From Acidimicrobiales bacterium (GTDB taxonomy: Bacteria > Actinomycetota > Acidimicrobiia > Acidimicrobiales > Palsa-688): DNA of 60,885 nt. The DNA is taken from positions 1 to 60,885 of the forward strand of contig JAFAWZ010000273.1 in assembly GCA_019241495.1 (NCBI GenBank). Reading direction: 5' to 3'. The notes beneath the pieces were generated by a model. It worked only from the letters and a program-made list of their open reading frames with translations, ran no database searches and was not told where the DNA came from. The position numbers were made by a program, and so were the translations under genes. Below are positions 1 through 60,885 of the stretch, piece after piece (within the stretch, counting starts at the first letter, position 1; every line of letters begins with the position of its first letter).

Positions 1-1
1 C

Positions 2-307
2 GAGCTGGGCATCGGCGACTCGATCATCATGCTGGCCGACGAGTTCCCGGACATGGGCGTCCGTGGACCGAAGTCGGTCGGTGGCTCGCCCGTGACGATT
101 CACGTGTATGTGGAAGACGTCGACACCACGTTCGAGCGCGCCCTCAAAGCTGGTGCGACCAGCCTGCGCCCAGTGGAGGACAAGTTCTACGGTGACAGAG
201 GCGGTGAGTTCGAGGATCCCTTCGGGCACCGTTGGAGCATCGCCAGCCACGTCGAGGACGTCTCTCCGGCTGAGATGGAACGGCGCATGGGTCAGATGCC
301 CGGTTAG
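2..307 (+). CDS. VOC/glyoxalase (PhnB-like) family protein, C-terminal part; 5' end lies outside the window
   Basis: The frame is open from the window edge (ELGIGDSIIMLADEF...). FYGDRGGEFEDPFGHRWSI is typical of PhnB-like VOC proteins. TAG stop at 305-307. Confidence 0.7.
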   Translation, partial: ELGIGDSIIMLADEFPDMGVRGPKSVGGSPVTIHVYVEDVDTTFERALKAGATSLRPVEDKFYGDRGGEFEDPFGHRWSIASHVEDVSPAEMERRMGQMPG

Positions 308-331
308 GACCGTCGCGTAGTAGTGATCTTT

Positions 332-353
332 CCCGCCACGGTTCGTAGGCGGG
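332..353. terminator. GC hairpin between convergent genes (cccgcc-N10-ggcggg)
   Basis: 6-bp perfect stem read directly from the sequence. It sits between the VOC stop (307) and the peptidase stop (395). No clear U-tract. Confidence 0.3.
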
Positions 354-394
354 CTCTTGGCGTCGGCCTAATACGCGACGTCAAGCAAGGTCGG

Positions 395-1195
395 TCAGGC
401 GTGGTACCAGGTATCCCGGAACGTCGACCCGGTCCCATCTAGACCAGACGGCTGGGCCTTGACCGCTCCTGTGCTGGTTACCATCGTGATGTCGTGGAGA
501 TCTCCGTCGGCGGCGAACGACGAGATGGAGCCGGTGCCGGTGGCGTCAGAGGCCTTCGCCCCAGAGAAGGTGACAGTCCCGAAATTCGTGAGGTTGGCCA
601 GGCTGCAGTAAAAAGCGTTGCAGAGCTCGGGCGCCTCGGCCACCCATTCTGCCGACGCGTCGGCGTCGGATCCGGTCTCGGCTTGGGAGAACTGCCACCC
701 CTCCGCGGGATCAGTCAACGACAGCGTGTAGGAGGTCCCCGAACGGGTCACAGCCGCGGTCAACGTGTCGCCCGCCCTCACCGGATAGGTATACCTGGAC
801 AGGCTCACTGAGGGTGCGGGGTACATCTCGAACCAGGCGTAGTAAGTGGGCGCACCTCGCGAGCAGTCCGAGTCGGTCCCGAGCTGCTCGACCGAGTTGG
901 ACGAGTAGCCGTCCAGGCCGACCCAGAACGAGGCGTAGGTCGAGCTTCTCCTGGAACAGCTGGCGGTCGGCACGGTCCAGCTACCCACCACCTTGGTGGC
1001 GTTCGTCGTGGAGACTGCGTAACCCGACCAGTTGGACGACTGCACGTTGTCGTCGAACACGCTCCTCGCGAGCATCGGGCGGTGGACGATCGACACGGTC
1101 GTGGCGGCCGCCCCTCCTGCCGCAGCTATGGCCTGGCCGCTGGGAATCAGAACCGTCAGTGCGCCGAGCAGAGCCGGCAAGGACCGTCGCTTCAT
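395..1195 (-). CDS. Secreted peptidase G1 (eqolisin / glutamic peptidase) family protein
   Basis: Signal peptide MKRRSLPALLGALTVLIPSGQAIAAAG. Family-like motifs SNWSGYAV, FWVGLDGY, VEQLGTD (candidate catalytic Gln) and AEWVAEAP (candidate catalytic Glu). I chose the ATG at 1195 over the longer ORF-track start at 1273. Confidence 0.7.
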   Translation of the reverse strand: MKRRSLPALLGALTVLIPSGQAIAAAGGAAATTVSIVHRPMLARSVFDDNVQSSNWSGYAVSTTNATKVVGSWTVPTASCSRRSSTYASFWVGLDGYSSNSVEQLGTDSDCSRGAPTYYAWFEMYPAPSVSLSRYTYPVRAGDTLTAAVTRSGTSYTLSLTDPAEGWQFSQAETGSDADASAEWVAEAPELCNAFYCSLANLTNFGTVTFSGAKASDATGTGSISSFAADGDLHDITMVTSTGAVKAQPSGLDGTGSTFRDTWYHA

Positions 1196-1598
1196 TTCTA
1201 AATAACCCCTTCCGACATAGCCCATGCGCGGCCGCCACCAGCACCGCTCGAGGAACGATATCTCACCCCCCAAGCGCGCTTCTAGAACTGCCCCGCCAGA
1301 AAGGTAGGGGCGGAGAAATCCACGAACAGCGTCTGGAACTACACGGATGCACTTACAAGGGCAGCAGTTCCCGCGCCCGGGCGGCCTGGCCAGTGACGTG
1401 GTCCTCCGGCGACCTCACCCGGCTCGAGAAACACGACGGCGAGCAGCATGACCCCGATCGCTCACTGTCGTCGCTGAAAGCCCACACGGACACGACGCTA
1501 GAGGCAACGTCCGACCGCTACTCGATGAATCCCCTTCGCGCATGAATCGCGCACGCCCCCCGGCACGCCACTTATCCACAGCCCCAGGAATGACAACA

Positions 1599-1620
1599 CC
1601 CAGGCCACACCTGGGTTTTT
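1599..1620. terminator. Hairpin cccagg-ccaca-cctggg followed by TTTTT; possibly bidirectional and abuts the tRNA 3' end
   Basis: Perfect 6-bp stem with a T5 tract on the plus strand. On the minus strand the same hairpin lies just downstream of tRNA-Ala. Confidence 0.45.
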
Positions 1621-1625
1621 CGGAG

Positions 1626-1698
1626 TGGAGACGATGGGACTCGAACCCACGACCCCCTGCTTGCAAAGCAGGTGCTCTGCCAACTGAGCTACGTCCCC
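1626..1698 (-). tRNA. tRNA-Ala (anticodon TGC)
   Basis: The reverse complement reads GGGGACGTAGCTCAGTTGGCAGAGCACCTGCTTTGCAAGCAGGGGGTCGTGGGTTCGAGTCCCATCGTCTCCA. It has the G3:U70 alanine identity pair, anticodon loop TT-TGC-AA, a GGTTCGAGTCC T-arm and discriminator A. CCA is not encoded. Confidence 0.93.
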
Positions 1699-1799
1699 GT
1701 GGTCTCGGAAACCCGGGATCCGGTCCATCCACGTTACCGAAGCTGCGGTGAACGCTACCCCCCGCTTGCCGGCTCCTCGCGACGTGAGAGCATGCCCTC

Positions 1800-2636
1800 A
1801 TGAGCACGACGTGGGATCCCGACCAGTACCTGCGCTTCGGCGACGAGCGGAGCCGACCCTTCTGGGACCTGGTCCAACGGGTGCCGGTCAGCTCCCCCGG
1901 GCTCGTGGTCGATCTCGGCTGCGGCCCGGGAAACCTCACCGCTCAGCTGTCCGACCTGTGGCCGGGCGCTCGGGTCATCGGCGTCGACAGCTCGGAGGAG
2001 ATGATCTCGCGAGCCGAGGCGCTAGCGTCTGACTCCCTGTCGTTCGCGCTCGGGGACCTGCGTACCTGGAGTCCACCGCAACCCGTGGATGTGTTGGTGT
2101 CGAACGCCGCCTTGCAGTGGGTTGCGGACCACGCCGGCTTGTTCGAGCGTCTCCTGGGCTTCCTGGCTCCAGGTGGGGCCTTCGCCTTTCAGGTCCCCGG
2201 GAACTTCGGCTGCCCCAGCCATGTGCTCCTCCGCGAACTGGCCACCTCGGATCGCTGGGCGGAGCTCATGGCCCCAGCGGTGGCCTCCTCCCCGAGCTCG
2301 TCGGAGCCGGCCGAGTACCTGCACGCCCTCTTCGAGGCCGGGGCAGCGAGCGTGGACGCATGGGAGACCACCTATCTGCACGTGCTGGAGGGCCCCGATG
2401 CGGTACTCGAATGGATCACGGGCACTGGTCTCCGACCCTTCCTTCGGGCCCTGGAGACCTCAGAGAAGCCATCGGACCGGGAGGACTTCCTCACGGCATA
2501 CGGTGCGGCCCTTCGCGCTGCCTACCCGATGGACCCGACCGGTCGGACGGTGTTCCCATTTCGTCGCATCTTCTCGATTTCGATGGCAGTCCAAGGACCG
2601 GCCGGTGTGGTCGGCGGTGTCGCCGGGAATCGCTAG
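1800..2636 (+). CDS. tam: trans-aconitate 2-methyltransferase (class I SAM-dependent methyltransferase)
   Basis: N-terminus WDPDQYLRFGDERSRPFWDL and SAM motif VVDLGCGPGNLT are typical of Tam. Confidence 0.85.
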   Translation: MSTTWDPDQYLRFGDERSRPFWDLVQRVPVSSPGLVVDLGCGPGNLTAQLSDLWPGARVIGVDSSEEMISRAEALASDSLSFALGDLRTWSPPQPVDVLVSNAALQWVADHAGLFERLLGFLAPGGAFAFQVPGNFGCPSHVLLRELATSDRWAELMAPAVASSPSSSEPAEYLHALFEAGAASVDAWETTYLHVLEGPDAVLEWITGTGLRPFLRALETSEKPSDREDFLTAYGAALRAAYPMDPTGRTVFPFRRIFSISMAVQGPAGVVGGVAGNR

Positions 2637-2682
2637 AGTTTTGATCGAAGGGAGCAACCGAGCAGACGGGAGAAGTGGGCCG

Positions 2683-2976
2683 GTGCCGGAAGAAGAAGAA
2701 CTCGTCGCGGAGCAGGTCGTAGCTATCGCTCAATCGCACACTCTGACGGTGCGGATCTCACAGCACGCGGCCGAGGAGTTCTGGCGGGTAGATGTCAGCA
2801 ACCCATCCATCCCATCCCGGTCCATGACCACGACCGTCGCCCCGGGCGACAGTTTCATGATGAACCTGATCAACGGGGCGGTCAGCGGCGAGCAGCTCGC
2901 CTGGCGTCACCTTGCTCACTGGGGCCGCGACGCCTTGTCCCGACCCGCCCAGGCGCCCAGGCGGCGCTTCGCCTGA
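2683..2976 (+). CDS. hypothetical protein
   Basis: Tail of ORF 2089..2976 lying downstream of the tam stop. GTG at 2683 is preceded by GGGAGAAG. No recognisable family. Confidence 0.3.
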   Translation: MPEEEELVAEQVVAIAQSHTLTVRISQHAAEEFWRVDVSNPSIPSRSMTTTVAPGDSFMMNLINGAVSGEQLAWRHLAHWGRDALSRPAQAPRRRFA

Positions 2977-3034
2977 GAAAACGATCAAGGTCGTTTCGAC
3001 CTGCCGCCATCCGTCTGGCTAGCCTGCCGGCGAC

Positions 3035-3334
3035 ATGCAGACTGGGACTCAAGGGCAAGCTGTGACCGCGGGAGGCCTGATCACCCGAGCTCGCCAGCTG
3101 GGACTGCCCGGATCGTCGCCCGATGCATTGGCCCACCTCGTCGCCGACGCGCGAGGCGACCGGGAGCTCCTGGAGGCGGCGAGGGACGAACTGGCCAGGC
3201 ATTTGCACACCCACGGGGATGACTTCGAGGGTACGGCCGCCCTTCAGCTGCTGAACCGGGCGCTGGCCGCCCTACCCCGCCATGACCCTATGGACTGGCG
3301 GGTGCGCTGGGACCAGCGGTTCCGCCGGCCGTAG
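3035..3334 (+). CDS. hypothetical helical protein
   Basis: 99-aa ORF with a plausible composition. Its 3' end overlaps the convergent gene by 47 nt, which lowers confidence. Confidence 0.35.
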   Translation: MQTGTQGQAVTAGGLITRARQLGLPGSSPDALAHLVADARGDRELLEAARDELARHLHTHGDDFEGTAALQLLNRALAALPRHDPMDWRVRWDQRFRRP

Positions 3335-4331
3335 GCGCCCGGTCGTAGTCAGCGCCCTGAAACGCCGAGAGGGTCACTCCGGCGTCGGCCAACTCGTGCA
3401 GGAACGCCCCAGGCTCGCTGACTAGCTCGGCCAGGCCGGAGGCACCGGGTTGGCCGATGCGGCCCGTGGCGATCCAGCGCGCCGTCGTCGCGCTCACCGT
3501 CGCGGCCACCACGGCGGGCGCAGTCGCGGCGCCGAGGATCCGGGTGTCGGTCCGGGCCCCGATCCAGCCCCGCATCTCCACCCGTAACGCTCCGACCAGA
3601 CCCTCTGGGTGGGGCGACCGCAACATGGGCAACCAGGCGGTCACCCGGTCCCGGCGCGTGGCTTCGAGGCGGGAGGTGATCCGGCGGCATCCTGGGAAAG
3701 CGGGCACCAAGAGCAAGGGATCAGAGAGGGAGGCCCGGTAGCAATCGGCCCCGCCCACCGGCTCCGGGAACCACACCAGCTCCCGCCCCGAACCACCGGG
3801 CCGGCGGTGCCACTCCCCCTCGAGCCAGTCCAGGGCGACCCCGGTGAGAGCGCTGTGGTGGCGCCGGGCACAGGCCGGTCCCCCGGTGCCAAGGCTGGCA
3901 ACGTGGATCTCCTCCACCCGGTCGAACTCCGACCGAAGCCGGGCCGCCAGCACGCACGACAAACCCGGGGCCATGGTCGTGCCGACCGCCACGGTGAGCC
4001 CTCGGCTGCGGGCTCTGGCGTCGAGGCCGAGAAGAGCCCTCACTTCAGCCGGATCATCCACCGCGCACACCGCGTGGCTGCCCCGTTCCAAGGCCGCCCT
4101 GACTGCTCGTCGAGCACCGGAAGGGACGGCCGTGATCGTGACATCCGCGTCAACCGGGTCACCCGGCCCGCCCTGGCGCAGCTCGAACGGCCCACTCCAG
4201 GCCGCGATCTGATCGGCCACCCGTTTCGGGTCCCGGTGGACAACGGTGACCGACGTGAACACCGGGTCCGCAGCCAGGATGTGGGCGATCCGGCCGCCGA
4301 CAGCACCCATGCCGATGAGAGCAGCGCGCAC
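3288..4331 (-). CDS. saccharopine dehydrogenase-like NAD(P)-binding protein
   Basis: Rossmann N-terminus RAALIGMGAVGGRIAHIL. The overall layout resembles Sacchrp_dh_NADP proteins. GTG start. Confidence 0.7.
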   Translation of the reverse strand: MRAALIGMGAVGGRIAHILAADPVFTSVTVVHRDPKRVADQIAAWSGPFELRQGGPGDPVDADVTITAVPSGARRAVRAALERGSHAVCAVDDPAEVRALLGLDARARSRGLTVAVGTTMAPGLSCVLAARLRSEFDRVEEIHVASLGTGGPACARRHHSALTGVALDWLEGEWHRRPGGSGRELVWFPEPVGGADCYRASLSDPLLLVPAFPGCRRITSRLEATRRDRVTAWLPMLRSPHPEGLVGALRVEMRGWIGARTDTRILGAATAPAVVAATVSATTARWIATGRIGQPGASGLAELVSEPGAFLHELADAGVTLSAFQGADYDRAPTAGGTAGPSAPASP

Positions 4332-4337
4332 GGGCGG

Positions 4338-4475
4338 CTAGTGGAGCTCGTCGGGAGGTATCTCCCGCCAACCACCTCGTTGTGGAGGGGTGCCGCCCGA
4401 GCCGCGGAGGCGCACGATCCCGGCGATGATGGCGGTGGCTCCGAGGGCGACTAGGGCCCGGCGCAATGCTTTCAC
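4338..4475 (-). CDS. possible 45-aa membrane protein (VKALRRALVALGATAIIAGIVRL...)
   Basis: Hand-translated and below the ORF-track cutoff. One predicted TM helix. The stop lies 7 nt upstream of the next gene's start. Confidence 0.25.
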   Translation of the reverse strand: MKALRRALVALGATAIIAGIVRLRGSGGTPPQRGGWREIPPDELH

Positions 4476-4527
4476 AGCTGAACGATCCTAAGCGCCCGAG
4501 CCGAAACCTGATCGCCCGGGAGCCGGG

Positions 4528-5028
4528 CTACTTGCTGTCGGCCACGGCGAGACGGAACGCGTCGCTCGGCTGGCCATCGGGCGATGCTCCGGTCCACGTG
4601 ACCGTAAGCGAGGAGAACTGCGGGCCACCCGGGGTGCGCACCACTGTCGACAGGGCCAGGCCGGCGGGGGCCGCCGTGTCGTGCCCGGACACCTTGAGAT
4701 GGACCAGGCCCGTGCCCACCGCCCCGGTCGCAGTCCAGGAGGTCCATTTCGAACCGGTCACGACGGTGGTACCGACCCCGCATACCACGATGAGGGTGGA
4801 GGGCTCGTAGGCCCCGCCGCCGCAGTTGAACACGGTCGGGACCTGCCCGGCCACCGTGGTCGATGAAGCATTGGAGGAGCTCCCGGGAACCGGACCCGCC
4901 GCGGGCCGCGACGGCGGGCTCGTCACATGAGAACGGGTAGAGGTCGAACAGGCGCCCACCAGAACCGAGCCAGCCAGCACCGAGCCCATCAGCGCCAGGG
5001 GGGCCGCCCGCCTCGGCCAGCCGGTCAC
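4528..5028 (-). CDS. lipoprotein, last gene of the MauE-like operon
   Basis: Lipobox LVGAC after a hydrophobic signal sequence. The GTG at 5028 overlaps the upstream TGA (GTGA). The longer 322-aa ORF-track version overlaps the upstream gene and is Arg-rich. Confidence 0.6.
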   Translation of the reverse strand: MTGWPRRAAPLALMGSVLAGSVLVGACSTSTRSHVTSPPSRPAAGPVPGSSSNASSTTVAGQVPTVFNCGGGAYEPSTLIVVCGVGTTVVTGSKWTSWTATGAVGTGLVHLKVSGHDTAAPAGLALSTVVRTPGGPQFSSLTVTWTGASPDGQPSDAFRLAVADSK

Positions 5029-5798
5029 GCGTGCACCGCCACCCGGCGCCGGGCGGTCAGCGCACCGAGGGCGCCGGCCGCCCCGACCATGAGCCCGCCC
5101 AGCCACAGCGGAGGAACCGCCCCGGTCGCGGCCACCAGGAGCACGACGACCACGCCGGACTCTACACCGACTACTCCCCACCGCACGGCCGGCCCGAACG
5201 AGTCCAGGCGGGCGTGCAGCACCCGCAGCCCGGCCGGCGAGTCGGACCGGGCGGTCAGGAACACGGTCAGCCCCCGTGCCAGACCGAAGGAGATCCCGAC
5301 GACCAGGGCGCCGATCGGCGAAGTACTTAAGGCGGCCAGCACTAGGATCAGGGCGACGGACGCGGTCATCACGTAGGTGGCGAAGCCCACCCCGATCTGC
5401 CACCCGAACCCGGCCCCGTAGAGCCACGGTCGGTACTTCGCCAGCCAGCTGTCGTCCACCTGGCGGCGCACCACCGGTAGGGCCTCGCCGAAGCAACCCC
5501 CGTCGATGGCGACCGTCAATAGGGCCAGGCCGGCCCCGGCCGCCGCGATCACGTCACGAGGCGGTGCGATCACCGCCGCCACGGCGGCCAACCCGGAGGC
5601 CACGGCGCCCAACGTGATCCCGCCCGCCACGGCGCCGGCCACGAACCACGACGCGGTGGCGCAGTAGCGGTGGCGCCGGCTCCGCTCCCCGAACGGGGTG
5701 ATGCTCGACAACATCGACAGCCCGCACGGCGAGTACGTCGAGCGCGCCGCTCCGGCCGTCGCCGTGAGAACGCCGAGGAGCACCAGGAGGCCGGTCAC
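5025..5798 (-). CDS. polytopic membrane protein, CcdA/DsbD-like (putative transmembrane thiol-disulfide electron transfer)
   Basis: Multiple hydrophobic helices. Membrane-embedded Cys motifs YSPCGLSML and IDGGCFGE. GTGA overlap with the upstream gene. Confidence 0.55.
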   Translation of the reverse strand: MTGLLVLLGVLTATAGAARSTYSPCGLSMLSSITPFGERSRRHRYCATASWFVAGAVAGGITLGAVASGLAAVAAVIAPPRDVIAAAGAGLALLTVAIDGGCFGEALPVVRRQVDDSWLAKYRPWLYGAGFGWQIGVGFATYVMTASVALILVLAALSTSPIGALVVGISFGLARGLTVFLTARSDSPAGLRVLHARLDSFGPAVRWGVVGVESGVVVVLLVAATGAVPPLWLGGLMVGAAGALGALTARRRVAVHA

Positions 5799-7150
5799 GC
5801 CCCGGACCCGAGGAACACCGCGTCACCAAAGGTGAAGATCCCGCCGTCGGACGCCACCAACCAGTAGCCCTGCCCCGACGGCGTGGCCGCCATCCCCACG
5901 ATCGGCCGGGCCAGGCGGATCGCACCCAGGGAGCCGTGGAAGACGGCGTCGCCGAACGTGAAGATCCCGCCGTCGGACGCCACCAACCAGTAGCCCTGCC
6001 CCGACGGCGTGGCCGCCATCCCCACGATGGGTTGGGCGAGCGGCGACCCGCCCATCGAACCATGGAAGCCGGCGTCGCCGAAGGCGAATATCCCGCCGTC
6101 GGACGCCACCAGCCAGTAACCCGCCCCGCTCTTCGTGGCCGCCATCCCCACGACAGGCCGGGTCAGGCGGATGTTCCCCAGCGATCCCTCGAACGGAGCG
6201 TTGAAGTCGAACACCCCGCCGTCGGCGGCTACGAACCGGTAGCCGTCTGATTGGTCGTCGACGGACATGCCGACGATGGGCCGGTTGAGCCGGATGCTCC
6301 CGGTGGATCCCTCGAACGGGGCATCACCGAAGGCGAAGATGCCACCGTCGGCGGCTACGAGCCAGTAGCCCTTACCGTCGGGGGTCGATTCCATACCCAC
6401 AACCGGCTGGGCCAGAGCCACGCCGGCCAGGGAGCCGTACGTCACGGCGTCGCCAAAGATCTTGATCCCGCCGGCCTGGTCGACCAACCAGTAACCCTTA
6501 CCAGTGGCGGTGACCGCCATCCCGGCCACGTTGGAGCTGTAGGTCGTCGGACCGTCCTGGCAGGGGGCGAAGTGATTGGCGGTGGCGTCGTCGGTCTGGG
6601 CGACTGTGGAACAGGTGGCGTCGAGCAGCCAGGGGGCGGTGCAGGAGACCACCCGGCACGAGATCCGCCCGCTGCAGCCGATCTCCTGGTGACATTGCCC
6701 GTAGCGGAACTCGGTGCAACCCACGTGGCGGTTGCCGCATGCACCCAGGGCGCACTCGCAGCTGAGGTTGTCACAGCCGGGGCAGAAGTTGCCACCACCG
6801 CACCCGCAGCCCTGGCACTCGCCCATGCAGTCGATGTAGTACCGGGGGCCGGCGCAGTACTGGGAACCGTCGGCTTTCCACCAGCCGCCGGCGAAGGTAC
6901 CAGGCGGGCAGGCGTTGACCCCGTTGTTGATCGTGCAGCAGAACTGGGTGTAGCCGTCGCAGCACAGGTCCGTGCAGTTGCAGTTGTTACCTGCACATGA
7001 GCAGATGGCGCCGTACGCGGTGCCCGGGCGGGTGAGCAGCTCGACTGGAGCCACCGACAGGGCGGTCGCGGTCACGGTGGCCTTGGCGAGAAAACCCCGG
7101 CGCGATGTGCGGGACAGGAGAAAGCCTCCGATCTCTCCGGCGAGACTCAT
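5795..7150 (-). CDS. Tat-exported Cys-rich protein: MauA (methylamine dehydrogenase light chain)-like domain fused to six ~42-aa beta-propeller-type repeats
   Basis: Twin-arginine motif SRRGFLAKA. 26 Cys within about 165 aa, with NACPPGTFAGGWW...YYIDC resembling MauA NCPPGT..ASW..YRDCC. Six repeats of GYWLVASDGGIF.FGDA.F.GS.G...L..PIVGMA. The ATG at 7150 overlaps the MauE-like stop (ATGA). Confidence 0.8.
   Translation of the reverse strand: MSLAGEIGGFLLSRTSRRGFLAKATVTATALSVAPVELLTRPGTAYGAICSCAGNNCNCTDLCCDGYTQFCCTINNGVNACPPGTFAGGWWKADGSQYCAGPRYYIDCMGECQGCGCGGGNFCPGCDNLSCECALGACGNRHVGCTEFRYGQCHQEIGCSGRISCRVVSCTAPWLLDATCSTVAQTDDATANHFAPCQDGPTTYSSNVAGMAVTATGKGYWLVDQAGGIKIFGDAVTYGSLAGVALAQPVVGMESTPDGKGYWLVAADGGIFAFGDAPFEGSTGSIRLNRPIVGMSVDDQSDGYRFVAADGGVFDFNAPFEGSLGNIRLTRPVVGMAATKSGAGYWLVASDGGIFAFGDAGFHGSMGGSPLAQPIVGMAATPSGQGYWLVASDGGIFTFGDAVFHGSLGAIRLARPIVGMAATPSGQGYWLVASDGGIFTFGDAVFLGSGA
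5831..6027. repeat. Two perfect 71-nt direct repeats (5831-5901 and 5957-6027), 126-bp period, inside the propeller-repeat coding region
   Basis: Read directly: gtgaagatcccgccgtcggacgccaccaaccagtagccctgccccgacggcgtggccgccatccccacgat occurs twice. The period equals 42 codons, which is one blade. Confidence 0.9.
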
Positions 7151-7662
7151 GCGACCTCCCGGGCCAAGGGGTTGGTCCAGACCAGACAGGCCAACCCGGC
7201 AATGACCAAACTCATCAGGGCAAGCGGCAGCCCGTGCCAGGGTTGATGGACAAATAGAGAGCCCAGGTCGCGAGGCGCGCTCGCCGCCCACCACCCCGCC
7301 GCCGCGCACGCCCCGAGGTCGAGCGCAGCATGGTGGTGACCGGGCTCGGAGTCAGGACGGCCGAAGCAGCCGCACGACGACAACGGCCAGCCCCGCCATA
7401 CGGCCGTGATCACGAACATGGCAAACCCCGCGTACGAGACGCTCACCAGCGCTCCGGTCACGGCTCCAGGTGCAGTCAAGGCGGCTGCGCACACCACCAC
7501 CTCGGCCAGCGCGCCGAGGCGGACCGTGCCCCACCCGATCCGCCAACCCGCGGCGTGCAGGGCCCGGGCGGTGTCCGCGGGGCGCCACAGCTTGGCCAGT
7601 CCCGCCGCGCCCAGCACGACTGTGGCGGCGAGAAACGGGGCGGCAACGGGGGGAGCGGTCAC
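7147..7662 (-). CDS. MauE/DoxX-family redox-associated membrane protein
   Basis: Four hydrophobic helices and the family-typical SSCGCFG motif after the third helix. Confidence 0.75.
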   Translation of the reverse strand: MTAPPVAAPFLAATVVLGAAGLAKLWRPADTARALHAAGWRIGWGTVRLGALAEVVVCAAALTAPGAVTGALVSVSYAGFAMFVITAVWRGWPLSSCGCFGRPDSEPGHHHAALDLGACAAAGWWAASAPRDLGSLFVHQPWHGLPLALMSLVIAGLACLVWTNPLAREVA

Positions 7663-7669
7663 AGTCGGA

Positions 7670-8122
7670 TCACGGCATGGCGTCCACGTGGAAGGTGCCT
7701 ATGAGCTCGTTGGCCCGGGCGCTCGACACGACCCGGTTCGTCATCGATCCGATGACCGAGTACATGCAGAACGCCCTCCCTGCAACGGTGAAGAACCGCT
7801 GCACGCCGGCCTGGCCCCGTATGGTGCGTTGCAGCTGCCGGGGTCGGTACGAGTCCGGCGTCACTCCCGGTACCGCGGTGAGCGTCGTGAACAGCGGAGT
7901 GCCGGCCGCCTCGGGCCCGAACTCCAAGAAGCTGACGAAGACGTCGTCCGGTCCGAGCGCTTCGACCAACCCACTCCCGTAGTCGCCCCGTTGCGACGGT
8001 AGCGGGACGGTGGCCGCGTGCATGATGGGGTAGGTGCGCTCGCCCGCTGCAGCCTCCCGGCGGTAGATGGTCGCCTCCCAGCCAGGCGGAGGGGTGACGG
8101 CCAGCCCGGCGGCATTGATCAA
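7670..8122 (-). CDS. hypothetical protein (150 aa) inside the MauE-like operon
   Basis: Gaps of 7-8 nt to both neighbours. No recognisable motif. Confidence 0.55.
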   Translation of the reverse strand: MINAAGLAVTPPPGWEATIYRREAAAGERTYPIMHAATVPLPSQRGDYGSGLVEALGPDDVFVSFLEFGPEAAGTPLFTTLTAVPGVTPDSYRPRQLQRTIRGQAGVQRFFTVAGRAFCMYSVIGSMTNRVVSSARANELIGTFHVDAMP

Positions 8123-8130
8123 CCGGGAGG

Positions 8131-8883
8131 TCAGCCTCGACCCCCGGCGTCGGTCAACGAGGTCGGGTAGAGCCGGGGATCGCCGGGCTCGATGCCCGAC
8201 GCCCTCAGTTGGGCGTCGACCGCGTCGTCGCGGCGCTGGTCGGCCGCAGAGCGCTCATGCCAGCCGCGGGTGTGGGGTCTGGTGGCGCCGTCCGCAACCG
8301 CGTTGGAGACCAGCTGCTTGACCTCCTCCCATCCGGCCGCCACTCCCTCGCCGACGACTCGCCCGGCCGGGCCCGAGACGTACACGAAGTAAGGGGCGTA
8401 GGGGATGTCGTAGTACTCCCAGGCTTCTGAAGACATGACCACTGGGATCGACCCGGCCAGGGCGGCGATGGCCCCGGGGGATTCCGCCTCCCCACCTCGA
8501 GTCACCGTGACCAGGCGAGCGCCCCCGGGTACGTCGGGCGGGCCTGCTCTGAAGGCGTCCCAGAAACCCCGGCAGGTGCTGCAGCCCGAGGTCAAGAACG
8601 CGATCAGGGTGTCGTGACCGACACCGGTCACGGCCAGGCTGAGGGCATCCCCACCGGGGGTCGATCCGGTGAGGTCAACGACGTCGGTGGAACTCGGCCG
8701 GGCCGGGGTCGGCCGGACGCCGGGCGCGGCTACGGGCACCGAACCGGCTCCGCCGGACGGATCCAGCTCCACCCCGAGGCGGTGCAGAGCCCGCAGGACC
8801 TCGGCGTGACCACGTAGGAGACCAGCCACGAGCAGACCCAGCAGCCCAACCGCGACGGTCAGCCCCACCAGGAGCGCGACCAT
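8131..8883 (-). CDS. membrane-anchored thioredoxin-fold protein (TlpA/MauD-like thiol:disulfide oxidoreductase)
   Basis: N-terminal TM helix MVALLVGLTVAVGLLGLLVAGLL. The CxxC motif sits in a thioredoxin context (LIAFLTSGCSTCRGFW). Confidence 0.7.
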   Translation of the reverse strand: MVALLVGLTVAVGLLGLLVAGLLRGHAEVLRALHRLGVELDPSGGAGSVPVAAPGVRPTPARPSSTDVVDLTGSTPGGDALSLAVTGVGHDTLIAFLTSGCSTCRGFWDAFRAGPPDVPGGARLVTVTRGGEAESPGAIAALAGSIPVVMSSEAWEYYDIPYAPYFVYVSGPAGRVVGEGVAAGWEEVKQLVSNAVADGATRPHTRGWHERSAADQRRDDAVDAQLRASGIEPGDPRLYPTSLTDAGGRG

Positions 8884-8943
8884 CCCTCATTGATAGCAGG
8901 CCCGGCCGGTTCCGTCGTCGCGCACGGCTCCGATACCCAGGTC

Positions 8944-9261
8944 TCAGGCGCCATCAGGACCTCGATCAGCCCGTTCGCTACCTACGATCGAGCCATCCGA
9001 GAACAGGTACTCCTGCAAGTGACCCTCGAGCACAGCGTCGTGGCGGCGAAGCCATTCGAGCACCATGGAGGCGTGCTCTTGTTCCTCGTCGCGGTTGTGG
9101 ACCAGGATGGCGCGGAGCTCCGGGTCGGTGGTGGCGTCGATGCGCTGGTCGTACCAGTCGACGGCCTCCAACTCCTCGACAAGCGAAGCCACCGCCCGAT
9201 GACGGTCGATGGTCTCCGCTCGTAGTTTGGATTGGTCTTCGTGTAGCCCTTCGCTGCTCAC
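8944..9261 (-). CDS. encapsulated-ferritin (EncFtn) family ferritin-like protein
   Basis: Near-diagnostic stretch RHRAVASLVEELEAVDWYDQRIDATTDPELRAILVHNRDEEQEHASMVLEWLRR, recalled against Rhodospirillum rubrum EncFtn. The ExxH metal site EEQEH is present. Confidence 0.8.
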   Translation of the reverse strand: MSSEGLHEDQSKLRAETIDRHRAVASLVEELEAVDWYDQRIDATTDPELRAILVHNRDEEQEHASMVLEWLRRHDAVLEGHLQEYLFSDGSIVGSERADRGPDGA

Positions 9262-9303
9262 CGCCCGTTTATACCCACCCCGTGACGACCTCTTAGCCTA
9301 GAG

Positions 9304-10680
9304 GTGATGCCTTCAAGGGACCGGGACGACCTGTTCGAGGCGGCCCTGCGACAACGAATGGCGGAGCGGGCCCCGTTGGCGGCCCGCATGCGTCCCACCA
9401 AGCTCGGCGAGGTGGTGGGCCAGCGGCACCTGCTCGGCCCAGGCGGCCCTCTCCGGGCCCTGATCGAGACGGATCGGCTCTCGTCGATCGTGTTGTGGGG
9501 GCCGCCCGGTACGGGCAAGACCACCTTGGCCAGCGTCGTGGCCGCCCAGACCGACCGCGAGTTCGTGTCGTTGTCCGCGGTGAGCGCGGGGGTGAAGGAC
9601 GTGCGCGAGGTCCTCGAAGCCGCCCGGCGCCGGCTGGCCGAGGACGGTCGGGGGACCATCTTGTTCCTCGACGAGGTGCACCGGTTCAACAAGAGCCAGC
9701 AGGACGCCCTGCTACCCGGGGTGGAATCGGGCATCATCACCCTCATCGGAGCGACCACGGAGAACCCTTTCTTCGAGGTGAACGCCCCCCTTCTGAGCCG
9801 CTCGACGGTGTTCCGCCTGCACCCGTTGTCCGAGGAGGACCTGAGCGAGCTGGTGAACCGGGCGCTCGACCGCGAAGGGGCGACCATCAGCGATGCCGCC
9901 CTCACCCATCTTGTCGACATGGCGGGCGGCGACGCGAGAGCGGCTCTGACCACTCTGGAGATGGCTCTGGCCCTTGCTGAGCAAAAAGAGGTCGGGCTGG
10001 AGGACGTGGAACGGGCCCGTCAATCGCGCGTCCTGCCCTACGGCGAAGACGATCACTACGACGTCATCTCGGCGTTCATCAAGTCCATCCGGGGATCCGA
10101 TCCAGACGCCGGCCTGTACTGGCTGGCCCGGATGCTGCAGGCGGGGGAGGATGCCCGGTTCGTCGCCCGGCGCCTGGTGATCCTCGCTTCAGAGGATGTG
10201 GGCATGGCCGATCCTCTTGGCCTGGTCCTGGCCGACGCGGCGGCCCGGGCGGTCGAGTTCGTCGGATTGCCCGAGGCGGGCCTCAATCTGGCTCACGCGG
10301 TCGTGTACCTGGCCACCGCTCCGAAGTCCAACTCCGTGACGGCCGGACTCATCCGAGCGAACGAGGACGTCGCCCGCCGCCCGCCCGCCGCCGTGCCCGG
10401 CCCGCTCCGGTCGGTCCACCCCTACCAGCGCAACAAGCTCGAAGAAGGCGGGGACTATGTTTACCCGCACAACGATCCGAGCGGGTTCGTGCGCCAGGAG
10501 TACCGCCCGACCGAGATCGCCGGGGAGATGGGCACGGCGAGTCGACGCGTCTACTACCGGCCCTCGTCCCACGGCCTCGAAGCAGGAATCGAGGCTCGGC
10601 TCAGGGAGTGGTGGGGCGACGCCCCCTACGACGGGGAGAACTGGTGGGAATTCCAGAAGTTCGACGATCCGCGCCGGTGA
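9304..10680 (+). CDS. rarA: replication-associated recombination protein A (AAA+ ATPase RarA/MgsA)
   Basis: Walker A GPPGTGKTTLA, Walker B LFLDEVHRFNK, MgsA C-terminal helices (YDVISAFIKSIRGSDPDAGLYWLARM). Confidence 0.9.
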   Translation: MMPSRDRDDLFEAALRQRMAERAPLAARMRPTKLGEVVGQRHLLGPGGPLRALIETDRLSSIVLWGPPGTGKTTLASVVAAQTDREFVSLSAVSAGVKDVREVLEAARRRLAEDGRGTILFLDEVHRFNKSQQDALLPGVESGIITLIGATTENPFFEVNAPLLSRSTVFRLHPLSEEDLSELVNRALDREGATISDAALTHLVDMAGGDARAALTTLEMALALAEQKEVGLEDVERARQSRVLPYGEDDHYDVISAFIKSIRGSDPDAGLYWLARMLQAGEDARFVARRLVILASEDVGMADPLGLVLADAAARAVEFVGLPEAGLNLAHAVVYLATAPKSNSVTAGLIRANEDVARRPPAAVPGPLRSVHPYQRNKLEEGGDYVYPHNDPSGFVRQEYRPTEIAGEMGTASRRVYYRPSSHGLEAGIEARLREWWGDAPYDGENWWEFQKFDDPRR

Positions 10681-11318
10681 CCGAATTCCGCGACCGCCGC
10701 GAGGCGGGCCGGCGGCTGGCCGAGCTCGTCGCCCACCACATGGAGGAGAGCCCGGCACCAGAAGGTTTGGTCGCCGCCCTACCGCGAGGTGGTGTCCCGG
10801 TCGCGTTCGAGGTCGCCCGCTTCCTCGGGTGGCCGTTGGACGTGGTTCTCGTCCGCAAGCTGGGTGTGCCCGTCCAGCCCGAGCTGGCCTTCGGGGCCAT
10901 CGGGGAGGACGCCACGAAGGTCCTGAATCCCGACGTGGTCCGAGCCGCGGCCCTCACGGTCGGGCAAGTGGCCGAGGTCGAGCGCCGCCAGCTCGAACAA
11001 CTCGACCGGCAAGCCGCGGTGTACCGGAGCGGACGGCCCCCGTTGAGCGTGGCCGGGCGGACCGTGGTCGTGGTCGACGACGGTATGGCTACCGGAGCAT
11101 CGGCACGGGTTGCGTGCCAGGTTCTACAGGCCCGCGACGCCACCCGGCTGATCGTCGCGGTGCCGGTGGCAACCCGGTCGGTCGTCGAGGATCTTCGCTA
11201 CGACGTGGAGGTGGTGTGCCCCCTCACTCCCGACCACATGGTCGCGGTGGGCCAGTGGTACCGGGACTTCTCGCAGGTGCCGGAGGAAGAGGTCGTCCAG
11301 CTCCTGGGAGCGAGCTGA
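10677..11318 (+). CDS. phosphoribosyltransferase family protein
   Basis: FRDRREAG N-terminus and PRPP loop VVVVDDGMATGAS. The GTG at 10677 overlaps the rarA TGA. Confidence 0.75.
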   Translation: MTEFRDRREAGRRLAELVAHHMEESPAPEGLVAALPRGGVPVAFEVARFLGWPLDVVLVRKLGVPVQPELAFGAIGEDATKVLNPDVVRAAALTVGQVAEVERRQLEQLDRQAAVYRSGRPPLSVAGRTVVVVDDGMATGASARVACQVLQARDATRLIVAVPVATRSVVEDLRYDVEVVCPLTPDHMVAVGQWYRDFSQVPEEEVVQLLGAS

Positions 11319-11336
11319 GTGCCTGCGACCACCGAC

Positions 11337-11675
11337 TCAGTCGCCGTCGGATATGAGGACGCTTCGGTCCATGGCCCGGCGAGGATGGCGGCGGCGGTCG
11401 CCTCCCCTTCGGTTGGGGCCGGAGTACGGCTTGTCTTCGTAGTCGTCGTCCGCGGTACCGTCCACGTCCAGGCCGGTGCCCATGCTGTCGTCCAACGTGG
11501 CGTCCAAGTCGGCCCACGTGAACCTCGCCCCGCTGCCCGTCGTCGCGGTCTCGATCGGATGGTCCCCGTCTCCGGCCAAGGCACGCAGGATGTGCATTGC
11601 GGCCGACGAGCTCAATGAGCGTTCCATGACCGCGACGATGGACCGGGTATCCCAAGCGCGGCCCTCACTTTTCAC
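11337..11675 (-). CDS. hypothetical acidic protein
   Basis: 112-aa ORF only. No family recognised. Confidence 0.3.
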   Translation of the reverse strand: MKSEGRAWDTRSIVAVMERSLSSSAAMHILRALAGDGDHPIETATTGSGARFTWADLDATLDDSMGTGLDVDGTADDDYEDKPYSGPNRRGGDRRRHPRRAMDRSVLISDGD

Positions 11676-11840
11676 AACGACCCCACAAACGCTCGTCTTC
11701 CCTGGTCAGAGCCTGTTTCACGATGAATTGGGCGTTCCAGTGGGGTTCGGGTTCCGGGCCTTTCCGACACATATTTCCGAGTCGAGGGAAATCCACCGAG
11801 CAGACGCTCGCCCGGCGGACCCAACTCTCGCCATGGACCC

Positions 11841-12513
11841 CTAGCCCGATGCCAGGAGGCCGTCTAGGAACGTGGTGATGAGCCGGTCCCGCTCGAAGCG
11901 CGTCACGATTCGTACGGGAGGCCGGTGTGGCGATCGCTCGTTGGCGGCGGAGGCCCGTCGATCCACGAGCAACATCCCCCGGCTCTGCTCGGACCTGAGC
12001 TCGACGTCTATAGGGTGCCTCTCGCCACGACGCCAGCGACGGGTCGACTGCCACGACCGCGGCACAGGGGTCGTGCACGGGGCAACCCCGGCGCTGACGG
12101 TGGCCAGGGTCGGAGTGGCCAGAGTAGAAGTCCAGGTAGTGCTGGAGGACCTGCCAGGCGAAGCGGCCCGCCGCGGTGTCGCTTCGCTCTATGCGGGCCA
12201 GGTCCTCCTCTTCCAGCCAGGTGGCCATGGTGACGTCGAGGCCCACCTGGGTGACCCTCCACGGCGCACCGAACACCAGTCGTGCCGCTTCGGGGTCCAG
12301 AGCGACGTTCGCCTCCGCGTAAGGGGTGATGTTTCCCGGGTGCTCCACCGTTCCTCCCATCACCACGACATCGGACACCAGCGCCGCCACCTCGGGATCG
12401 AGCAGCAGGGCGAGGGCCAAGTTGGTGAGGGGACCCGTGGCCACGATGGTGCACTGGCCTGGATGGGCCCGAACGATACGGAGCAGCTGGACGGCGGCCG
12501 GATCCGTCACCAC
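11841..12513 (-). pseudogene. inosine/uridine-preferring nucleoside hydrolase remnant (N-terminally truncated and frameshifted)
   Basis: ATGPLTNLALAL, VVVMGG, GNITPYAEANVALDPEAA and HDPCAAVVAVDP lie in one frame. The C-terminal HPIDVELRSEQSRGMLLVDRR continues in another frame (ORF 11841..12065). The roughly 100-aa N-terminal Asp-rich region is missing. Confidence 0.7.
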
Positions 12514-12535
12514 CGAGCGCCCAGCTGGCGGGGAG

Positions 12536-12787
12536 GGCGCCCTCCTCGTGTTCGCCCTGCTGGTCATGCCAGCCGCGTCGGCGCAGCAGCTCACTGCACG
12601 CCCGGTTCTGAGCCTCACCTTCAGCGTCGCCCTTGCCCTCGTCATCGCGTGGGTCGGACTGGGGATCTCCTACTTCTCGACCTATCCCCCGGGGTTCTGG
12701 ATCACGACCGTCGGCTTCGTCGTCTACCTGGCCGCGGTAGCGGGTCGGGCTGCCACGGAGCGGCTCATCAGGGGGTCCCCATCCTGA
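12536..12787 (+). pseudogene. C-terminal fragment of an ABC-3 (ZnuB/MntB/TroC-like) metal permease
   Basis: GALLVFALLVMPAASAQQLT...VGLGISYF matches only the last third of this permease family. The upstream part of the ORF is antisense to the hydrolase remnant. Confidence 0.65.
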
Positions 12788-12801
12788 CCGGCATCTCGCA
12801 C

Positions 12802-13641
12802 ATGCTCTCCCACCCGTTCATGGTGCGGGCCTTCGAGGCAGGCAGCGTGATCGCGGTGGCCTGCGGGCTGATCGGGTACTTCGTGGTCCTCCGGGCTCAG
12901 GTATTCGCGGGCGACGCCCTGTCCCACGTGGCGTTCACCGCCGCCCTCGCCGCCTTGGCGGCCGGGCTCGACCTGCGGTTGGGGCTGTTCGCCGGGTGTG
13001 CCCTCTTCGGTGCGGCCATCGCCGTCATCGGACCAAGAGGACGGGCCGATGACGTCGTCATCGGGAACGCCTTCGCTTGGATACTCGGCCTCGGCGCTCT
13101 GTCCCTCACCCTCTACACCACGAGCTCGTCGAACGGAGTCGCCGGGGTGAACGTGCTCTTCGGGTCCATATTCGGGTTGAGTCGTTCGCAAGCCGGCCTG
13201 GCCACCGCCATCGGCGCCGGGGTCGTCGTCGCGGCCGTCGTCATAGCCCCGCCCCTATTGTTCGCCTCCGTGGACGGCTCGGTGGCCGCCGCGGCCGGAA
13301 TCCCCGTGAGGCTCCTCGGCGTCATCTTCCTTGCCCTGGTCGGAGTCACCGCGGGGGAGGCGACTCAGGCGGTCGGCTCGCTCCTCCTGCTCGGCCTGCT
13401 CGCCGGGCCGGCCGGGGCCGCTCACAAGCTCACCGACCGGCCCTGGCTGGGCCTTCTCCTGTCGGCCGGGCAGGCCGTGTTGTCGTTGTGGGCCGGGCTC
13501 ATCCTCTCCTACAACTCGCCCCGCCTACCGCCCTCGTTCAGCATCCTGGCCGTCAGCACAGGCCTGTACGTGCTCTCCCACATCCGCCCCATACGCGTGC
13601 CGAAGGCCCATAGGAACTCTGTAGCCTTCACCCGGAAATGA
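12802..13641 (+). CDS. metal ABC transporter permease (ABC-3 family, ZnuB/MntB/TroD-like), apparently intact
   Basis: MLSHPFMVRAFEAGSVIAVACGLIGYFVVLR ... SLLLLGLLAGPAGAAHKLT. Full family length. No cognate ATPase or solute-binding gene is adjacent. Confidence 0.85.
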   Translation: MLSHPFMVRAFEAGSVIAVACGLIGYFVVLRAQVFAGDALSHVAFTAALAALAAGLDLRLGLFAGCALFGAAIAVIGPRGRADDVVIGNAFAWILGLGALSLTLYTTSSSNGVAGVNVLFGSIFGLSRSQAGLATAIGAGVVVAAVVIAPPLLFASVDGSVAAAAGIPVRLLGVIFLALVGVTAGEATQAVGSLLLLGLLAGPAGAAHKLTDRPWLGLLLSAGQAVLSLWAGLILSYNSPRLPPSFSILAVSTGLYVLSHIRPIRVPKAHRNSVAFTRK

Positions 13642-14267
13642 ACGTCCACCACCTCCTGACCACCTATGGCTACGCGGCGGTGTTCGTGTTCGTGGGCATC
13701 GAGAGCCTCGGGATCCCCCTCCCCGGGGAGACCATGCTCATCACAGCCGGGGCCTACGCGGGGAGCACCCACAAGCTCTCGGTTTGGGGCATCGTGGCGG
13801 CTTCCATAGCGGGAGCCATCATCGGCGACAACATCGGCTTCTGGATCGGGGACAAGGGTGGCTACCGGCTCCTTCACCGCTACGGCCGCTACATCCGCTT
13901 CGACGAGCCGAAGATGAAGATCGGTCGGTACATATTCGACCGGCACGGTCCCAAAGTCGTCTTCTTCGGGCGGTTCGTATCGGTCTTGCGGACCTACGCC
14001 GCCTTCCTGGCTGGGACCAACCGGATGTCCTGGCGCAAGTTCCTGATATTCAACGCGGCCGGCGGCGTCATCTGGTCGGCGATCTACGGTTTCGTCGCCT
14101 ACGGGGCCGGCCACACCCTGCACCGGCTCTCCGGCACCATAAACCTGGTGCTCGGGATCGTGGCGGTCATCGCGATAGCCACCGCCTTCGTAGTCATGCG
14201 TCGGCACATCAAGAAGTTGGAGGCGACCGCCGAGGCCGCTTACCCAGGGCCCCTCCCCGCCGAGTAA
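13638..14267 (+). CDS. DedA family membrane protein
   Basis: YGYAAVFVFVGIESLGIPLPGE and FFGRFVSVLRTYAAFLAG motifs. ATGA overlap with the permease gene. Confidence 0.85.
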   Translation: MNVHHLLTTYGYAAVFVFVGIESLGIPLPGETMLITAGAYAGSTHKLSVWGIVAASIAGAIIGDNIGFWIGDKGGYRLLHRYGRYIRFDEPKMKIGRYIFDRHGPKVVFFGRFVSVLRTYAAFLAGTNRMSWRKFLIFNAAGGVIWSAIYGFVAYGAGHTLHRLSGTINLVLGIVAVIAIATAFVVMRRHIKKLEATAEAAYPGPLPAE

Positions 14268-14279
14268 GGCCCCGCCTTC

Positions 14280-14355
14280 GAACTACCTGGACGGCCCGCG
14301 CCAAGTTTTCCCTTGGTGCCGCTCCCGTTTCGGCCTGCGGCCGTCCAGGTAGTTC
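14280..14355. terminator. Long inverted repeat (17-bp perfect arms gaactacctggacggcc / ggccgtccaggtagttc) between convergent dedA and livF
   Basis: Arms at 14280-14296 and 14339-14355, read directly. The pairing extends further with one bulge. The ~42-nt loop contains a small inner hairpin (ccaag..cttgg). Confidence 0.45.
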
Positions 14356-14371
14356 TGTGGCGGTCCCTGGG

Positions 14372-15085
14372 TCAGCCGGTCAGGTATACGGTACGGATCT
14401 CTTCGCCCCGGCTCATGATCTCGGCTTGCGGAAGCTCCAGCATGATGCGCCCTTCTTGCATGATGTAGACGCGGTCAGCCACTTTGGACATGGCCGACAT
14501 GTGCTGCTCGACGAGGATCACCGACATCCCGGTCTCTCGTACATAATCACGCAGCCTCGACAGGAGCCGCAGGCTGACCCGCTGTGACAGTCCGAATGAC
14601 AGCTCGTCGATCAGCAGCAGTCGTGGTCGGCGGACTATGGCCCGGGCCAAGGCAAGCATCTGCTGCTCGCCGCCGCTCAGAAGCCCGGACCGGATGGAGA
14701 GACGGCTCGTGAGCTCCGGGAAGAGGCGGCACGCCTCGTCGAGGTCGGCGCGCGCCACATCGAGGTTCTCAGAAACGGTCAGGGAAGGAAACACGCTGCG
14801 GCCTTCGGGCACCAACCCGAGAATGCTCTGTGTTCGCTTGTAAGCGGACCCCGATATGAGCTGCCCATCGACGATCACCTGGCCGGCCACGCCGGAGAGG
14901 AGTCCGGCGACGGCTTTCAGGGTCGTGCTCTTACCCGCGCCGTTGCGGCCGAGAAGCCCGACGATCTCGCCGTGGCCAACATGAAGGTCGAGTCCGTGAA
15001 CCACCGTTTGCGGGCCGTACCCCGCCTGCAGGCCGACGATGCGGACCCGGATCTCATCCGAGTCGTCTACCGGCCCCGGGCTCAT
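14372..15085 (-). CDS. livF: branched-chain-amino-acid-type ABC transporter ATP-binding protein (LivF-like)
   Basis: Walker A GRNGAGKSTT, signature LSGGEQQML, Walker B LLLIDELS. Confidence 0.85.
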   Translation of the reverse strand: MSPGPVDDSDEIRVRIVGLQAGYGPQTVVHGLDLHVGHGEIVGLLGRNGAGKSTTLKAVAGLLSGVAGQVIVDGQLISGSAYKRTQSILGLVPEGRSVFPSLTVSENLDVARADLDEACRLFPELTSRLSIRSGLLSGGEQQMLALARAIVRRPRLLLIDELSFGLSQRVSLRLLSRLRDYVRETGMSVILVEQHMSAMSKVADRVYIMQEGRIMLELPQAEIMSRGEEIRTVYLTG

Positions 15086-15109
15086 CGACGGGCCCCGGGC
15101 TCATCGACG
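15072..15109. repeat. Perfect 19-bp tandem duplication (ggccccgggctcatcgacg x2) spanning the livHMG stop and the livF start
   Basis: Read directly. Copy 1 is 15072-15090 and copy 2 is 15091-15109. Each copy carries a potential ATG on the minus strand. Confidence 0.9.
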
Positions 15110-17856
15110 GGTTCCGGCTCTCGGTCCGGCTCGAGGTCGGTGCGACCGAGGAAGGCTTCTTGGACATCTGGGCGTTCGAGCACCGATGCCGTCGGGCCGT
15201 CGGCTATGACCCGGCCGAAGTCGAGCACCACGACCCGATCGCAGGCCCGGCGGATGACGTCCATGCTGTGCTCGATCAACACCACGGCGACACCCCAACG
15301 CTCGGAGATGACCTCGAGGGCGGCGACGAGGCGATCCCGCTCCACCTCGTTGAGGCCGGCAGCCGGCTCGTCCAGGCATATGAACCTCGGAGAGGTCGCC
15401 AGACAACGGAGAAGGGCGAGCAGCCTCCTCGACCCTTGCGGCAGGTCACCGACTTTGGCGTCAAGGTCGCTGTCTATACCGACCGTGCGTGCCACTTCGA
15501 CTATCCGAGCCGGGACCGTGGACCGGCTGGGGGCCACGAGATCCAAGAGGAGGCCCAGCTTGCGCCGGCTCTCGAGCGCTACCTGAATGTTCTCCCGGCC
15601 GGTCAGGTCTTCGAACAGCTCCAACCCCTGGAACGTCCGACCCAATCCGGCCCGGGACCTCTTGACGACCGAGCGGAGAGAACGGTCCTGGCCGAGGATC
15701 CACACGCGTCCCGAGTCCTGGCGGGTGAAACCGGCCATCACGTCGACGAGGGTGCTCTTGCCAGCTCCGTTGGCCCCCACCATCCCCACAACCTCACCGG
15801 CTCGAACGGTGAGGTCCACGTCACTCAAGACGTTGGAGGCTCCGAAGCGCTTGGAGATCCTCTCGAGCCGGAGGACTACCTCGGTGCGGTTGGGCGACAG
15901 CCGAGGCTCGCCCTGGCCGGGACCGGAGTGGTTGCCGGCTGGGGCGCCGGCCCGTATACCTGCCCCCGAACCGGTCCGCGAGCGAGCCGGCCATGGTAAG
16001 AACCTCTTCAGCTTCTCGTTGATCAGATCGGCGGTGAACTTGGCGATTCCATCGGGATAGGTCAAGAGAAGTTGGAGCATGAGCACTCCCCCGATGAGCG
16101 TCAGGTACGGAGACAGGCTCGGGACGTCATTCAAGAAGTAGCCGACTACTCCGCCCGCGGCGGCGATGCCGGCCTGGATGGCACCGGTCGCGAAGCCGAT
16201 TCCGCCGACAATGGCGTAGGCGAGAATGGTGAGCCCGACGAACAGGTCGAATCGCGAGAAGTCGGCGACTTTCGTGGTGAACAGCAGGAGGCATCCGGCC
16301 AGGGCCGCGTAGACGGAGGAGACCGTGAGCGCCATCACCTTGGTGCCGGGGACCGACACACCGAGGGCGGCCGCCCCCCGTTCGTTGGCGCGAACCGCCG
16401 CGTAACGGCGCCCGGACACCCCGCGGCGGACATTCAAAACGGTAACGAGGCACAGCGCAACCACCCCGATCATGACCGCCGCGTAGAACCTCGGTTTGGC
16501 GGCCAGGGACAGTTGAGCACCGAAGAGGTGTGGAGTCGGAAGGGTGATCCCGACATAACCACCGGTGAAGGTGTCCGAGGTCAGCACGGTGTACTGCACG
16601 GCCAGGGCCAATGCCAGGGTGGCCACGGCCAGGTTGACACCACGGACCCGGGCGGCGAGTGTTCCGACGGCGGTACCCAAGCCGATCGCGGCCGCGATAC
16701 CGCACAGCGTGGCCAGCCACCACGCCAGACCGACCGATGGCTTCGCCAGGTTGGCGGTGACGACGGCGGCGCATCCGGCGATGGCCATGGGTGCCAGGTT
16801 GAGCTGGCCCGCGTAGCCCGTCGCCACGATCACCGAGCAGCCGAGCAGGCACGTTCCGGCCGAGAACACGAGGCCGATGGCAAACCCGCTCGGCAGGACG
16901 ATGATGCAGACCGCGACAAGAGCCAACAGGGCCGTGGCGAACGGGATGTTGATCCGTCCCGGCGTCAAGGCCGGTAGACGCGCCTCGAGCGGTACCCCCC
17001 GTTCGGGGAGCGACCGACCCCGGATGATGAGCACCACGACAACGGCGGCCAGCGGGAGAGCCTGGACGGTCGTCGACGGAAGGCCGTATCCAGTGATCAG
17101 CGACTGCCCGATCCCGATGACGCTCGCGGTCAATACGGCGAGGGGAACCGACCGGAACTCGCCGGGGAGCCCAGCGGCCAGGGCCGGGATGACCAGTATG
17201 GTCAAAGCGGCAGGAGACACGCCGATTACCGGCGTGAGCAGTATTCCGGCGAGCGAGGCCAGCACCCCACCGAGGGCCCAGGTCAGGCAGCCGACGCGGA
17301 ACTCAGGGATGGCGATGACCGCGGCGGCCATCCGGTTGTCTTCGATGGCGCTGCACATGCGACCGAAACGGGTCCGGAAGAACACGAGGGTCATGGCCAC
17401 CGCCATCACGAGGGTCGCTCCGTAGATGATGATCGCCGCCTCGCTCACGAAGGTTCCCGATCCGAAATGGAACACCCGCCGGGGCAGGAACGCAGGAGCC
17501 AGCCTGAGATTGCTCCCGTAGATGATGGTCGCACTGCCGGTGAGGACCAGCGTGACCCCAAACGTGCCGATCAGGCGGTTCAGAGATGGCGAGGCCCGCA
17601 GCGGGTACATGACGCACACATACACGGCCAACCCGGTCAACCCACCCCCCACCAGCCCGGCCGGAATGGCCAGCCACAAGCTGTAGTGGCGGACGAGCAG
17701 CTCATAGAAGGCGTACGCCCCCACCATCCCTACGGCCCCGTGGGCGAAGTTCAACACCCGGGTACCTCGGTACACCGTCACTACCCCCAAGGCCGACAAC
17801 CCATAGGCCCCGGCACCGGATAGCCCCAAAAGGACGTACTGGAGAAACGTCAGCAT
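15082..17856 (-). CDS. Triple fusion LivH-LivM-LivG: two HAAT-family permease domains plus an ABC ATPase in one 924-aa polypeptide
   Basis: The N-terminal third is LivH-like (VLNFAHGAVGMVGAY). The middle is LivM-like (ATGYAGQLNLAPMAIAG). The C-terminal ~280 aa is LivG-like (GANGAGKSTLVDVMAGF, CLDEPAAGLN). Confidence 0.85.
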   Translation of the reverse strand: MLTFLQYVLLGLSGAGAYGLSALGVVTVYRGTRVLNFAHGAVGMVGAYAFYELLVRHYSLWLAIPAGLVGGGLTGLAVYVCVMYPLRASPSLNRLIGTFGVTLVLTGSATIIYGSNLRLAPAFLPRRVFHFGSGTFVSEAAIIIYGATLVMAVAMTLVFFRTRFGRMCSAIEDNRMAAAVIAIPEFRVGCLTWALGGVLASLAGILLTPVIGVSPAALTILVIPALAAGLPGEFRSVPLAVLTASVIGIGQSLITGYGLPSTTVQALPLAAVVVVLIIRGRSLPERGVPLEARLPALTPGRINIPFATALLALVAVCIIVLPSGFAIGLVFSAGTCLLGCSVIVATGYAGQLNLAPMAIAGCAAVVTANLAKPSVGLAWWLATLCGIAAAIGLGTAVGTLAARVRGVNLAVATLALALAVQYTVLTSDTFTGGYVGITLPTPHLFGAQLSLAAKPRFYAAVMIGVVALCLVTVLNVRRGVSGRRYAAVRANERGAAALGVSVPGTKVMALTVSSVYAALAGCLLLFTTKVADFSRFDLFVGLTILAYAIVGGIGFATGAIQAGIAAAGGVVGYFLNDVPSLSPYLTLIGGVLMLQLLLTYPDGIAKFTADLINEKLKRFLPWPARSRTGSGAGIRAGAPAGNHSGPGQGEPRLSPNRTEVVLRLERISKRFGASNVLSDVDLTVRAGEVVGMVGANGAGKSTLVDVMAGFTRQDSGRVWILGQDRSLRSVVKRSRAGLGRTFQGLELFEDLTGRENIQVALESRRKLGLLLDLVAPSRSTVPARIVEVARTVGIDSDLDAKVGDLPQGSRRLLALLRCLATSPRFICLDEPAAGLNEVERDRLVAALEVISERWGVAVVLIEHSMDVIRRACDRVVVLDFGRVIADGPTASVLERPDVQEAFLGRTDLEPDREPEPVDEPGARR

Positions 17857-17899
17857 CCTTGCCCTCTGTCCAAAGAACTCGGGATCGGCCCGCTGGCGA

Positions 17900-19111
17900 T
17901 CAGGGGCTTACATCGATAGCGGTAGCCGACGTCTGGTGGATCTCGCCCTGAGAGACCTGTCCTGAGTAGATATGCGTGTTGACCAGGCGGGGGAAGGTGC
18001 TGGACGGGCCCGCCGCAGCCAGATTGAGCGTCGGAGTCAGGCCGGTCTCGAGGGCGGACTGCTGACGCAACGCGGCGGTCACTGTCTGGGGCGTGATCGA
18101 CGACAACGGTTGCATCAGCTTGGCGAGCACCTTCACACCCAGCCAGGCATTGACCGTGCTGAGCGAATTGGTGTCGGTGAGGCCCAGACCCGGACCGTAC
18201 TTGGAGGCATCGGAGAGGAACTCCTGTCGGGTTGCACCCGAGAAACTGAGCCCGAGCGTGGCGTTGATCGGCTGGTGCACCGACTTCGATGCCGTCAGAG
18301 CGGCGGCGGACAGCTCCCCGCTGAAGAGATCTATGGGGACGTTCGGACCCTCTGAGCTCATGGCGGACAGAAATTGGGTCAGGCCGGCCGTCGCAGAGTC
18401 CGACACCGCGTCGACATGGTCGTTGTTGATCTGGGCGATGATGGGGTCGTAACTGACCGTGGTGCTCGCAACCTGGATGCCGATCGGGTTCAGCCCCAGC
18501 TTCTTCGCCCCGGCCTGGAAGAACGTCCAGGCGATGGCGCCGGCCGGGTCGTAGATCAGAGCGACGTTCTTGGCCCCCTTCGGGGCGATGGCCGGCAGGC
18601 CGGCGAGCTCGAGGGCGCCGGGAACCAGGGGGAAGGAGAGCGGGTCGGAGAAATCGGGTGCAGACGACGGGTAGTTGGCAAAGTCCGCCACTCCAGCCTG
18701 GGTCAGGAACGGATACATGGAGGCACCTTGAGCAGAGACGGAACCGACGAGCGCGGTCACATGATCCTGGCTTACCAGCTTCTGAGCACACGTCGTCGCG
18801 ACCGAAGGAGCCGCCTGGTCATCGCAGAAGTCGATCTCAACGGGCCTCCCATTTACCCCTCCGGCCGCGTTCACTGCCTTGGCGGCGACCTTTGCGGCGA
18901 TGGGGATCTGCGGGAAGGAGAACGCCTGAGACTGGACAGTGGTGACCAGTCCGAGGACGATGGGCGGCCCTGAAGGCGCTGCGGCTGTACTCGATGATCC
19001 CTGCGAGCTCGTTGTCGGGGAAGACGACTTGCTGCTCGAAGAGCAGGCCGCCGCGATGATCGACACGACCAAGAACGGGGCGATGATCGCCGATCTCCGG
19101 TGCAGGCTCAT
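17900..19111 (-). CDS. ABC transporter substrate-binding lipoprotein (LivJ/Peripla_BP_6-like)
   Basis: ATG at 19111 behind GGAGGGG. Lipobox IAAACSSSS. A type-I periplasmic binding-protein-like body. Confidence 0.8.
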   Translation of the reverse strand: MSLHRRSAIIAPFLVVSIIAAACSSSSKSSSPTTSSQGSSSTAAAPSGPPIVLGLVTTVQSQAFSFPQIPIAAKVAAKAVNAAGGVNGRPVEIDFCDDQAAPSVATTCAQKLVSQDHVTALVGSVSAQGASMYPFLTQAGVADFANYPSSAPDFSDPLSFPLVPGALELAGLPAIAPKGAKNVALIYDPAGAIAWTFFQAGAKKLGLNPIGIQVASTTVSYDPIIAQINNDHVDAVSDSATAGLTQFLSAMSSEGPNVPIDLFSGELSAAALTASKSVHQPINATLGLSFSGATRQEFLSDASKYGPGLGLTDTNSLSTVNAWLGVKVLAKLMQPLSSITPQTVTAALRQQSALETGLTPTLNLAAAGPSSTFPRLVNTHIYSGQVSQGEIHQTSATAIDVSP

Positions 19112-19170
19112 TTGAAATTCCCCTCCTGATGTCTGTTTGGCATATCCGTGGGTTGGTATATCCGTGGGCT

Positions 19171-21015
19171 CTAAGCAGTAGAGCCCGAGTTTCGTGACCA
19201 TCTGTGGCGCAACTCGGGATCGATCGATTGGTAGGCCCCGTCCCCCCGATCGATAGGTCGGACCGGCTTCTGCTCCAGTCCACGCCGGCGCTCCTCTGTC
19301 GCACTCGCGTCCAGGATGCCAGAACTGTCGATGACGACGCCATAGCACTCGGCCGCGTGGGCCGCCGTGATGTACCCGAGCTGGACCTCTCGCTGCACCG
19401 TCTCCATCGGGCGGGCCCAGGCGGGACCGTACCCGCCACCTCCCGCTGTCTCGATGGTGACGATGGTGCCGGCCGGAGTCGGGATCATGGTGTCGGCCCA
19501 GCGTGTCTCGAACGGCTCTCGCCCGGGTCGTGCGATCGTCACCCGGCCTCGCCGGCCTGCCCCGCCTCCGAGGATTCCGTGGGCCGGGGTCCGGGTCCGG
19601 CCCTCCATGACAGAGATCTCCACGTCATCGAGGATCTCGTAGGTCCGGCGCACCCCGAAACCTCCCCGGTTACGGCCTGGGCCGCCCGAGTCCGGGATGA
19701 TCTCGGTCGAAAGGATGCGGACCGGACCCCACGACTCCATGTTCTCCGCCTGTTGCATTGGGGTGTTGCCGATGTGGCTGGCCGAACCCGACGCGCCGTC
19801 GCCTGCTGCGCTGGCGCCGTAACCACCGCGGTGCACCTCGATGCCCACAAGGACTCCTGCGCCTCGCCGGTCACTCCCCGGTTGGTCGTCGAGGCTGGTG
19901 CCGTGGATGTGCAGCGTCGAAGACGACGAGCAGCCAGCGAGGGCCCGGTCGGGAACCGCCTGGGCCAGGCAAGCCACGACCACGTCGGCGAAACGGGAAG
20001 CTATCTCGGCGATTCCCGCGTTGCCGCCGCAAGGCAGCGGGGGGATGGGATTGATGCAGACACCGGCGGGAACATCGATCGTCATAACCCGTTCGACCCC
20101 GCCGTTGAACGGGATGTCGGTCCCGACGATGCCGCGGATGGCGTAGAGGAGCATGGCGTAGGCGCTGGCCCACGAGCTGTTGAGGCCAGCCTTGACCGCC
20201 TGATCGCACCCGGAGAGGTCAACCTGCAGCGATTCGCCCTGCACGGCCACGGCCGCGGCGATTCGAAGCGGTGTATCGCGCACCCCGTCTATCTCGATCC
20301 AATCTTCGGCTTCGTAGGTGCCGTCGGGGATCTCAGCTATGCCGCGCCGCATCCGCCGCTCGGTGTAGTCGATGGCCATACCGAGGCACTCTTCGTACAT
20401 CGCCCTCCCGTAGCGCGTGCAGAGCTTCTCGACCTGGCGCCGACCGGCGAGACAGGCCCGATAGAGGGTGGCGAGGTCCCAGTCCCGCTGTCGGGGATTG
20501 CGCATGTTGAGCTTGATGAGCTCCCAGAGGTCCTGCTGGAACTCCCCTCGGCGGTATATCCGTACCGGCGGGATCCGGCACCCCTCCGCGTAGATCTCCC
20601 TGACTGTGTATACCTCTACGCCCATGGGGAAGGCCCCGCCCACATCGGACCAGTGGGCCCGGGCCCCTATGAAGCTGACCCTCTCCCCCTCGAAGTAGAC
20701 GGGCATGGCGAGCAGGACGTCATTGAGGTGGTTGGACCCGGCCGCGTAAGGATCGTTGCTCATGATCACATCCCCGGGCTCCATGGCTTCGGGGGGGATC
20801 GACTGGAACGTCGCCTTCAGGGACACAGGCAGGGCGCCCAGCTGCACGGGGATGATCGACTCACCCTGGGAGACCAGGGTGCCGCTCGCGTCACATACGC
20901 CCGCGGCCAGATCCACCGCTCCGCCACCGGAGCGCTTCACTGCTGACTCGACCTCGGCGGCGAGGGACATCAGCCCGTTGCGCACCACTTCGAAGGTGAT
21001 CGGATCGACGGCCAC
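19171..21015 (-). CDS. hydantoinase B/oxoprolinase family protein (HyuB-like; family also includes acetone and acetophenone carboxylase subunits)
   Basis: N-terminus DPITFEVVRNGL and a Hydantoinase_B-like body. Confidence 0.85.
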   Translation of the reverse strand: MAVDPITFEVVRNGLMSLAAEVESAVKRSGGGAVDLAAGVCDASGTLVSQGESIIPVQLGALPVSLKATFQSIPPEAMEPGDVIMSNDPYAAGSNHLNDVLLAMPVYFEGERVSFIGARAHWSDVGGAFPMGVEVYTVREIYAEGCRIPPVRIYRRGEFQQDLWELIKLNMRNPRQRDWDLATLYRACLAGRRQVEKLCTRYGRAMYEECLGMAIDYTERRMRRGIAEIPDGTYEAEDWIEIDGVRDTPLRIAAAVAVQGESLQVDLSGCDQAVKAGLNSSWASAYAMLLYAIRGIVGTDIPFNGGVERVMTIDVPAGVCINPIPPLPCGGNAGIAEIASRFADVVVACLAQAVPDRALAGCSSSSTLHIHGTSLDDQPGSDRRGAGVLVGIEVHRGGYGASAAGDGASGSASHIGNTPMQQAENMESWGPVRILSTEIIPDSGGPGRNRGGFGVRRTYEILDDVEISVMEGRTRTPAHGILGGGAGRRGRVTIARPGREPFETRWADTMIPTPAGTIVTIETAGGGGYGPAWARPMETVQREVQLGYITAAHAAECYGVVIDSSGILDASATEERRRGLEQKPVRPIDRGDGAYQSIDPELRHRWSRNSGSTA

Positions 21016-21018
21016 GGC

Positions 21019-23064
21019 TTATGACCTCGTCTCTGTAACCAGGATCGTCCCTCCATCGAGGACGGTCAACTGCTGACCGGGGAGGATCAAGGTCGTCGAG
21101 TCAGGTTCAGGGATGAGGCACGGACCTGCCATCTGGTCTCCTTCCTTCAGCCCGGCTCTTCGAATCACCGCCGTCTCGATCCACTCGTTCGATTCAGGGA
21201 AGAAGACGTCCTGGGATCTGGTGCGGTCGACGTCGTCTCCTTCCGGAGGGTGAAGCGATGCGGGATCGAAACGGCTGCCGGAGCGCCCCACCACCTCGGC
21301 CCGAGCAACCGAGACCTGACTCGGATCCCCCGCGATGCCGAACACTCCCTCGTGCTCCTCGCCGAAGCGTTTGAGGAGCGGAGCGATCCAACCACCCTCG
21401 GGTGATCCAGGGAGCGCCAGGGTCAGAGCGTTGGCCTGGGTCGTGTACCGGAGGTCGAGAGAGTATTCGAGCCGGACGTCGTCGGGCGCTATCCCTTCTG
21501 CCTGGAAGGTCACCAGGACCCTCTTGGCCAGAATGGAAAACGTCTCCTCGATCTCCGGTCCCGTCGAGTCGTTGAACGAGACCCGCAACGGCGCACTCGC
21601 GTCGTGACGGGTATCGGTCACCGCCACTCCGAAGGCCGACATGGCGCCTGGGTGGGGAGGTACCAAGATGCGATCGATATCGAGCTCCCGGGCAATACGA
21701 CCGACGTGAAGCGGACCGGCCCCGCCACCGACGACCAGCGCAAAGTCACGCGGGTCGAGTCCCCGGCCGGTGCTCTTGACCCGGATGGCGTTTGCCATCG
21801 CCGCATCGACGATACGCAATATCCCCGCCGCTGCCTCCACGAGGGTCACCCCGAGAGGCTGAGCGACATGGTCATACACGGCCCGCTCGGCCGCGGCCCG
21901 GTCGAGCGGCATTGCTCCGGCCATCAACGCGTCGCCTGGGAAGTGGCCCAAAACGAGGTCGGCATCGGTGATGGTAGGGCGAGTGCCGCCTCGGCCGTAG
22001 CACGCCGGGCCGGGCCATGATCGGGCGCTTTCGGGTCCGATGCGGACCGTGTTGCCGCTGTCCACCCAGGCGATCGACCCTCCACCCGCTCCGATGCTGT
22101 GGGTGTCGACCAAAGCAGTGCGCACCGGATAGCAGTCGAACGCGGTGAACCGCAGCGTCTGTTCGGTGCCCTGGGAGATCACGCTCAAATCGAAGCTGGT
22201 GCCGCCCATGTCGCACATGATGGCGTTGGGTTCCCTACAGCGTTCCGCGATGACCTTGGCCGCCACCACCGCGGCAGCCGGTCCCGACGAGATGAGCGAC
22301 ACAGGAAGTGACTGGACCGTGTCCGTCGCGGCCAGGCCCCCGTTCGACTGCATCACCCGGAGGTTGGGCAGGCCGATCTCTGCCACAGAGCGGCTCAGCC
22401 GGTCCAGGTAGCGGTGCACCACCGGCCCGATGTAGGCGTTCGCCACGGTTGTGCTCATGCGTTCGAACTCACCGGGATGCGGGTCGACCTCGCTCGACAT
22501 GTACACGAACACCTCGGGCAGGGCCCGTCTCAGGGACTCCACGACGCGCCGCTCGTGAACCGGGTCGAGGTAGGAGTACACCAGCGCCACGGCGGCGGCT
22601 TCGACGCCCGCGGCGCGCACTGCGGAGAGCACCCGTTCCACATCGGCTTCGGTGAGGGCGGAGATCACCGAGCCAGAACGGTCGATGCGTTCTGCCACTT
22701 CGAAGCAACGGTCCCTCGGGACCAAGGGGACCGGCGCGGAGAAGTGAAAATCGTACGCGCTCGGCTTGTCCCCCCTCCTCAGCTCGAGCACGTCGCCCAT
22801 GCCTTGCGTGGTGACGAGGGCGGTACGAGCCCCGCGCCTTTCGATCAGGGCGTTGGTCGCCAGCGTCGTCCCGTGCGCCAACCGGCCCACGTCCGGTGCG
22901 GCCAACGCCAACTGGTCGAGCGCCAGCCTGAGGCCTTCGACGATCCCGACATCGGGGTCGGGCAACGACGTCGGGACCTTGCCCACCCAGTAGCGGCCGG
23001 TGACGTCGTCGATCACGGCTATGTCGGTAAATGTGCCTCCGACATCGACCCCGACGCGCCACAT
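21019..23064 (-). CDS. hydantoinase A/oxoprolinase family protein (HyuA-like, ATP-binding)
   Basis: MWRVGVDVGGTFTDIAVID N-terminus and the second phosphate motif CDMGGTSFDLSV. Confidence 0.85.
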   Translation of the reverse strand: MWRVGVDVGGTFTDIAVIDDVTGRYWVGKVPTSLPDPDVGIVEGLRLALDQLALAAPDVGRLAHGTTLATNALIERRGARTALVTTQGMGDVLELRRGDKPSAYDFHFSAPVPLVPRDRCFEVAERIDRSGSVISALTEADVERVLSAVRAAGVEAAAVALVYSYLDPVHERRVVESLRRALPEVFVYMSSEVDPHPGEFERMSTTVANAYIGPVVHRYLDRLSRSVAEIGLPNLRVMQSNGGLAATDTVQSLPVSLISSGPAAAVVAAKVIAERCREPNAIMCDMGGTSFDLSVISQGTEQTLRFTAFDCYPVRTALVDTHSIGAGGGSIAWVDSGNTVRIGPESARSWPGPACYGRGGTRPTITDADLVLGHFPGDALMAGAMPLDRAAAERAVYDHVAQPLGVTLVEAAAGILRIVDAAMANAIRVKSTGRGLDPRDFALVVGGGAGPLHVGRIARELDIDRILVPPHPGAMSAFGVAVTDTRHDASAPLRVSFNDSTGPEIEETFSILAKRVLVTFQAEGIAPDDVRLEYSLDLRYTTQANALTLALPGSPEGGWIAPLLKRFGEEHEGVFGIAGDPSQVSVARAEVVGRSGSRFDPASLHPPEGDDVDRTRSQDVFFPESNEWIETAVIRRAGLKEGDQMAGPCLIPEPDSTTLILPGQQLTVLDGGTILVTETRS

Positions 23065-23181
23065 TCGGCCCTACCCCCTGTCCTTACCAGCTCTGCACTG
23101 GTCAATCCCATCTTGGCCAACTCCGTCCCGGCCAAGCCTGTCTTGGCCGGCTCCTCCCCTAAAGAACACTGTGTCAACGTT

Positions 23182-23201
23182 AATGGAAGGCCTATTCCAT
23201 T
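23182..23201. promoter_or_regulatory. Palindrome AATGGAA-N6-TTCCATT upstream of hyuA (overlaps the TetR stop); candidate TetR operator
   Basis: Read directly. It shares its TGGAA-N6-TTCCA core with the palindrome at 26184-26205. Confidence 0.4.
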
Positions 23202-23911
23202 GCAAACGACTCATCTCCGACGAACGGTTCGCTGTTGGTCGCCGGCTGGGCTCGAAGACCGTCGAGGAGGAGCTCGAGCAGGCGGCGCCATGCTTCAGGC
23301 GGTGCCTCGGCCAGCTTCGGGTGCGGCCGCAGCGAGCCGAGGGCGTTGTAGATCAGCCGGATGTCCCGGTAGGTCGCGTCCGGTCTCATGGTCCCTTCGC
23401 GTTGGGCCGCGATCATCAACTGGTGGGAGATCGAGCGATGAACCGACTGGCGGCGATCGAGCTCTGGGCTGGACACGGTGGTCTCCCGCAAGGCCAGGTC
23501 GAGCACCGGGTCCTCTTGTTGGTGCGTCGCCACTTGCCAAAGCGCGTAACAGAAGCCTTCCCATGCTCCGTTCATGGCGGCCGCTTCTTGCAGGTACGTC
23601 TCGTATTCCGACAACCTCAGCGCGGCCAGGTGGGAGATCAGGTCCTTCTTGGAGTCGAAGGTCCGGTAGAAGCTGGACATCCCGAGTCCGGCCGTCTGGG
23701 TGATCTCAGCCACCGAAGCGTCCAACCCATGGGTGTGGAAGACCTGGAGGGCAGCCGCGGTCAACCGCTCGGCTCGATGCCGTTTCGCCTCTTCGCGGGC
23801 CTCGGCCGATCGGCCGGCCCGACGGGCCACGGGACGCGCCGCGGAGCTCCGGTCGACCACGCCAGCTGCCCCGCCGTTGGATGGCCGCCTGCCCTTCGGC
23901 ACTTCAGGCAT
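23192..23911 (-). CDS. TetR/AcrR family transcriptional regulator
   Basis: HTH region AALQVFHTHGLDASVAEITQTAGLGMSSFYRTFDSKKDL. Overlaps the CoA-transferase 3' end by 8 nt. Confidence 0.85.
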   Translation of the reverse strand: MPEVPKGRRPSNGGAAGVVDRSSAARPVARRAGRSAEAREEAKRHRAERLTAAALQVFHTHGLDASVAEITQTAGLGMSSFYRTFDSKKDLISHLAALRLSEYETYLQEAAAMNGAWEGFCYALWQVATHQQEDPVLDLALRETTVSSPELDRRQSVHRSISHQLMIAAQREGTMRPDATYRDIRLIYNALGSLRPHPKLAEAPPEAWRRLLELLLDGLRAQPATNSEPFVGDESFAME

Positions 23912-26171
23912 CGACGCTTCTGGCGGGCAGGTTGGCGAAGGTGGTGACCCCGCCCGAGACGAAGCGGGCGATCTCGTCGGCCCGGTACCCGAGCTCGGAG
24001 AGTATGGCCTGGCCGTGCTGGCCGGGTATCACGGGAGGGCCCGATGGGTGAGCCGGTGTTTCCGAGAAACGGATCAGAGCGCCCAGCTGCTCGGTCAAAC
24101 CCCATATGGGATGGTCATATCTCGCGAGCCAGCCACCTTCGAGGCCCTCGTCCTCATCGAGCCATTTGTGAGTGAACTCACGGTCGGGAACCTCGCTGGG
24201 AACGCCGTGACGCTCGCAGCGGTCGACGCACTCCGTCGTGCTCAACCGCTCGAAGGCCGCGCCGAGCACCTCGGCCAGAGGCCCCGCATTCGATGCACGT
24301 GAGGCCCCATCGTGAAAACAGGGGTCTCTGGTGAGTCGATCAAGATCCAGTGCTGCGGTCAGGGCCAGCCAATGGAACTCCGAGACGCACGCGATGCAGA
24401 TCCATCCGTCCGCCGTGCGATAGAGGCGATAGAGCGGTCCCAACCCGGTTTGGTCCCGGTCGAGGTGGGCCCGGGTCGCCTCTTCGGAGCCAGGTGCCAT
24501 GAAGGCATCCGACGAGAAGAGCGCGCCCACGCTGAGCAGGTCCGTTTCGACCAGCTGCCCCTCACCGGTAGTCAGGCGTTGGCGAAGCGCCTGCAGCACG
24601 GCGACTACCGTCAGAAGCCCGGCGCCCTGATCGACCATCCCAAACCGAAGCCAGGTCGGCTTGCCGCCGTCGGGTGCCGCACCCTGCTCGTGGTCGAGCC
24701 CGCACATGGCCTGAGCCATGGCGTCGGCGCTGGCCCGAGACGCAAGCGGGCCCGTGGGTCCATAGCCGGTGAGATGGCAATACACGACGCCGGGATTCAT
24801 GGCCCGAACCCTCTCGTATCCGATCCCGAGGCGTTCGGCGACCCCGGGACGCATGTTGTGGTGCACGACGTCGGCCTGGACCAGCAGGCGGTCGACGATC
24901 TCCCTGCCGTCTGCGGTCTTGAGGTCCAGTGTGATCGAGCGCTTCCCCCGCTGGCTTCCCGCCCAAACCTGGGTCTCTGCCGAACGAGCAAGGGTCGTAT
25001 TGTCGACACGGATGACATCGGCCCCCAGATCGCTCATGATCATCGGACCGAACGGCCCGGCAACCGCGATACCGAAATCGAGGACGCGGATCCCGTGAAG
25101 GGGGGCAGGCCAACGCTCGCCACTTGTTACAGACGGCCGGCTCGCCTCGGGCTTCTCCATACGGTAGAAGCCGGCAAACTGCTTCGTCACTCCGACACCT
25201 TCGACCTCGACGTCGGCCACGAGCCGGTTGTGGAGGATCTGCTCGTCGTAGAACGCTTCCTCCACCGACAGCACCGGCGCGCACCTCAGGTCACGTTCAT
25301 TGAGGGCCTTCAGCCATTGGTCACTGGCCAGTTGGAGGTACAGCTCCTGCTGAGATGACTGATAGTCACGTATCTCATCACAGGTCCCGGTGGCCGAACC
25401 CCGGACCGGGTTGGCATCCAGCCCGAGGATCTGGAACAGCTGATCCGCCGCTCCAGGAGTCGGGTGGAGCCACCTGCCGTCGCCCGTTTGGAAGCAGGGG
25501 GTGTTGCTGACGCCCGGGCAGCGGTACGAGTGGTCGAAGCCAGGTGGAGGATCGGCGACCCGGCTCCGGTAGAGGGCGGTCCAGGCGAGGACACCGTCGA
25601 ACAACGATGTCTCGACGTGCTGGCCCACGCCGGTCGCGTCGCGTGCCAGGAGGGCCGCGTTGATGGCGCAAGATGCCAGGAAAAAAGCACCCAGGCTGGG
25701 CAATGGGGCATGCAGGAAGACAGGACCGGGGCGCCAGCCCGGTTGCTCCCACTGCATACCGGTCCGGGCCTGTACCAAACCGTCGTATCCGGCGCGTCTG
25801 CCATGTCGAGACCCGCGCGGATAAGCGGAGATCGTGCAATAGACGAGATCCGGCTTCGACTCCCGCAGGGTCTGGTAATCCACGCCCAGGGCCTCGGCCA
25901 CCCCCGGGCGGTAAGCCGCCACAACCACATCGGAGGCGGAGGCCAGATCAATGCACCGCTGGCGATCAGCCGGCTCCTTCAGGTCCAAGCGGACCGAGTC
26001 CTTGCCCCGATTCCACACCGCGTAGGCGGGCAACCGGGACAGCGGATGTGAGCCTGGCCGCTCGACCCGTGTGACCTGGGCCCCGTAGTCAGACATGAGC
26101 ATGGTCGTCATCGGGCCGGCCACGCCGAGGGTCAAGTCGAGAACCCCCACCCCTTCCAACGGACCCCTCAC
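23904..26171 (-). CDS. Tandem-domain family III (CaiB/BaiF) CoA-transferase
   Basis: Two complete modules, each opening with the family N-terminus (PLEGVGVLDLTLGVAGPMTTMLMSDYGA and PLHGIRVLDFGIAVAGPFGPMIMSDLGA). GTG at 26171 lies behind GGGGGG. The ORF-track ATG at 26222 is an alternative start. Confidence 0.8.
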   Translation of the reverse strand: MRGPLEGVGVLDLTLGVAGPMTTMLMSDYGAQVTRVERPGSHPLSRLPAYAVWNRGKDSVRLDLKEPADRQRCIDLASASDVVVAAYRPGVAEALGVDYQTLRESKPDLVYCTISAYPRGSRHGRRAGYDGLVQARTGMQWEQPGWRPGPVFLHAPLPSLGAFFLASCAINAALLARDATGVGQHVETSLFDGVLAWTALYRSRVADPPPGFDHSYRCPGVSNTPCFQTGDGRWLHPTPGAADQLFQILGLDANPVRGSATGTCDEIRDYQSSQQELYLQLASDQWLKALNERDLRCAPVLSVEEAFYDEQILHNRLVADVEVEGVGVTKQFAGFYRMEKPEASRPSVTSGERWPAPLHGIRVLDFGIAVAGPFGPMIMSDLGADVIRVDNTTLARSAETQVWAGSQRGKRSITLDLKTADGREIVDRLLVQADVVHHNMRPGVAERLGIGYERVRAMNPGVVYCHLTGYGPTGPLASRASADAMAQAMCGLDHEQGAAPDGGKPTWLRFGMVDQGAGLLTVVAVLQALRQRLTTGEGQLVETDLLSVGALFSSDAFMAPGSEEATRAHLDRDQTGLGPLYRLYRTADGWICIACVSEFHWLALTAALDLDRLTRDPCFHDGASRASNAGPLAEVLGAAFERLSTTECVDRCERHGVPSEVPDREFTHKWLDEDEGLEGGWLARYDHPIWGLTEQLGALIRFSETPAHPSGPPVIPGQHGQAILSELGYRADEIARFVSGGVTTFANLPARSVDA

Positions 26172-26183
26172 GTGAACCCCCCT

Positions 26184-26205
26184 ATGTGGAATAGTGGTTC
26201 CACAT
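26184..26205. promoter_or_regulatory. Palindrome ATGTGGAA-N6-TTCCACAT in the divergent promoter region; candidate TetR operator
   Basis: Perfect 8-bp arms read directly. Located between the CoA-transferase and DUF35 genes. Confidence 0.45.
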
Positions 26206-26238
26206 CGCGAACTGTACAGCACAGGGGGTTCGGTCAGC

Positions 26239-26709
26239 TTGAACGAAGAGCCACTACATCAGGTGACCCTCTTGGAGGCGCCCACCTCCTGGCAGGGTCC
26301 GGTCCCCGCCATGGATCCGCTGACGGAGCCCTACTGGGACTCGCTGCGCCAGCACCGCCTGGCTCTCTTGCGCTGCAGGCAGTGCGGCTACTGGCTCCAC
26401 TACCCCGTGCCGGCCTGCCGCAAGTGCCTCTCCGACGATGTCGAGTACCAACCGGTGAGCGGGAAGGGATCGATCTACACCTTCAGCGTGGTCCACCGCG
26501 AGTTCGGCATCCACTTCCCGATCCCGTGGGTCGCCGCGTTCGTCGAGCTGGTCGAGCAAGACGGGTTGAGGTTGCCGACCAACATCGTCGGGTGCGCCCC
26601 CGACGAGGTGTCGATCGGGATGCCGGTCCAGGTCACTTACCGGGACTACGAGGATGGCCTGACACTCGCCCTGTTCGAGCCCGATGTCGGCGGCGGGTCG
26701 GGACGATGA
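26239..26709 (+). CDS. DUF35 OB-fold / Zn-ribbon acyl-CoA-associated protein
   Basis: Zn ribbon CRQCGYWLHYPVPACRKC followed by an OB-fold (GSIYTFSVVH). The start is ambiguous: TTG 26239 behind AGGGGG, GTG 26263, or ATG 26311. Confidence 0.7.
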   Translation: MNEEPLHQVTLLEAPTSWQGPVPAMDPLTEPYWDSLRQHRLALLRCRQCGYWLHYPVPACRKCLSDDVEYQPVSGKGSIYTFSVVHREFGIHFPIPWVAAFVELVEQDGLRLPTNIVGCAPDEVSIGMPVQVTYRDYEDGLTLALFEPDVGGGSGR

Positions 26710-27884
26710 CGGCGCGTGATGGAATCGCCGGCCGTGTGGTGGTCGCTGGTGTCGGTTATGCCGCGGTCGAGCGCAACAGCGGAAAGAGCGAGATACAGCT
26801 CACCGTGGAGGCGGCCAAGCAAGCGCTCCACGACTCGGGTATGTCGGCCGGCGACGTGGACGGTCTCACGTCATTCCCCGACCGCTCCGGGGGTGACACC
26901 TTCTCGGGGCCGCTGATCGACCACGTGCAAGCCTCGCTCGGCCTGAACCTCAGATTCTGGCAAGCGGCGGGCAACGGGCCGGCCCAGCTGTCGTGCGCCA
27001 TAGTCGGGGTGCACGCCATTCTGGCCGGGACGGCTGACGTCGTGCTCTGTTACCGGACTGTCCTGGCGCAACCCCGAATGAAGGTGGCCGCCAAGCGAAC
27101 CGGTTCGCTGGCGTGGAACGACGCGGCCTTCACCGCTCCCTACGGGAGCGCGGGCAGCGCCCCGAAGTGGGCGATGGTCGCGACGCGGTACATGCACGAG
27201 TCCGGTACCCGCCCCGAGCACCTCGCCGCGGTAGCGATGAACAACCGTTTCCACGCTCAGCTGAACCCCCGGGCGGTCTGGCACGGCCAACCGCTTACCA
27301 TCGACGAGTACTACGCGTCGCCACTGGTGGCCACCCCTTTACGGCGGGTCGACTGCGACATGCCCATAGATACGAGCGTCGCCATCATCCTGGCCCGGGC
27401 CGACCGGGCGGCCGGCCTCCGACACCGTCCCGCGTTCGTCGAAGCACTCGCCTGCCCGCCCGGTCCCATGGCCACTCACGATCTCATGCCGGACTTCACC
27501 AAGGGCGCGTCGTATTACGTCGGCAAGGAGCTGTGGGCCCGCACCGGACTGAGCCCAGCGGACGTGGACGTGGCCCAACCCTACGACGGCTTCTCGTTCC
27601 AGGCCTTGCAGTGGTTGGAGGACATGGGCCTGGCAGGACGAGGGGAGGCCGGCGACATGGTCGCCGAAGGTCATTGCCGGGTCGGCGGTCGGCTGCCGAT
27701 CTGCACCGACGGCGGCCAGCTCGGCGTAGGTCGCTACCACGGGCTCGAGAAGCTGGCCGAGGCAGCCCGCCAGCTGTGGGGTGGGGCTGGAGAAGCACAG
27801 GTCGCGGGGGCCGAGGTGTCCCTCGCTTGCGCCGGCGGTGGGCCCAGAGGCGCCGCTATCCTCCTGACGAACCAGGCGACCTGA
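26706..27884 (+). CDS. thiolase-like / SCP-x-type lipid-transfer protein (the usual partner of DUF35)
   Basis: ATGA overlap with the DUF35 gene. VVVAGVGYAAVER N-terminus and a thiolase-fold-like C-terminus (CTDGGQLGVGRYHG). Confidence 0.8.
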   Translation: MTARDGIAGRVVVAGVGYAAVERNSGKSEIQLTVEAAKQALHDSGMSAGDVDGLTSFPDRSGGDTFSGPLIDHVQASLGLNLRFWQAAGNGPAQLSCAIVGVHAILAGTADVVLCYRTVLAQPRMKVAAKRTGSLAWNDAAFTAPYGSAGSAPKWAMVATRYMHESGTRPEHLAAVAMNNRFHAQLNPRAVWHGQPLTIDEYYASPLVATPLRRVDCDMPIDTSVAIILARADRAAGLRHRPAFVEALACPPGPMATHDLMPDFTKGASYYVGKELWARTGLSPADVDVAQPYDGFSFQALQWLEDMGLAGRGEAGDMVAEGHCRVGGRLPICTDGGQLGVGRYHGLEKLAEAARQLWGGAGEAQVAGAEVSLACAGGGPRGAAILLTNQAT

Positions 27885-27908
27885 GAAGCTGTCGCAAACT
27901 ACTTCGAG

Positions 27909-28403
27909 GTGGAAGACTTGGCCATGCTTGATACCACGTCCATCCCTGCTGCGCTCCACCGGGGAGCTGACGACCTGCCCTGGGTCGACTTGGGCGACGG
28001 GTCGTTCCTCCAGCTCCTCCAAGTCGACATCCGCCAGGGGCTCTGGGTGGTCAGGAACCGATTCCTGCCCGGAACCGAGATCGTCAGGCACAAGCACACC
28101 GGCCCCGTGTACGCATTCACCAAATCGGGAAGCTGGAAGTACGCGGAGTATCCGGAGGTGAACCGGGCCGGGTCCTTCCTCTACGAGCCGGCGGGCTCCA
28201 TCCACACTCTCGTCGTCCCGGCAGACAACACCGAGGACACACTCGCCAACTTCGTGATCGTCGGCGCCAACCTCAACCTCGACGACGAGGACCATGTGAT
28301 CAGCGTCTACGACGCCGGCTCGGTGCTGCGCTTCTACCTGAAGGAATGCGCCAAGCTGGGCATCGACCGGCCTGACGTCATCGGCATCGAACAGGCTGCG
28401 TAG
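27909..28403 (+). CDS. cupin, 2,4'-dihydroxyacetophenone dioxygenase (DAD)-like family
   Basis: The cupin core HKHTGPVYAFTKSGSWKY...YEPAGSIHTL resembles the DAD family, from memory. The start is either GTG 27909 or ATG 27924. Confidence 0.7.
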   Translation: MEDLAMLDTTSIPAALHRGADDLPWVDLGDGSFLQLLQVDIRQGLWVVRNRFLPGTEIVRHKHTGPVYAFTKSGSWKYAEYPEVNRAGSFLYEPAGSIHTLVVPADNTEDTLANFVIVGANLNLDDEDHVISVYDAGSVLRFYLKECAKLGIDRPDVIGIEQAA

Positions 28404-28424
28404 AGCCCAGTCCGGGCCTGAGAG

Positions 28425-28589
28425 ATGCGCGCCGCCCGGCTGGCCGGCGACTCGGTCGAGATCGTGGACATCGCCGAGCCCGAGCCGGGCCCGGGCGAGT
28501 TGCTTCTGCGCGTCGCGCTGGGCGGGATCTGCGGCAGCGACCTGCACGCTCGAGAAGCCGGCATCCCGGTCGTCGACCCCCGCAGGTGA
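28425..28589 (+). pseudogene. 54-aa N-terminal remnant of a Zn-dependent alcohol dehydrogenase (MDR family)
   Basis: Hand translation: [46 protein letters not shown]... It terminates just before the convergent nitrate reductase stop. The GroES-like N-terminus with the GICGSDLH zinc motif is present, but the remaining ~300 aa are absent. Confidence 0.6.
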
Positions 28590-28602
28590 AGACCCCCGGT
28601 CC

Positions 28603-31080
28603 TCAGGCCGGGCGAAGACGAACCGCGCAGACCTTGAACTCGGGCATCTTGCTGATGGGGTCGAGCGCGGTACTCGTAAGCCGGTTGGCCGAGCACTCGC
28701 CATCCCAGTGGAAGGGAGCGAAGACAGTATCCTGGCGGATGTCGGAAGTGAGGTCGGCTCGGAAGACGGCGGAACCCCGGCGACTCTCGACTACGACAGA
28801 TGAGCCCTCGGCGATGCCGAGCCGGCCGGCCAAGAGGGGATGGAGCTGCAGGAGCGGAGCGGGCTTGGCGAGAGCCAGGCGTTCCAGACGTCGGGTCTGG
28901 TTGCCGCTGTTGTAGTGCTCTCGGTATCTCCCTGTGGTGAGGTACACGGGATAGTCGGCGTCGGGCTCTTCACCAGCCTGGCGATAGCCGACGGCGGCCA
29001 TGCGGGCCCGCCCATCCGGGTGCTCGAACCGTTCGGCGAACAGGCGGGGAGTCCCGCTGTGGGTGTCGGAGGGGCAGGGCCAGAAGACTCCCGGCTCGGT
29101 GTCGAGACGCCGGTAGCTGATCCCTGAATAGTCGGCCCGGCCGCCCGCCGAGGCGCGCCGGAGCTCTTCGAACACTGCTTCGGTGGAGGCGAAGCGGAAT
29201 TTGTCCGCCACACCCAACCGCTCGGCGAGCCCGGCTAGCACATCGATATCGGTTCGTACCCCCACAGGAGGCTCCAGGGCGCGTCGGCGGCGGATGACCC
29301 GACCTTCGAGGTTGGTGGTCGTACCGTCTTCTTCGGCCCACTGAGTGACCGGCAGCACGACGTGGGCCAGCCGGGCGGTCCGGCTGAGCAGCGCATCGGC
29401 GACGACGAGAAGCTCCAGGGCTTCCAGGCGTTCAGAGATGCGGCCCGCGACCGGCGAGGCGACGGAGAGATCGGAGCCGAAGACGAGCAACCCACGAAGG
29501 CCGTCGGGCGTCCCGATGCTGTTGAGCATCTGGATGGCACTCAGGCCCGGTCCAGGAAGGTCTTCAGGGTCGAGGCCCCATATGGCCGCGACCGCGGCCC
29601 GATCGGGCGGGCTGGTGATGGACCGGTAGCCCGGGAGCTGGTCGGCCTTCTGGCCGTGCTCCCGGCCCCCCTGGCCGTTGGCCTGTCCGGTGAGGCACCC
29701 GTACCCGCTCGCCGGTCGGCCCACTCGCCCGAGTGCCAGCATCAGGTTGATCAGCGCGTTGACCGTGTCGACCCCTTTGGATTGCTGTTCCGGGCCCCGG
29801 CCGGTCAGCAGCATCGACGACGACGGCCTCGCCAGCGCGTCCAAGAGCCGGCGCAGCTGGGATCTGCTCACCCCAGCGACACTCTCTACCCGGCCAGGGT
29901 CCCATGCAGACACCGACCGCCGGACCTCGTCCCAACCGGCTGTGCGTTCCCCGAGGTAGTGCCCGTCGATGGCGCCGGACACCTCCGCGAGGCACAGCAA
30001 CCCCAGGGCGACAGCCAGATCCGTGCCAGGCACCGGTTGTATGTGCAGGTCGGCCGCCTGGGCAGTGGCTGTCCGGCGAGGATCCACCACGACCAGCGTG
30101 CCACCCTGGGCCTGCATCTTCTCCACCCACTGCATGAGTGGAGGCATGGTGTCGGCGGGGTTGGCGCCCCAGAGCACCAGGGTCGCGGTGTCGGCAATGT
30201 CGGAGATCGGGAAGGGCAGGCCCCGGTCGATACCGAACGCCCGGTTCTGCGCGGCGGCCGCCGAAGACATGCAATACCGGCCGTTGTAATCGATGTTGGC
30301 GCTGCGCAAGGCGACCCGGGCGAACTTCCCGAGCAGATAGGCCTTCTCGTTGGTAAGAGCGCCGCTGCCGAACACGCCCACTGCGTCCGATCCGTGAGCT
30401 GCCTGGATCGCCTGGATACGCCCGGCGATCTCGTCCAAGGCCAAGTCCCAGCTGGCCGATGTCAGGCGGCCCGCCCGGTCCCGTACCAGCGGGTGGCGTA
30501 GCCGGTCAGGGTTGGTGATGAGCCCGACCGAGGCCCAGCCTTTGATGCACATGCGCCCTTCGTTGACCGGGAAGGAGGCATCCGACTCGACGTCGACGCC
30601 GCGGCCGGCACCGTCGAGATCGACGGCGGGACGCAGTCGCATACCGCATTGGAGGGCGCAGAAAGGGCAGTGGGTGGCCGTGCCACCCTCGTCGGGCACC
30701 TCGCCCGGAAGGCCGCCCGCGCCGGTGGTTACCGAGAGCACCTCCACCGAGGAACCCCAAACCCGAACCGGCCATACCCGAACTCCGGCGGAGACGCCGT
30801 CGAGGCATCGCCCGCTGTCGAGGTCGAAGCGATGCTTGTACATGGGCGACGCTACGTAGTCCGTGTCATCGGTGGAGCCCAGCAGCCCCCGAGCCAGGAC
30901 GTTGGCCCCCGACATCGGGTCCCGGTTGTCTATGGCCCGCAGCCGCGACGCCGGCTCACCGATGGCTTCAGAAGGAAGGAGGAAGATCGCCACCTGCTGA
31001 CCATCCACGAGGGCGGCCGCGCCGCGCCCCGGTTCGAGCTCTCGCAAAGAACAGACCCGCACCCATCGTCTCAGCGTCAT
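28603..31080 (-). CDS. Fusion of NirD (nitrite reductase small, Rieske-like subunit) with an assimilatory nitrate reductase catalytic subunit (NasA/NasC/NarB-type molybdopterin oxidoreductase)
   Basis: The N-terminal ~115 aa are NirD-like (VCSLRELEPGRGAAALVDGQQVAIF...SPMYKHRFDLDSGRC). This is followed by the 4Fe-4S motif HCPFCALQCG and a MopB body ending in KVCAVRLRPA. Confidence 0.85.
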   Translation of the reverse strand: MTLRRWVRVCSLRELEPGRGAAALVDGQQVAIFLLPSEAIGEPASRLRAIDNRDPMSGANVLARGLLGSTDDTDYVASPMYKHRFDLDSGRCLDGVSAGVRVWPVRVWGSSVEVLSVTTGAGGLPGEVPDEGGTATHCPFCALQCGMRLRPAVDLDGAGRGVDVESDASFPVNEGRMCIKGWASVGLITNPDRLRHPLVRDRAGRLTSASWDLALDEIAGRIQAIQAAHGSDAVGVFGSGALTNEKAYLLGKFARVALRSANIDYNGRYCMSSAAAAQNRAFGIDRGLPFPISDIADTATLVLWGANPADTMPPLMQWVEKMQAQGGTLVVVDPRRTATAQAADLHIQPVPGTDLAVALGLLCLAEVSGAIDGHYLGERTAGWDEVRRSVSAWDPGRVESVAGVSRSQLRRLLDALARPSSSMLLTGRGPEQQSKGVDTVNALINLMLALGRVGRPASGYGCLTGQANGQGGREHGQKADQLPGYRSITSPPDRAAVAAIWGLDPEDLPGPGLSAIQMLNSIGTPDGLRGLLVFGSDLSVASPVAGRISERLEALELLVVADALLSRTARLAHVVLPVTQWAEEDGTTTNLEGRVIRRRRALEPPVGVRTDIDVLAGLAERLGVADKFRFASTEAVFEELRRASAGGRADYSGISYRRLDTEPGVFWPCPSDTHSGTPRLFAERFEHPDGRARMAAVGYRQAGEEPDADYPVYLTTGRYREHYNSGNQTRRLERLALAKPAPLLQLHPLLAGRLGIAEGSSVVVESRRGSAVFRADLTSDIRQDTVFAPFHWDGECSANRLTSTALDPISKMPEFKVCAVRLRPA

Positions 31081-33680
31081 TTGGGCGACGCCAACAGCTC
31101 AACCCGCTCCCACTCGAAGGCCGGTCGGGGTTGGCCGCGCTCCTCCGTCATGACGATGTCCGGATCCGCGACGTCGGCATTGACGAAGGACCGGAACCGG
31201 CGCAGCCTGATCGGGTCCTCGAGCGTCTCTCTCCATTCGCAGCGGTAGCGAGCCACGTGTTCGGCCATGGCCGCCTCCAGGTCCGCGGCCAAACCCAGCG
31301 AATCCTCGACTACCACTCGGCGCAAGTGGTCGATACCGCCCTCCATCGCCTCGAGCCACGTCGAGCTGCGCTGCAACCGGTCAGCCGTACGGACGTAGTA
31401 CATCACGAACCGGTCGATGTAGCGAACCAGCGTGTCTTTGTCCAGATCAGCGGCCAGCAGATCGGCGTGACGAGGCCGAGCACCTCCGTTGCCACACACA
31501 TACAGGTTCCATCCCCGTTCGGTCGCGATCACACCTACGTCTTTACCTTGGGCTTCGGCGCATTCGCGCACACAGCCCGAAACGGCCATCTTGATCTTGT
31601 GCGGACTGCGCAGGCCCCGGTAGCGGAGCTCCAGCTCGACGGCCAGGCCAGTCGAGTCCTGAACGCCATAGCGGCACCAGGTCGACCCCACACAGGATTT
31701 CACTGTCCGGACGGCCTTCCCGTAGGCGTGCCCCGACTCCAGGCCGGCGTCGGCCAGCCGGGCCCAGATCGCGGGCAGGTCATCCACCCTGGCTCCGAGG
31801 AGATCTATCCGTTGCCCGCCAGTGATCTTGACGTACAAGTTGAAGGCCTGAGCAACCTCGCCGAGGACAATTAGCTTCTCGGGCGTGAGCTCTCCTCCGG
31901 GCACGCGGGGCACCACCGAGTAGGTGCCATCGCGTTGGAGGTTGGCAAGGAAGTGATCGTTGCTGTCCTGGATCGATGCGCCTTCGCCGTCGAGGATGTG
32001 ACCCCCCGACACCGATGCCAGGATCGACGCGACGGCCGGTTTGCACGTCTCGCAGCCTGCACCGGTCCCGTACCGGCCTATCAGCTCGGAGAAAGTCGTG
32101 ATGGCGGTGAGCCGCACGATGTCGCAAAGCTCCTGGCGGGACTGGCTGAAGTGCTCGCAAAGCCGCCGCGAGGCCTCTATACCTGCCTCGGCCAGACGGG
32201 CCCGAAGCAGATCGGTGATCTGCGGCACGCAACCACCGCATCCCGTCCCGGCCCCGGTCGACGATTTCACGGCCGCCAGATCGGCCTGCCCGGAACTGCG
32301 GATGCTCTCGGCGATCGAATCACAGATCTGTCCCGCACTGACGTTCTCGCACGAACAGACAGTCGCCGAGGGCCGCAAGGCCGGACCGGCTGCCGCCGCC
32401 GGAGCGTGATCGTCGCCGCGCCGGCCGGGCAGCAGCAGATCGACGAAGTCTTCAGGGGCATCTGCGTCGCCGGCCGTCACCGCGACCATCGTGTCGAAAC
32501 CGGACGCGTCGCCCACCAGGATCCCTCCGATGACCCGCCCGTCGGACGCGGTGACCAAACGCCGATGGACCCGGCTGACGTTGTCGGTAAACGCGATAGT
32601 CGAGGCACCCGCCGTCCGGGCGTGAGCGTCTCCGAAGCTGGCCACGTCCACGCCGAGCAGCTTCAGTTTGGTCGGTGTCTCGCCCGGCTCGAACACCGAG
32701 TCGCCGCCGCAGATGTTCTCGGCCGCGACCCGCGCCATCTGATAGCCCGGCGAAACCAGGCCGTGGACTCGTCCACCGGCCAGTGCACACTCCCCGACCG
32801 CATAGATCGACGGGTCGCTGGTCCGGCAGCGTTCGTCGACCACGATCCCACCCCGCTCCCCCACCTCGAGCCCGCAGCCGCGAGCCAGCTCGTCGCGTGG
32901 ACGGATGCCGGCCGCGAAGACCACCATCTCGGTCGTCAAGAGCTCGCTCCGTGCTCGGTCCTCAGCCGGCGCCAGCTCTACCGCGCTCACCGTTCCGTCC
33001 TCACCAGCGACGATAGAAACCAACGCCGTCGCGGTGTGGACAGCCAAACCGTGGTCCTCGATCCGCCGTCGGAGCAAATCGCCACCTATCTCATCGACTT
33101 GCAGCGGCATGAGCCGAGGGGCGATCTCGACTACTTCGGTGGCCAAGCCGCAGTGGCGCAGGGCGTTGGCCGCTTCCAGCCCGAGGAGACCACCTCCCAC
33201 CACCACCCCGTGGGCTCGCCCGTTGGCCCACCGCCTTATCGCGTCGACATCGGTAACGGAGCGGTACACGAAGCATCCCGGCAGGTCCCGGCCCGCCACT
33301 GGGGGGACGAAGGCGGACGAACCGGTGGCCATCACCGCCGCGTCGTAGGGAAACTCGCGGCCCCGGTCGGTAGTCGCGACTCTTCGGGCCCGGTCGAGGT
33401 GGACTACCTGCTCGCCTCTCACCAACGTGAGCGCAGGATCTCTCATGATCTCGGGGTCAACGAGATCCAGGTCAGACGAATCAGCCCCCTCGAATAGCTT
33501 CGACAGGTGTACCCGGTCGTAGGCCGCCAGAGCTTCTTCACCGACGACGACCAGATCCCAGCTCCGGGTGGCCCCCCGGCGAACCAGAGCCTCGACGACC
33601 TTGTTCCCAACCATCCCGTGACCGATCACCAGGAGGCGACGTCGGTGGCGGGCCTCGTTCGAAACCGGCGAGCCGGTCAT
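31077..33680 (-). CDS. nirB: NAD(P)H-nitrite reductase large subunit
   Basis: FAD/NAD Rossmann folds (LLVIGHGMVGNK), a BFD-like 2Fe-2S domain (CSCENV), and a siroheme/4Fe-4S domain (CVGSTWCRYG, VSGCVRECAEAQ). ATG 33680 overlaps the narK TGA. Confidence 0.9.
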   Translation of the reverse strand: MTGSPVSNEARHRRRLLVIGHGMVGNKVVEALVRRGATRSWDLVVVGEEALAAYDRVHLSKLFEGADSSDLDLVDPEIMRDPALTLVRGEQVVHLDRARRVATTDRGREFPYDAAVMATGSSAFVPPVAGRDLPGCFVYRSVTDVDAIRRWANGRAHGVVVGGGLLGLEAANALRHCGLATEVVEIAPRLMPLQVDEIGGDLLRRRIEDHGLAVHTATALVSIVAGEDGTVSAVELAPAEDRARSELLTTEMVVFAAGIRPRDELARGCGLEVGERGGIVVDERCRTSDPSIYAVGECALAGGRVHGLVSPGYQMARVAAENICGGDSVFEPGETPTKLKLLGVDVASFGDAHARTAGASTIAFTDNVSRVHRRLVTASDGRVIGGILVGDASGFDTMVAVTAGDADAPEDFVDLLLPGRRGDDHAPAAAAGPALRPSATVCSCENVSAGQICDSIAESIRSSGQADLAAVKSSTGAGTGCGGCVPQITDLLRARLAEAGIEASRRLCEHFSQSRQELCDIVRLTAITTFSELIGRYGTGAGCETCKPAVASILASVSGGHILDGEGASIQDSNDHFLANLQRDGTYSVVPRVPGGELTPEKLIVLGEVAQAFNLYVKITGGQRIDLLGARVDDLPAIWARLADAGLESGHAYGKAVRTVKSCVGSTWCRYGVQDSTGLAVELELRYRGLRSPHKIKMAVSGCVRECAEAQGKDVGVIATERGWNLYVCGNGGARPRHADLLAADLDKDTLVRYIDRFVMYYVRTADRLQRSSTWLEAMEGGIDHLRRVVVEDSLGLAADLEAAMAEHVARYRCEWRETLEDPIRLRRFRSFVNADVADPDIVMTEERGQPRPAFEWERVELLASPK

Positions 33681-35203
33681 AGAGCAGAGGCCGCGAGAAC
33701 CAGCCGCGGAGCTCGACGGAGGTAGACGGCCCAGGTGACCGCACCGAAGATGACGTAGGAAGCCAGGAAGGTCCACAGCGCGGGCGCCGACCAAGCCGAG
33801 TGGGCCGTCGCGACCGCGTCTTTGAGCGCAGGGGTCTTGGCCGCCTTCTCCAACGCCGTGATGTGAAGGCTGGCCTGGCGCAACACGACCTGGACACCGA
33901 CACCGCCGAGCGCCCCCACCGCACCCGCGATGCCGATCACCGCGGCGGCCCGGCGCTTCAGCTCGACCCGTACCGACGCAGGATCACCCGCAACTGACGC
34001 CGCCATGACCTCGGAGGAGAAGACCGAAGGGATCAGCTTGTAGATCGATCCGTTGCCCATGCCGGTGAACAGGAACACCACCATGAACGAGCCGAGGAAC
34101 AACGCGAAGTCGTGGGCTTCGACCCCAGCAATGGCGAAACCGGTGAATACGGTCATGCCGGCGAACATGGCAAGAGTCACGCGTGCTCCGCCGAGGCGGT
34201 CGGACAGCCAGCCTCCCAGCGGGCGGGAGAGGGAACCCACCAGCGCGCCCAGGAACCCGAGGCCGGCCAGGTAGGTGGCGATGAAGGGATGGCTGTGCAG
34301 GAACGACGGGAAGCTGTTCTTGATCACCAGCGGCAGCGCGAACGAGTACCCGATGAACGACCCGAAGGTTCCTATGTAAAGGAATGACAGCACCCAGGTG
34401 TGCGGCTCCCTGACGGCCATCAGATAAGACCGCTTGTCAGCCCTCGCCTGGGTGAGGCTGTCCATGTACCTCCACGCGGCCCAGGCGGTGAGCAAGACGA
34501 ACGGAACCCAGATCCAACCCGCATAGGCCAAGTGCACCTGATGCTTGGTCAGCTTCACCGCCGCGGCGGGCACCCCGATGATGACCACGAGAGGGATCAC
34601 CAGCTGGCTCACCGCTACCCCGAGGTTGCCACCGGCCGCGTTGAGGCCGAGCGCGTAGCCCTTCTTGCGCTCTGGATAAAAGAAGGAGATGTTCGCCATC
34701 GAAGAGGCGAAGTTCGCCCCTCCCACGCCGGCGGTAGCCGCGCAAACCAACAACACCCAGAGCTGGATCCCGTGAGACTGGTGAGCCAGCCAGCTGCTCG
34801 GCACCACCATCGCCAGGAGCAGACAGGGAACTAGAAGCACCAACCCGCTGACCGTGGTCCAAGCCCGGCCTCCGAACCTCGGCACCGCGAACGTGTAGGG
34901 AATGCGCAACACCGAACCGATCAGGTTGGGGACCAGCGTCAACATGAACTGCTCGGAAAGCGACATCTTGATGCCCGCGTTCGCCAGGTTGATCACCACC
35001 ACGGTCCACATCACCCACACGCAAAACCCCATGTGGTCGGTGATGATCGACAGGGCCAGGTTCTTCTTGGCTGTCCGCTCACCACCGGCCTCCCATCGGG
35101 ACTCATCCTCGGGATCCCAGTCGTCGATCCATCGGCCCCGCCGATGGACGACCGGGAGGGCCGGGGCCTCCCCAGAGGAGGTGGTCAAATCGAACGTGGT
35201 CAT
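33677..35203 (-). CDS. narK: MFS nitrate/nitrite transporter (NarK/NasA type)
   Basis: 12-TM MFS layout. NNP signature-like GGNLGVAVSQL and GMGNGSIYK. Confidence 0.85.
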   Translation of the reverse strand: MTTFDLTTSSGEAPALPVVHRRGRWIDDWDPEDESRWEAGGERTAKKNLALSIITDHMGFCVWVMWTVVVINLANAGIKMSLSEQFMLTLVPNLIGSVLRIPYTFAVPRFGGRAWTTVSGLVLLVPCLLLAMVVPSSWLAHQSHGIQLWVLLVCAATAGVGGANFASSMANISFFYPERKKGYALGLNAAGGNLGVAVSQLVIPLVVIIGVPAAAVKLTKHQVHLAYAGWIWVPFVLLTAWAAWRYMDSLTQARADKRSYLMAVREPHTWVLSFLYIGTFGSFIGYSFALPLVIKNSFPSFLHSHPFIATYLAGLGFLGALVGSLSRPLGGWLSDRLGGARVTLAMFAGMTVFTGFAIAGVEAHDFALFLGSFMVVFLFTGMGNGSIYKLIPSVFSSEVMAASVAGDPASVRVELKRRAAAVIGIAGAVGALGGVGVQVVLRQASLHITALEKAAKTPALKDAVATAHSAWSAPALWTFLASYVIFGAVTWAVYLRRAPRLVLAASAL

Positions 35204-35291
35204 GGGACGAGTAAACGTCCGCCATGCGTCGGCGTTGTTGCCAGATTCCTAACCGCGTGTGAGCACCGACTCAGCCCCGGACCGCGTCCCG

Positions 35292-35318
35292 GTGAGGGTG
35301 GCGAAACCGGCCCGTAAC
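35292..35318. promoter_or_regulatory. Candidate GlnR box: GTGAG-n6-GAAAC-n6-GTAAC upstream of narK
   Basis: Spacing was read directly. It resembles the actinobacterial gTnAc-n6-GaAAc consensus and lies about 90-115 nt upstream of the narK start. Confidence 0.3.
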
Positions 35319-35347
35319 AAACCAGCCGTGACAGACCTCGGAGGGTG

Positions 35348-35821
35348 TCAGATCATGGCAGCTCGTGCCGCGGCCGCCCGGCACCTGGGGCACATGCCCC
35401 GAAAGACGATGTCCACATCGAGCAGCTCGAAGCCGTGTTGCTGGGTAACGGACAGGGCCAGCCCTTCGGTCCCTTCGGGGTTGACGTCGCGCAGCTCTCC
35501 GCAGCCGACGCAGTAGAGGTGGTGATGGGTGGCGGTGGAGTTGGGGTCGTAACGCTTGGGGCCGTCACCGGTCGAGATCTCCAGCACCTCGCCCATGCCC
35601 ACCAACTCATTGAGGGTGTTGTACACCGTGGCCAGGCTGATCTCGGGGAGGAGTCGCTGGGCCCGGCTGTAGACGGCGTCGGCCGTCAAGTGGATGTGCT
35701 CACCGGCCAGGACTTCGGCCACCACCCTGCGCTGGGCGGTCAGCCGCCACCCCCGGTCCCTCAACCGCTGGACCAACTCGCTGATGGGTGCCTCCCTCGC
35801 GCTCTGGCGGCCCACAACCAT
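35348..35821 (-). CDS. Fur family transcriptional regulator (FurA/PerR-like), divergent from katG
   Basis: HTH region RLTAQRRVVAEVL, HHHLYCVGCG and CPRC metal sites. Confidence 0.85.
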   Translation of the reverse strand: MVVGRQSAREAPISELVQRLRDRGWRLTAQRRVVAEVLAGEHIHLTADAVYSRAQRLLPEISLATVYNTLNELVGMGEVLEISTGDGPKRYDPNSTATHHHLYCVGCGELRDVNPEGTEGLALSVTQQHGFELLDVDIVFRGMCPRCRAAAARAAMI

Positions 35822-35854
35822 ACTGTGAGCCCAATAATGGATGTGTTCTCGCTC

Positions 35855-35883
35855 TTGACTTATTCTAAGCCTGTAGATAGCTT
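35855..35883 (+). promoter_or_regulatory. Candidate katG promoter TTGACT-N17-TAGCTT with an embedded TAAGC-N9-GCTTA dyad
   Basis: Read directly in the AT-richer fur-katG intergenic region. Confidence 0.3.
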
Positions 35884-35885
35884 AA

Positions 35886-38132
<2,247 letters not shown>

Positions 38133-38153
38133 CCTTGTGAGGCCGGGGCTGGT

Positions 38154-39032
38154 TCAGCGGAGGTTCGGGGCGACCTCCACCATGAACTTCTCCAGCGCGG
38201 CGAGGTCGAGATCGGCCTCGTCGCGCAGTGAGATGTCGCACATGTCGAAGCCGAGCTCGGCGAGCGTCTCGAAGTGCGACGGGCCGGCGGCCAGAGGGCC
38301 ACTTGCCACGAGCAGCAAGGAGCTGGGATCGCGGTCCTCGAGCTCACACGCCCGGCGAAAGCGGTCTATCAGCTCCTGACCCTTGTCCCGCGTGTCGTCC
38401 CCCACGCTCGGGCCAGAAGGAGCCCAACCGTCGCCCCAGCGCGCCGCCCGCCGGAGCGCACCTTCGCTGTTGCCTCCCACGATGACAGGTACCCTCTCGC
38501 CAGGCACGGGGCGGAACCCGGCTGCGATGTGCCGGTAGTGTTTTCCGTTGAACTCGCTGATCTCTTCTCTCCATGCCTGGCGCATGAGGGCCACGTGCTC
38601 GTCGAGCCGCTCGAAGCGCGCCTCGGGGGGAACGCCCATGGTCTCGAACTCCTCCAGCAGCCACCCCGCCCCCACGCCCAGGATGAATCGATCCCCGGCC
38701 AGGGCGACCAGGGTGCCGATCTGCTTGGCGAGAAGCACCGGATTGCGATATACAGCTATGAGGACACGGGTTCCGAGCTTGATCCGACTCGTGGCGCCGG
38801 CAACTACCGACAGCGTCGTCATCGACTCGAAATACGGCATCTCGGGCTGGTTGTAATAAGCACCACCGGGGAACTTGGACTTCGGTCCAATGGCTACCGG
38901 GTTGAACACGTGGTCGAAGACCCACACCGTGTCGAGGCCGATCTCCTCGGCGTGGCGAGCCAGATCGACGAGATTCGACTTCCCAGACAACGGGCCGGAG
39001 TTGGGTAGGTGCAAACCGAGTTCCATGTTCAA
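38154..39032 (-). CDS. luciferase-like monooxygenase (LLM) family oxidoreductase, possibly F420-dependent
   Basis: MELGLHLP...AEEIGLDTVWVFDH TIM-barrel N-terminus is typical of the LLM class. Confidence 0.8.
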   Translation of the reverse strand: MNMELGLHLPNSGPLSGKSNLVDLARHAEEIGLDTVWVFDHVFNPVAIGPKSKFPGGAYYNQPEMPYFESMTTLSVVAGATSRIKLGTRVLIAVYRNPVLLAKQIGTLVALAGDRFILGVGAGWLLEEFETMGVPPEARFERLDEHVALMRQAWREEISEFNGKHYRHIAAGFRPVPGERVPVIVGGNSEGALRRAARWGDGWAPSGPSVGDDTRDKGQELIDRFRRACELEDRDPSSLLLVASGPLAAGPSHFETLAELGFDMCDISLRDEADLDLAALEKFMVEVAPNLR

Positions 39033-39043
39033 AGTCCTGTCGT

Positions 39044-39358
39044 CTAGACGTGCCGGTAGATCTCGCCGTCGAAGAAGATCAGGTCGGCCCGGGTGATCTG
39101 CCCGGCGGCGCCGAACTTCTTCGTCTCTTCGATTCTTCGATCGTGCTCAGGTGTCGCAGTGAAGCTCTCGAACAACGGGCGTGACTCCCACAGTTGGTGC
39201 ATGTGAACCGTGGTCGGGTCGAACATATCCCTCGCGATGGAGAAGCCCTGGTTCCCGGGGCAGGAACGCCCGAACTCGACGAAGCGCCGGGAAGACTCTT
39301 CGAACGCCCCGGTAGCAGCGGGGTCGTGGATGACATAACGCCCGTACACGATGATCAA
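39044..39358 (-). CDS. ABM (antibiotic biosynthesis monooxygenase)-like small ferredoxin-fold protein
   Basis: About 100 aa. The pattern ...GFSIARDMFDPTTVHMHQLWESRPLFESF is typical of the ABM/Dabb fold. Confidence 0.6.
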   Translation of the reverse strand: MIIVYGRYVIHDPAATGAFEESSRRFVEFGRSCPGNQGFSIARDMFDPTTVHMHQLWESRPLFESFTATPEHDRRIEETKKFGAAGQITRADLIFFDGEIYRHV

Positions 39359-39411
39359 GGGGACGACGCTACCAGCCCCTCCGTCGACCCGTCCTTGGTC
39401 ACCGAGCGGCG

Positions 39412-39474
39412 GTCCAGGCCGCCGCCGTTGTCCAGGCCGCCGCCGTGGTCCAGGCGCCGCCGGTGCAGGCCGTC
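39412..39474. repeat. 18-bp tandem repeat x3.5 (gtccaggccgccgccgtt-like) between DUF488 and the ABM gene
   Basis: Units at 39412-39429, 39430-39447 and 39448-39465, plus a partial unit. Read directly. Confidence 0.85.
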
Positions 39475-39871
39475 AATCCTGCGACGTCTCCCGCCGCCGA
39501 GGAGGATGAGCGAGGAAGTCGTTGAGCACGGCCGCACCTGAGTGCTCGACGTCACGCGTGGCGGTGAGCAGCGCTACCCGGTGTTCCCGAGTATCGGCCT
39601 GCAGGCGGGCAATAGCGTCGGAAGCCGGGGGGCGGGCCAGTTCTTCTCGGTACCGCCGAGCGAACTCATCGAACTTGGCCGGGTCGTGGCCGTACCAGCG
39701 ACGCAGCTCGGGGCTGGGCGCCACGTCCTTGGCCCACTCATCGATGCCGGCTTCGGCTTTGGCGAGGCCCCGCGGCCAGAGCCGATCTACCAGGACCCGG
39801 TAGGCATCGTCGCCGCGGTGGGGGTCGTACACCCGGCGGACCTCGAAAGACGATCGGTCGTGGGACGACAT
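39473..39871 (-). CDS. DUF488 family protein
   Basis: RVLVDRLWPRGL...WAKDVAPSPELRRWYGHDP is a characteristic DUF488 signature. Confidence 0.8.
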   Translation of the reverse strand: MSSHDRSSFEVRRVYDPHRGDDAYRVLVDRLWPRGLAKAEAGIDEWAKDVAPSPELRRWYGHDPAKFDEFARRYREELARPPASDAIARLQADTREHRVALLTATRDVEHSGAAVLNDFLAHPPRRRETSQD

Positions 39872-40051
39872 GTCGACTACCTCGTCAGAAGCTGTGGCAA
39901 AAGTCGCGGGAGGGAGAAGGCGGCGGCTCGTCTTCGACCAACTCTCTCCTCCTCTGCACCACGGGGATGCGACGAGCCGTCGCCTTCTCCCACCTGGAAG
40001 TAATTTTGCGACAGCTTCCCAGGGCCCGAACGCCTACCCGGGATCGGCGCG

Positions 40052-41296
40052 TCATGCCGACTCCCGGGCGAGGCTGGACAGCTCGACGTCCGGGTCCACC
40101 AGCTTGGTCGGGTCGACATGGCCCGGAGAGGCGACCAGCGTGGCGATGGACTCTGCAACGTCCCACACATTGACGTTCATACCGGCGACGAGACGGCCGC
40201 TGTTCAGCCAGAACGCGATGAACTCCCGGCTGGCCGGATCGCCCCGGAACAACACCTGGTCCCATTCGACCGCCAGCCCGGAGTACTCCATGCCGATCTC
40301 GTACTGGTCCGAGAAGAAGTACAGGATACGTTCGTATGCGGCCTTGGCCCCGAGCATATTCCGAGCGACTACCGGCCCCTGGTTCAAGGCGGATGACCAG
40401 TGCTCGAGGCGGACCCGTCGGTCCAAGATCGGGTGCCAGGCATTCGCCACATCGCCAGCCGCGAACACGTTCGGGACGCTGGTCGCCAGCCATTCGTTGG
40501 TGATGACGCCGTTATCGATCGCCAATCCGGCCTGCTGAGCCAGATCGGTTCGCGGTGTGACTCCGACGCCGGCCACGACCACGTCGGCGGCCAACACCCG
40601 ACCGTCCGCGAGGACAACCTCTTCCACCTGACTCCCGCCCCTCAGCTCGGAGATCCCGACCCCCAGGTGCATCTCGACCCCGTGATCGGCGTGCACGTCG
40701 CGGTAGAAGCGACCGAGCTCGGGACCCAGCACCCGTTCGAGAGGTAGCTCGGCCATCTCTACCATGGCCACCTCGGCGTTCATCTGGCGCGCTGAGGCGG
40801 CCACCTCGCAGCCGATCCACCCGCCTCCGATGACCACCACCCGGTTCGCCGTGGCTATGGAGGCCCGGAGCTGGTCCGCGTCGGCCATGGTTCGCAGGTA
40901 CCGGACACCGCTCAGGTGGGCTCCGGGAACCTTCAGCTGCCGCGGAGCTGCTCCTGTGGCCAAAAGCGCGGCCGAGTAGGGAATGCGCTCCTCACCGTCC
41001 ACGGTGATCTCGTTCGTGGTCGGATCGATCCCGGTGACCTCTGTAGAAAGGCGCAGCTCAATGTCGTGTTCAAGATAGAAGCCCTCGTCGTGCACAAACG
41101 CTTCATCAGCCGCTGCCTCGCCTCTCAGGTAACCCTTCGATAGAGGCGGTCTTTCGTAAGGACGTACCGGTTCGTCGCCGATCAGGACCACCCGGCCGGT
41201 GAAGCCCTCGGATCGCAGGGTCTCGGCCGCCTTGGCCCCGGCCAGGCTGGCCCCGACGATGACGAAGATCCTCTCGTCGCTCACGGCAGGATCCAT
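40052..41296 (-). CDS. FAD-dependent ferredoxin/rubredoxin reductase-type pyridine nucleotide-disulfide oxidoreductase
   Basis: GASLAGAKAAETLR, YERPPLSKGYL, VVIGGGWIGCEVA and AAGDVA motifs. Confidence 0.85.
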   Translation of the reverse strand: MDPAVSDERIFVIVGASLAGAKAAETLRSEGFTGRVVLIGDEPVRPYERPPLSKGYLRGEAAADEAFVHDEGFYLEHDIELRLSTEVTGIDPTTNEITVDGEERIPYSAALLATGAAPRQLKVPGAHLSGVRYLRTMADADQLRASIATANRVVVIGGGWIGCEVAASARQMNAEVAMVEMAELPLERVLGPELGRFYRDVHADHGVEMHLGVGISELRGGSQVEEVVLADGRVLAADVVVAGVGVTPRTDLAQQAGLAIDNGVITNEWLATSVPNVFAAGDVANAWHPILDRRVRLEHWSSALNQGPVVARNMLGAKAAYERILYFFSDQYEIGMEYSGLAVEWDQVLFRGDPASREFIAFWLNSGRLVAGMNVNVWDVAESIATLVASPGHVDPTKLVDPDVELSSLARESA

Positions 41297-41300
41297 TCGT

Positions 41301-41561
41301 TCATCGAGGAGGTTCCATCTCGGCCGGGAGGAAATGGTGAATCCGTACCGGCATCAAGTGATGCGCCAGCCACGGATGGCGACAGTACGGGCAGACCGCC
41401 GACTGCCCTTGCGACCCTCCAGGGCGAAGGTGGCCACACATCCTGCACCGCTTGAAACGGACTGCCCCAATGACACCCATCAGTCCGACAATGGCCATCC
41501 AGGTGGTGATCGCCACCAACGTCAAGAGAATCAAGGTACTGAGTACCTCGGCCACAATCAT
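41301..41561 (-). CDS. small membrane-anchored Zn-ribbon protein (86 aa), hypothetical
   Basis: ATG 41561 behind GGAGG. One or two TM helices, then CRMCGH...CPYCRH. Ends 4 nt before the ferredoxin reductase start. Confidence 0.45.
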   Translation of the reverse strand: MIVAEVLSTLILLTLVAITTWMAIVGLMGVIGAVRFKRCRMCGHLRPGGSQGQSAVCPYCRHPWLAHHLMPVRIHHFLPAEMEPPR

Positions 41562-41894
41562 CGCTCGGCCTCCTATCTCGTGAGGAACGCAGAAGAACCC
41601 CTTTGAGCAAGGCCCACTACATCTCAGCGGGTACACCGGCTGCGGCGAGAAGAAGTATGGCCTTACGAGGTTCCTGTCTCCCCACCGGTCATCAAGAAGA
41701 CTCCTTCGTCGTTACATCACTTGTTTGCCCTCACTGTATCGTACACCGAGGTTCTAGTCACGCGGATATCCCTCGTGGCAAGCCCCGGGGTCGATGGGCT
41801 TGTCCTCGTCAGTGGAAGGCCGTCAACTTGCCCAGATATATCGTACTTCGATAGGATTACGAGCGGCTGACCGACTCGCGCAGAAGGGAAGAGC

Positions 41895-43859
41895 TTGGAT
41901 TCACAGACGGGACGCGGGCCTACCCGGGCGGGACCGCGAAACCGGCCAAGAGCCGGGGCCGACACTGTCTTGTCGCCATCTGGGCCGGCACAGGCTGACC
42001 CGGCCGGGCGTTTGTTGGGTGACTTCAGCTTGGACCGGCGGGCCTGGCGCGTCGTGGTGCTGTCATTGGTGGTCGGGGCCACATCCGCCGTGGTGGCCTT
42101 GGGCCTGCTCGATCTGATCGGCCTGTTCACCCATCTCTTCTACTACGGCCGTCCCGGGGTCGGGTTGGTACAGCCGAGCCTCCATGGTCTCGGGGCGGTC
42201 AGCGTGCTCATCCCGATCGCAGGTGGCCTGGCCATCGGGGCGATGGCGTACTGGGGATCGGAGCGCATCCGCGGGCATGGCATTCCTGAAGCGATGGAGA
42301 CCATCCTCGTGGGGGGAAGCAAGGTCGAGCCCCGGCTGGCGGTGCTAAAACCAATCTCGAGCGCCGTCAGCATCGGAACGGGCGGGCCGTTCGGGGCGGA
42401 AGGGCCGATCATCCTGACCGGGGGGGCATTGGGTTCGGTGATCGCCCAGTTCTTCCATCTCTCCGCCAGCGAGCGGCGTACCCTGCTCGTCGCTGGTGCG
42501 TGCGGCGGCATGGCGGCCGTCTTCGGCACTCCCGTAGCCGCCACCCTGTTTGGGGTCGAGCTGCTGGTCTTCGAGTGGAAGCCACGCTCCATGGTTCCCA
42601 TCGCCGCGGCGTGCGCCGTCGCTGAGGTCGTCCGCAATAGCCTGGCTGCTCATCATCTGATCGTTGCCGCACCCTTGTTCCCAGTTGCTGCCCATGGGCC
42701 GTTCTCCAGCGTGGCGGTGGCCGCGGCCGCTGCTGTGGGCCTGGCCGGCGGCTGCCTCGCATGGGCCCTAACCGCAGCCGTCTACGGAGCTGAGGATGGG
42801 TTCAAGAAGCTTCCGATCCACTGGGCTTGGTGGCCAGCCATGGGTGGGGCGATCATCGGGGTAGGTGGTCTCGTCGACCCGAGGGCGCTCGGCGTCGGCT
42901 ACGTCAGCATCAACGCCGAGCTCGGGGGCCGTATCGCGGTCGGCGGGCTGGCCACTCTCCTAGTCGTCAAGCTGGTCATCTGGTCGATCGGCCTGGGCTC
43001 GGGCACCAGCGGGGGGATACTCGCCCCCCTGCTGATCATGGGAGCCGCCATGGGCGGCCTCATGGCTCCCGTGCTGCCCGGAGGAAGCTCGGCCATGTGG
43101 GCCCTCCTGGGCATGGCCGCCACCCTCGCCGGCGTCACCCGATCGCCTCTGACCTCCATCGTCTTCGCCTTCGAGCTCACCCACGACACTGGATCTCTGC
43201 TCCCCCTGCTGGTGGCCTGTGCCACGGCTCACCTCCTCAGCACCACTGTGCTGAGACGATCCATCCTCACCGAAAAGGTCGCGCGGCGGGGCTTCCACGT
43301 CGTGCGCGAATACCAAGTCGAGCCGCTCGAGGCTCTCTTCGTTCGTGATGCGATGCTCACCGATCTGGTGAGCGCCTCACCAGATACGCCCGCAGCCGAT
43401 CTCCGTGCTCGCCACGGTTCCGACCCTATGGCGAGACGGCAGCGACTCTATCCCATCGTGAACGCCGACGACACCCTCCTCGGAGTGGTGACCCCGTCCG
43501 ATCTTCTGCACCCCGACAGTCCTCTGCCTCCGGCCGCGACGGCCAGCATGATCACTCGGAAAGACGTGGTCGTCGCTCATCCCGACGAAACGCTGCGGAC
43601 CGTCGCCGACCGTATGGCCGAACACTGGCTGGGTGCACTGCCCGTCGTCGAAAACGATCCCGATGGTCGCCTCGTGGGGGTAATCACTGAATTCGACCTA
43701 CTGAAGGCCCGTCACCGCCAGCTCGTCGAAGAACGCCACCGCGAACGCGTCCTGCGCATCCGCCACCCCACCCCCCTGCCCACACCTGCTCCGATGTTCC
43801 CCGAAGATGGCATCGACTCTGACAGCGGCTGTCAGGCGGGCACCTTGAACCATCCCTGA
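41895..43859 (+). CDS. ClC-family voltage-gated chloride channel/antiporter with a C-terminal CBS pair
   Basis: GSERIRGHGIPE, GTGGPFGAEGP and GSGTSGGILAP selectivity motifs. CBS-like C-terminus. TTG start behind GAAGGGAAGAG. Confidence 0.85.
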   Translation: MDSQTGRGPTRAGPRNRPRAGADTVLSPSGPAQADPAGRLLGDFSLDRRAWRVVVLSLVVGATSAVVALGLLDLIGLFTHLFYYGRPGVGLVQPSLHGLGAVSVLIPIAGGLAIGAMAYWGSERIRGHGIPEAMETILVGGSKVEPRLAVLKPISSAVSIGTGGPFGAEGPIILTGGALGSVIAQFFHLSASERRTLLVAGACGGMAAVFGTPVAATLFGVELLVFEWKPRSMVPIAAACAVAEVVRNSLAAHHLIVAAPLFPVAAHGPFSSVAVAAAAAVGLAGGCLAWALTAAVYGAEDGFKKLPIHWAWWPAMGGAIIGVGGLVDPRALGVGYVSINAELGGRIAVGGLATLLVVKLVIWSIGLGSGTSGGILAPLLIMGAAMGGLMAPVLPGGSSAMWALLGMAATLAGVTRSPLTSIVFAFELTHDTGSLLPLLVACATAHLLSTTVLRRSILTEKVARRGFHVVREYQVEPLEALFVRDAMLTDLVSASPDTPAADLRARHGSDPMARRQRLYPIVNADDTLLGVVTPSDLLHPDSPLPPAATASMITRKDVVVAHPDETLRTVADRMAEHWLGALPVVENDPDGRLVGVITEFDLLKARHRQLVEERHRERVLRIRHPTPLPTPAPMFPEDGIDSDSGCQAGTLNHP

Positions 43860-43878
43860 CCACGAAAAAGGCACCACT

Positions 43879-44310
43879 ATGACCGTTACGACCCAGACCG
43901 GCACCAGAGGTGGACCCGTCACCGACGCCGAATACCGCGCCCTAGCGCAGTTCCGCCGGGCCTTGCGCTCCTTCCTACACTTCTCTGAAGAAGCCGCCAA
44001 GGCTGCCGGGCTAACACCATCTCAGCATCAACTTCTCCTCGCCATCCGCGGGGCGACCAACGACCAGCTCCCCACTATCGGCGAGGTCGCCGACTGGTTG
44101 AAACTCCGCCATCACTCCACTGTCGAGCTCATCGACAGGGCCGAAGCGGCGGGTCTCTTGAGACGAGTCGCCGACCCCGATGACCACCGTCGTCAGCGCC
44201 TGGCACTGACCGAAGCGGCCACATCCCGCCTCGATGCGCTGTCCACCCTTCACCGCGAAGAGCTCCGTCGCTTTCGCGAAGAGGGCTTCGCTCACCTGCG
44301 GGGTCTGTAG
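43879..44310 (+). CDS. MarR family transcriptional regulator
   Basis: Winged-helix region LTPSQHQLLLAI...IGEVADWLKLRHHSTVELIDRAEAAGLLRRVADPDDHRRQRLALT. Confidence 0.8.
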   Translation: MTVTTQTGTRGGPVTDAEYRALAQFRRALRSFLHFSEEAAKAAGLTPSQHQLLLAIRGATNDQLPTIGEVADWLKLRHHSTVELIDRAEAAGLLRRVADPDDHRRQRLALTEAATSRLDALSTLHREELRRFREEGFAHLRGL

Positions 44311-44369
44311 CGACATGCGTCCATGTGCAGTCAGCGGTCTCGGGTCACGGCCGATCGATTCCGCTGGCC

Positions 44370-44735
44370 TCAACGAGTCTGACTGGCCCCGGTCACGCGC
44401 TCGAGAAGACCTTCGATAACAGGATCTGCGACCCGGTAGCGTACGATCCGTCCCTCTCGTTCCGTGCAGACGGCCTGGCCGGCACGCAAGTGACGGAGCG
44501 CTTGGGAGGCGGTGTCATCGTTCAGATCGGCGGCGACGGCGAGATCGGAGACGCTGATCGGTCCGGCCGCCTTGATACAAAGAAGCACCTTCAGTCGGGT
44601 CGGGTCAGCGAGCATCGAGAAGCGGCTCGACCATTGGTGGATGGAGGGCTGATCCTGGAGGGCCGCGATGGCTACGCAGGCCCGTTCGCCGTCGATGATC
44701 CTTCGATGTGCTCGCTCGGACGGGACCAGGTGCAT
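44370..44735 (-). CDS. ArsR/SmtB family metalloregulator
   Basis: FSMLADPTRLKVLLCI...ISVSDLA...SQALRHLRAGQAV.EREGRIVRYRV. Confidence 0.8.
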   Translation of the reverse strand: MHLVPSERAHRRIIDGERACVAIAALQDQPSIHQWSSRFSMLADPTRLKVLLCIKAAGPISVSDLAVAADLNDDTASQALRHLRAGQAVCTEREGRIVRYRVADPVIEGLLERVTGASQTR

Positions 44736-44769
44736 GCTTCAGTATCCCAGACAGCGGCCACCGACCTGA

Positions 44770-44787
44770 CCTGATCGTCTGATCAGG
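44770..44787. promoter_or_regulatory. Inverted repeat CCTGATC-N4-GATCAGG abutting the -35 element; candidate ArsR-family operator
   Basis: Perfect 7-bp arms read directly, in the ArsR/NiCoT divergent region. Confidence 0.35.
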
Positions 44788-44788
44788 C

Positions 44789-44817
44789 TTGACATCCTCG
44801 CCGCGGGTCGGTACGGT
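44789..44817 (+). promoter_or_regulatory. Candidate sigma-70-type promoter TTGACA-N17-TACGGT driving the riboswitch and NiCoT
   Basis: -35 at 44789-44794 and -10 at 44812-44817, with a 17-nt spacer counted directly. Confidence 0.45.
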
Positions 44818-45010
44818 CAGGCCGCTCCGAAAGTCCGGGGTGGCATCACGACAGCGAAGTCCGGTGAGATCCCGGCACTGTCCCGCAATGGTAAGGCCCT
44901 TAGGGGACGAGTCCAGACGCCTCGGTGATGTCGACGTGACCGGTCCCTCGGTGAAAGGGCGGTGCGTTTCGACGCCCCCGGGTCGTCGGGCCACTTCACC
45001 CCTTCGAGGC
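44818..45010 (+). promoter_or_regulatory. Cobalamin (B12) riboswitch in the 5' leader of the NiCoT gene
   Basis: Conserved core GAAGTCCGGTGAGATCCCGGCACTGTCCCGCAATGGTAAG (44856-44895) and B12-box-like GAGTCCAGACGCC (44909-44921). Followed by a structured expression platform up to the GAAGGAGAG RBS. Confidence 0.8.
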
Positions 45011-45024
45011 CAGAAGGAGAGTGG

Positions 45025-46119
45025 ATGACCGAGACATCTGAGGGTGCGGTCCGGTGGCGAGATCCGATGCGAGCGGCCTTGGGCCTCAGCCGAGCCGAAC
45101 AAGGCCGGCTCGGCCTGATGGCTCTGGCGGTCCTCGTCGTGAACCTGGCCGGCTGGGCCATCTTCATCTTCGCCATCGCGCCTCACCACTTCCGCTACAA
45201 GGGTCTCGGCATCGGGTTGGGGGTCGCGCTGACCGCTTGGACGCTCGGCGCCCGCCACGGGTTCGACGCTGACCACATCTCGGCCATCGACAACACCACC
45301 CGCAAGCTGATGGCCGACGGGGGACGGCCCCTCGGAACGGGGTTCTTCTTCGCCCTCGGCCACTCTTCGATCATCGTGGTCGTCGGCGCCGGGCTCTGCG
45401 TGGCGGCCCGGACCGTATTCGGCGCGGTCGTCGACCCAACCTCCGGGTTCGAGAGCACCGGTGGGATCATCGGCACCTCTCTGGCGGCAGGATTCTTGTA
45501 TCTGATCGCCGCGCTCAATCTGATCGTGTTAGCCGGCATCGTAAAGGTCTTCCGGCAGATGCGACAGGGCCGTTTCGATGAGGAGGAGCTTGAGCGCCAG
45601 CTCCAAGCTCGCGGCCTCATGTACCGATTCTTCGGACGTTTCATGAGATCGATCACCAAGACCTGGCACATGTACTTCGTGGGGGCCGTGTTCGGGATCG
45701 GCTTCGACACTGCCACCGAAGTTCTGCTGTTGGCGGCTACTGCCACCGCGGCCACCCAGGGGTTGCCCTGGTATGCAGTCCTCTCTCTTCCCCTGCTCTT
45801 CGCCGGCGGTCTCACCATCTTCGACACTCTCGACGGGTTCTTCATGAACTTCGCCTACGGCTGGGCGTTCGCTCGGCCGGTTCGCAAGGTGTACTACAAC
45901 CTCGTCATCACCGGGCTGTCCATCGCCGTCGCCCTCCTGATCGGCACCATCGAGGTAGCAGGCGTCATATCGGACAAGCTCAACTTCCACGGCGGTGTGT
46001 GGGACGTCATGGCCAACTTCAACATCAACCAAGCCGGCTACGTCGTCGTCGGCCTGTTCATCGTCGTTTGGCTCGTTGCCATCACCTACTGGAGAATCGC
46101 TCGAGTCGAGACTCGATAG
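45025..46119 (+). CDS. NiCoT (HoxN/HupN/NixA) family nickel/cobalt transporter, probably a cobalt importer
   Basis: Signature RHGFDADHISAIDNTTR and FFFALGHSSIIVVV. ATG 45025 behind GAAGGAGAG. Confidence 0.85.
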   Translation: MTETSEGAVRWRDPMRAALGLSRAEQGRLGLMALAVLVVNLAGWAIFIFAIAPHHFRYKGLGIGLGVALTAWTLGARHGFDADHISAIDNTTRKLMADGGRPLGTGFFFALGHSSIIVVVGAGLCVAARTVFGAVVDPTSGFESTGGIIGTSLAAGFLYLIAALNLIVLAGIVKVFRQMRQGRFDEEELERQLQARGLMYRFFGRFMRSITKTWHMYFVGAVFGIGFDTATEVLLLAATATAATQGLPWYAVLSLPLLFAGGLTIFDTLDGFFMNFAYGWAFARPVRKVYYNLVITGLSIAVALLIGTIEVAGVISDKLNFHGGVWDVMANFNINQAGYVVVGLFIVVWLVAITYWRIARVETR

Positions 46120-46235
46120 GCCATGGCCACCGCCAACCACAGCGATCCGAGAGGCAGAAATCCGAGGGACGTCGCTGAGTGACAGATAGGCGTCCGTGGC
46201 GAGCCTTTCTCCTGGCATCGCCGGGCTGGGGCCGG

Positions 46236-46784
46236 TCAGCGCCGGGCCAGCAGCCAGGCTCGCCCCGTCCCCTCCCCGCCGGCGACAACTGACAGAGCGG
46301 GGAACGCGGCCGCCAGCTCGCCGGCCGCTACCCTGAACCGGCCTGGCCCGGAGCCCACCTCGCTAAGGGCAGCTACGGCCAAGAGCCCACCTACTACGAG
46401 ACGGTCGACTATCGACTGGTCCAGGCGGGCGTCTCTGAACATGTGGCATATGACTACGTCGGCGGGCGGCCCTGGAGGCAGCCCAGAATCGAGATCAGCG
46501 ACCTCGAAACGGCAGCGACCGCCGACGCCTCTCGAGGTGGCCAGGTCGCGAGCCCGCCTGAGTGCCACCGCTGAGATGTCCACGCCGAGGACATCCAGCC
46601 CTCGCGCTGCCAGCCAGACTGAGGTCTGGCCTCGACCGCATGCCAGCTCGAGCGCGTTCCCACTGGTCGGAAAGAGCTCCACAAAGGGCGCGAACAGAGC
46701 GGGGAGCCCGAGCATCTCCTCGCCGGCCTCGACATCGTCGGCGCGGTACCTGGCGTCCCACCACAGCCGGTCGGTCTCGGTCAC
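46236..46784 (-). CDS. class I SAM-dependent methyltransferase
   Basis: Motif I ALELACGRGQTSVWLAARG and post-I LGVDIS. Confidence 0.75.
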   Translation of the reverse strand: MTETDRLWWDARYRADDVEAGEEMLGLPALFAPFVELFPTSGNALELACGRGQTSVWLAARGLDVLGVDISAVALRRARDLATSRGVGGRCRFEVADLDSGLPPGPPADVVICHMFRDARLDQSIVDRLVVGGLLAVAALSEVGSGPGRFRVAAGELAAAFPALSVVAGGEGTGRAWLLARR

Positions 46785-46872
46785 CCATCCACTATGCCCA
46801 CTGCCGGCACCGCCACAAAGAACCGTTCCACGGCCGCAGACCGAAGAGGAACCTAGGTCCCAGCGGTACCCT

Positions 46873-47643
46873 CTACCGTCGCGGTTGGCCAGTCGGCGGG
46901 CCGACAGACCTGTCGCCCGCCGCGATCATGCGCTCGAGGACGGCAACGAGCTCGTCGGGCCGGGACAACAGAGGGGTGTGGTCGCCGGGAAGCTCCACCG
47001 GCTCCGCACCGAGCCGGGCGCTGGCCGCAGCGCGCGACCACGAGGGTGACAGCGCCCGGTCGTCTCGCCCGATGACCGAAGCAGCCGGGATCGCCGGCCA
47101 CCCGTCGGCCGGGAACCGGTCGCTCACCGCGTTGACCCCGCCGCGGGGCGGGACTCCGTCTTCCCGGATATGGGCGAGCGCCCAGGCTCGCACCGAAGGA
47201 TCGGCGTCTGGGAACAGATCATCGGCCATGCGGTCGAGCACCGCCGCCGGTATGCCGTCAGCGCCCTCCTCGAGTAGCTCCCGGCGCCCCGATCCGTCCC
47301 ACATCGGGATCATCGTGGGGTCGGCGGCGATCAGATCGGCGCAGCTGAGTCCCGGAACTGGGACGACCCCGCATACCCAGATCATGGCGCGCGCCCCGAG
47401 CCGTCCCGCGACGAGAGGTACCACTGCGCACCCAAGGGCGTGGCCGACGACGACCGGGCCATCAGAGTCCAGGCTCGTCGCGGCCTGCTCGGCCGCGCTG
47501 GACGCGATTGCCTCGAGACCCTCCGAGTCGAGCGGCAAGGAAACGGCCACCGTGCGGTGCCCGAGACGCTCCAGGCCGGGGCGGACCAGGTCCCATGACC
47601 AGGGCCCGAACCCGCCGCCATGGAGCAGGACGACGTCAGCCAC
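46873..47643 (-). CDS. alpha/beta hydrolase
   Basis: VVLLHGGGFGPWSW N-terminus and nucleophile elbow-like VVGHALG. Confidence 0.8.
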   Translation of the reverse strand: MADVVLLHGGGFGPWSWDLVRPGLERLGHRTVAVSLPLDSEGLEAIASSAAEQAATSLDSDGPVVVGHALGCAVVPLVAGRLGARAMIWVCGVVPVPGLSCADLIAADPTMIPMWDGSGRRELLEEGADGIPAAVLDRMADDLFPDADPSVRAWALAHIREDGVPPRGGVNAVSDRFPADGWPAIPAASVIGRDDRALSPSWSRAAASARLGAEPVELPGDHTPLLSRPDELVAVLERMIAAGDRSVGPPTGQPRR

Positions 47644-47674
47644 GCGCCCATGTTGTCACACGTGCGCTCGACGG

Positions 47675-48073
47675 TCAGGCCTGCGCGATGCGCACGAGGT
47701 TGCCCGAGGGGTCCCGGAAAGCGCAGTCCCGGGCGCCCCACGGTTGAGAGGTCGGCTCCTGGAGCACCTCGGCACCCGACGCCCGGACTTTCTCGAAGGT
47801 GGCGTCGAGATCCTCGGTGCGGAAGATGGCCGCCTGCAGTGACCCCTTCGTCACAAGCGACAGCAAGGCGTCGCCCTCAGTCTGAGAGAGGCCGCCGTGC
47901 GGTTGGAACAAGACGATGTCGACCTTCTGACCGGGGGCGGCGACAGTCACCCAGCGGAAGCCTCCGGAGGCAACATCGTTGCGGACCTCCAGGCCGAGCG
48001 CGTCACGGTAGAAGCCCAGCGCGGCATCGGGGTCGTGGACGGGAATGAACATGGCCGAAACGGTGACTGTCAT
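47675..48073 (-). CDS. VOC (glyoxalase/bleomycin resistance) family protein
   Basis: FIPVHDPDAALGFYRDALGLEV...FRDPSGNLVRI. Confidence 0.8.
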   Translation of the reverse strand: MTVTVSAMFIPVHDPDAALGFYRDALGLEVRNDVASGGFRWVTVAAPGQKVDIVLFQPHGGLSQTEGDALLSLVTKGSLQAAIFRTEDLDATFEKVRASGAEVLQEPTSQPWGARDCAFRDPSGNLVRIAQA

Positions 48074-48157
48074 AAGAAGGATCGTACGAGTGCCAACTCG
48101 CCACTGCTTCTTCGATCCTGCTCGACAACGGGCCCGATTTGCTCGCAGGTTCGGGCC

Positions 48158-48568
48158 TCAAACCGGGATCGCCATCCGCCGCGGCCGAGTCAAGATCATG
48201 CTCACGCACGAAGGGATTGCCTCCCAGTCGCTGTGATCGCGAGCACGGTACTGCGATGGCGTCTCGCCGACGATCTCGGTGAAACGTGAGCTGAACGAGC
48301 CGAGCGATGTGCAACCCACGGCAACACAAGCGTCGGTGACCGACATCCCTTTGCGCAGAAGAGCCTTGGCTCGCTCGATGCGTCGCGTCATGAGATAGGC
48401 ATAAGGTGTCTCTCCGTAAGCGGCGCGAAACTTGCGAGAGAAATGGGCCGGCGACATGAGCGCAGCACGCGCCATGACCGGGACATCGAGCGGCTCCGCG
48501 TAATCGCGGTCCATGAGGTCACGGGCCCGGCGCAGATGGACGAGGTCGGCCATCTCCTCCGGGGTCAT
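48158..48568 (-). CDS. AraC family transcriptional regulator (HTH domain only)
   Basis: SPAHFSRKFRAAYGETPYAYLMTRRIERAKALL...GCTSLGSFSSRF. ATG 48568 was chosen because the upstream extension is AT-rich. Confidence 0.75.
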   Translation of the reverse strand: MTPEEMADLVHLRRARDLMDRDYAEPLDVPVMARAALMSPAHFSRKFRAAYGETPYAYLMTRRIERAKALLRKGMSVTDACVAVGCTSLGSFSSRFTEIVGETPSQYRARDHSDWEAIPSCVSMILTRPRRMAIPV

Positions 48569-48739
48569 GCCGCCGATCGTAACCTCATTGAGTGACCGCC
48601 GCAGGATTGAGTAAACGAAGAGGAGGATGTCACTGGTGGTCGATGACAGAAGCGAAACGAAATAATCGCGCAAGACGCCGGCCTGGGTCGTGGTTCGCTA
48701 GCCTGAGATTCAGGAGACCACGTCTCGAGGAGGGGGACC

Positions 48740-49036
48740 ATGGACTACGTAATGTTGCTTCGCTGGAAGCCCGGCTTGACCCGACAGCAGCGCGACGGCG
48801 CCTTGATGAACCGGGCCGGTTGGAAATACCCGGCAGGCGTAGAGATCATCGCCGAGTACTGGCCGGCTGCCGAAGACCCCGCAGTGGTTTCGATCTTCCG
48901 GACCAACGATTTTGGTGCCCTGATGGAGATCGGAGTCACGTGGGGTGACGTCTTCGACATAACCACGCTCCCTGCGATCAGCGCCGAGGATGGTCTGAAG
49001 GTGGGCCCCGACGTGATGGGACGGCGGCAGTTCTGA
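48740..49036 (+). CDS. DUF3303-like small protein
   Basis: MDYVMLLRWKPG...EYWPAAEDPAVVSIFRTNDFGALMEI resembles DUF3303, from memory. Confidence 0.55.
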   Translation: MDYVMLLRWKPGLTRQQRDGALMNRAGWKYPAGVEIIAEYWPAAEDPAVVSIFRTNDFGALMEIGVTWGDVFDITTLPAISAEDGLKVGPDVMGRRQF

Positions 49037-49092
49037 CAGCCCGCTGACAGCGAGCAGCCAACCCCCACAACGCTTTTCAGAACGGGCAGACC

Positions 49093-49266
49093 ATGACCAA
49101 CTACACGGGCGCCTTCGGCGTCATGAAGCTGACGCTCGACCAGAACGGCTACAGCTGGGATTACGAGTCGGCTCCGGCTCCCAAGGATAGCAACGGCAAC
49201 CCGGCGTGGGCGTCATTCTCGGACACCGGCTCGAGCTCCCGCCACGGACCGTCTCAGGCCGGCTAA
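49093..49266 (+). pseudogene. 57-aa C-terminal remnant of a metallophosphoesterase-like protein
   Basis: Hand translation: MTNYTGAFGVMKLTLDQNGYSWDYESAP...FSDTGSSSRHG. It matches the conserved C-terminal YG.LKLTL....Y.W.F...F.D.GS block of secreted phosphoesterases, from memory. Confidence 0.45.
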
Positions 49267-49421
49267 CCCCGTCCGTAGTGTCGGACCAGCTCATTCGCGT
49301 ATCTGCCACCCAGCGTCTCACCGGACTCTCGTAGCCACGTCGAAAGGGCGATTCGACCGGTAGCTGGGGCTGTGGTGTCGGCCGGACCATCAGGTATGAG
49401 CGACGAATCCGCCCATGTCGT

Positions 49422-49464
49422 TTGTGACGCGAAAACCGCACTATTTGCGGATAACGCGTCACAA
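49422..49464. promoter_or_regulatory. 43-nt nested inverted repeat TTGTGACGCG-aaaa-CCGCA-ctatt-TGCGG-ataa-CGCGTCACAA
   Basis: Perfect 10-bp outer arms and 5-bp inner arms, read directly. It lies about 95 nt upstream of the FtsX-permease start. Confidence 0.5.
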
Positions 49465-49472
49465 GGGGCCCG

Positions 49473-49535
49473 CCAGCCGCCAGCCGCCAGGTGCCAGCCA
49501 CCGGGTGCCGGGTGCCGGGTGCCGGGTGCCGGGTG
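49473..49535. repeat. Heptanucleotide microsatellite, 9 units: CCAGCCG x2, CCAGGTG, CCAGCCA, then CCGGGTG x5
   Basis: Counted directly. It ends 22 nt before the permease GTG start. Confidence 0.9.
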
Positions 49536-49557
49536 ACGAGCGGTAAGAATCAGCAGA

Positions 49558-52086
49558 GTGGCCCGGGTCTATCTCTACCGCCTCCGGTCCATCCTGCGCC
49601 GCCGCTCGTCCGACTACCTCGTTCTCGCCCTGCTGATCGCCGTCCTCGGCGGGCTGGCCATGGGCTCGGTGGTGGTGGGCCGGCGCACTCAGTCCGCCTT
49701 CCCGGCGTTCCTCGCCCAGGACAAGGCCTCCACCCTCACCATGTCGACTTACGGTACCGGTCCCAACGAAGTCGCCAACGACTACCTGCCATCCGTCGAA
49801 GCAGCCATCCGGCGGCTTCCCGAAGTCCAGAGCGTCGAAGCCATGGCAGGCGCCTTCGCCGTTCCCATCCAATCCGACGGCGCCCCGCTCGGTTCCGCCT
49901 ACAACACGATCAACATCGCCGCGTCGATCGACGGCCTCTACTTCGACCAGGACCGGGCAGTGGTGGTCAAGGGGCGGATGGCCAACCCCGACGCACCGGA
50001 CGAGTTCGTCACCACGCCTCTCGGCGCGCAGATTCTGGGCCTGCATCTGGGCCAGGACCTCCTCTTCGGCGTGTTCAACACACAGTTGGCCCAGGAACCG
50101 GGATTCGGCACCCCTGCGGTCCAGCCCCTATCCAAGGTCAAGATGCGCCTGGTCGGACTGGTCGAATTCAACTACCAGGTGATCGAGGACGACACCGACC
50201 GCTTCCCCACCAATCTGATCCTCACCCCGGCCTTCACCCGCAGCCAGGTCAACGACAACGGTACCTGGTACGGCATACGCCTCAGGCCAGGGGTCCGTGA
50301 CCTGGGGTCGCTCGAGCGCAAGCTCATCGCCCTTCTCCCCCCCGGCTCGGTACCGAACTTCGATCCGGTGTCCGCCGTCGGTGACCGGGTGGAGACCGCG
50401 GTTCGTCCCGAGTCGATTGCCCTCGCCGGGTTCGGTCTGATCGCCGCTCTCGCAGCCTTCGGGATCTGCATCCCGGTCATGTCCCGCCTGACCATGAATG
50501 GCGACGACGAGCGGCGAGTACTGCGGGCACTGGGGGCAGCCCCCCGCTCCGTTGCCGCAGATACCTACATCGGTGCGGTGGCCGCCTTAGCCCTGGGCAC
50601 CGTGCTGGCCACCGGCATATCTGCGGGCCTGTCGACGCTCGCCCCACTCGGTCCGGTGCACCGCGTCTACCACCCCGGCCCGCTGGCCCTCGACTGGACC
50701 GTAGTCGGCATCAGCGCATTGCTGTTCACCGGCGTGCTCGGGGCGGTCGTGGTGGCCATGGCCACGCGTCGGGCCCGAGGCGGGGCCGGGCATCTTCATC
50801 CCGCCAGCGCGGGGGCCAAGTCCGGCGTCGCATCGGCCGCCGTGGCCGCCGGACTGCCGGTCCCGATCGTGCTGGGCACCCGCTTCGCCCTGGAGCCGGG
50901 CCGGGGTCGCACCGCGGTCCCCGCCCGCTCGGTCATAGGCGGTGCCATGCTCTCCGTGGCCCTCGTGGTGACCACCCTCACGTTCGCCAGCGGCTTACGC
51001 ACCCTGGTCTCCCGGCCGGCCCTGTACGGGTGGAACTGGGACTACGCCCTGATCTCCCAGAATGTTGTCCCGCCGCAAGCCCGCACCGCCTTGAACAACG
51101 ACCGTCTGGTCCGGGCCTGGTCCGGTTACACCGACGTCGGTCTCGTAATCGACGGGCAGGTCGTACCGGCGATTGGCGCCGAGAACACCGCAGTGGTTGG
51201 CCCACCCGTCCTGTCCGGGCACCAGGTGACCGGAGCCAACCAGGTTGTCCTGGGTTCAGCCACGCTGACCTCTCTCGGCAAGAAGGTCGGCGATCTGGTG
51301 CAGGTCGCCTATGGCAGCCCCTCCACGGCGCCCATCTACCTGCCGCCCCGGCCGATGCGAATCGTCGGCACGGCCACCTTTCCCGCCATCAGCGGGTCCA
51401 ACAACATCGCCGAGCACCCGAGCCTCGGTGTCGGCGCCCTCTTCTCCTACCTGTCGCTGCCAGCTGCCTTCCTGAACCTGCTCCAGGTCCCAGACCCCAC
51501 GCAGGACGGGCCGCCCGTGGTCTTCGTCCGCTTCCAGGCCGGCGTCGGAGCCAAGGCGGCCAAAGCCGACCTCGACCGGATCGTCGCAGTGGCCAACCAA
51601 GCCTTCGCTACTGACCCGGCCGCCGCGACAGACACCGACTCATGGGAGAGCGTCCAGCGTCCCGCCGCCATCGCCAACTATCAGTCAACCGGCGCCACGC
51701 CATTGATTCTGGCCTGCAGCCTGGCGGCAAGTGCCATGGCCGCGCTGGCCATCAGCCTGGTTGCATCGGTCCGCCGCCGACGTCGTGACCTGGCTGTTCT
51801 GAAGACGCTGGGTTTCACCCGGGCCCAGACCACTGCCACCGTGGCCGCCCAGGCACTGGTGACCGCCCTGCTCGCCGACGCCGTCGGCATCCCCGTCGGC
51901 ATCGCAGTCGGCCGGCAACTGTGGATCGCCTTCGCCCGCAGCATCGACGCCGTGCCCACACCGACCGTGCCGGCCTCGGTCGCCCTGGTAGGAATGCTCA
52001 CCGTCGTCATCTCCCTGCTCGTCGCGGTGGTCCCCGGTCGGCTGGCCGCCCGTACCCCCGCCGCCGCGGTGTTACGGGTCGAGTGA
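49558..52086 (+). CDS. FtsX-like ABC transporter permease with two FtsX modules (842 aa, MacB/Bce-type)
   Basis: Two 4-TM FtsX-like blocks separated by large extracytoplasmic regions. C-terminal KTLGFTRAQ motif. GTG start. Confidence 0.85.
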   Translation: MARVYLYRLRSILRRRSSDYLVLALLIAVLGGLAMGSVVVGRRTQSAFPAFLAQDKASTLTMSTYGTGPNEVANDYLPSVEAAIRRLPEVQSVEAMAGAFAVPIQSDGAPLGSAYNTINIAASIDGLYFDQDRAVVVKGRMANPDAPDEFVTTPLGAQILGLHLGQDLLFGVFNTQLAQEPGFGTPAVQPLSKVKMRLVGLVEFNYQVIEDDTDRFPTNLILTPAFTRSQVNDNGTWYGIRLRPGVRDLGSLERKLIALLPPGSVPNFDPVSAVGDRVETAVRPESIALAGFGLIAALAAFGICIPVMSRLTMNGDDERRVLRALGAAPRSVAADTYIGAVAALALGTVLATGISAGLSTLAPLGPVHRVYHPGPLALDWTVVGISALLFTGVLGAVVVAMATRRARGGAGHLHPASAGAKSGVASAAVAAGLPVPIVLGTRFALEPGRGRTAVPARSVIGGAMLSVALVVTTLTFASGLRTLVSRPALYGWNWDYALISQNVVPPQARTALNNDRLVRAWSGYTDVGLVIDGQVVPAIGAENTAVVGPPVLSGHQVTGANQVVLGSATLTSLGKKVGDLVQVAYGSPSTAPIYLPPRPMRIVGTATFPAISGSNNIAEHPSLGVGALFSYLSLPAAFLNLLQVPDPTQDGPPVVFVRFQAGVGAKAAKADLDRIVAVANQAFATDPAAATDTDSWESVQRPAAIANYQSTGATPLILACSLAASAMAALAISLVASVRRRRRDLAVLKTLGFTRAQTTATVAAQALVTALLADAVGIPVGIAVGRQLWIAFARSIDAVPTPTVPASVALVGMLTVVISLLVAVVPGRLAARTPAAAVLRVE

Positions 52087-52101
52087 CCGAATTGTGCCAG
52101 C

Positions 52102-52119
52102 GGGGGTGCCAGCACCCCC
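52102..52119. terminator. GC palindrome GGGGGTG-ccag-CACCCCC immediately after the permease stop (hairpin or dimer-binding site)
   Basis: Perfect 7-bp stem read directly. No U-tract. Confidence 0.35.
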
Positions 52120-52220
52120 AGCAGAACGGTAGGCGGCACCCTTGGCCGCGACCGCTGCCCCTTTTACCGTCGAACCAGGAGCGCATGGGGCGCTTCAACT
52201 CCACCTAGGAGGGGTAGCAG

Positions 52221-52871
52221 ATGACTGCAGTTGGAATACCGACGACGGGCGCCGGGCCCGCCGCCAGGACAACATCAAACCGATGGATCGCTCTAACCGG
52301 TGTTCTGTTCGCGTTGCTCTTGGGCGCCGCCGTGGTGATGACCTCGGGCGAGCCCGCGGCCAAGAACGCGACCAAGGTCCAGGCTTGGGTCGTGAAACAC
52401 TCCAGCCTGATAGGTGGATCATTCGTTATCACGACAGCGGCCGTCATAGTCGGCCTCCTCTTCCTGGTCTGGCTCCACTCGCATTTGGGCCGAGACGGCG
52501 GCTGGCTGGGGAGCCTCTTCTTGGTCGGAGTCGTCGTCTTCGCTCTCTCCGGCGCGGTTGGAGCGGGCATCGACGCTGCCCTCAGCCAGGACACCAAGCA
52601 CCTGAGCACTGACACTGTCCAAACGCTGGCCAGCCTGGGCCAGAATCTCAACTACCCAATGACCTGCATCGGCCTGGCCCTGATGTACCTGGCGGCTGGC
52701 TTCCTGATCCGCCGCACCGGGCTGCTACCCGGCTGGCTGAGCTGGGTCTCGTGGCTGTTCGCCCTGCTGGCCGCCAGCATCGTTCTGGGCTTCGTCCCTC
52801 TCGCGGGCAGCGCTCTTTGGATGATCGTGGTGGGCATCTACCTGGCCGCCCGCCCGCCCGTCGAAGGTTAG
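52221..52871 (+). CDS. integral membrane protein (about 6 TM), hypothetical
   Basis: Strong RBS AGGAGGGG and multiple hydrophobic helices. No family recognised. Confidence 0.65.
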   Translation: MTAVGIPTTGAGPAARTTSNRWIALTGVLFALLLGAAVVMTSGEPAAKNATKVQAWVVKHSSLIGGSFVITTAAVIVGLLFLVWLHSHLGRDGGWLGSLFLVGVVVFALSGAVGAGIDAALSQDTKHLSTDTVQTLASLGQNLNYPMTCIGLALMYLAAGFLIRRTGLLPGWLSWVSWLFALLAASIVLGFVPLAGSALWMIVVGIYLAARPPVEG

Positions 52872-52882
52872 AGTCGGCCGCC

Positions 52883-53560
52883 ATGGCATCGGCCATCCGC
52901 GTCGCCCTGGCTGAGGACCACGCGCTGGTCCGCGATGGGCTGGTCCGGCTGGTCGAATCAGAGACCGACATGGAGCTGGCCGGGGTGGCGTCGGACCTCC
53001 CCGGCCTGCTGGCGTTGGTCGAGAAAGAGGACCCCGACGTGGTGGTCACCGATATCCGCATGCCGCCCAACCGGGCCGACGAGGGGATCCAGGCCGCGGC
53101 CTGGATGCGGGTCAATAGGCCCCAGACTGCGGTGGTCGTGCTCAGTCAGTACGCCACCCCGGCGCTGGCGCTGGCCCTGCTCGGTGACGGGTCGGCGGGG
53201 AGGGGCTACCTGTTGAAGGAACGGGTGGCTGGAGCGGCGGAACTGGCCAGCGCCATCCGGACGGTTGCGGATGGGGGCTCGGTGATCGACCCCACCGTTG
53301 TAGACGACTTGGTCCGCAGCCGGGCCGGCAAGCGCGACTCCGACCTGTCCTGGCTGACCCCGAGAGAATCGGAGATCCTGGCCGGCATGGCCCAAGGCCG
53401 CAGCAATTCCGGAATAGCCGAGCATTTGAGCCTTTCCGAACGGGCGGTCGAAAAGCACATCAATTCCCTGTTCGCCAAGCTCGGCCTTCGCGAGGAGCGC
53501 GACGTCAACCGACGAGTCAAAGCTGTCCTGCTTTACCTGAACGAGCAGCCGCCGGGATGA
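52883..53560 (+). CDS. NarL/FixJ (LuxR-type HTH) response regulator
   Basis: Receiver domain (VALAEDHALVRDGL...VVVTDIRMP) plus LuxR HTH (LTPRESEILAGMAQGRSNSGIAEHLSLSERAVEKHI). Confidence 0.9.
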   Translation: MASAIRVALAEDHALVRDGLVRLVESETDMELAGVASDLPGLLALVEKEDPDVVVTDIRMPPNRADEGIQAAAWMRVNRPQTAVVVLSQYATPALALALLGDGSAGRGYLLKERVAGAAELASAIRTVADGGSVIDPTVVDDLVRSRAGKRDSDLSWLTPRESEILAGMAQGRSNSGIAEHLSLSERAVEKHINSLFAKLGLREERDVNRRVKAVLLYLNEQPPG

Positions 53561-53931
53561 CTTCCGGCATCGGTGTGCTCGTCGTCGATGATCAGCCGCC
53601 GTTCCGGCGAGCAGCCCGAGCGGTGCTGGAACGGGTGGAGGATTTCCACCTGATCGGAGAGGCCGAGACGGGCGAGGACGCGGTGGCGCTGGCCGCCGAG
53701 CTGCGCCCCTCTCTGGTGTTGATGGACATCAACATGCCGGGCATGGGCGGCATCGAAGCGACCCGCCGTATCGTGACCGCCGATCCGGATGTGGTCGTCG
53801 TCCTCTGCTCCACACGCGATGTCGCCGACGTCCCTGGCACGGTTGCAGCCAGCGGGGCCGCCACCTACCTGAGCAAGGAGGCGTTCGGCGCGGACGCGCT
53901 GCGCCACATCTGGCGCTCGCTCACCTCGTAG
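53557..53931 (+). CDS. stand-alone response-regulator receiver domain (CheY-like)
   Basis: VLVVDDQPPFRRAA...LVLMDINMPGMGG...YLSKE. ATGA overlap with the upstream response regulator. The 3' end overlaps the convergent kinase gene by 11 nt. Confidence 0.8.
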   Translation: MTSGIGVLVVDDQPPFRRAARAVLERVEDFHLIGEAETGEDAVALAAELRPSLVLMDINMPGMGGIEATRRIVTADPDVVVVLCSTRDVADVPGTVAASGAATYLSKEAFGADALRHIWRSLTS

Positions 53932-55507
53932 CCACCGGCACCTCGCCAGAGACCGCCACACCTTGGCCCGGCTGCGAGCTCCACCGCACCGAGCCGCCGA
54001 TGGCACCGAGACGGTCGGTCATGTTGACCAGGCCGTGCCCGCGTCGTGTCGCGTGCGGGTCAAAGCCCGGCCCATTGTCGCTCACTCGGAAAAAGAGGGT
54101 GCCTTCCTCACACCAAACCTGGACGCGCACCGTGGCCCCGGGTGCATGCTTGGTCGAGTTTTGCAGCGCTTCCAGGCAACAGAAATAGACAGCGGCCTCT
54201 ATGTCCTGATCGAACCGGTCAGCCGTGGTGACATCGACGTGGACCGGAAGTGAGCTGCGAGCGGCGGCCGCCGCCAAGGCTTGGGACAATCCACCGTCGG
54301 CAAGCAGGGGCGGGTAGATGCCATGCGCCAGCTCCCGCAGCTCGACGACTGCGTTTTGCACCTCGCGGTTCATGTCGTCGAGCATGAGGGCCGCCGCGTT
54401 CGGGTCGGTGTCGATCAGGTCACGAGCCAGCCGCAGCCCGATAGCCAGCGCCACCAGGTTCTGTTGGGCGCCGTCGTGGAGGTTGCGTTCGACCCGCCGG
54501 CGCTCGGCGTCGCCGCTCGCCACGATCCGGGCCCGGGACTCACGCAACTCGGCCGCCTGGGCCCGCACCGCAGCCAGGGTGTCCTGCAAGGCGGCGTCGA
54601 GGTGAACGTTGTGCAACGCCAGCCCTACCTCGCGGGCCAGGTCGCCAAGAATCCGGTCGTCTTCCTCGGAGAAGGGCTCGTCCGAGGCGGCCCGTTCGAC
54701 CACGAGCAGGCCGAGCAGCTCGCCGGCGTTGCGTACAGGTGCGGTACGGAGTTGACCGTCTCGACCGGTGGTCAGAGCCGGCAACCAGATGTCGATCCAG
54801 GCGTTGCCCGAGACAGGGGCGCTCAACACGGTCGGGCGTTCTTTGTCGGTGATCGCGATCTGGGGCAGGGCGCCGCGGTCTGGAACCCCGGCCACCCGTT
54901 CGAGCACCTGACCCGATCCAGTGAACACGTCCGCCCTGGTCAGCTGCATGGTCCGCACCAGCGATTCGGCCAGCTGCAGCAACAGCTCGTCCATCGGGGT
55001 GGATCGGGTCACCCGGCTGGCGAAGGCCCTGATCAGCTCGTCGGGCTCCTGCCGGCTGCCGAAGACGATGCGGTTCGCAGTGGCCAAGAAGCGCCGGCGG
55101 GCCGGCCCGAACGACACCGCCGCCAGGGCGGCCGCGACCATGGACCGGCCCAGTGTCTCCCGGTCGCCGCGGCCGGTCGGGGCGTTGCCCAGGCCGCGGA
55201 CCACCACCAAGTACACGGCCGAGATGACCACGGTGAAGGTGCCTGCGGCCAGAGCATTCGCCAGGACCCGGCCACCCAGGCCGGCTACCCGCCGAGACCC
55301 GGATGCGGCGATCGCCATGACCGGCAAGGCGAGAGTGGCCAGGGCGGTCGGCGCCAGGGCGCCCGGCCAGCCGACAATGGCGTGCAGGGTGAGCTCGACG
55401 ACCACCACCGACACAGAAACCGTCATGCCGGCCGCCAGCCAGCGCAGGCGGCCGCGATCTGCGACCCGGACCGGCGCTGTCATGGCCGTCGTCGCCATCG
55501 CCGTCAC
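53921..55507 (-). CDS. membrane sensor histidine kinase, TM region + GAF + HisKA_3 + HATPase_c (NarX/DesK class)
   Basis: H-box ERRRVERNLHDGAQQNLVAL, N-box EALQNSTKHA and G-box DNGPGFD. A GAF-like segment lies between the TM region and the H-box. Confidence 0.85.
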   Translation of the reverse strand: MTAMATTAMTAPVRVADRGRLRWLAAGMTVSVSVVVVELTLHAIVGWPGALAPTALATLALPVMAIAASGSRRVAGLGGRVLANALAAGTFTVVISAVYLVVVRGLGNAPTGRGDRETLGRSMVAAALAAVSFGPARRRFLATANRIVFGSRQEPDELIRAFASRVTRSTPMDELLLQLAESLVRTMQLTRADVFTGSGQVLERVAGVPDRGALPQIAITDKERPTVLSAPVSGNAWIDIWLPALTTGRDGQLRTAPVRNAGELLGLLVVERAASDEPFSEEDDRILGDLAREVGLALHNVHLDAALQDTLAAVRAQAAELRESRARIVASGDAERRRVERNLHDGAQQNLVALAIGLRLARDLIDTDPNAAALMLDDMNREVQNAVVELRELAHGIYPPLLADGGLSQALAAAAARSSLPVHVDVTTADRFDQDIEAAVYFCCLEALQNSTKHAPGATVRVQVWCEEGTLFFRVSDNGPGFDPHATRRGHGLVNMTDRLGAIGGSVRWSSQPGQGVAVSGEVPVATR

Positions 55508-56199
55508 CCCTCGATCCGACCATCGCGCATGGCCAGCACTCGTGACGCGGCCGCGGCGACGTCTGGGTTATGGGTCACCAGCACGATCGTCTGGCCGCCA
55601 GCGTGCAGGCGGCGCAGCAGTTCGATGATCTCCATGCTCCCCTCGCTGTCGAGGGAGCCGGTCGGCTCGTCGGCGAGCAACAGCGTCGGGTCGTTGGCCA
55701 GGGCCCGGGCGATGGCCAGCCGCTGGCGCTGCCCACCTGATAGGAGGGCTGGCATCATCGAAGCCTTGTCGCCGATACCCAACAGGTCGAGCAGGTCGCG
55801 GCCCCTCCCCTCAGCGGCCCGGCGGCTCCGCCCGGCGATGACCGCCGGCAGGGCGACGTTCTCCAGCGCCGTCATACCTTCGAGCAGGTTGAAGAACTGG
55901 AACACGATGCCCACGTGGCGTCGACGGATCCGAGCCAGCTCGTCTTCGCTCAAGCCGTCCAAGGGTCGGCCGTCAATGCTGATCTGGCCGTCATCGGGCG
56001 TCTCCAGCCCGGCGATCAGGTTCAGCAGCGTCGACTTGCCGCATCCCGATGGGCCCATCACGGCGACAAACTCGGTTGGGGCAACCGAGAGGTCGACGCC
56101 CCGGAGCGCTCGGATGGGTGCGTTGTCGGCCTCGAACGTCTTGCGCAGGCCCCGTACTGCGACCGCCTTTCCCGTATCGACGTGCCCCACGGGCAACAA
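55504..56199 (-). CDS. ABC transporter ATP-binding protein (MacB/LolD class)
   Basis: GPSGCGKSTLLN, LSGGQRQRLAIARAL and LLLADEPTGSLD. 4-nt overlap with the kinase start. TTG or GTG start. Confidence 0.9.
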   Translation of the reverse strand: MLPVGHVDTGKAVAVRGLRKTFEADNAPIRALRGVDLSVAPTEFVAVMGPSGCGKSTLLNLIAGLETPDDGQISIDGRPLDGLSEDELARIRRRHVGIVFQFFNLLEGMTALENVALPAVIAGRSRRAAEGRGRDLLDLLGIGDKASMMPALLSGGQRQRLAIARALANDPTLLLADEPTGSLDSEGSMEIIELLRRLHAGGQTIVLVTHNPDVAAAASRVLAMRDGRIEG

Positions 56200-56273
56200 C
56201 GCTACGTGTTTACGTGCCTGACCGGCCAGGGTGCTGCCTTACCCCTGGGGTGTGGTCAACACCCGATCCCGTC

Positions 56274-56303
56274 TCGCGATCGGCTCGATTCGGTTCGCGA
56301 TCG
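56274..56303. promoter_or_regulatory. Direct repeat TCGCGATCG (56274-56282 and 56295-56303, 21-bp period) upstream of the ABC-ATPase/kinase operon
   Basis: Read directly. Any function is speculative. Confidence 0.25.
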
Positions 56304-56390
56304 ACGGGTCGCCTGTTTGGTGAGTGGACAGTTTTACCGCAAATAGCCGGAACAGGTGCCACTCGCCAAAAGGGGTGCCAGTCGATGCAG

Positions 56391-57234
56391 CTAACCGGGG
56401 ACCACAGCCGCGACCAGCTTGGCCGCCGCGGCCGGCACCGCGTCGAGCCATAGGTACGGATCGACAAGCTCAACCTCCAGGACGAGCGGCACCCCATCCG
56501 GGTCATTGATCAGATCGACGCGGCCGTAGCTCGGGACCACACCCACCCGCTCGCGCACAACATCAGGCCGTTCCAGGCCATACGCTCCCATGGCCGTTCC
56601 ACGACGCCCTCACCGGCAATGAGGACCGGCCGTTTCAAGACAGCGTGGCTGAAGTCGCCATCGAAGAAGACGAGGTCGGCCTCGCCTTCGACATCGATGT
56701 TCGAGAGAAACGGTTGCACCATCGCGGTCTACCCGGAGCGGTGGAGCGCTTCGACGTGGGTCGTTGCTGCCTCAATATCGCTCGGTGGTAGCGGGCGGTC
56801 TGTCGCCCTCCAGCAGATATTGCCGGCTTGACCACGAACTCCGCGTCGGGCGGGGCCCAAGGATCTCCGGGTGCAACCCAGGTCGTCGGGACTACCGGAA
56901 CCCCCGCGGCGGCCAGCTCCCGCTGATGGCGCTTGTCGAGACCCCACTCGATGACGGCGCGTGAGTTGACCAAGGCGGTCTCCTCCCCGACCTGCCGGGT
57001 CCACTCCAAGTACTCGCCTGGCCGGTCGACACTGTCCCAGGTGCTGCTGACCAAGACGTGGCTGAAGGAGCGCCATTTCACTCGAGGATCGTCCCAAGAG
57101 ACCAAGGTCGACATAGCACCGCTGACACGCAACGCGTCCTGGATGGGTCCGGCGTCCGGATCCGGGTAGAGATCCCCGGGGTCAGCATCACCGGTTCGTC
57201 GGCAACCCACGATCGCTACCTTTGTGGCTGACAC
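56391..57234 (-). pseudogene. ATP-grasp domain protein gene disrupted by two frameshifts and one in-frame TAG
   Basis: Homology runs through three frames. The first is VAIVGC...FVVKPAISAGG. The second is SDIEAATTHVEALHRSG-TAG-TAMVQPFLSNIDVEGEADLVFFDG. The third is YGRVDLINDPDGVPLVLEVELVDPYLWL. The TAG lies at 56729-56731. Confidence 0.65.
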
Positions 57235-57290
57235 AGTATGTAGGTTCGCGACCGTAGATCGACGCCGCCAACGAATACTCCGCCCTGGTC

Positions 57291-57815
57291 TTATAACGCT
57301 GAGACAACGCCGGCAAGCGCGGTCCGAGTTGCGTCGTCTTCGATGAGCCCGTCGGAGCCGACCATTTGCGAGGTGACCGGTATGTGAGCACATGAACTGT
57401 CGATGACACGGGCATGGGTATAGCCCAGTACCGCCCGGAGCTCGGCATGAGCCCCGTCGGCACCGCGAGGAGAGACGTTCACCCACCCCACCGGCTTCTC
57501 GTATATGGAGCCGGCCTGCTCATCGCCAATGGTCCAGTCGAGCAGATTCTTCAGAGACCCGGGTAGGGCCCCCGCGTACTCAGGAGTGGAGAAGACGATC
57601 GCGTCCGCCTCGTGGATGGCATCTCGCAATCGGCGCACCTCTGGATGCAAGGGGTAGCGATCGTCGTCGGGGTTGAACGCAGGCAGCCTGGCCAGGCCAT
57701 CGTAGATGCGGCAATCGAGCCCGTCGGGGGCGATCTCGGTGATGGTTCGCAGTGCCGCCGTGTTGGTGGACATCTGGCGCAGGCTTCCGGAAACCAGCAG
57801 GACAGTTCGCCGCAT
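57291..57815 (-). CDS. NADPH-dependent FMN reductase
   Basis: VLLVSGSLRQMSTN...IVFSTPEYAGALPGSLKNLLDW. Confidence 0.8.
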   Translation of the reverse strand: MRRTVLLVSGSLRQMSTNTAALRTITEIAPDGLDCRIYDGLARLPAFNPDDDRYPLHPEVRRLRDAIHEADAIVFSTPEYAGALPGSLKNLLDWTIGDEQAGSIYEKPVGWVNVSPRGADGAHAELRAVLGYTHARVIDSSCAHIPVTSQMVGSDGLIEDDATRTALAGVVSAL

Positions 57816-57954
57816 GGCCGGATCAGCGTCACCAGCCAAGCCTGTATTCCAATTCAGCTGAGACTGCCCGTTTCGATGCAGCGGCCCCTCCCTGAGCTGC
57901 AGCCGATGGCAGGCCACTACGTAGTCACGGTTTCATGGAACAGACTGGAGGCTC

Positions 57955-58236
57955 ATGCGCGTGGATATTGTCGTTCGACCCAACGCCCTGAGAAACCGGG
58001 TAGGTGGCAGCCACGACGGCGCTCTGGTGGTGCGGGTTGCGGATCCTGCCGATCGGGGACGAGCGACGCGCGCCGCCCTCCGGGCCGTCGCAGACTCTTT
58101 CGGCGTGCCGGTACGATGCATCACCCTGGTCCGAGGACCTACCAGCCGCCGGAAGGTCGTCGAGATCGCGACCGCTTGCCGGCAGCCTGAACAACTTCAA
58201 AACCGATTGCGACAGCTGCTTCAGGATGGGCCCTGA
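57955..58236 (+). CDS. DUF167 (YggU-like) protein
   Basis: VRPNA..N.V......ALVVRVADPADRGRATRAAL...L is a typical DUF167 pattern. Confidence 0.7.
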   Translation: MRVDIVVRPNALRNRVGGSHDGALVVRVADPADRGRATRAALRAVADSFGVPVRCITLVRGPTSRRKVVEIATACRQPEQLQNRLRQLLQDGP

Positions 58237-58254
58237 GGCCCGAGCCGGATTCGC

Positions 58255-58827
58255 CTAGAACCACTCCAGGGCTTTGGCGGCTACCGCCTTCACCTCATCT
58301 CGCGTGGCGTCTCGACTCAGTCCCGAGCGCCACGAGCCCTCATCTCGGAGACAAACGGTCAAGTCGGACACCTCTGTCCATGAGCACCGAATCACCGTTA
58401 CGGTGCCGGGAAGCTGCCAGCTCGCATGCAGCTCGGGGGCTAGTTGGTGATACTCGCCGCCCTCACGAAAGGTCGTCGCCACCCCGGACAATCTGACTGT
58501 GTCCGACCGCCGCAGGTCCTCACCACCAAGCGTGTAGCGGAGCCGGACATACTCCTCCCCCGAGCGGTCCTCTTCGTGGCGAGTGTTGGTGAGCTCGCCC
58601 ACGATGATCCTCGAGGTGAAATCGTAAGGATGGTCGTGCACGGCAGGGTCCTCGATGACATCCTCAGTAGGGTCCCAGACGTGCAGTCGGTACTCCCGCT
58701 GGTCGTCCAAGCGCAGGCTCATGAGCCCGATGTCCTGCATCCTCCACGGATAGTCCTCGGCATGCCGGAGGATCGTGAAGACCAGGGCCTTGCTCAGCAC
58801 CTCACTCACCGTGTCCTCCTCGCTCAA
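58255..58827 (-). CDS. hypothetical protein (possible cupin-like HDHPYDF motif)
   Basis: 190-aa ORF with coding-like composition. No family recognised. Confidence 0.55.
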   Translation of the reverse strand: MSEEDTVSEVLSKALVFTILRHAEDYPWRMQDIGLMSLRLDDQREYRLHVWDPTEDVIEDPAVHDHPYDFTSRIIVGELTNTRHEEDRSGEEYVRLRYTLGGEDLRRSDTVRLSGVATTFREGGEYHQLAPELHASWQLPGTVTVIRCSWTEVSDLTVCLRDEGSWRSGLSRDATRDEVKAVAAKALEWF

Positions 58828-58906
58828 ACCGCCGGGCGGTCGACCTACCTAATCACATCACTGTCATTTAATCCAGGCGCTTTCCCATGCTCACCACCTC
58901 GTCGAC

Positions 58907-59236
58907 CTAGGCGCTCATACGCTCGCGGACGATTCGCTCGACGGCTTCGGCGTCGTTCGGTGTGATCGTCGGTCGGATCCTGCGGCCGACGTCGAGCACT
59001 AGAGCCAGATCTTTGTCCGTGCGACCCGGATCGAGATTCCACCAGTGGACGAAATCGCCGCTGCCCCAGATCCGCCAGCGGCGAACCTGGTTCACCCCAG
59101 TCAGCGAAAGCCGCTCGACGGCCCTGATGGATGAGTATCGAATGTGCTTGGCTCCCCAGGGGTAGTACCAGCCGATGGTGAGCCCGTTCTCGTCGCAGGT
59201 AATCCGACCATCGTCGTAGGTCGTTCGGTTGTTCAT
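58907..59236 (-). CDS. hypothetical protein
   Basis: 109-aa Trp-rich ORF. No family recognised. Confidence 0.5.
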   Translation of the reverse strand: MNNRTTYDDGRITCDENGLTIGWYYPWGAKHIRYSSIRAVERLSLTGVNQVRRWRIWGSGDFVHWWNLDPGRTDKDLALVLDVGRRIRPTITPNDAEAVERIVRERMSA

Positions 59237-59259
59237 GTCCTCCTACCGCCTCTGCCTGT

Positions 59260-59478
59260 CTAGCCCGGAACCACCGGGCGGTCACCTCGAAGTCGCCGGG
59301 GTCTGATCCGCCGATAGAGCAGCAACAACAGGGGCCATTCCTGGGTAACAAGAACCGCCCAGGTCATTGCCTTGCGCATCGGCAAGCCCCGGGCCCTCGC
59401 GTCACGGAACACCCATCCCGCGGTGAACGACACGGTCGCAACCGCCACCAACAAAGCGGACAGGACGGGACCGCTCAT
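59260..59478 (-). CDS. small membrane protein (72 aa), hypothetical
   Basis: ATG 59478 overlaps the TGA of the ArsR-like frame (ATGA). Two hydrophobic segments. Confidence 0.35.
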   Translation of the reverse strand: MSGPVLSALLVAVATVSFTAGWVFRDARARGLPMRKAMTWAVLVTQEWPLLLLLYRRIRPRRLRGDRPVVPG

Positions 59479-59807
59479 GCCCCGACCCCGCCCAGCTTCG
59501 AATGAGCCCCGCGCCCACGGATCGTCGCCTTCTTGGGCGACTCGTTGAGCCGGCCCATGTCGGCAAGCTCTGTGACTATGTCCGCCAGCACAGATGTGGT
59601 GAGCGAGTAGATGACCTGCTGGCCATGCCGACGGCCCTCGACCAGACCGGCGGATGTCTACACGCCGAGATGCCGAGATACCGACGGCCACGACATCTCG
59701 AACTGGTCCGCGATCGCCCCGGCCGGCAGGTCGTCGTCACGGAGAAGCTTCAAGATCTTCCTCCTCGTCGGATCAGCCAGCGCCCGGTACGCATCGACAC
59801 CACCCAT
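59475..59807 (-). pseudogene. ArsR-family HTH regulator interrupted by an in-frame TAG
   Basis: Hand translation: MGGVDAYRALADPTRRKILKLLRDDDLPAGAIADQFEMSWPSVSRHLGV-TAG-TSAGLVEGRRHGQQVIYSLTT... The stop at 59658-59660 replaces the residue normally found in HL..L...GLV. Confidence 0.65.
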
Positions 59808-60168
59808 GGTTAGAACCTTAGCACACTTGCTAAATGATGGCGGAGGAATCGGGCTCGAACCAGGAAGTCTGCAAAGGTATAGGCATGTCCTCGGGAGCGC
59901 AGCCCATTGATGGGGAGGCCCCCAGGGCGGAGGGCCGCCGGGCGGGAATTTCGCTGGCGCGGGAGGTCGCCACGACGGAGGCGGTCCGTCCCCTGCTTTT
60001 GGAACCGACGGTCCGTGGGCCGGCGCGCCGCAGGATGGGCAGTACCGCGCGCCAGCTGGCACGTCGTGGCCGTTCTCGCACAGACCACCGAACTCGCCCT
60101 CGGCCATCACAGACGATACCGACCGAGGACTCAGTTCGCTGTACGAGACGACGCGCCCCGTCAACGGG

Positions 60169-60885
60169 CTACACCTTGGTGGGCTGGTGTGGCGGTGGCT
60201 CGGGGATGTCGAGAACCAGCTCCCGCTCGTAAGCCTCGGGGGGTTCTACCGAGACACGCGGGGTGATGCGTTCCAACCAGCGTGCGAAGTACCAGTTGGC
60301 CTTCCCGAACACGTGCATCAGTGAAGGGACGAGCATCGTCCGAAGAATGAACGCGTCGAGGAACACGGCCGAGGCCAGTCCGAGGCCGAAGATCTTGATC
60401 GGTCGGCCCGGGGTGAGCATGAAGCCGAGGAACACGGCGATCATGATGATGGCGGCCGCGGTGATGATGCCTCCGGTTTCGGCCTGGCCAACCGTGACCG
60501 ACCGCTCGTTGTCCTTGGTATGGACCCACTCCTCGTGCATCCGGCTGACCAGGAACACCTGGTAGTCCATCGACAGGCCGAACAGGATGGCGAACAGCAT
60601 GACGGGTATCCAGGCGTCGATCGGACCGCCTGGACCCGCGCCCAGGCTGTCGGAGAGCCAGCCGTACTGGAAGACGGCGACAGACAGGCCGAAGGAACCG
60701 GCGGCCGCCAGGAGGTTCATGACGGCTGCCGTCGCGGGGATCACCAGGCTGCGGAAGGCTATGAGCAGGAGGATGAACGACAGGCCGACCACTACCCCGA
60801 TGAACAACGGCATCTTGCGGGTGAGCACCTTGGCGAAGTCGACGTTGATCGCTGTGTCGCCGTAGGTGTAGATGCGGTTGGCGGT
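60169..60885 (-). CDS. MMPL family RND-type transporter, C-terminal part; 5' end lies outside the window
   Basis: GLSMDYQVFLVSRMHEEW and the LVPSLMHVFGKANWYFARWL C-terminus. The frame is open to the window edge. Confidence 0.85.
   Translation of the reverse strand, partial: TANRIYTYGDTAINVDFAKVLTRKMPLFIGVVVGLSFILLLIAFRSLVIPATAAVMNLLAAAGSFGLSVAVFQYGWLSDSLGAGPGGPIDAWIPVMLFAILFGLSMDYQVFLVSRMHEEWVHTKDNERSVTVGQAETGGIITAAAIIMIAVFLGFMLTPGRPIKIFGLGLASAVFLDAFILRTMLVPSLMHVFGKANWYFARWLERITPRVSVEPPEAYERELVLDIPEPPPHQPTKV

Follow-up and report, generated by a model that had tools for sequence, protein, structure and literature searches.

A conserved Acidimicrobiia gene cassette links a MauE homologue to a predicted Tat-exported protein with a 26-cysteine domain and a beta-propeller

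The target gene is located at 5795..7150 on the minus strand of the window, i.e. the whole stretch of 60,885 nucleotides from an Acidimicrobiales bacterium that was analysed here. Its translation, ribosome-binding site (RBS) and homologues define a 451-aa precursor in which a Tat signal precedes a Cys-rich domain and a C-terminal propeller. The gene starts with an ATG at 7150, preceded by GGGAGG as a putative RBS, and ends with a stop codon at 5795-5797. The ATG overlaps the stop of the upstream MauE gene as ATGA, and the TGA stop overlaps the GTG start of the downstream gene, mem257 (GTGA). The interval 5795-7150 proposed in an earlier, sequence-only reading of this DNA is correct, with the frame on the minus strand. 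A plus-strand reading of the same interval was rejected because it gives a nonsense translation. A longer ORF starting at 7309 was also rejected, because the ATG at 7150 is favoured by the RBS, by the N-termini of the homologues and by its overlap with the stop of the gene upstream. More than 90 full-length homologues of the protein, with 50-82% identity, are found in Acidimicrobiales. A scan of positions 4300-9400 for promoters and terminators gave no sites.

Residues 1-47 (7010..7150, minus strand) are assigned to a Tat signal peptide from the TIGR01409 score and from conservation. The Tat motif SRRGFLAKA had been claimed before, and it is indeed present as the twin-arginine motif TSRRGFLAK at aa 15-23 (7082-7108, minus strand). 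Both R17 and R18 are invariant in the homologues (94/94), and P42, A45 and Y46 are nearly invariant. The match to TIGR01409 scores 16.3 bits, just under the cutoff of 16.7. The N-terminus agrees with known Tat substrates in having an S/T-R-R-x-F-L-K motif, a hydrophobic region and an AxA-type site, and these features support the prediction that the protein is a Tat substrate. Judged by the AxA rule, the signal peptide is likely cut after aa 47 (AYG/A), where the family consensus reads AYA. Searches of the target against Pfam and NCBIfam returned the Tat-signal match only, and searches of PDB sequences with the whole protein and with the Cys-domain profile returned nothing relevant.

The signal peptide is followed by a Cys-rich domain (aa 48-200; 6551..7009, minus strand) that was recognised by Cys count, conservation and family searches. 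It possesses all 26 Cys of the protein, located within aa 50-197, as well as a CPPGT motif (6896-6910, minus strand) and an invariant W90-W91 pair (6878-6883, minus strand). The earlier description of a segment of about 165 aa with 26 Cys was right in the number of Cys, which is exactly 26, but not in the length, as AICSC...APCQDG covers 153 aa (aa 48-200); the strings NACPPGTFAGGWW and YYIDCMGEC quoted from it both occur in the protein. Among 95 homologues with <70% identity, the Cys positions, W90, W91, R103, D107 and FRYG(148-151) are 98-100% conserved (100% for W90 and W91, 98% for D107), and conservation of this kind across the alignment is not due to chance. The number of Cys is even in 88 of these 95 homologues and ranges from 16 to 28; the conserved core has 16. 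The domain matched no family of Pfam, NCBIfam or PDB, and its profile found no PDB chain at E<=10. Clustering of the sequences at 50% identity gave 491 representative clusters, in which the domain is always N-terminal behind a Tat signal; by this distribution it is the part that stays constant in a large family of Acidimicrobiia. Literature searches returned nothing on the family, and the 26-Cys domain is previously undescribed. The pLDDT of the domain is 60-83 in the full-length AlphaFold model and 50 when it is modelled alone, so that the model is only moderately confident and the fold tentative. Polar and aromatic residues that never vary in the family point to some specific activity of the domain, one that the best explanation given below leaves unnamed.

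The C-terminal part of the protein is a predicted six-unit beta-propeller (aa 206-451; 5798..6535, minus strand) according to AlphaFold and Foldseek. The sequence-only reading had proposed six repeats of ~42 aa with a propeller fold, and we recovered six units of ~41 aa. In each unit the (P)IVGMA strand comes first, followed by GYWLV, GGIF.FG and A.F.GS, and the last three units coincide with a 126-bp tandem repeat in the DNA (5812-6171; Tandem Repeats Finder). AlphaFold and DSSP place 6 x 3 strands (18) in this region at a pLDDT of ~90-97. The Foldseek search with the full-length model, which the propeller dominates, returned 1,616 PDB matches at E<=0.001, the top 50 being propellers without exception (top E ~1e-11 to 1e-9), and the best matches of the repeats include 1nr0, 7bie_A, 2ymu_A, 5yzv_A and 1l0q_A. 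The structure models hence support the folding of the repeats into a six-unit beta-propeller, in agreement with six- and seven-bladed propellers of the WD40 or YVTN type. In contrast to those, the repeat of the target matches no Pfam repeat family, the best being VID27 at E=0.021, under its cutoff. The motif GYWLVxxDGGxFxFGDA gave no Pfam or NCBIfam match either, and the best among PDB sequences was 1l0q at a non-significant E=0.26.

Neither the propeller nor the Cys-rich head is confined to this combination. The propeller repeat is found elsewhere fused to unrelated enzymes, for instance GH18, YkuD + PG_binding_1 and others. Among 114 representatives of the Cys domain, the C-terminal modules include LGFP (15), FG-GAP-type (6), SLH (4), ricin lectin (2) and CWB2 (2), and some Cys-domain proteins possess no C-terminal domain at all. 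The propeller is present at only 35 of 83 Cys-domain loci, in contrast to the accessory genes described below, which are present at 57 to 71 of them.

The neighbouring genes lie on the same strand as the target. The gene immediately upstream (7147..7662, minus strand) encodes a polytopic membrane protein of 171 aa with the motif SSCGCFG. It is identified as a MauE homologue by a match to PF07291 above threshold (E=6.6e-10; 39.8 bits, cutoff 27) together with the CGC-FG motif, and CGCFG is also found in the MauE of another locus (L003). It is preceded by the gene for p150 (7670..8122, minus strand), a conserved 150-aa protein with no signal peptide and no transmembrane or hydrophobic segment. 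No match to p150 was found in Pfam, NCBIfam or a profile search of PDB, and a full database search gave hypothetical proteins only; all of the ~1,887 clusters of its family are annotated as hypothetical. Farthest upstream (8131..8883, minus strand) is a gene for a thioredoxin-like protein of 250 aa, membrane-anchored by an N-terminal transmembrane helix. Its G-C-x-T-C (CxxC) is invariant, and so is a P-x-F (P-Y-F loop) where the cis-Pro would be expected. The matches centred on the CxxC are weak (StoA 3erw, E=0.15; Pfam Thioredoxin_2, _4 and _8, E=0.02-0.2), and with StoA as the best PDB match the assignment to the thioredoxin fold is below statistical significance. Downstream of the target, the gene mem257 (5025..5798, minus strand) encodes a polytopic membrane protein in which the motif RSTWSPCGLSMLS.ITP and one Cys are conserved. 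Neither Pfam nor NCBIfam gave a match for it, and a CcdA/DsbD-like identity is unsupported because Pfam found nothing in seven members of the family.

These genes travel together. At 83 species-level loci, p150 is present in 71, the thioredoxin-like gene in 70, mem257 in 61 and MauE in at least 57. The gene order is permuted among the loci, the strand is nearly always that of the Cys-domain gene, and any further gene family reaches 19 of the 83 at most. The cassette occurs in at least 536 stretches in species representatives and is syntenic across Acidimicrobiia; Acidiferrimicrobium sp. IK is an example of a carrier in culture. Judged by its overlapping codons and this linkage, the target gene is part of a conserved, translationally coupled cassette of five genes in Acidimicrobiia, and the cassette appears to supply its own disulfide-forming machinery. 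Some genomes also possess extra orphan copies outside the cassette (loci L014, L015, L021, L034, L049 and L066).

The sequence-only reading had compared the Cys-rich domain with MauA, the light chain of methylamine dehydrogenase (MADH), and the 12 Cys and the pattern that it gave for MauA are borne out by PDB chain 1mg2_B. Like MauA (PF02975), the head of the target is a small, very Cys-rich domain, predicted to be exported, behind a long twin-arginine-type signal, and as in the mau cluster (mauE, mauD) its gene lies beside those for a membrane protein of the MauE type and a thioredoxin-like protein with CxxC. A local motif, DG-x-C-x-C...CPPGT...W...(Y)xDC, is also collinear in the two. Such parallels could be read as a divergent MauA homologue with a Trp-derived quinone, to which the propeller is fused as a MauB heavy chain in a single-chain amine dehydrogenase. 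An hhalign comparison between a 95-sequence Cys-domain profile and a 43-sequence MauA profile found a local match to MauA residues 32-53 (DG..C.C..G...CPPGT; 22 columns, score 25.2, P=0.002) that beats 200/200 column shuffles, but its probability is just 13.5%. PF02975 gave no match at E<=10 for the target or 29 relatives, BLASTP gave E=0.1, and in HMMER searches with filters off, run with MauA against the Cys domain and the reverse, real sequences scored no better than shuffled ones. The MADH light chain 1mda_L ranked second in the Foldseek search with the domain-only model, but with E=5.8 and a probability of 0.05, on a model whose pLDDT of 50 is too poor to give such a search much meaning, also as regards the six-disulfide framework of the light chain. 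What stands of the MauA-like domain is the local match around CPPGT, whereas Pfam, HMMER, the PDB profile search and Foldseek returned nothing significant. The proposed link to methylamine dehydrogenase comes down to a single short motif, by which the sequences weakly support a MauA reading of the domain.

A lenient, low-confidence alignment places MauA W57 opposite W90/W91 and D76 opposite D107, but W108 falls on G158, and W174, the only other Trp of the domain, is Tyr in 17/95 homologues (18%). In MauA, W57 comes after the CPPGT motif and before the D76-C77-C78 segment, and C46 is bonded to C77. As the earlier reading had noted, the second TTQ Trp has no convincing equivalent in the domain. 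Moreover, D65, which aligns with the essential D32 of MauA, is conserved in 59% only. The CxxCH motif is absent from every plausible ORF of the 60.9-kb window, no MauG-like gene was seen in the window, and the Pfam annotation of three loci (L001 to L003) shows no genes for the di-haem maturase MauG, for MauB or for amicyanin. No additional maturase or electron-acceptor gene is conserved across the 83 loci. The sequences lend no support to a TTQ cofactor in the Cys domain. The idea that the propeller replaces the heavy chain is not supported either, as the propeller is optional and the same domain occurs with LGFP, SLH, FG-GAP, ricin-lectin or CWB2 modules or with nothing. In addition, MauE is reported to occur mostly without MauA. 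We therefore regard a single-chain amine dehydrogenase as very unlikely. We also see little chance that the head belongs to the MauA superfamily as a far diverged member, with a Trp-derived or cross-linked redox cofactor on W90/W91, formed independently of MauG and perhaps via p150 or mem257.

Two further readings take the Cys-rich head in other directions. Proteins loaded with a cofactor usually take the Tat route, and the Tat signal is kept throughout the family whatever C-terminal domain follows; with the very high Cys content, this might indicate a domain for metal or iron-sulfur clusters that would be loaded in the cytoplasm, exported folded by Tat and active in extracytoplasmic electron transfer. 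However, the ferredoxin-type spacing CxxCxxCxxxCP is missing, Pfam detected no Fe-S family, and the Cys counts from 16 to 28 step by two and not by four. The linked DsbB-like oxidase and thioredoxin-like protein suit disulfides rather than clusters, and the neighbourhood has no conserved genes for redox partners. We set the iron-sulfur reading aside as highly improbable on account of the spacing and parity of the Cys and of the gene context. We also think it unlikely that the protein is a secreted, bacteriocin-like antagonistic or lytic factor, in which a disulfide-knot head would be the active part, the C-terminal modules would target the wall, and p150 and/or mem257 would serve as immunity or export helpers. 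The pairing of a conserved head with wall-binding or lectin modules that can be exchanged, the orphan copies and the two co-travelling uncharacterised genes would agree with such a factor. However, the head domain is highly conserved and not diversifying, and neither the Pfam search nor the domain-profile search of PDB revealed similarity to a known toxin or lysin. Because the cassette is so widespread and syntenic across Acidimicrobiia, a housekeeping function in the envelope fits better than a sporadic weapon.

The explanation that we favour, and hold to be reasonably probable, is an exported modular protein, probably associated with the cell envelope, with a disulfide-knot head that relies on a dedicated MauE/thioredoxin cassette for its folding. 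The Tat signal would probably be cleaved at the AYG/AYA site, in front of a family-specific domain of ~155 aa whose invariant residues (WW, R, D and FRYGQ) would mark it as the conserved functional head. Cys parity and gene context suggest that the Cys of this head are probably all disulfide-paired, with 13 pairs here and 8 to 14 across the family. MauE, with its CGC-FG motif, is probably a DsbB-like, quinone-linked thiol oxidase, and the membrane-anchored thioredoxin-like protein would pass disulfides to the exported Cys domain or shuffle them, like DsbA/MauD. The cytoplasmic p150 may hold on to the precursor in its reduced form ahead of Tat export, and mem257, with its one conserved Cys, may assist redox reactions or docking; these two roles are guesses, because neither protein has detectable relatives of known function. 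The propeller seems to be one of many interchangeable wall- or glycan-binding modules, probably used for targeting or anchoring. Tat normally exports folded proteins, and a domain with 13 disulfides cannot fold oxidatively in the cytoplasm, which is at odds with the Tat signal in every family member. MauA poses the same paradox of Tat export and oxidative folding.

Compared with MauA, the head of the target differs in showing no significant sequence, profile or fold match, in its number of Cys (26, with 16 in the conserved core, versus 12 in MauA) and in the missing second TTQ Trp, MauG, MauB and amicyanin. It is fused to variable binding modules, whereas MauA docks on a separate seven-bladed heavy chain. 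Unlike MauA, the Cys-domain family is restricted to Acidimicrobiia, which are not known as MADH methylotrophs. The family also resembles Gram-positive wall-anchored modular surface proteins, which pair a functional head with an LGFP, SLH or CWB2 anchor, in that it joins a conserved N-terminal domain to exchangeable C-terminal modules (LGFP, SLH, CW_binding_2, lectin or propeller). GH18 and L,D-transpeptidase domains likewise carry the propeller repeat. In contrast to such proteins, the head of the target is uniquely disulfide-rich, and the wall binding of the propeller is putative.

For MauE itself, a 2026 preprint by Gonzalez et al. (bioRxiv 10.64898/2026.03.05.709764) describes a general DsbB-like oxidase that complements E. 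coli dsbB, has the CXC-FG motif as its active site, and is proposed to pair with a thioredoxin-superfamily protein. In that study 90% of MauE-bearing species were without MauA, and the proteins tested came from Calditrichota and Thermodesulfobacteriota, not from Actinomycetota. The homologue in the window is similar to these generalist forms in its CXC-FG motif, its putative thioredoxin-like partner and the lack of MauA, but in contrast to a stand-alone housekeeping MauE it belongs to a cassette together with one specific candidate substrate of extreme Cys content and two additional partners. The candidate RiPP clusters with mauE/mauD in Streptomyces (decRiPPter, PMC7794033) likewise place an actinobacterial MauE, with or without MauD, beside a putative substrate gene outside the methylamine pathway. 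The likeness is one of gene arrangement, as those loci encode short candidate precursor peptides and not a 451-aa modular Tat protein.

Four uncharacterised protein families widespread in Acidimicrobiia are defined by this analysis, namely the Cys-rich head, p150, mem257 and the GYWLV propeller repeat. This class occurs in high numbers in soil, water and activated sludge. The Tat export of a domain that is able to fold only oxidatively raises a puzzle with a parallel in MauA. If the MauA-superfamily reading were true, cofactors of the tryptophylquinone type would reach into a new phylum and have a MauG-independent route, and Actinomycetota would possess quinoproteins of a new, wall-anchored class. 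If instead the reading that we favour is true, the cassette would represent a natural MauE/thioredoxin module for oxidative folding that serves a single client of extreme disulfide content in Actinomycetota, a case that would be informative because the general role of MauE in disulfide formation has been reported only in the 2026 preprint.

The gene at 5795-7150 lies on the minus strand and encodes a protein of 451 aa; read on the plus strand, the interval gives no sensible protein. Its start codon is the ATG at 7150 and not the outer limit of the open reading frame, which spans 7309 to 5795; this ATG is preceded by GGGAGG, shares ATGA with the stop codon of the gene upstream and occupies the same position in homologues. 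The twin-arginine (Tat) motif TSRRGFLAK is found at aa 15-23, with R17 and R18 invariant in 94 homologues (TIGR01409: 16.3 bits, cutoff 16.7), and signal peptidase is likely to cleave between AYG and A, after aa 47. Exactly 26 cysteines are present, all within aa 50-197, and aa 206-451 consist of six tandem units of ~41 aa each. The sequence-only reading thus had the coordinates, the Tat motif, the six repeats and the cysteine count right, and every string it quoted occurs in the translation, while its length of ~165 aa for the cysteine-rich segment (AICSC...APCQDG) is corrected to 153 aa.

In an AlphaFold2 model of the protein (alignment of 94 sequences, mean pLDDT 79.9), aa 206-451 have pLDDT ~90-97 and contain 18 strands in six groups of three. 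A Foldseek search of this model against PDB gave 1,616 matches at E <= 0.001, the best 50 of which are all WD40-type or YVTN-type propellers (E ~4e-11 to 2e-8). The fold predicted for the C-terminal repeats is a beta-propeller, as had been proposed from the sequence. No Pfam repeat family was above threshold on the protein, and the repeat GYWLV(A/S)DGG(I/V)F.FGDA (5798-6535, minus strand) is without a Pfam model. It appears to be widespread in Acidimicrobiia as an extracellular module that has not been described, with at least 8,000 candidates in a homology search and fusions elsewhere to GH18, PF16317, PQQ_2 and YkuD (L,D-transpeptidase) plus PG_binding_1 (homologues P0072 and P0101-P0109). 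The last three units coincide with a DNA tandem repeat at 5812-6171 (126 bp, 2.9 copies, 83% identity), which suggests that this part of the gene has recently been duplicated or has undergone gene conversion.

The Cys-rich domain was recovered in 491 clusters by an HMM run exhaustively against 1.84 billion representative proteins. When a single genome was scanned for each species, at least 536 coding stretches for the domain appeared; 80 loci taken from these are almost all from Acidimicrobiia MAGs. A Tat signal always precedes the domain, and the C-terminal part differs among members. Among 114 representatives the partners include LGFP repeats (15), FG-GAP-type repeats (6), SLH (4), ricin-type lectins (2) and CW_binding_2 (2), and further members carry the GYWLV propeller, tectonin and fn3, or nothing at all. 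These partners are of kinds that typically bind cell walls or glycans; the propeller is hence best read as a putative targeting or anchoring module rather than as a partner in catalysis by the head. This modularity, with a propeller in only 35 of 83 loci, contradicts the earlier suggestion that the propeller stands in for the methylamine dehydrogenase (MADH) heavy chain.

Relatives of the neighbouring genes were searched within ±8 kb of the 83 Cys-domain loci. A CxxC membrane-anchored protein (8131-8883 in the window) recurs in 70 loci, p150 in 71, mem257 in 61 and MauE in 57, the last being an undercount because the copy in one locus (L001) was detected by Pfam only. Gene order is permuted among loci, with the strand nearly always that of the Cys-domain gene, and no gene family beyond the cassette occurs in more than 19 of the 83. 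The five cassette genes of the window are tightly packed or overlapping. On either side, a Peptidase_A4 family protein (395-1273, minus strand) and an MgsA/RarA-type AAA+ ATPase (9304-10680, plus strand) appear unrelated to the cassette, and the divergent ATPase marks its upstream boundary. For six Cys-domain genes (L014, L015, L021, L034, L049 and L066), the surrounding 8 kb lack all four accessory genes; presumably these six are additional paralogues that rely in trans on a cassette at another place in the genome. In L001, the locus of homologue P0099, a flavin amine-oxidase-family gene (PF01593; 8425-9639, minus strand) lies downstream of the Cys-domain gene by ~1 kb, in the opposite orientation; it is not in the Pfam annotation of a further locus, L003, and is probably a coincidental neighbour.

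The MauE context holds up: the homologue at 7147-7662 scores 39.8 bits against a threshold of 27 and bears the motif SSCGCFG. MauE from two phyla complements E. coli dsbB, its active site is a CXC motif followed by a conserved F-G, a thioredoxin-like partner is proposed for its action, and MauA is found in only ~10% of MauE-bearing species (2026 preprint, bioRxiv 10.64898/2026.03.05.709764). In Streptomyces, MauE/MauD homologues adjoin putative substrates with no methylamine context (PMC7794033). In the CxxC protein a transmembrane helix lies at the N-terminus and G-C-x-x-C is invariant; weak matches to StoA and to Thioredoxin_2, _4 and _8 centre on this motif. Two representatives, P0151 and one other, have a MauE domain with CGCFG ahead of the Tat signal and Cys-rich domain in a single reading frame. 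The genes may truly be fused, or overlapping genes may have been merged in gene calling; in either case the arrangement strengthens the association of MauE with the Cys-rich domain.

The other two cassette members match no described family. The 150-aa p150 (7670-8122, minus strand) is conserved, with an invariant RGD(Y/F)G.G motif; neither signal peptide nor transmembrane segment was detected, Pfam, NCBIfam and PDB gave no match, and its ~1,887 database clusters are all annotated hypothetical and all from Acidimicrobiales, none being of known function. The polytopic membrane protein mem257 (5025-5798, minus strand), whose GTG start overlaps the stop of the target, carries the conserved motifs RSTWSPCGLSMLS.ITP, HRRQV(N/D)E.WLD.(Y/F)R.WVYG.GFG.QIG and WSPCG, and family searches gave it no assignment.

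The sequence-only reading proposed a MauA-like domain for the head. The MauA sequence taken as reference matches PDB chain 1mg2_B exactly (12 Cys, W57, D76, W108). At E <= 10, PF02975 matched neither the target nor 29 diverse relatives, and the Cys-domain profile matched no PDB chain; BLASTP against MauA gave E = 0.1. With HMMER filters off, the MauA HMM gave genuine Cys domains no advantage over shuffled sequences (mean -8.2 vs -6.0), and the reverse test barely separated them. Among the methods used, only a profile-profile comparison (95 Cys-domain sequences, all pairs below 70% identity, against 43 MauA sequences) gave a signal: 22 columns, DGYTQFCCTINNGVNACPPGTFAG aligned to MauA residues 32-53, with 13.5% probability, P = 0.002 and a score of 25.2. 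Shuffling the columns gave no score as high in 200 controls (mean 13.9, sd 2.9), and shuffling blocks gave a lower one in 99 of 100, so a short collinear motif is truly common to both; it falls far short of proving homology. Judged by the proposal's own yardstick, significant profile similarity, the MauA assignment fails or is at best undecided. A lenient alignment places W57 near the invariant W90/W91, D76 at D107 and W108 at G158, and W174, the only other Trp of the domain, is replaced by Tyr in 17 of 95 homologues. In a domain-only model of poor quality (pLDDT 50), the second-ranked Foldseek match is the MADH light chain 1mda_L (E = 5.8, probability 0.05). The Cys-rich domain is a new family with a thin link to MauA, and homology is unproven. 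A Tat route is paradoxical for a domain that can fold only oxidatively; MauA takes this route too.

Among 95 diverse homologues the domain has between 16 and 28 cysteines, an even number in 88 of them. Sixteen of the cysteine positions hardly vary; the others occur in about half to four-fifths of the sequences. These mostly even counts, the conservation pattern and the dedicated oxidase point to a domain in which every cysteine is disulfide-bonded, giving 13 bonds in the target. A single Cys-Trp crosslink does not fit, as it would leave an odd number of cysteines for disulfides, and no TTQ machinery was found, nor any plausible ORF with a CxxCH haem motif in the whole window. A MauA-like quinoprotein is very unlikely. 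We regard a metal or Fe-S redox protein as just as doubtful, because metal clusters misfit both the cysteine-count pattern and the oxidase, and a secreted antagonistic factor as improbable.

On the most probable reading, favoured with moderate confidence, the target is a Tat-exported, envelope-associated modular protein with a novel disulfide-knot head. Its own MauE/thioredoxin pair would fold this head oxidatively; p150 may serve as an escort in the cytoplasm, and mem257 may help at the membrane. The invariant WW, R103, D107, FRYGQ and R166 of the head suggest a putative specific binding or catalytic site. The locus most likely represents an exported, Cys-rich client together with MauE/MauD-type genes dedicated to its folding, in a cassette composed of several uncharacterised families.
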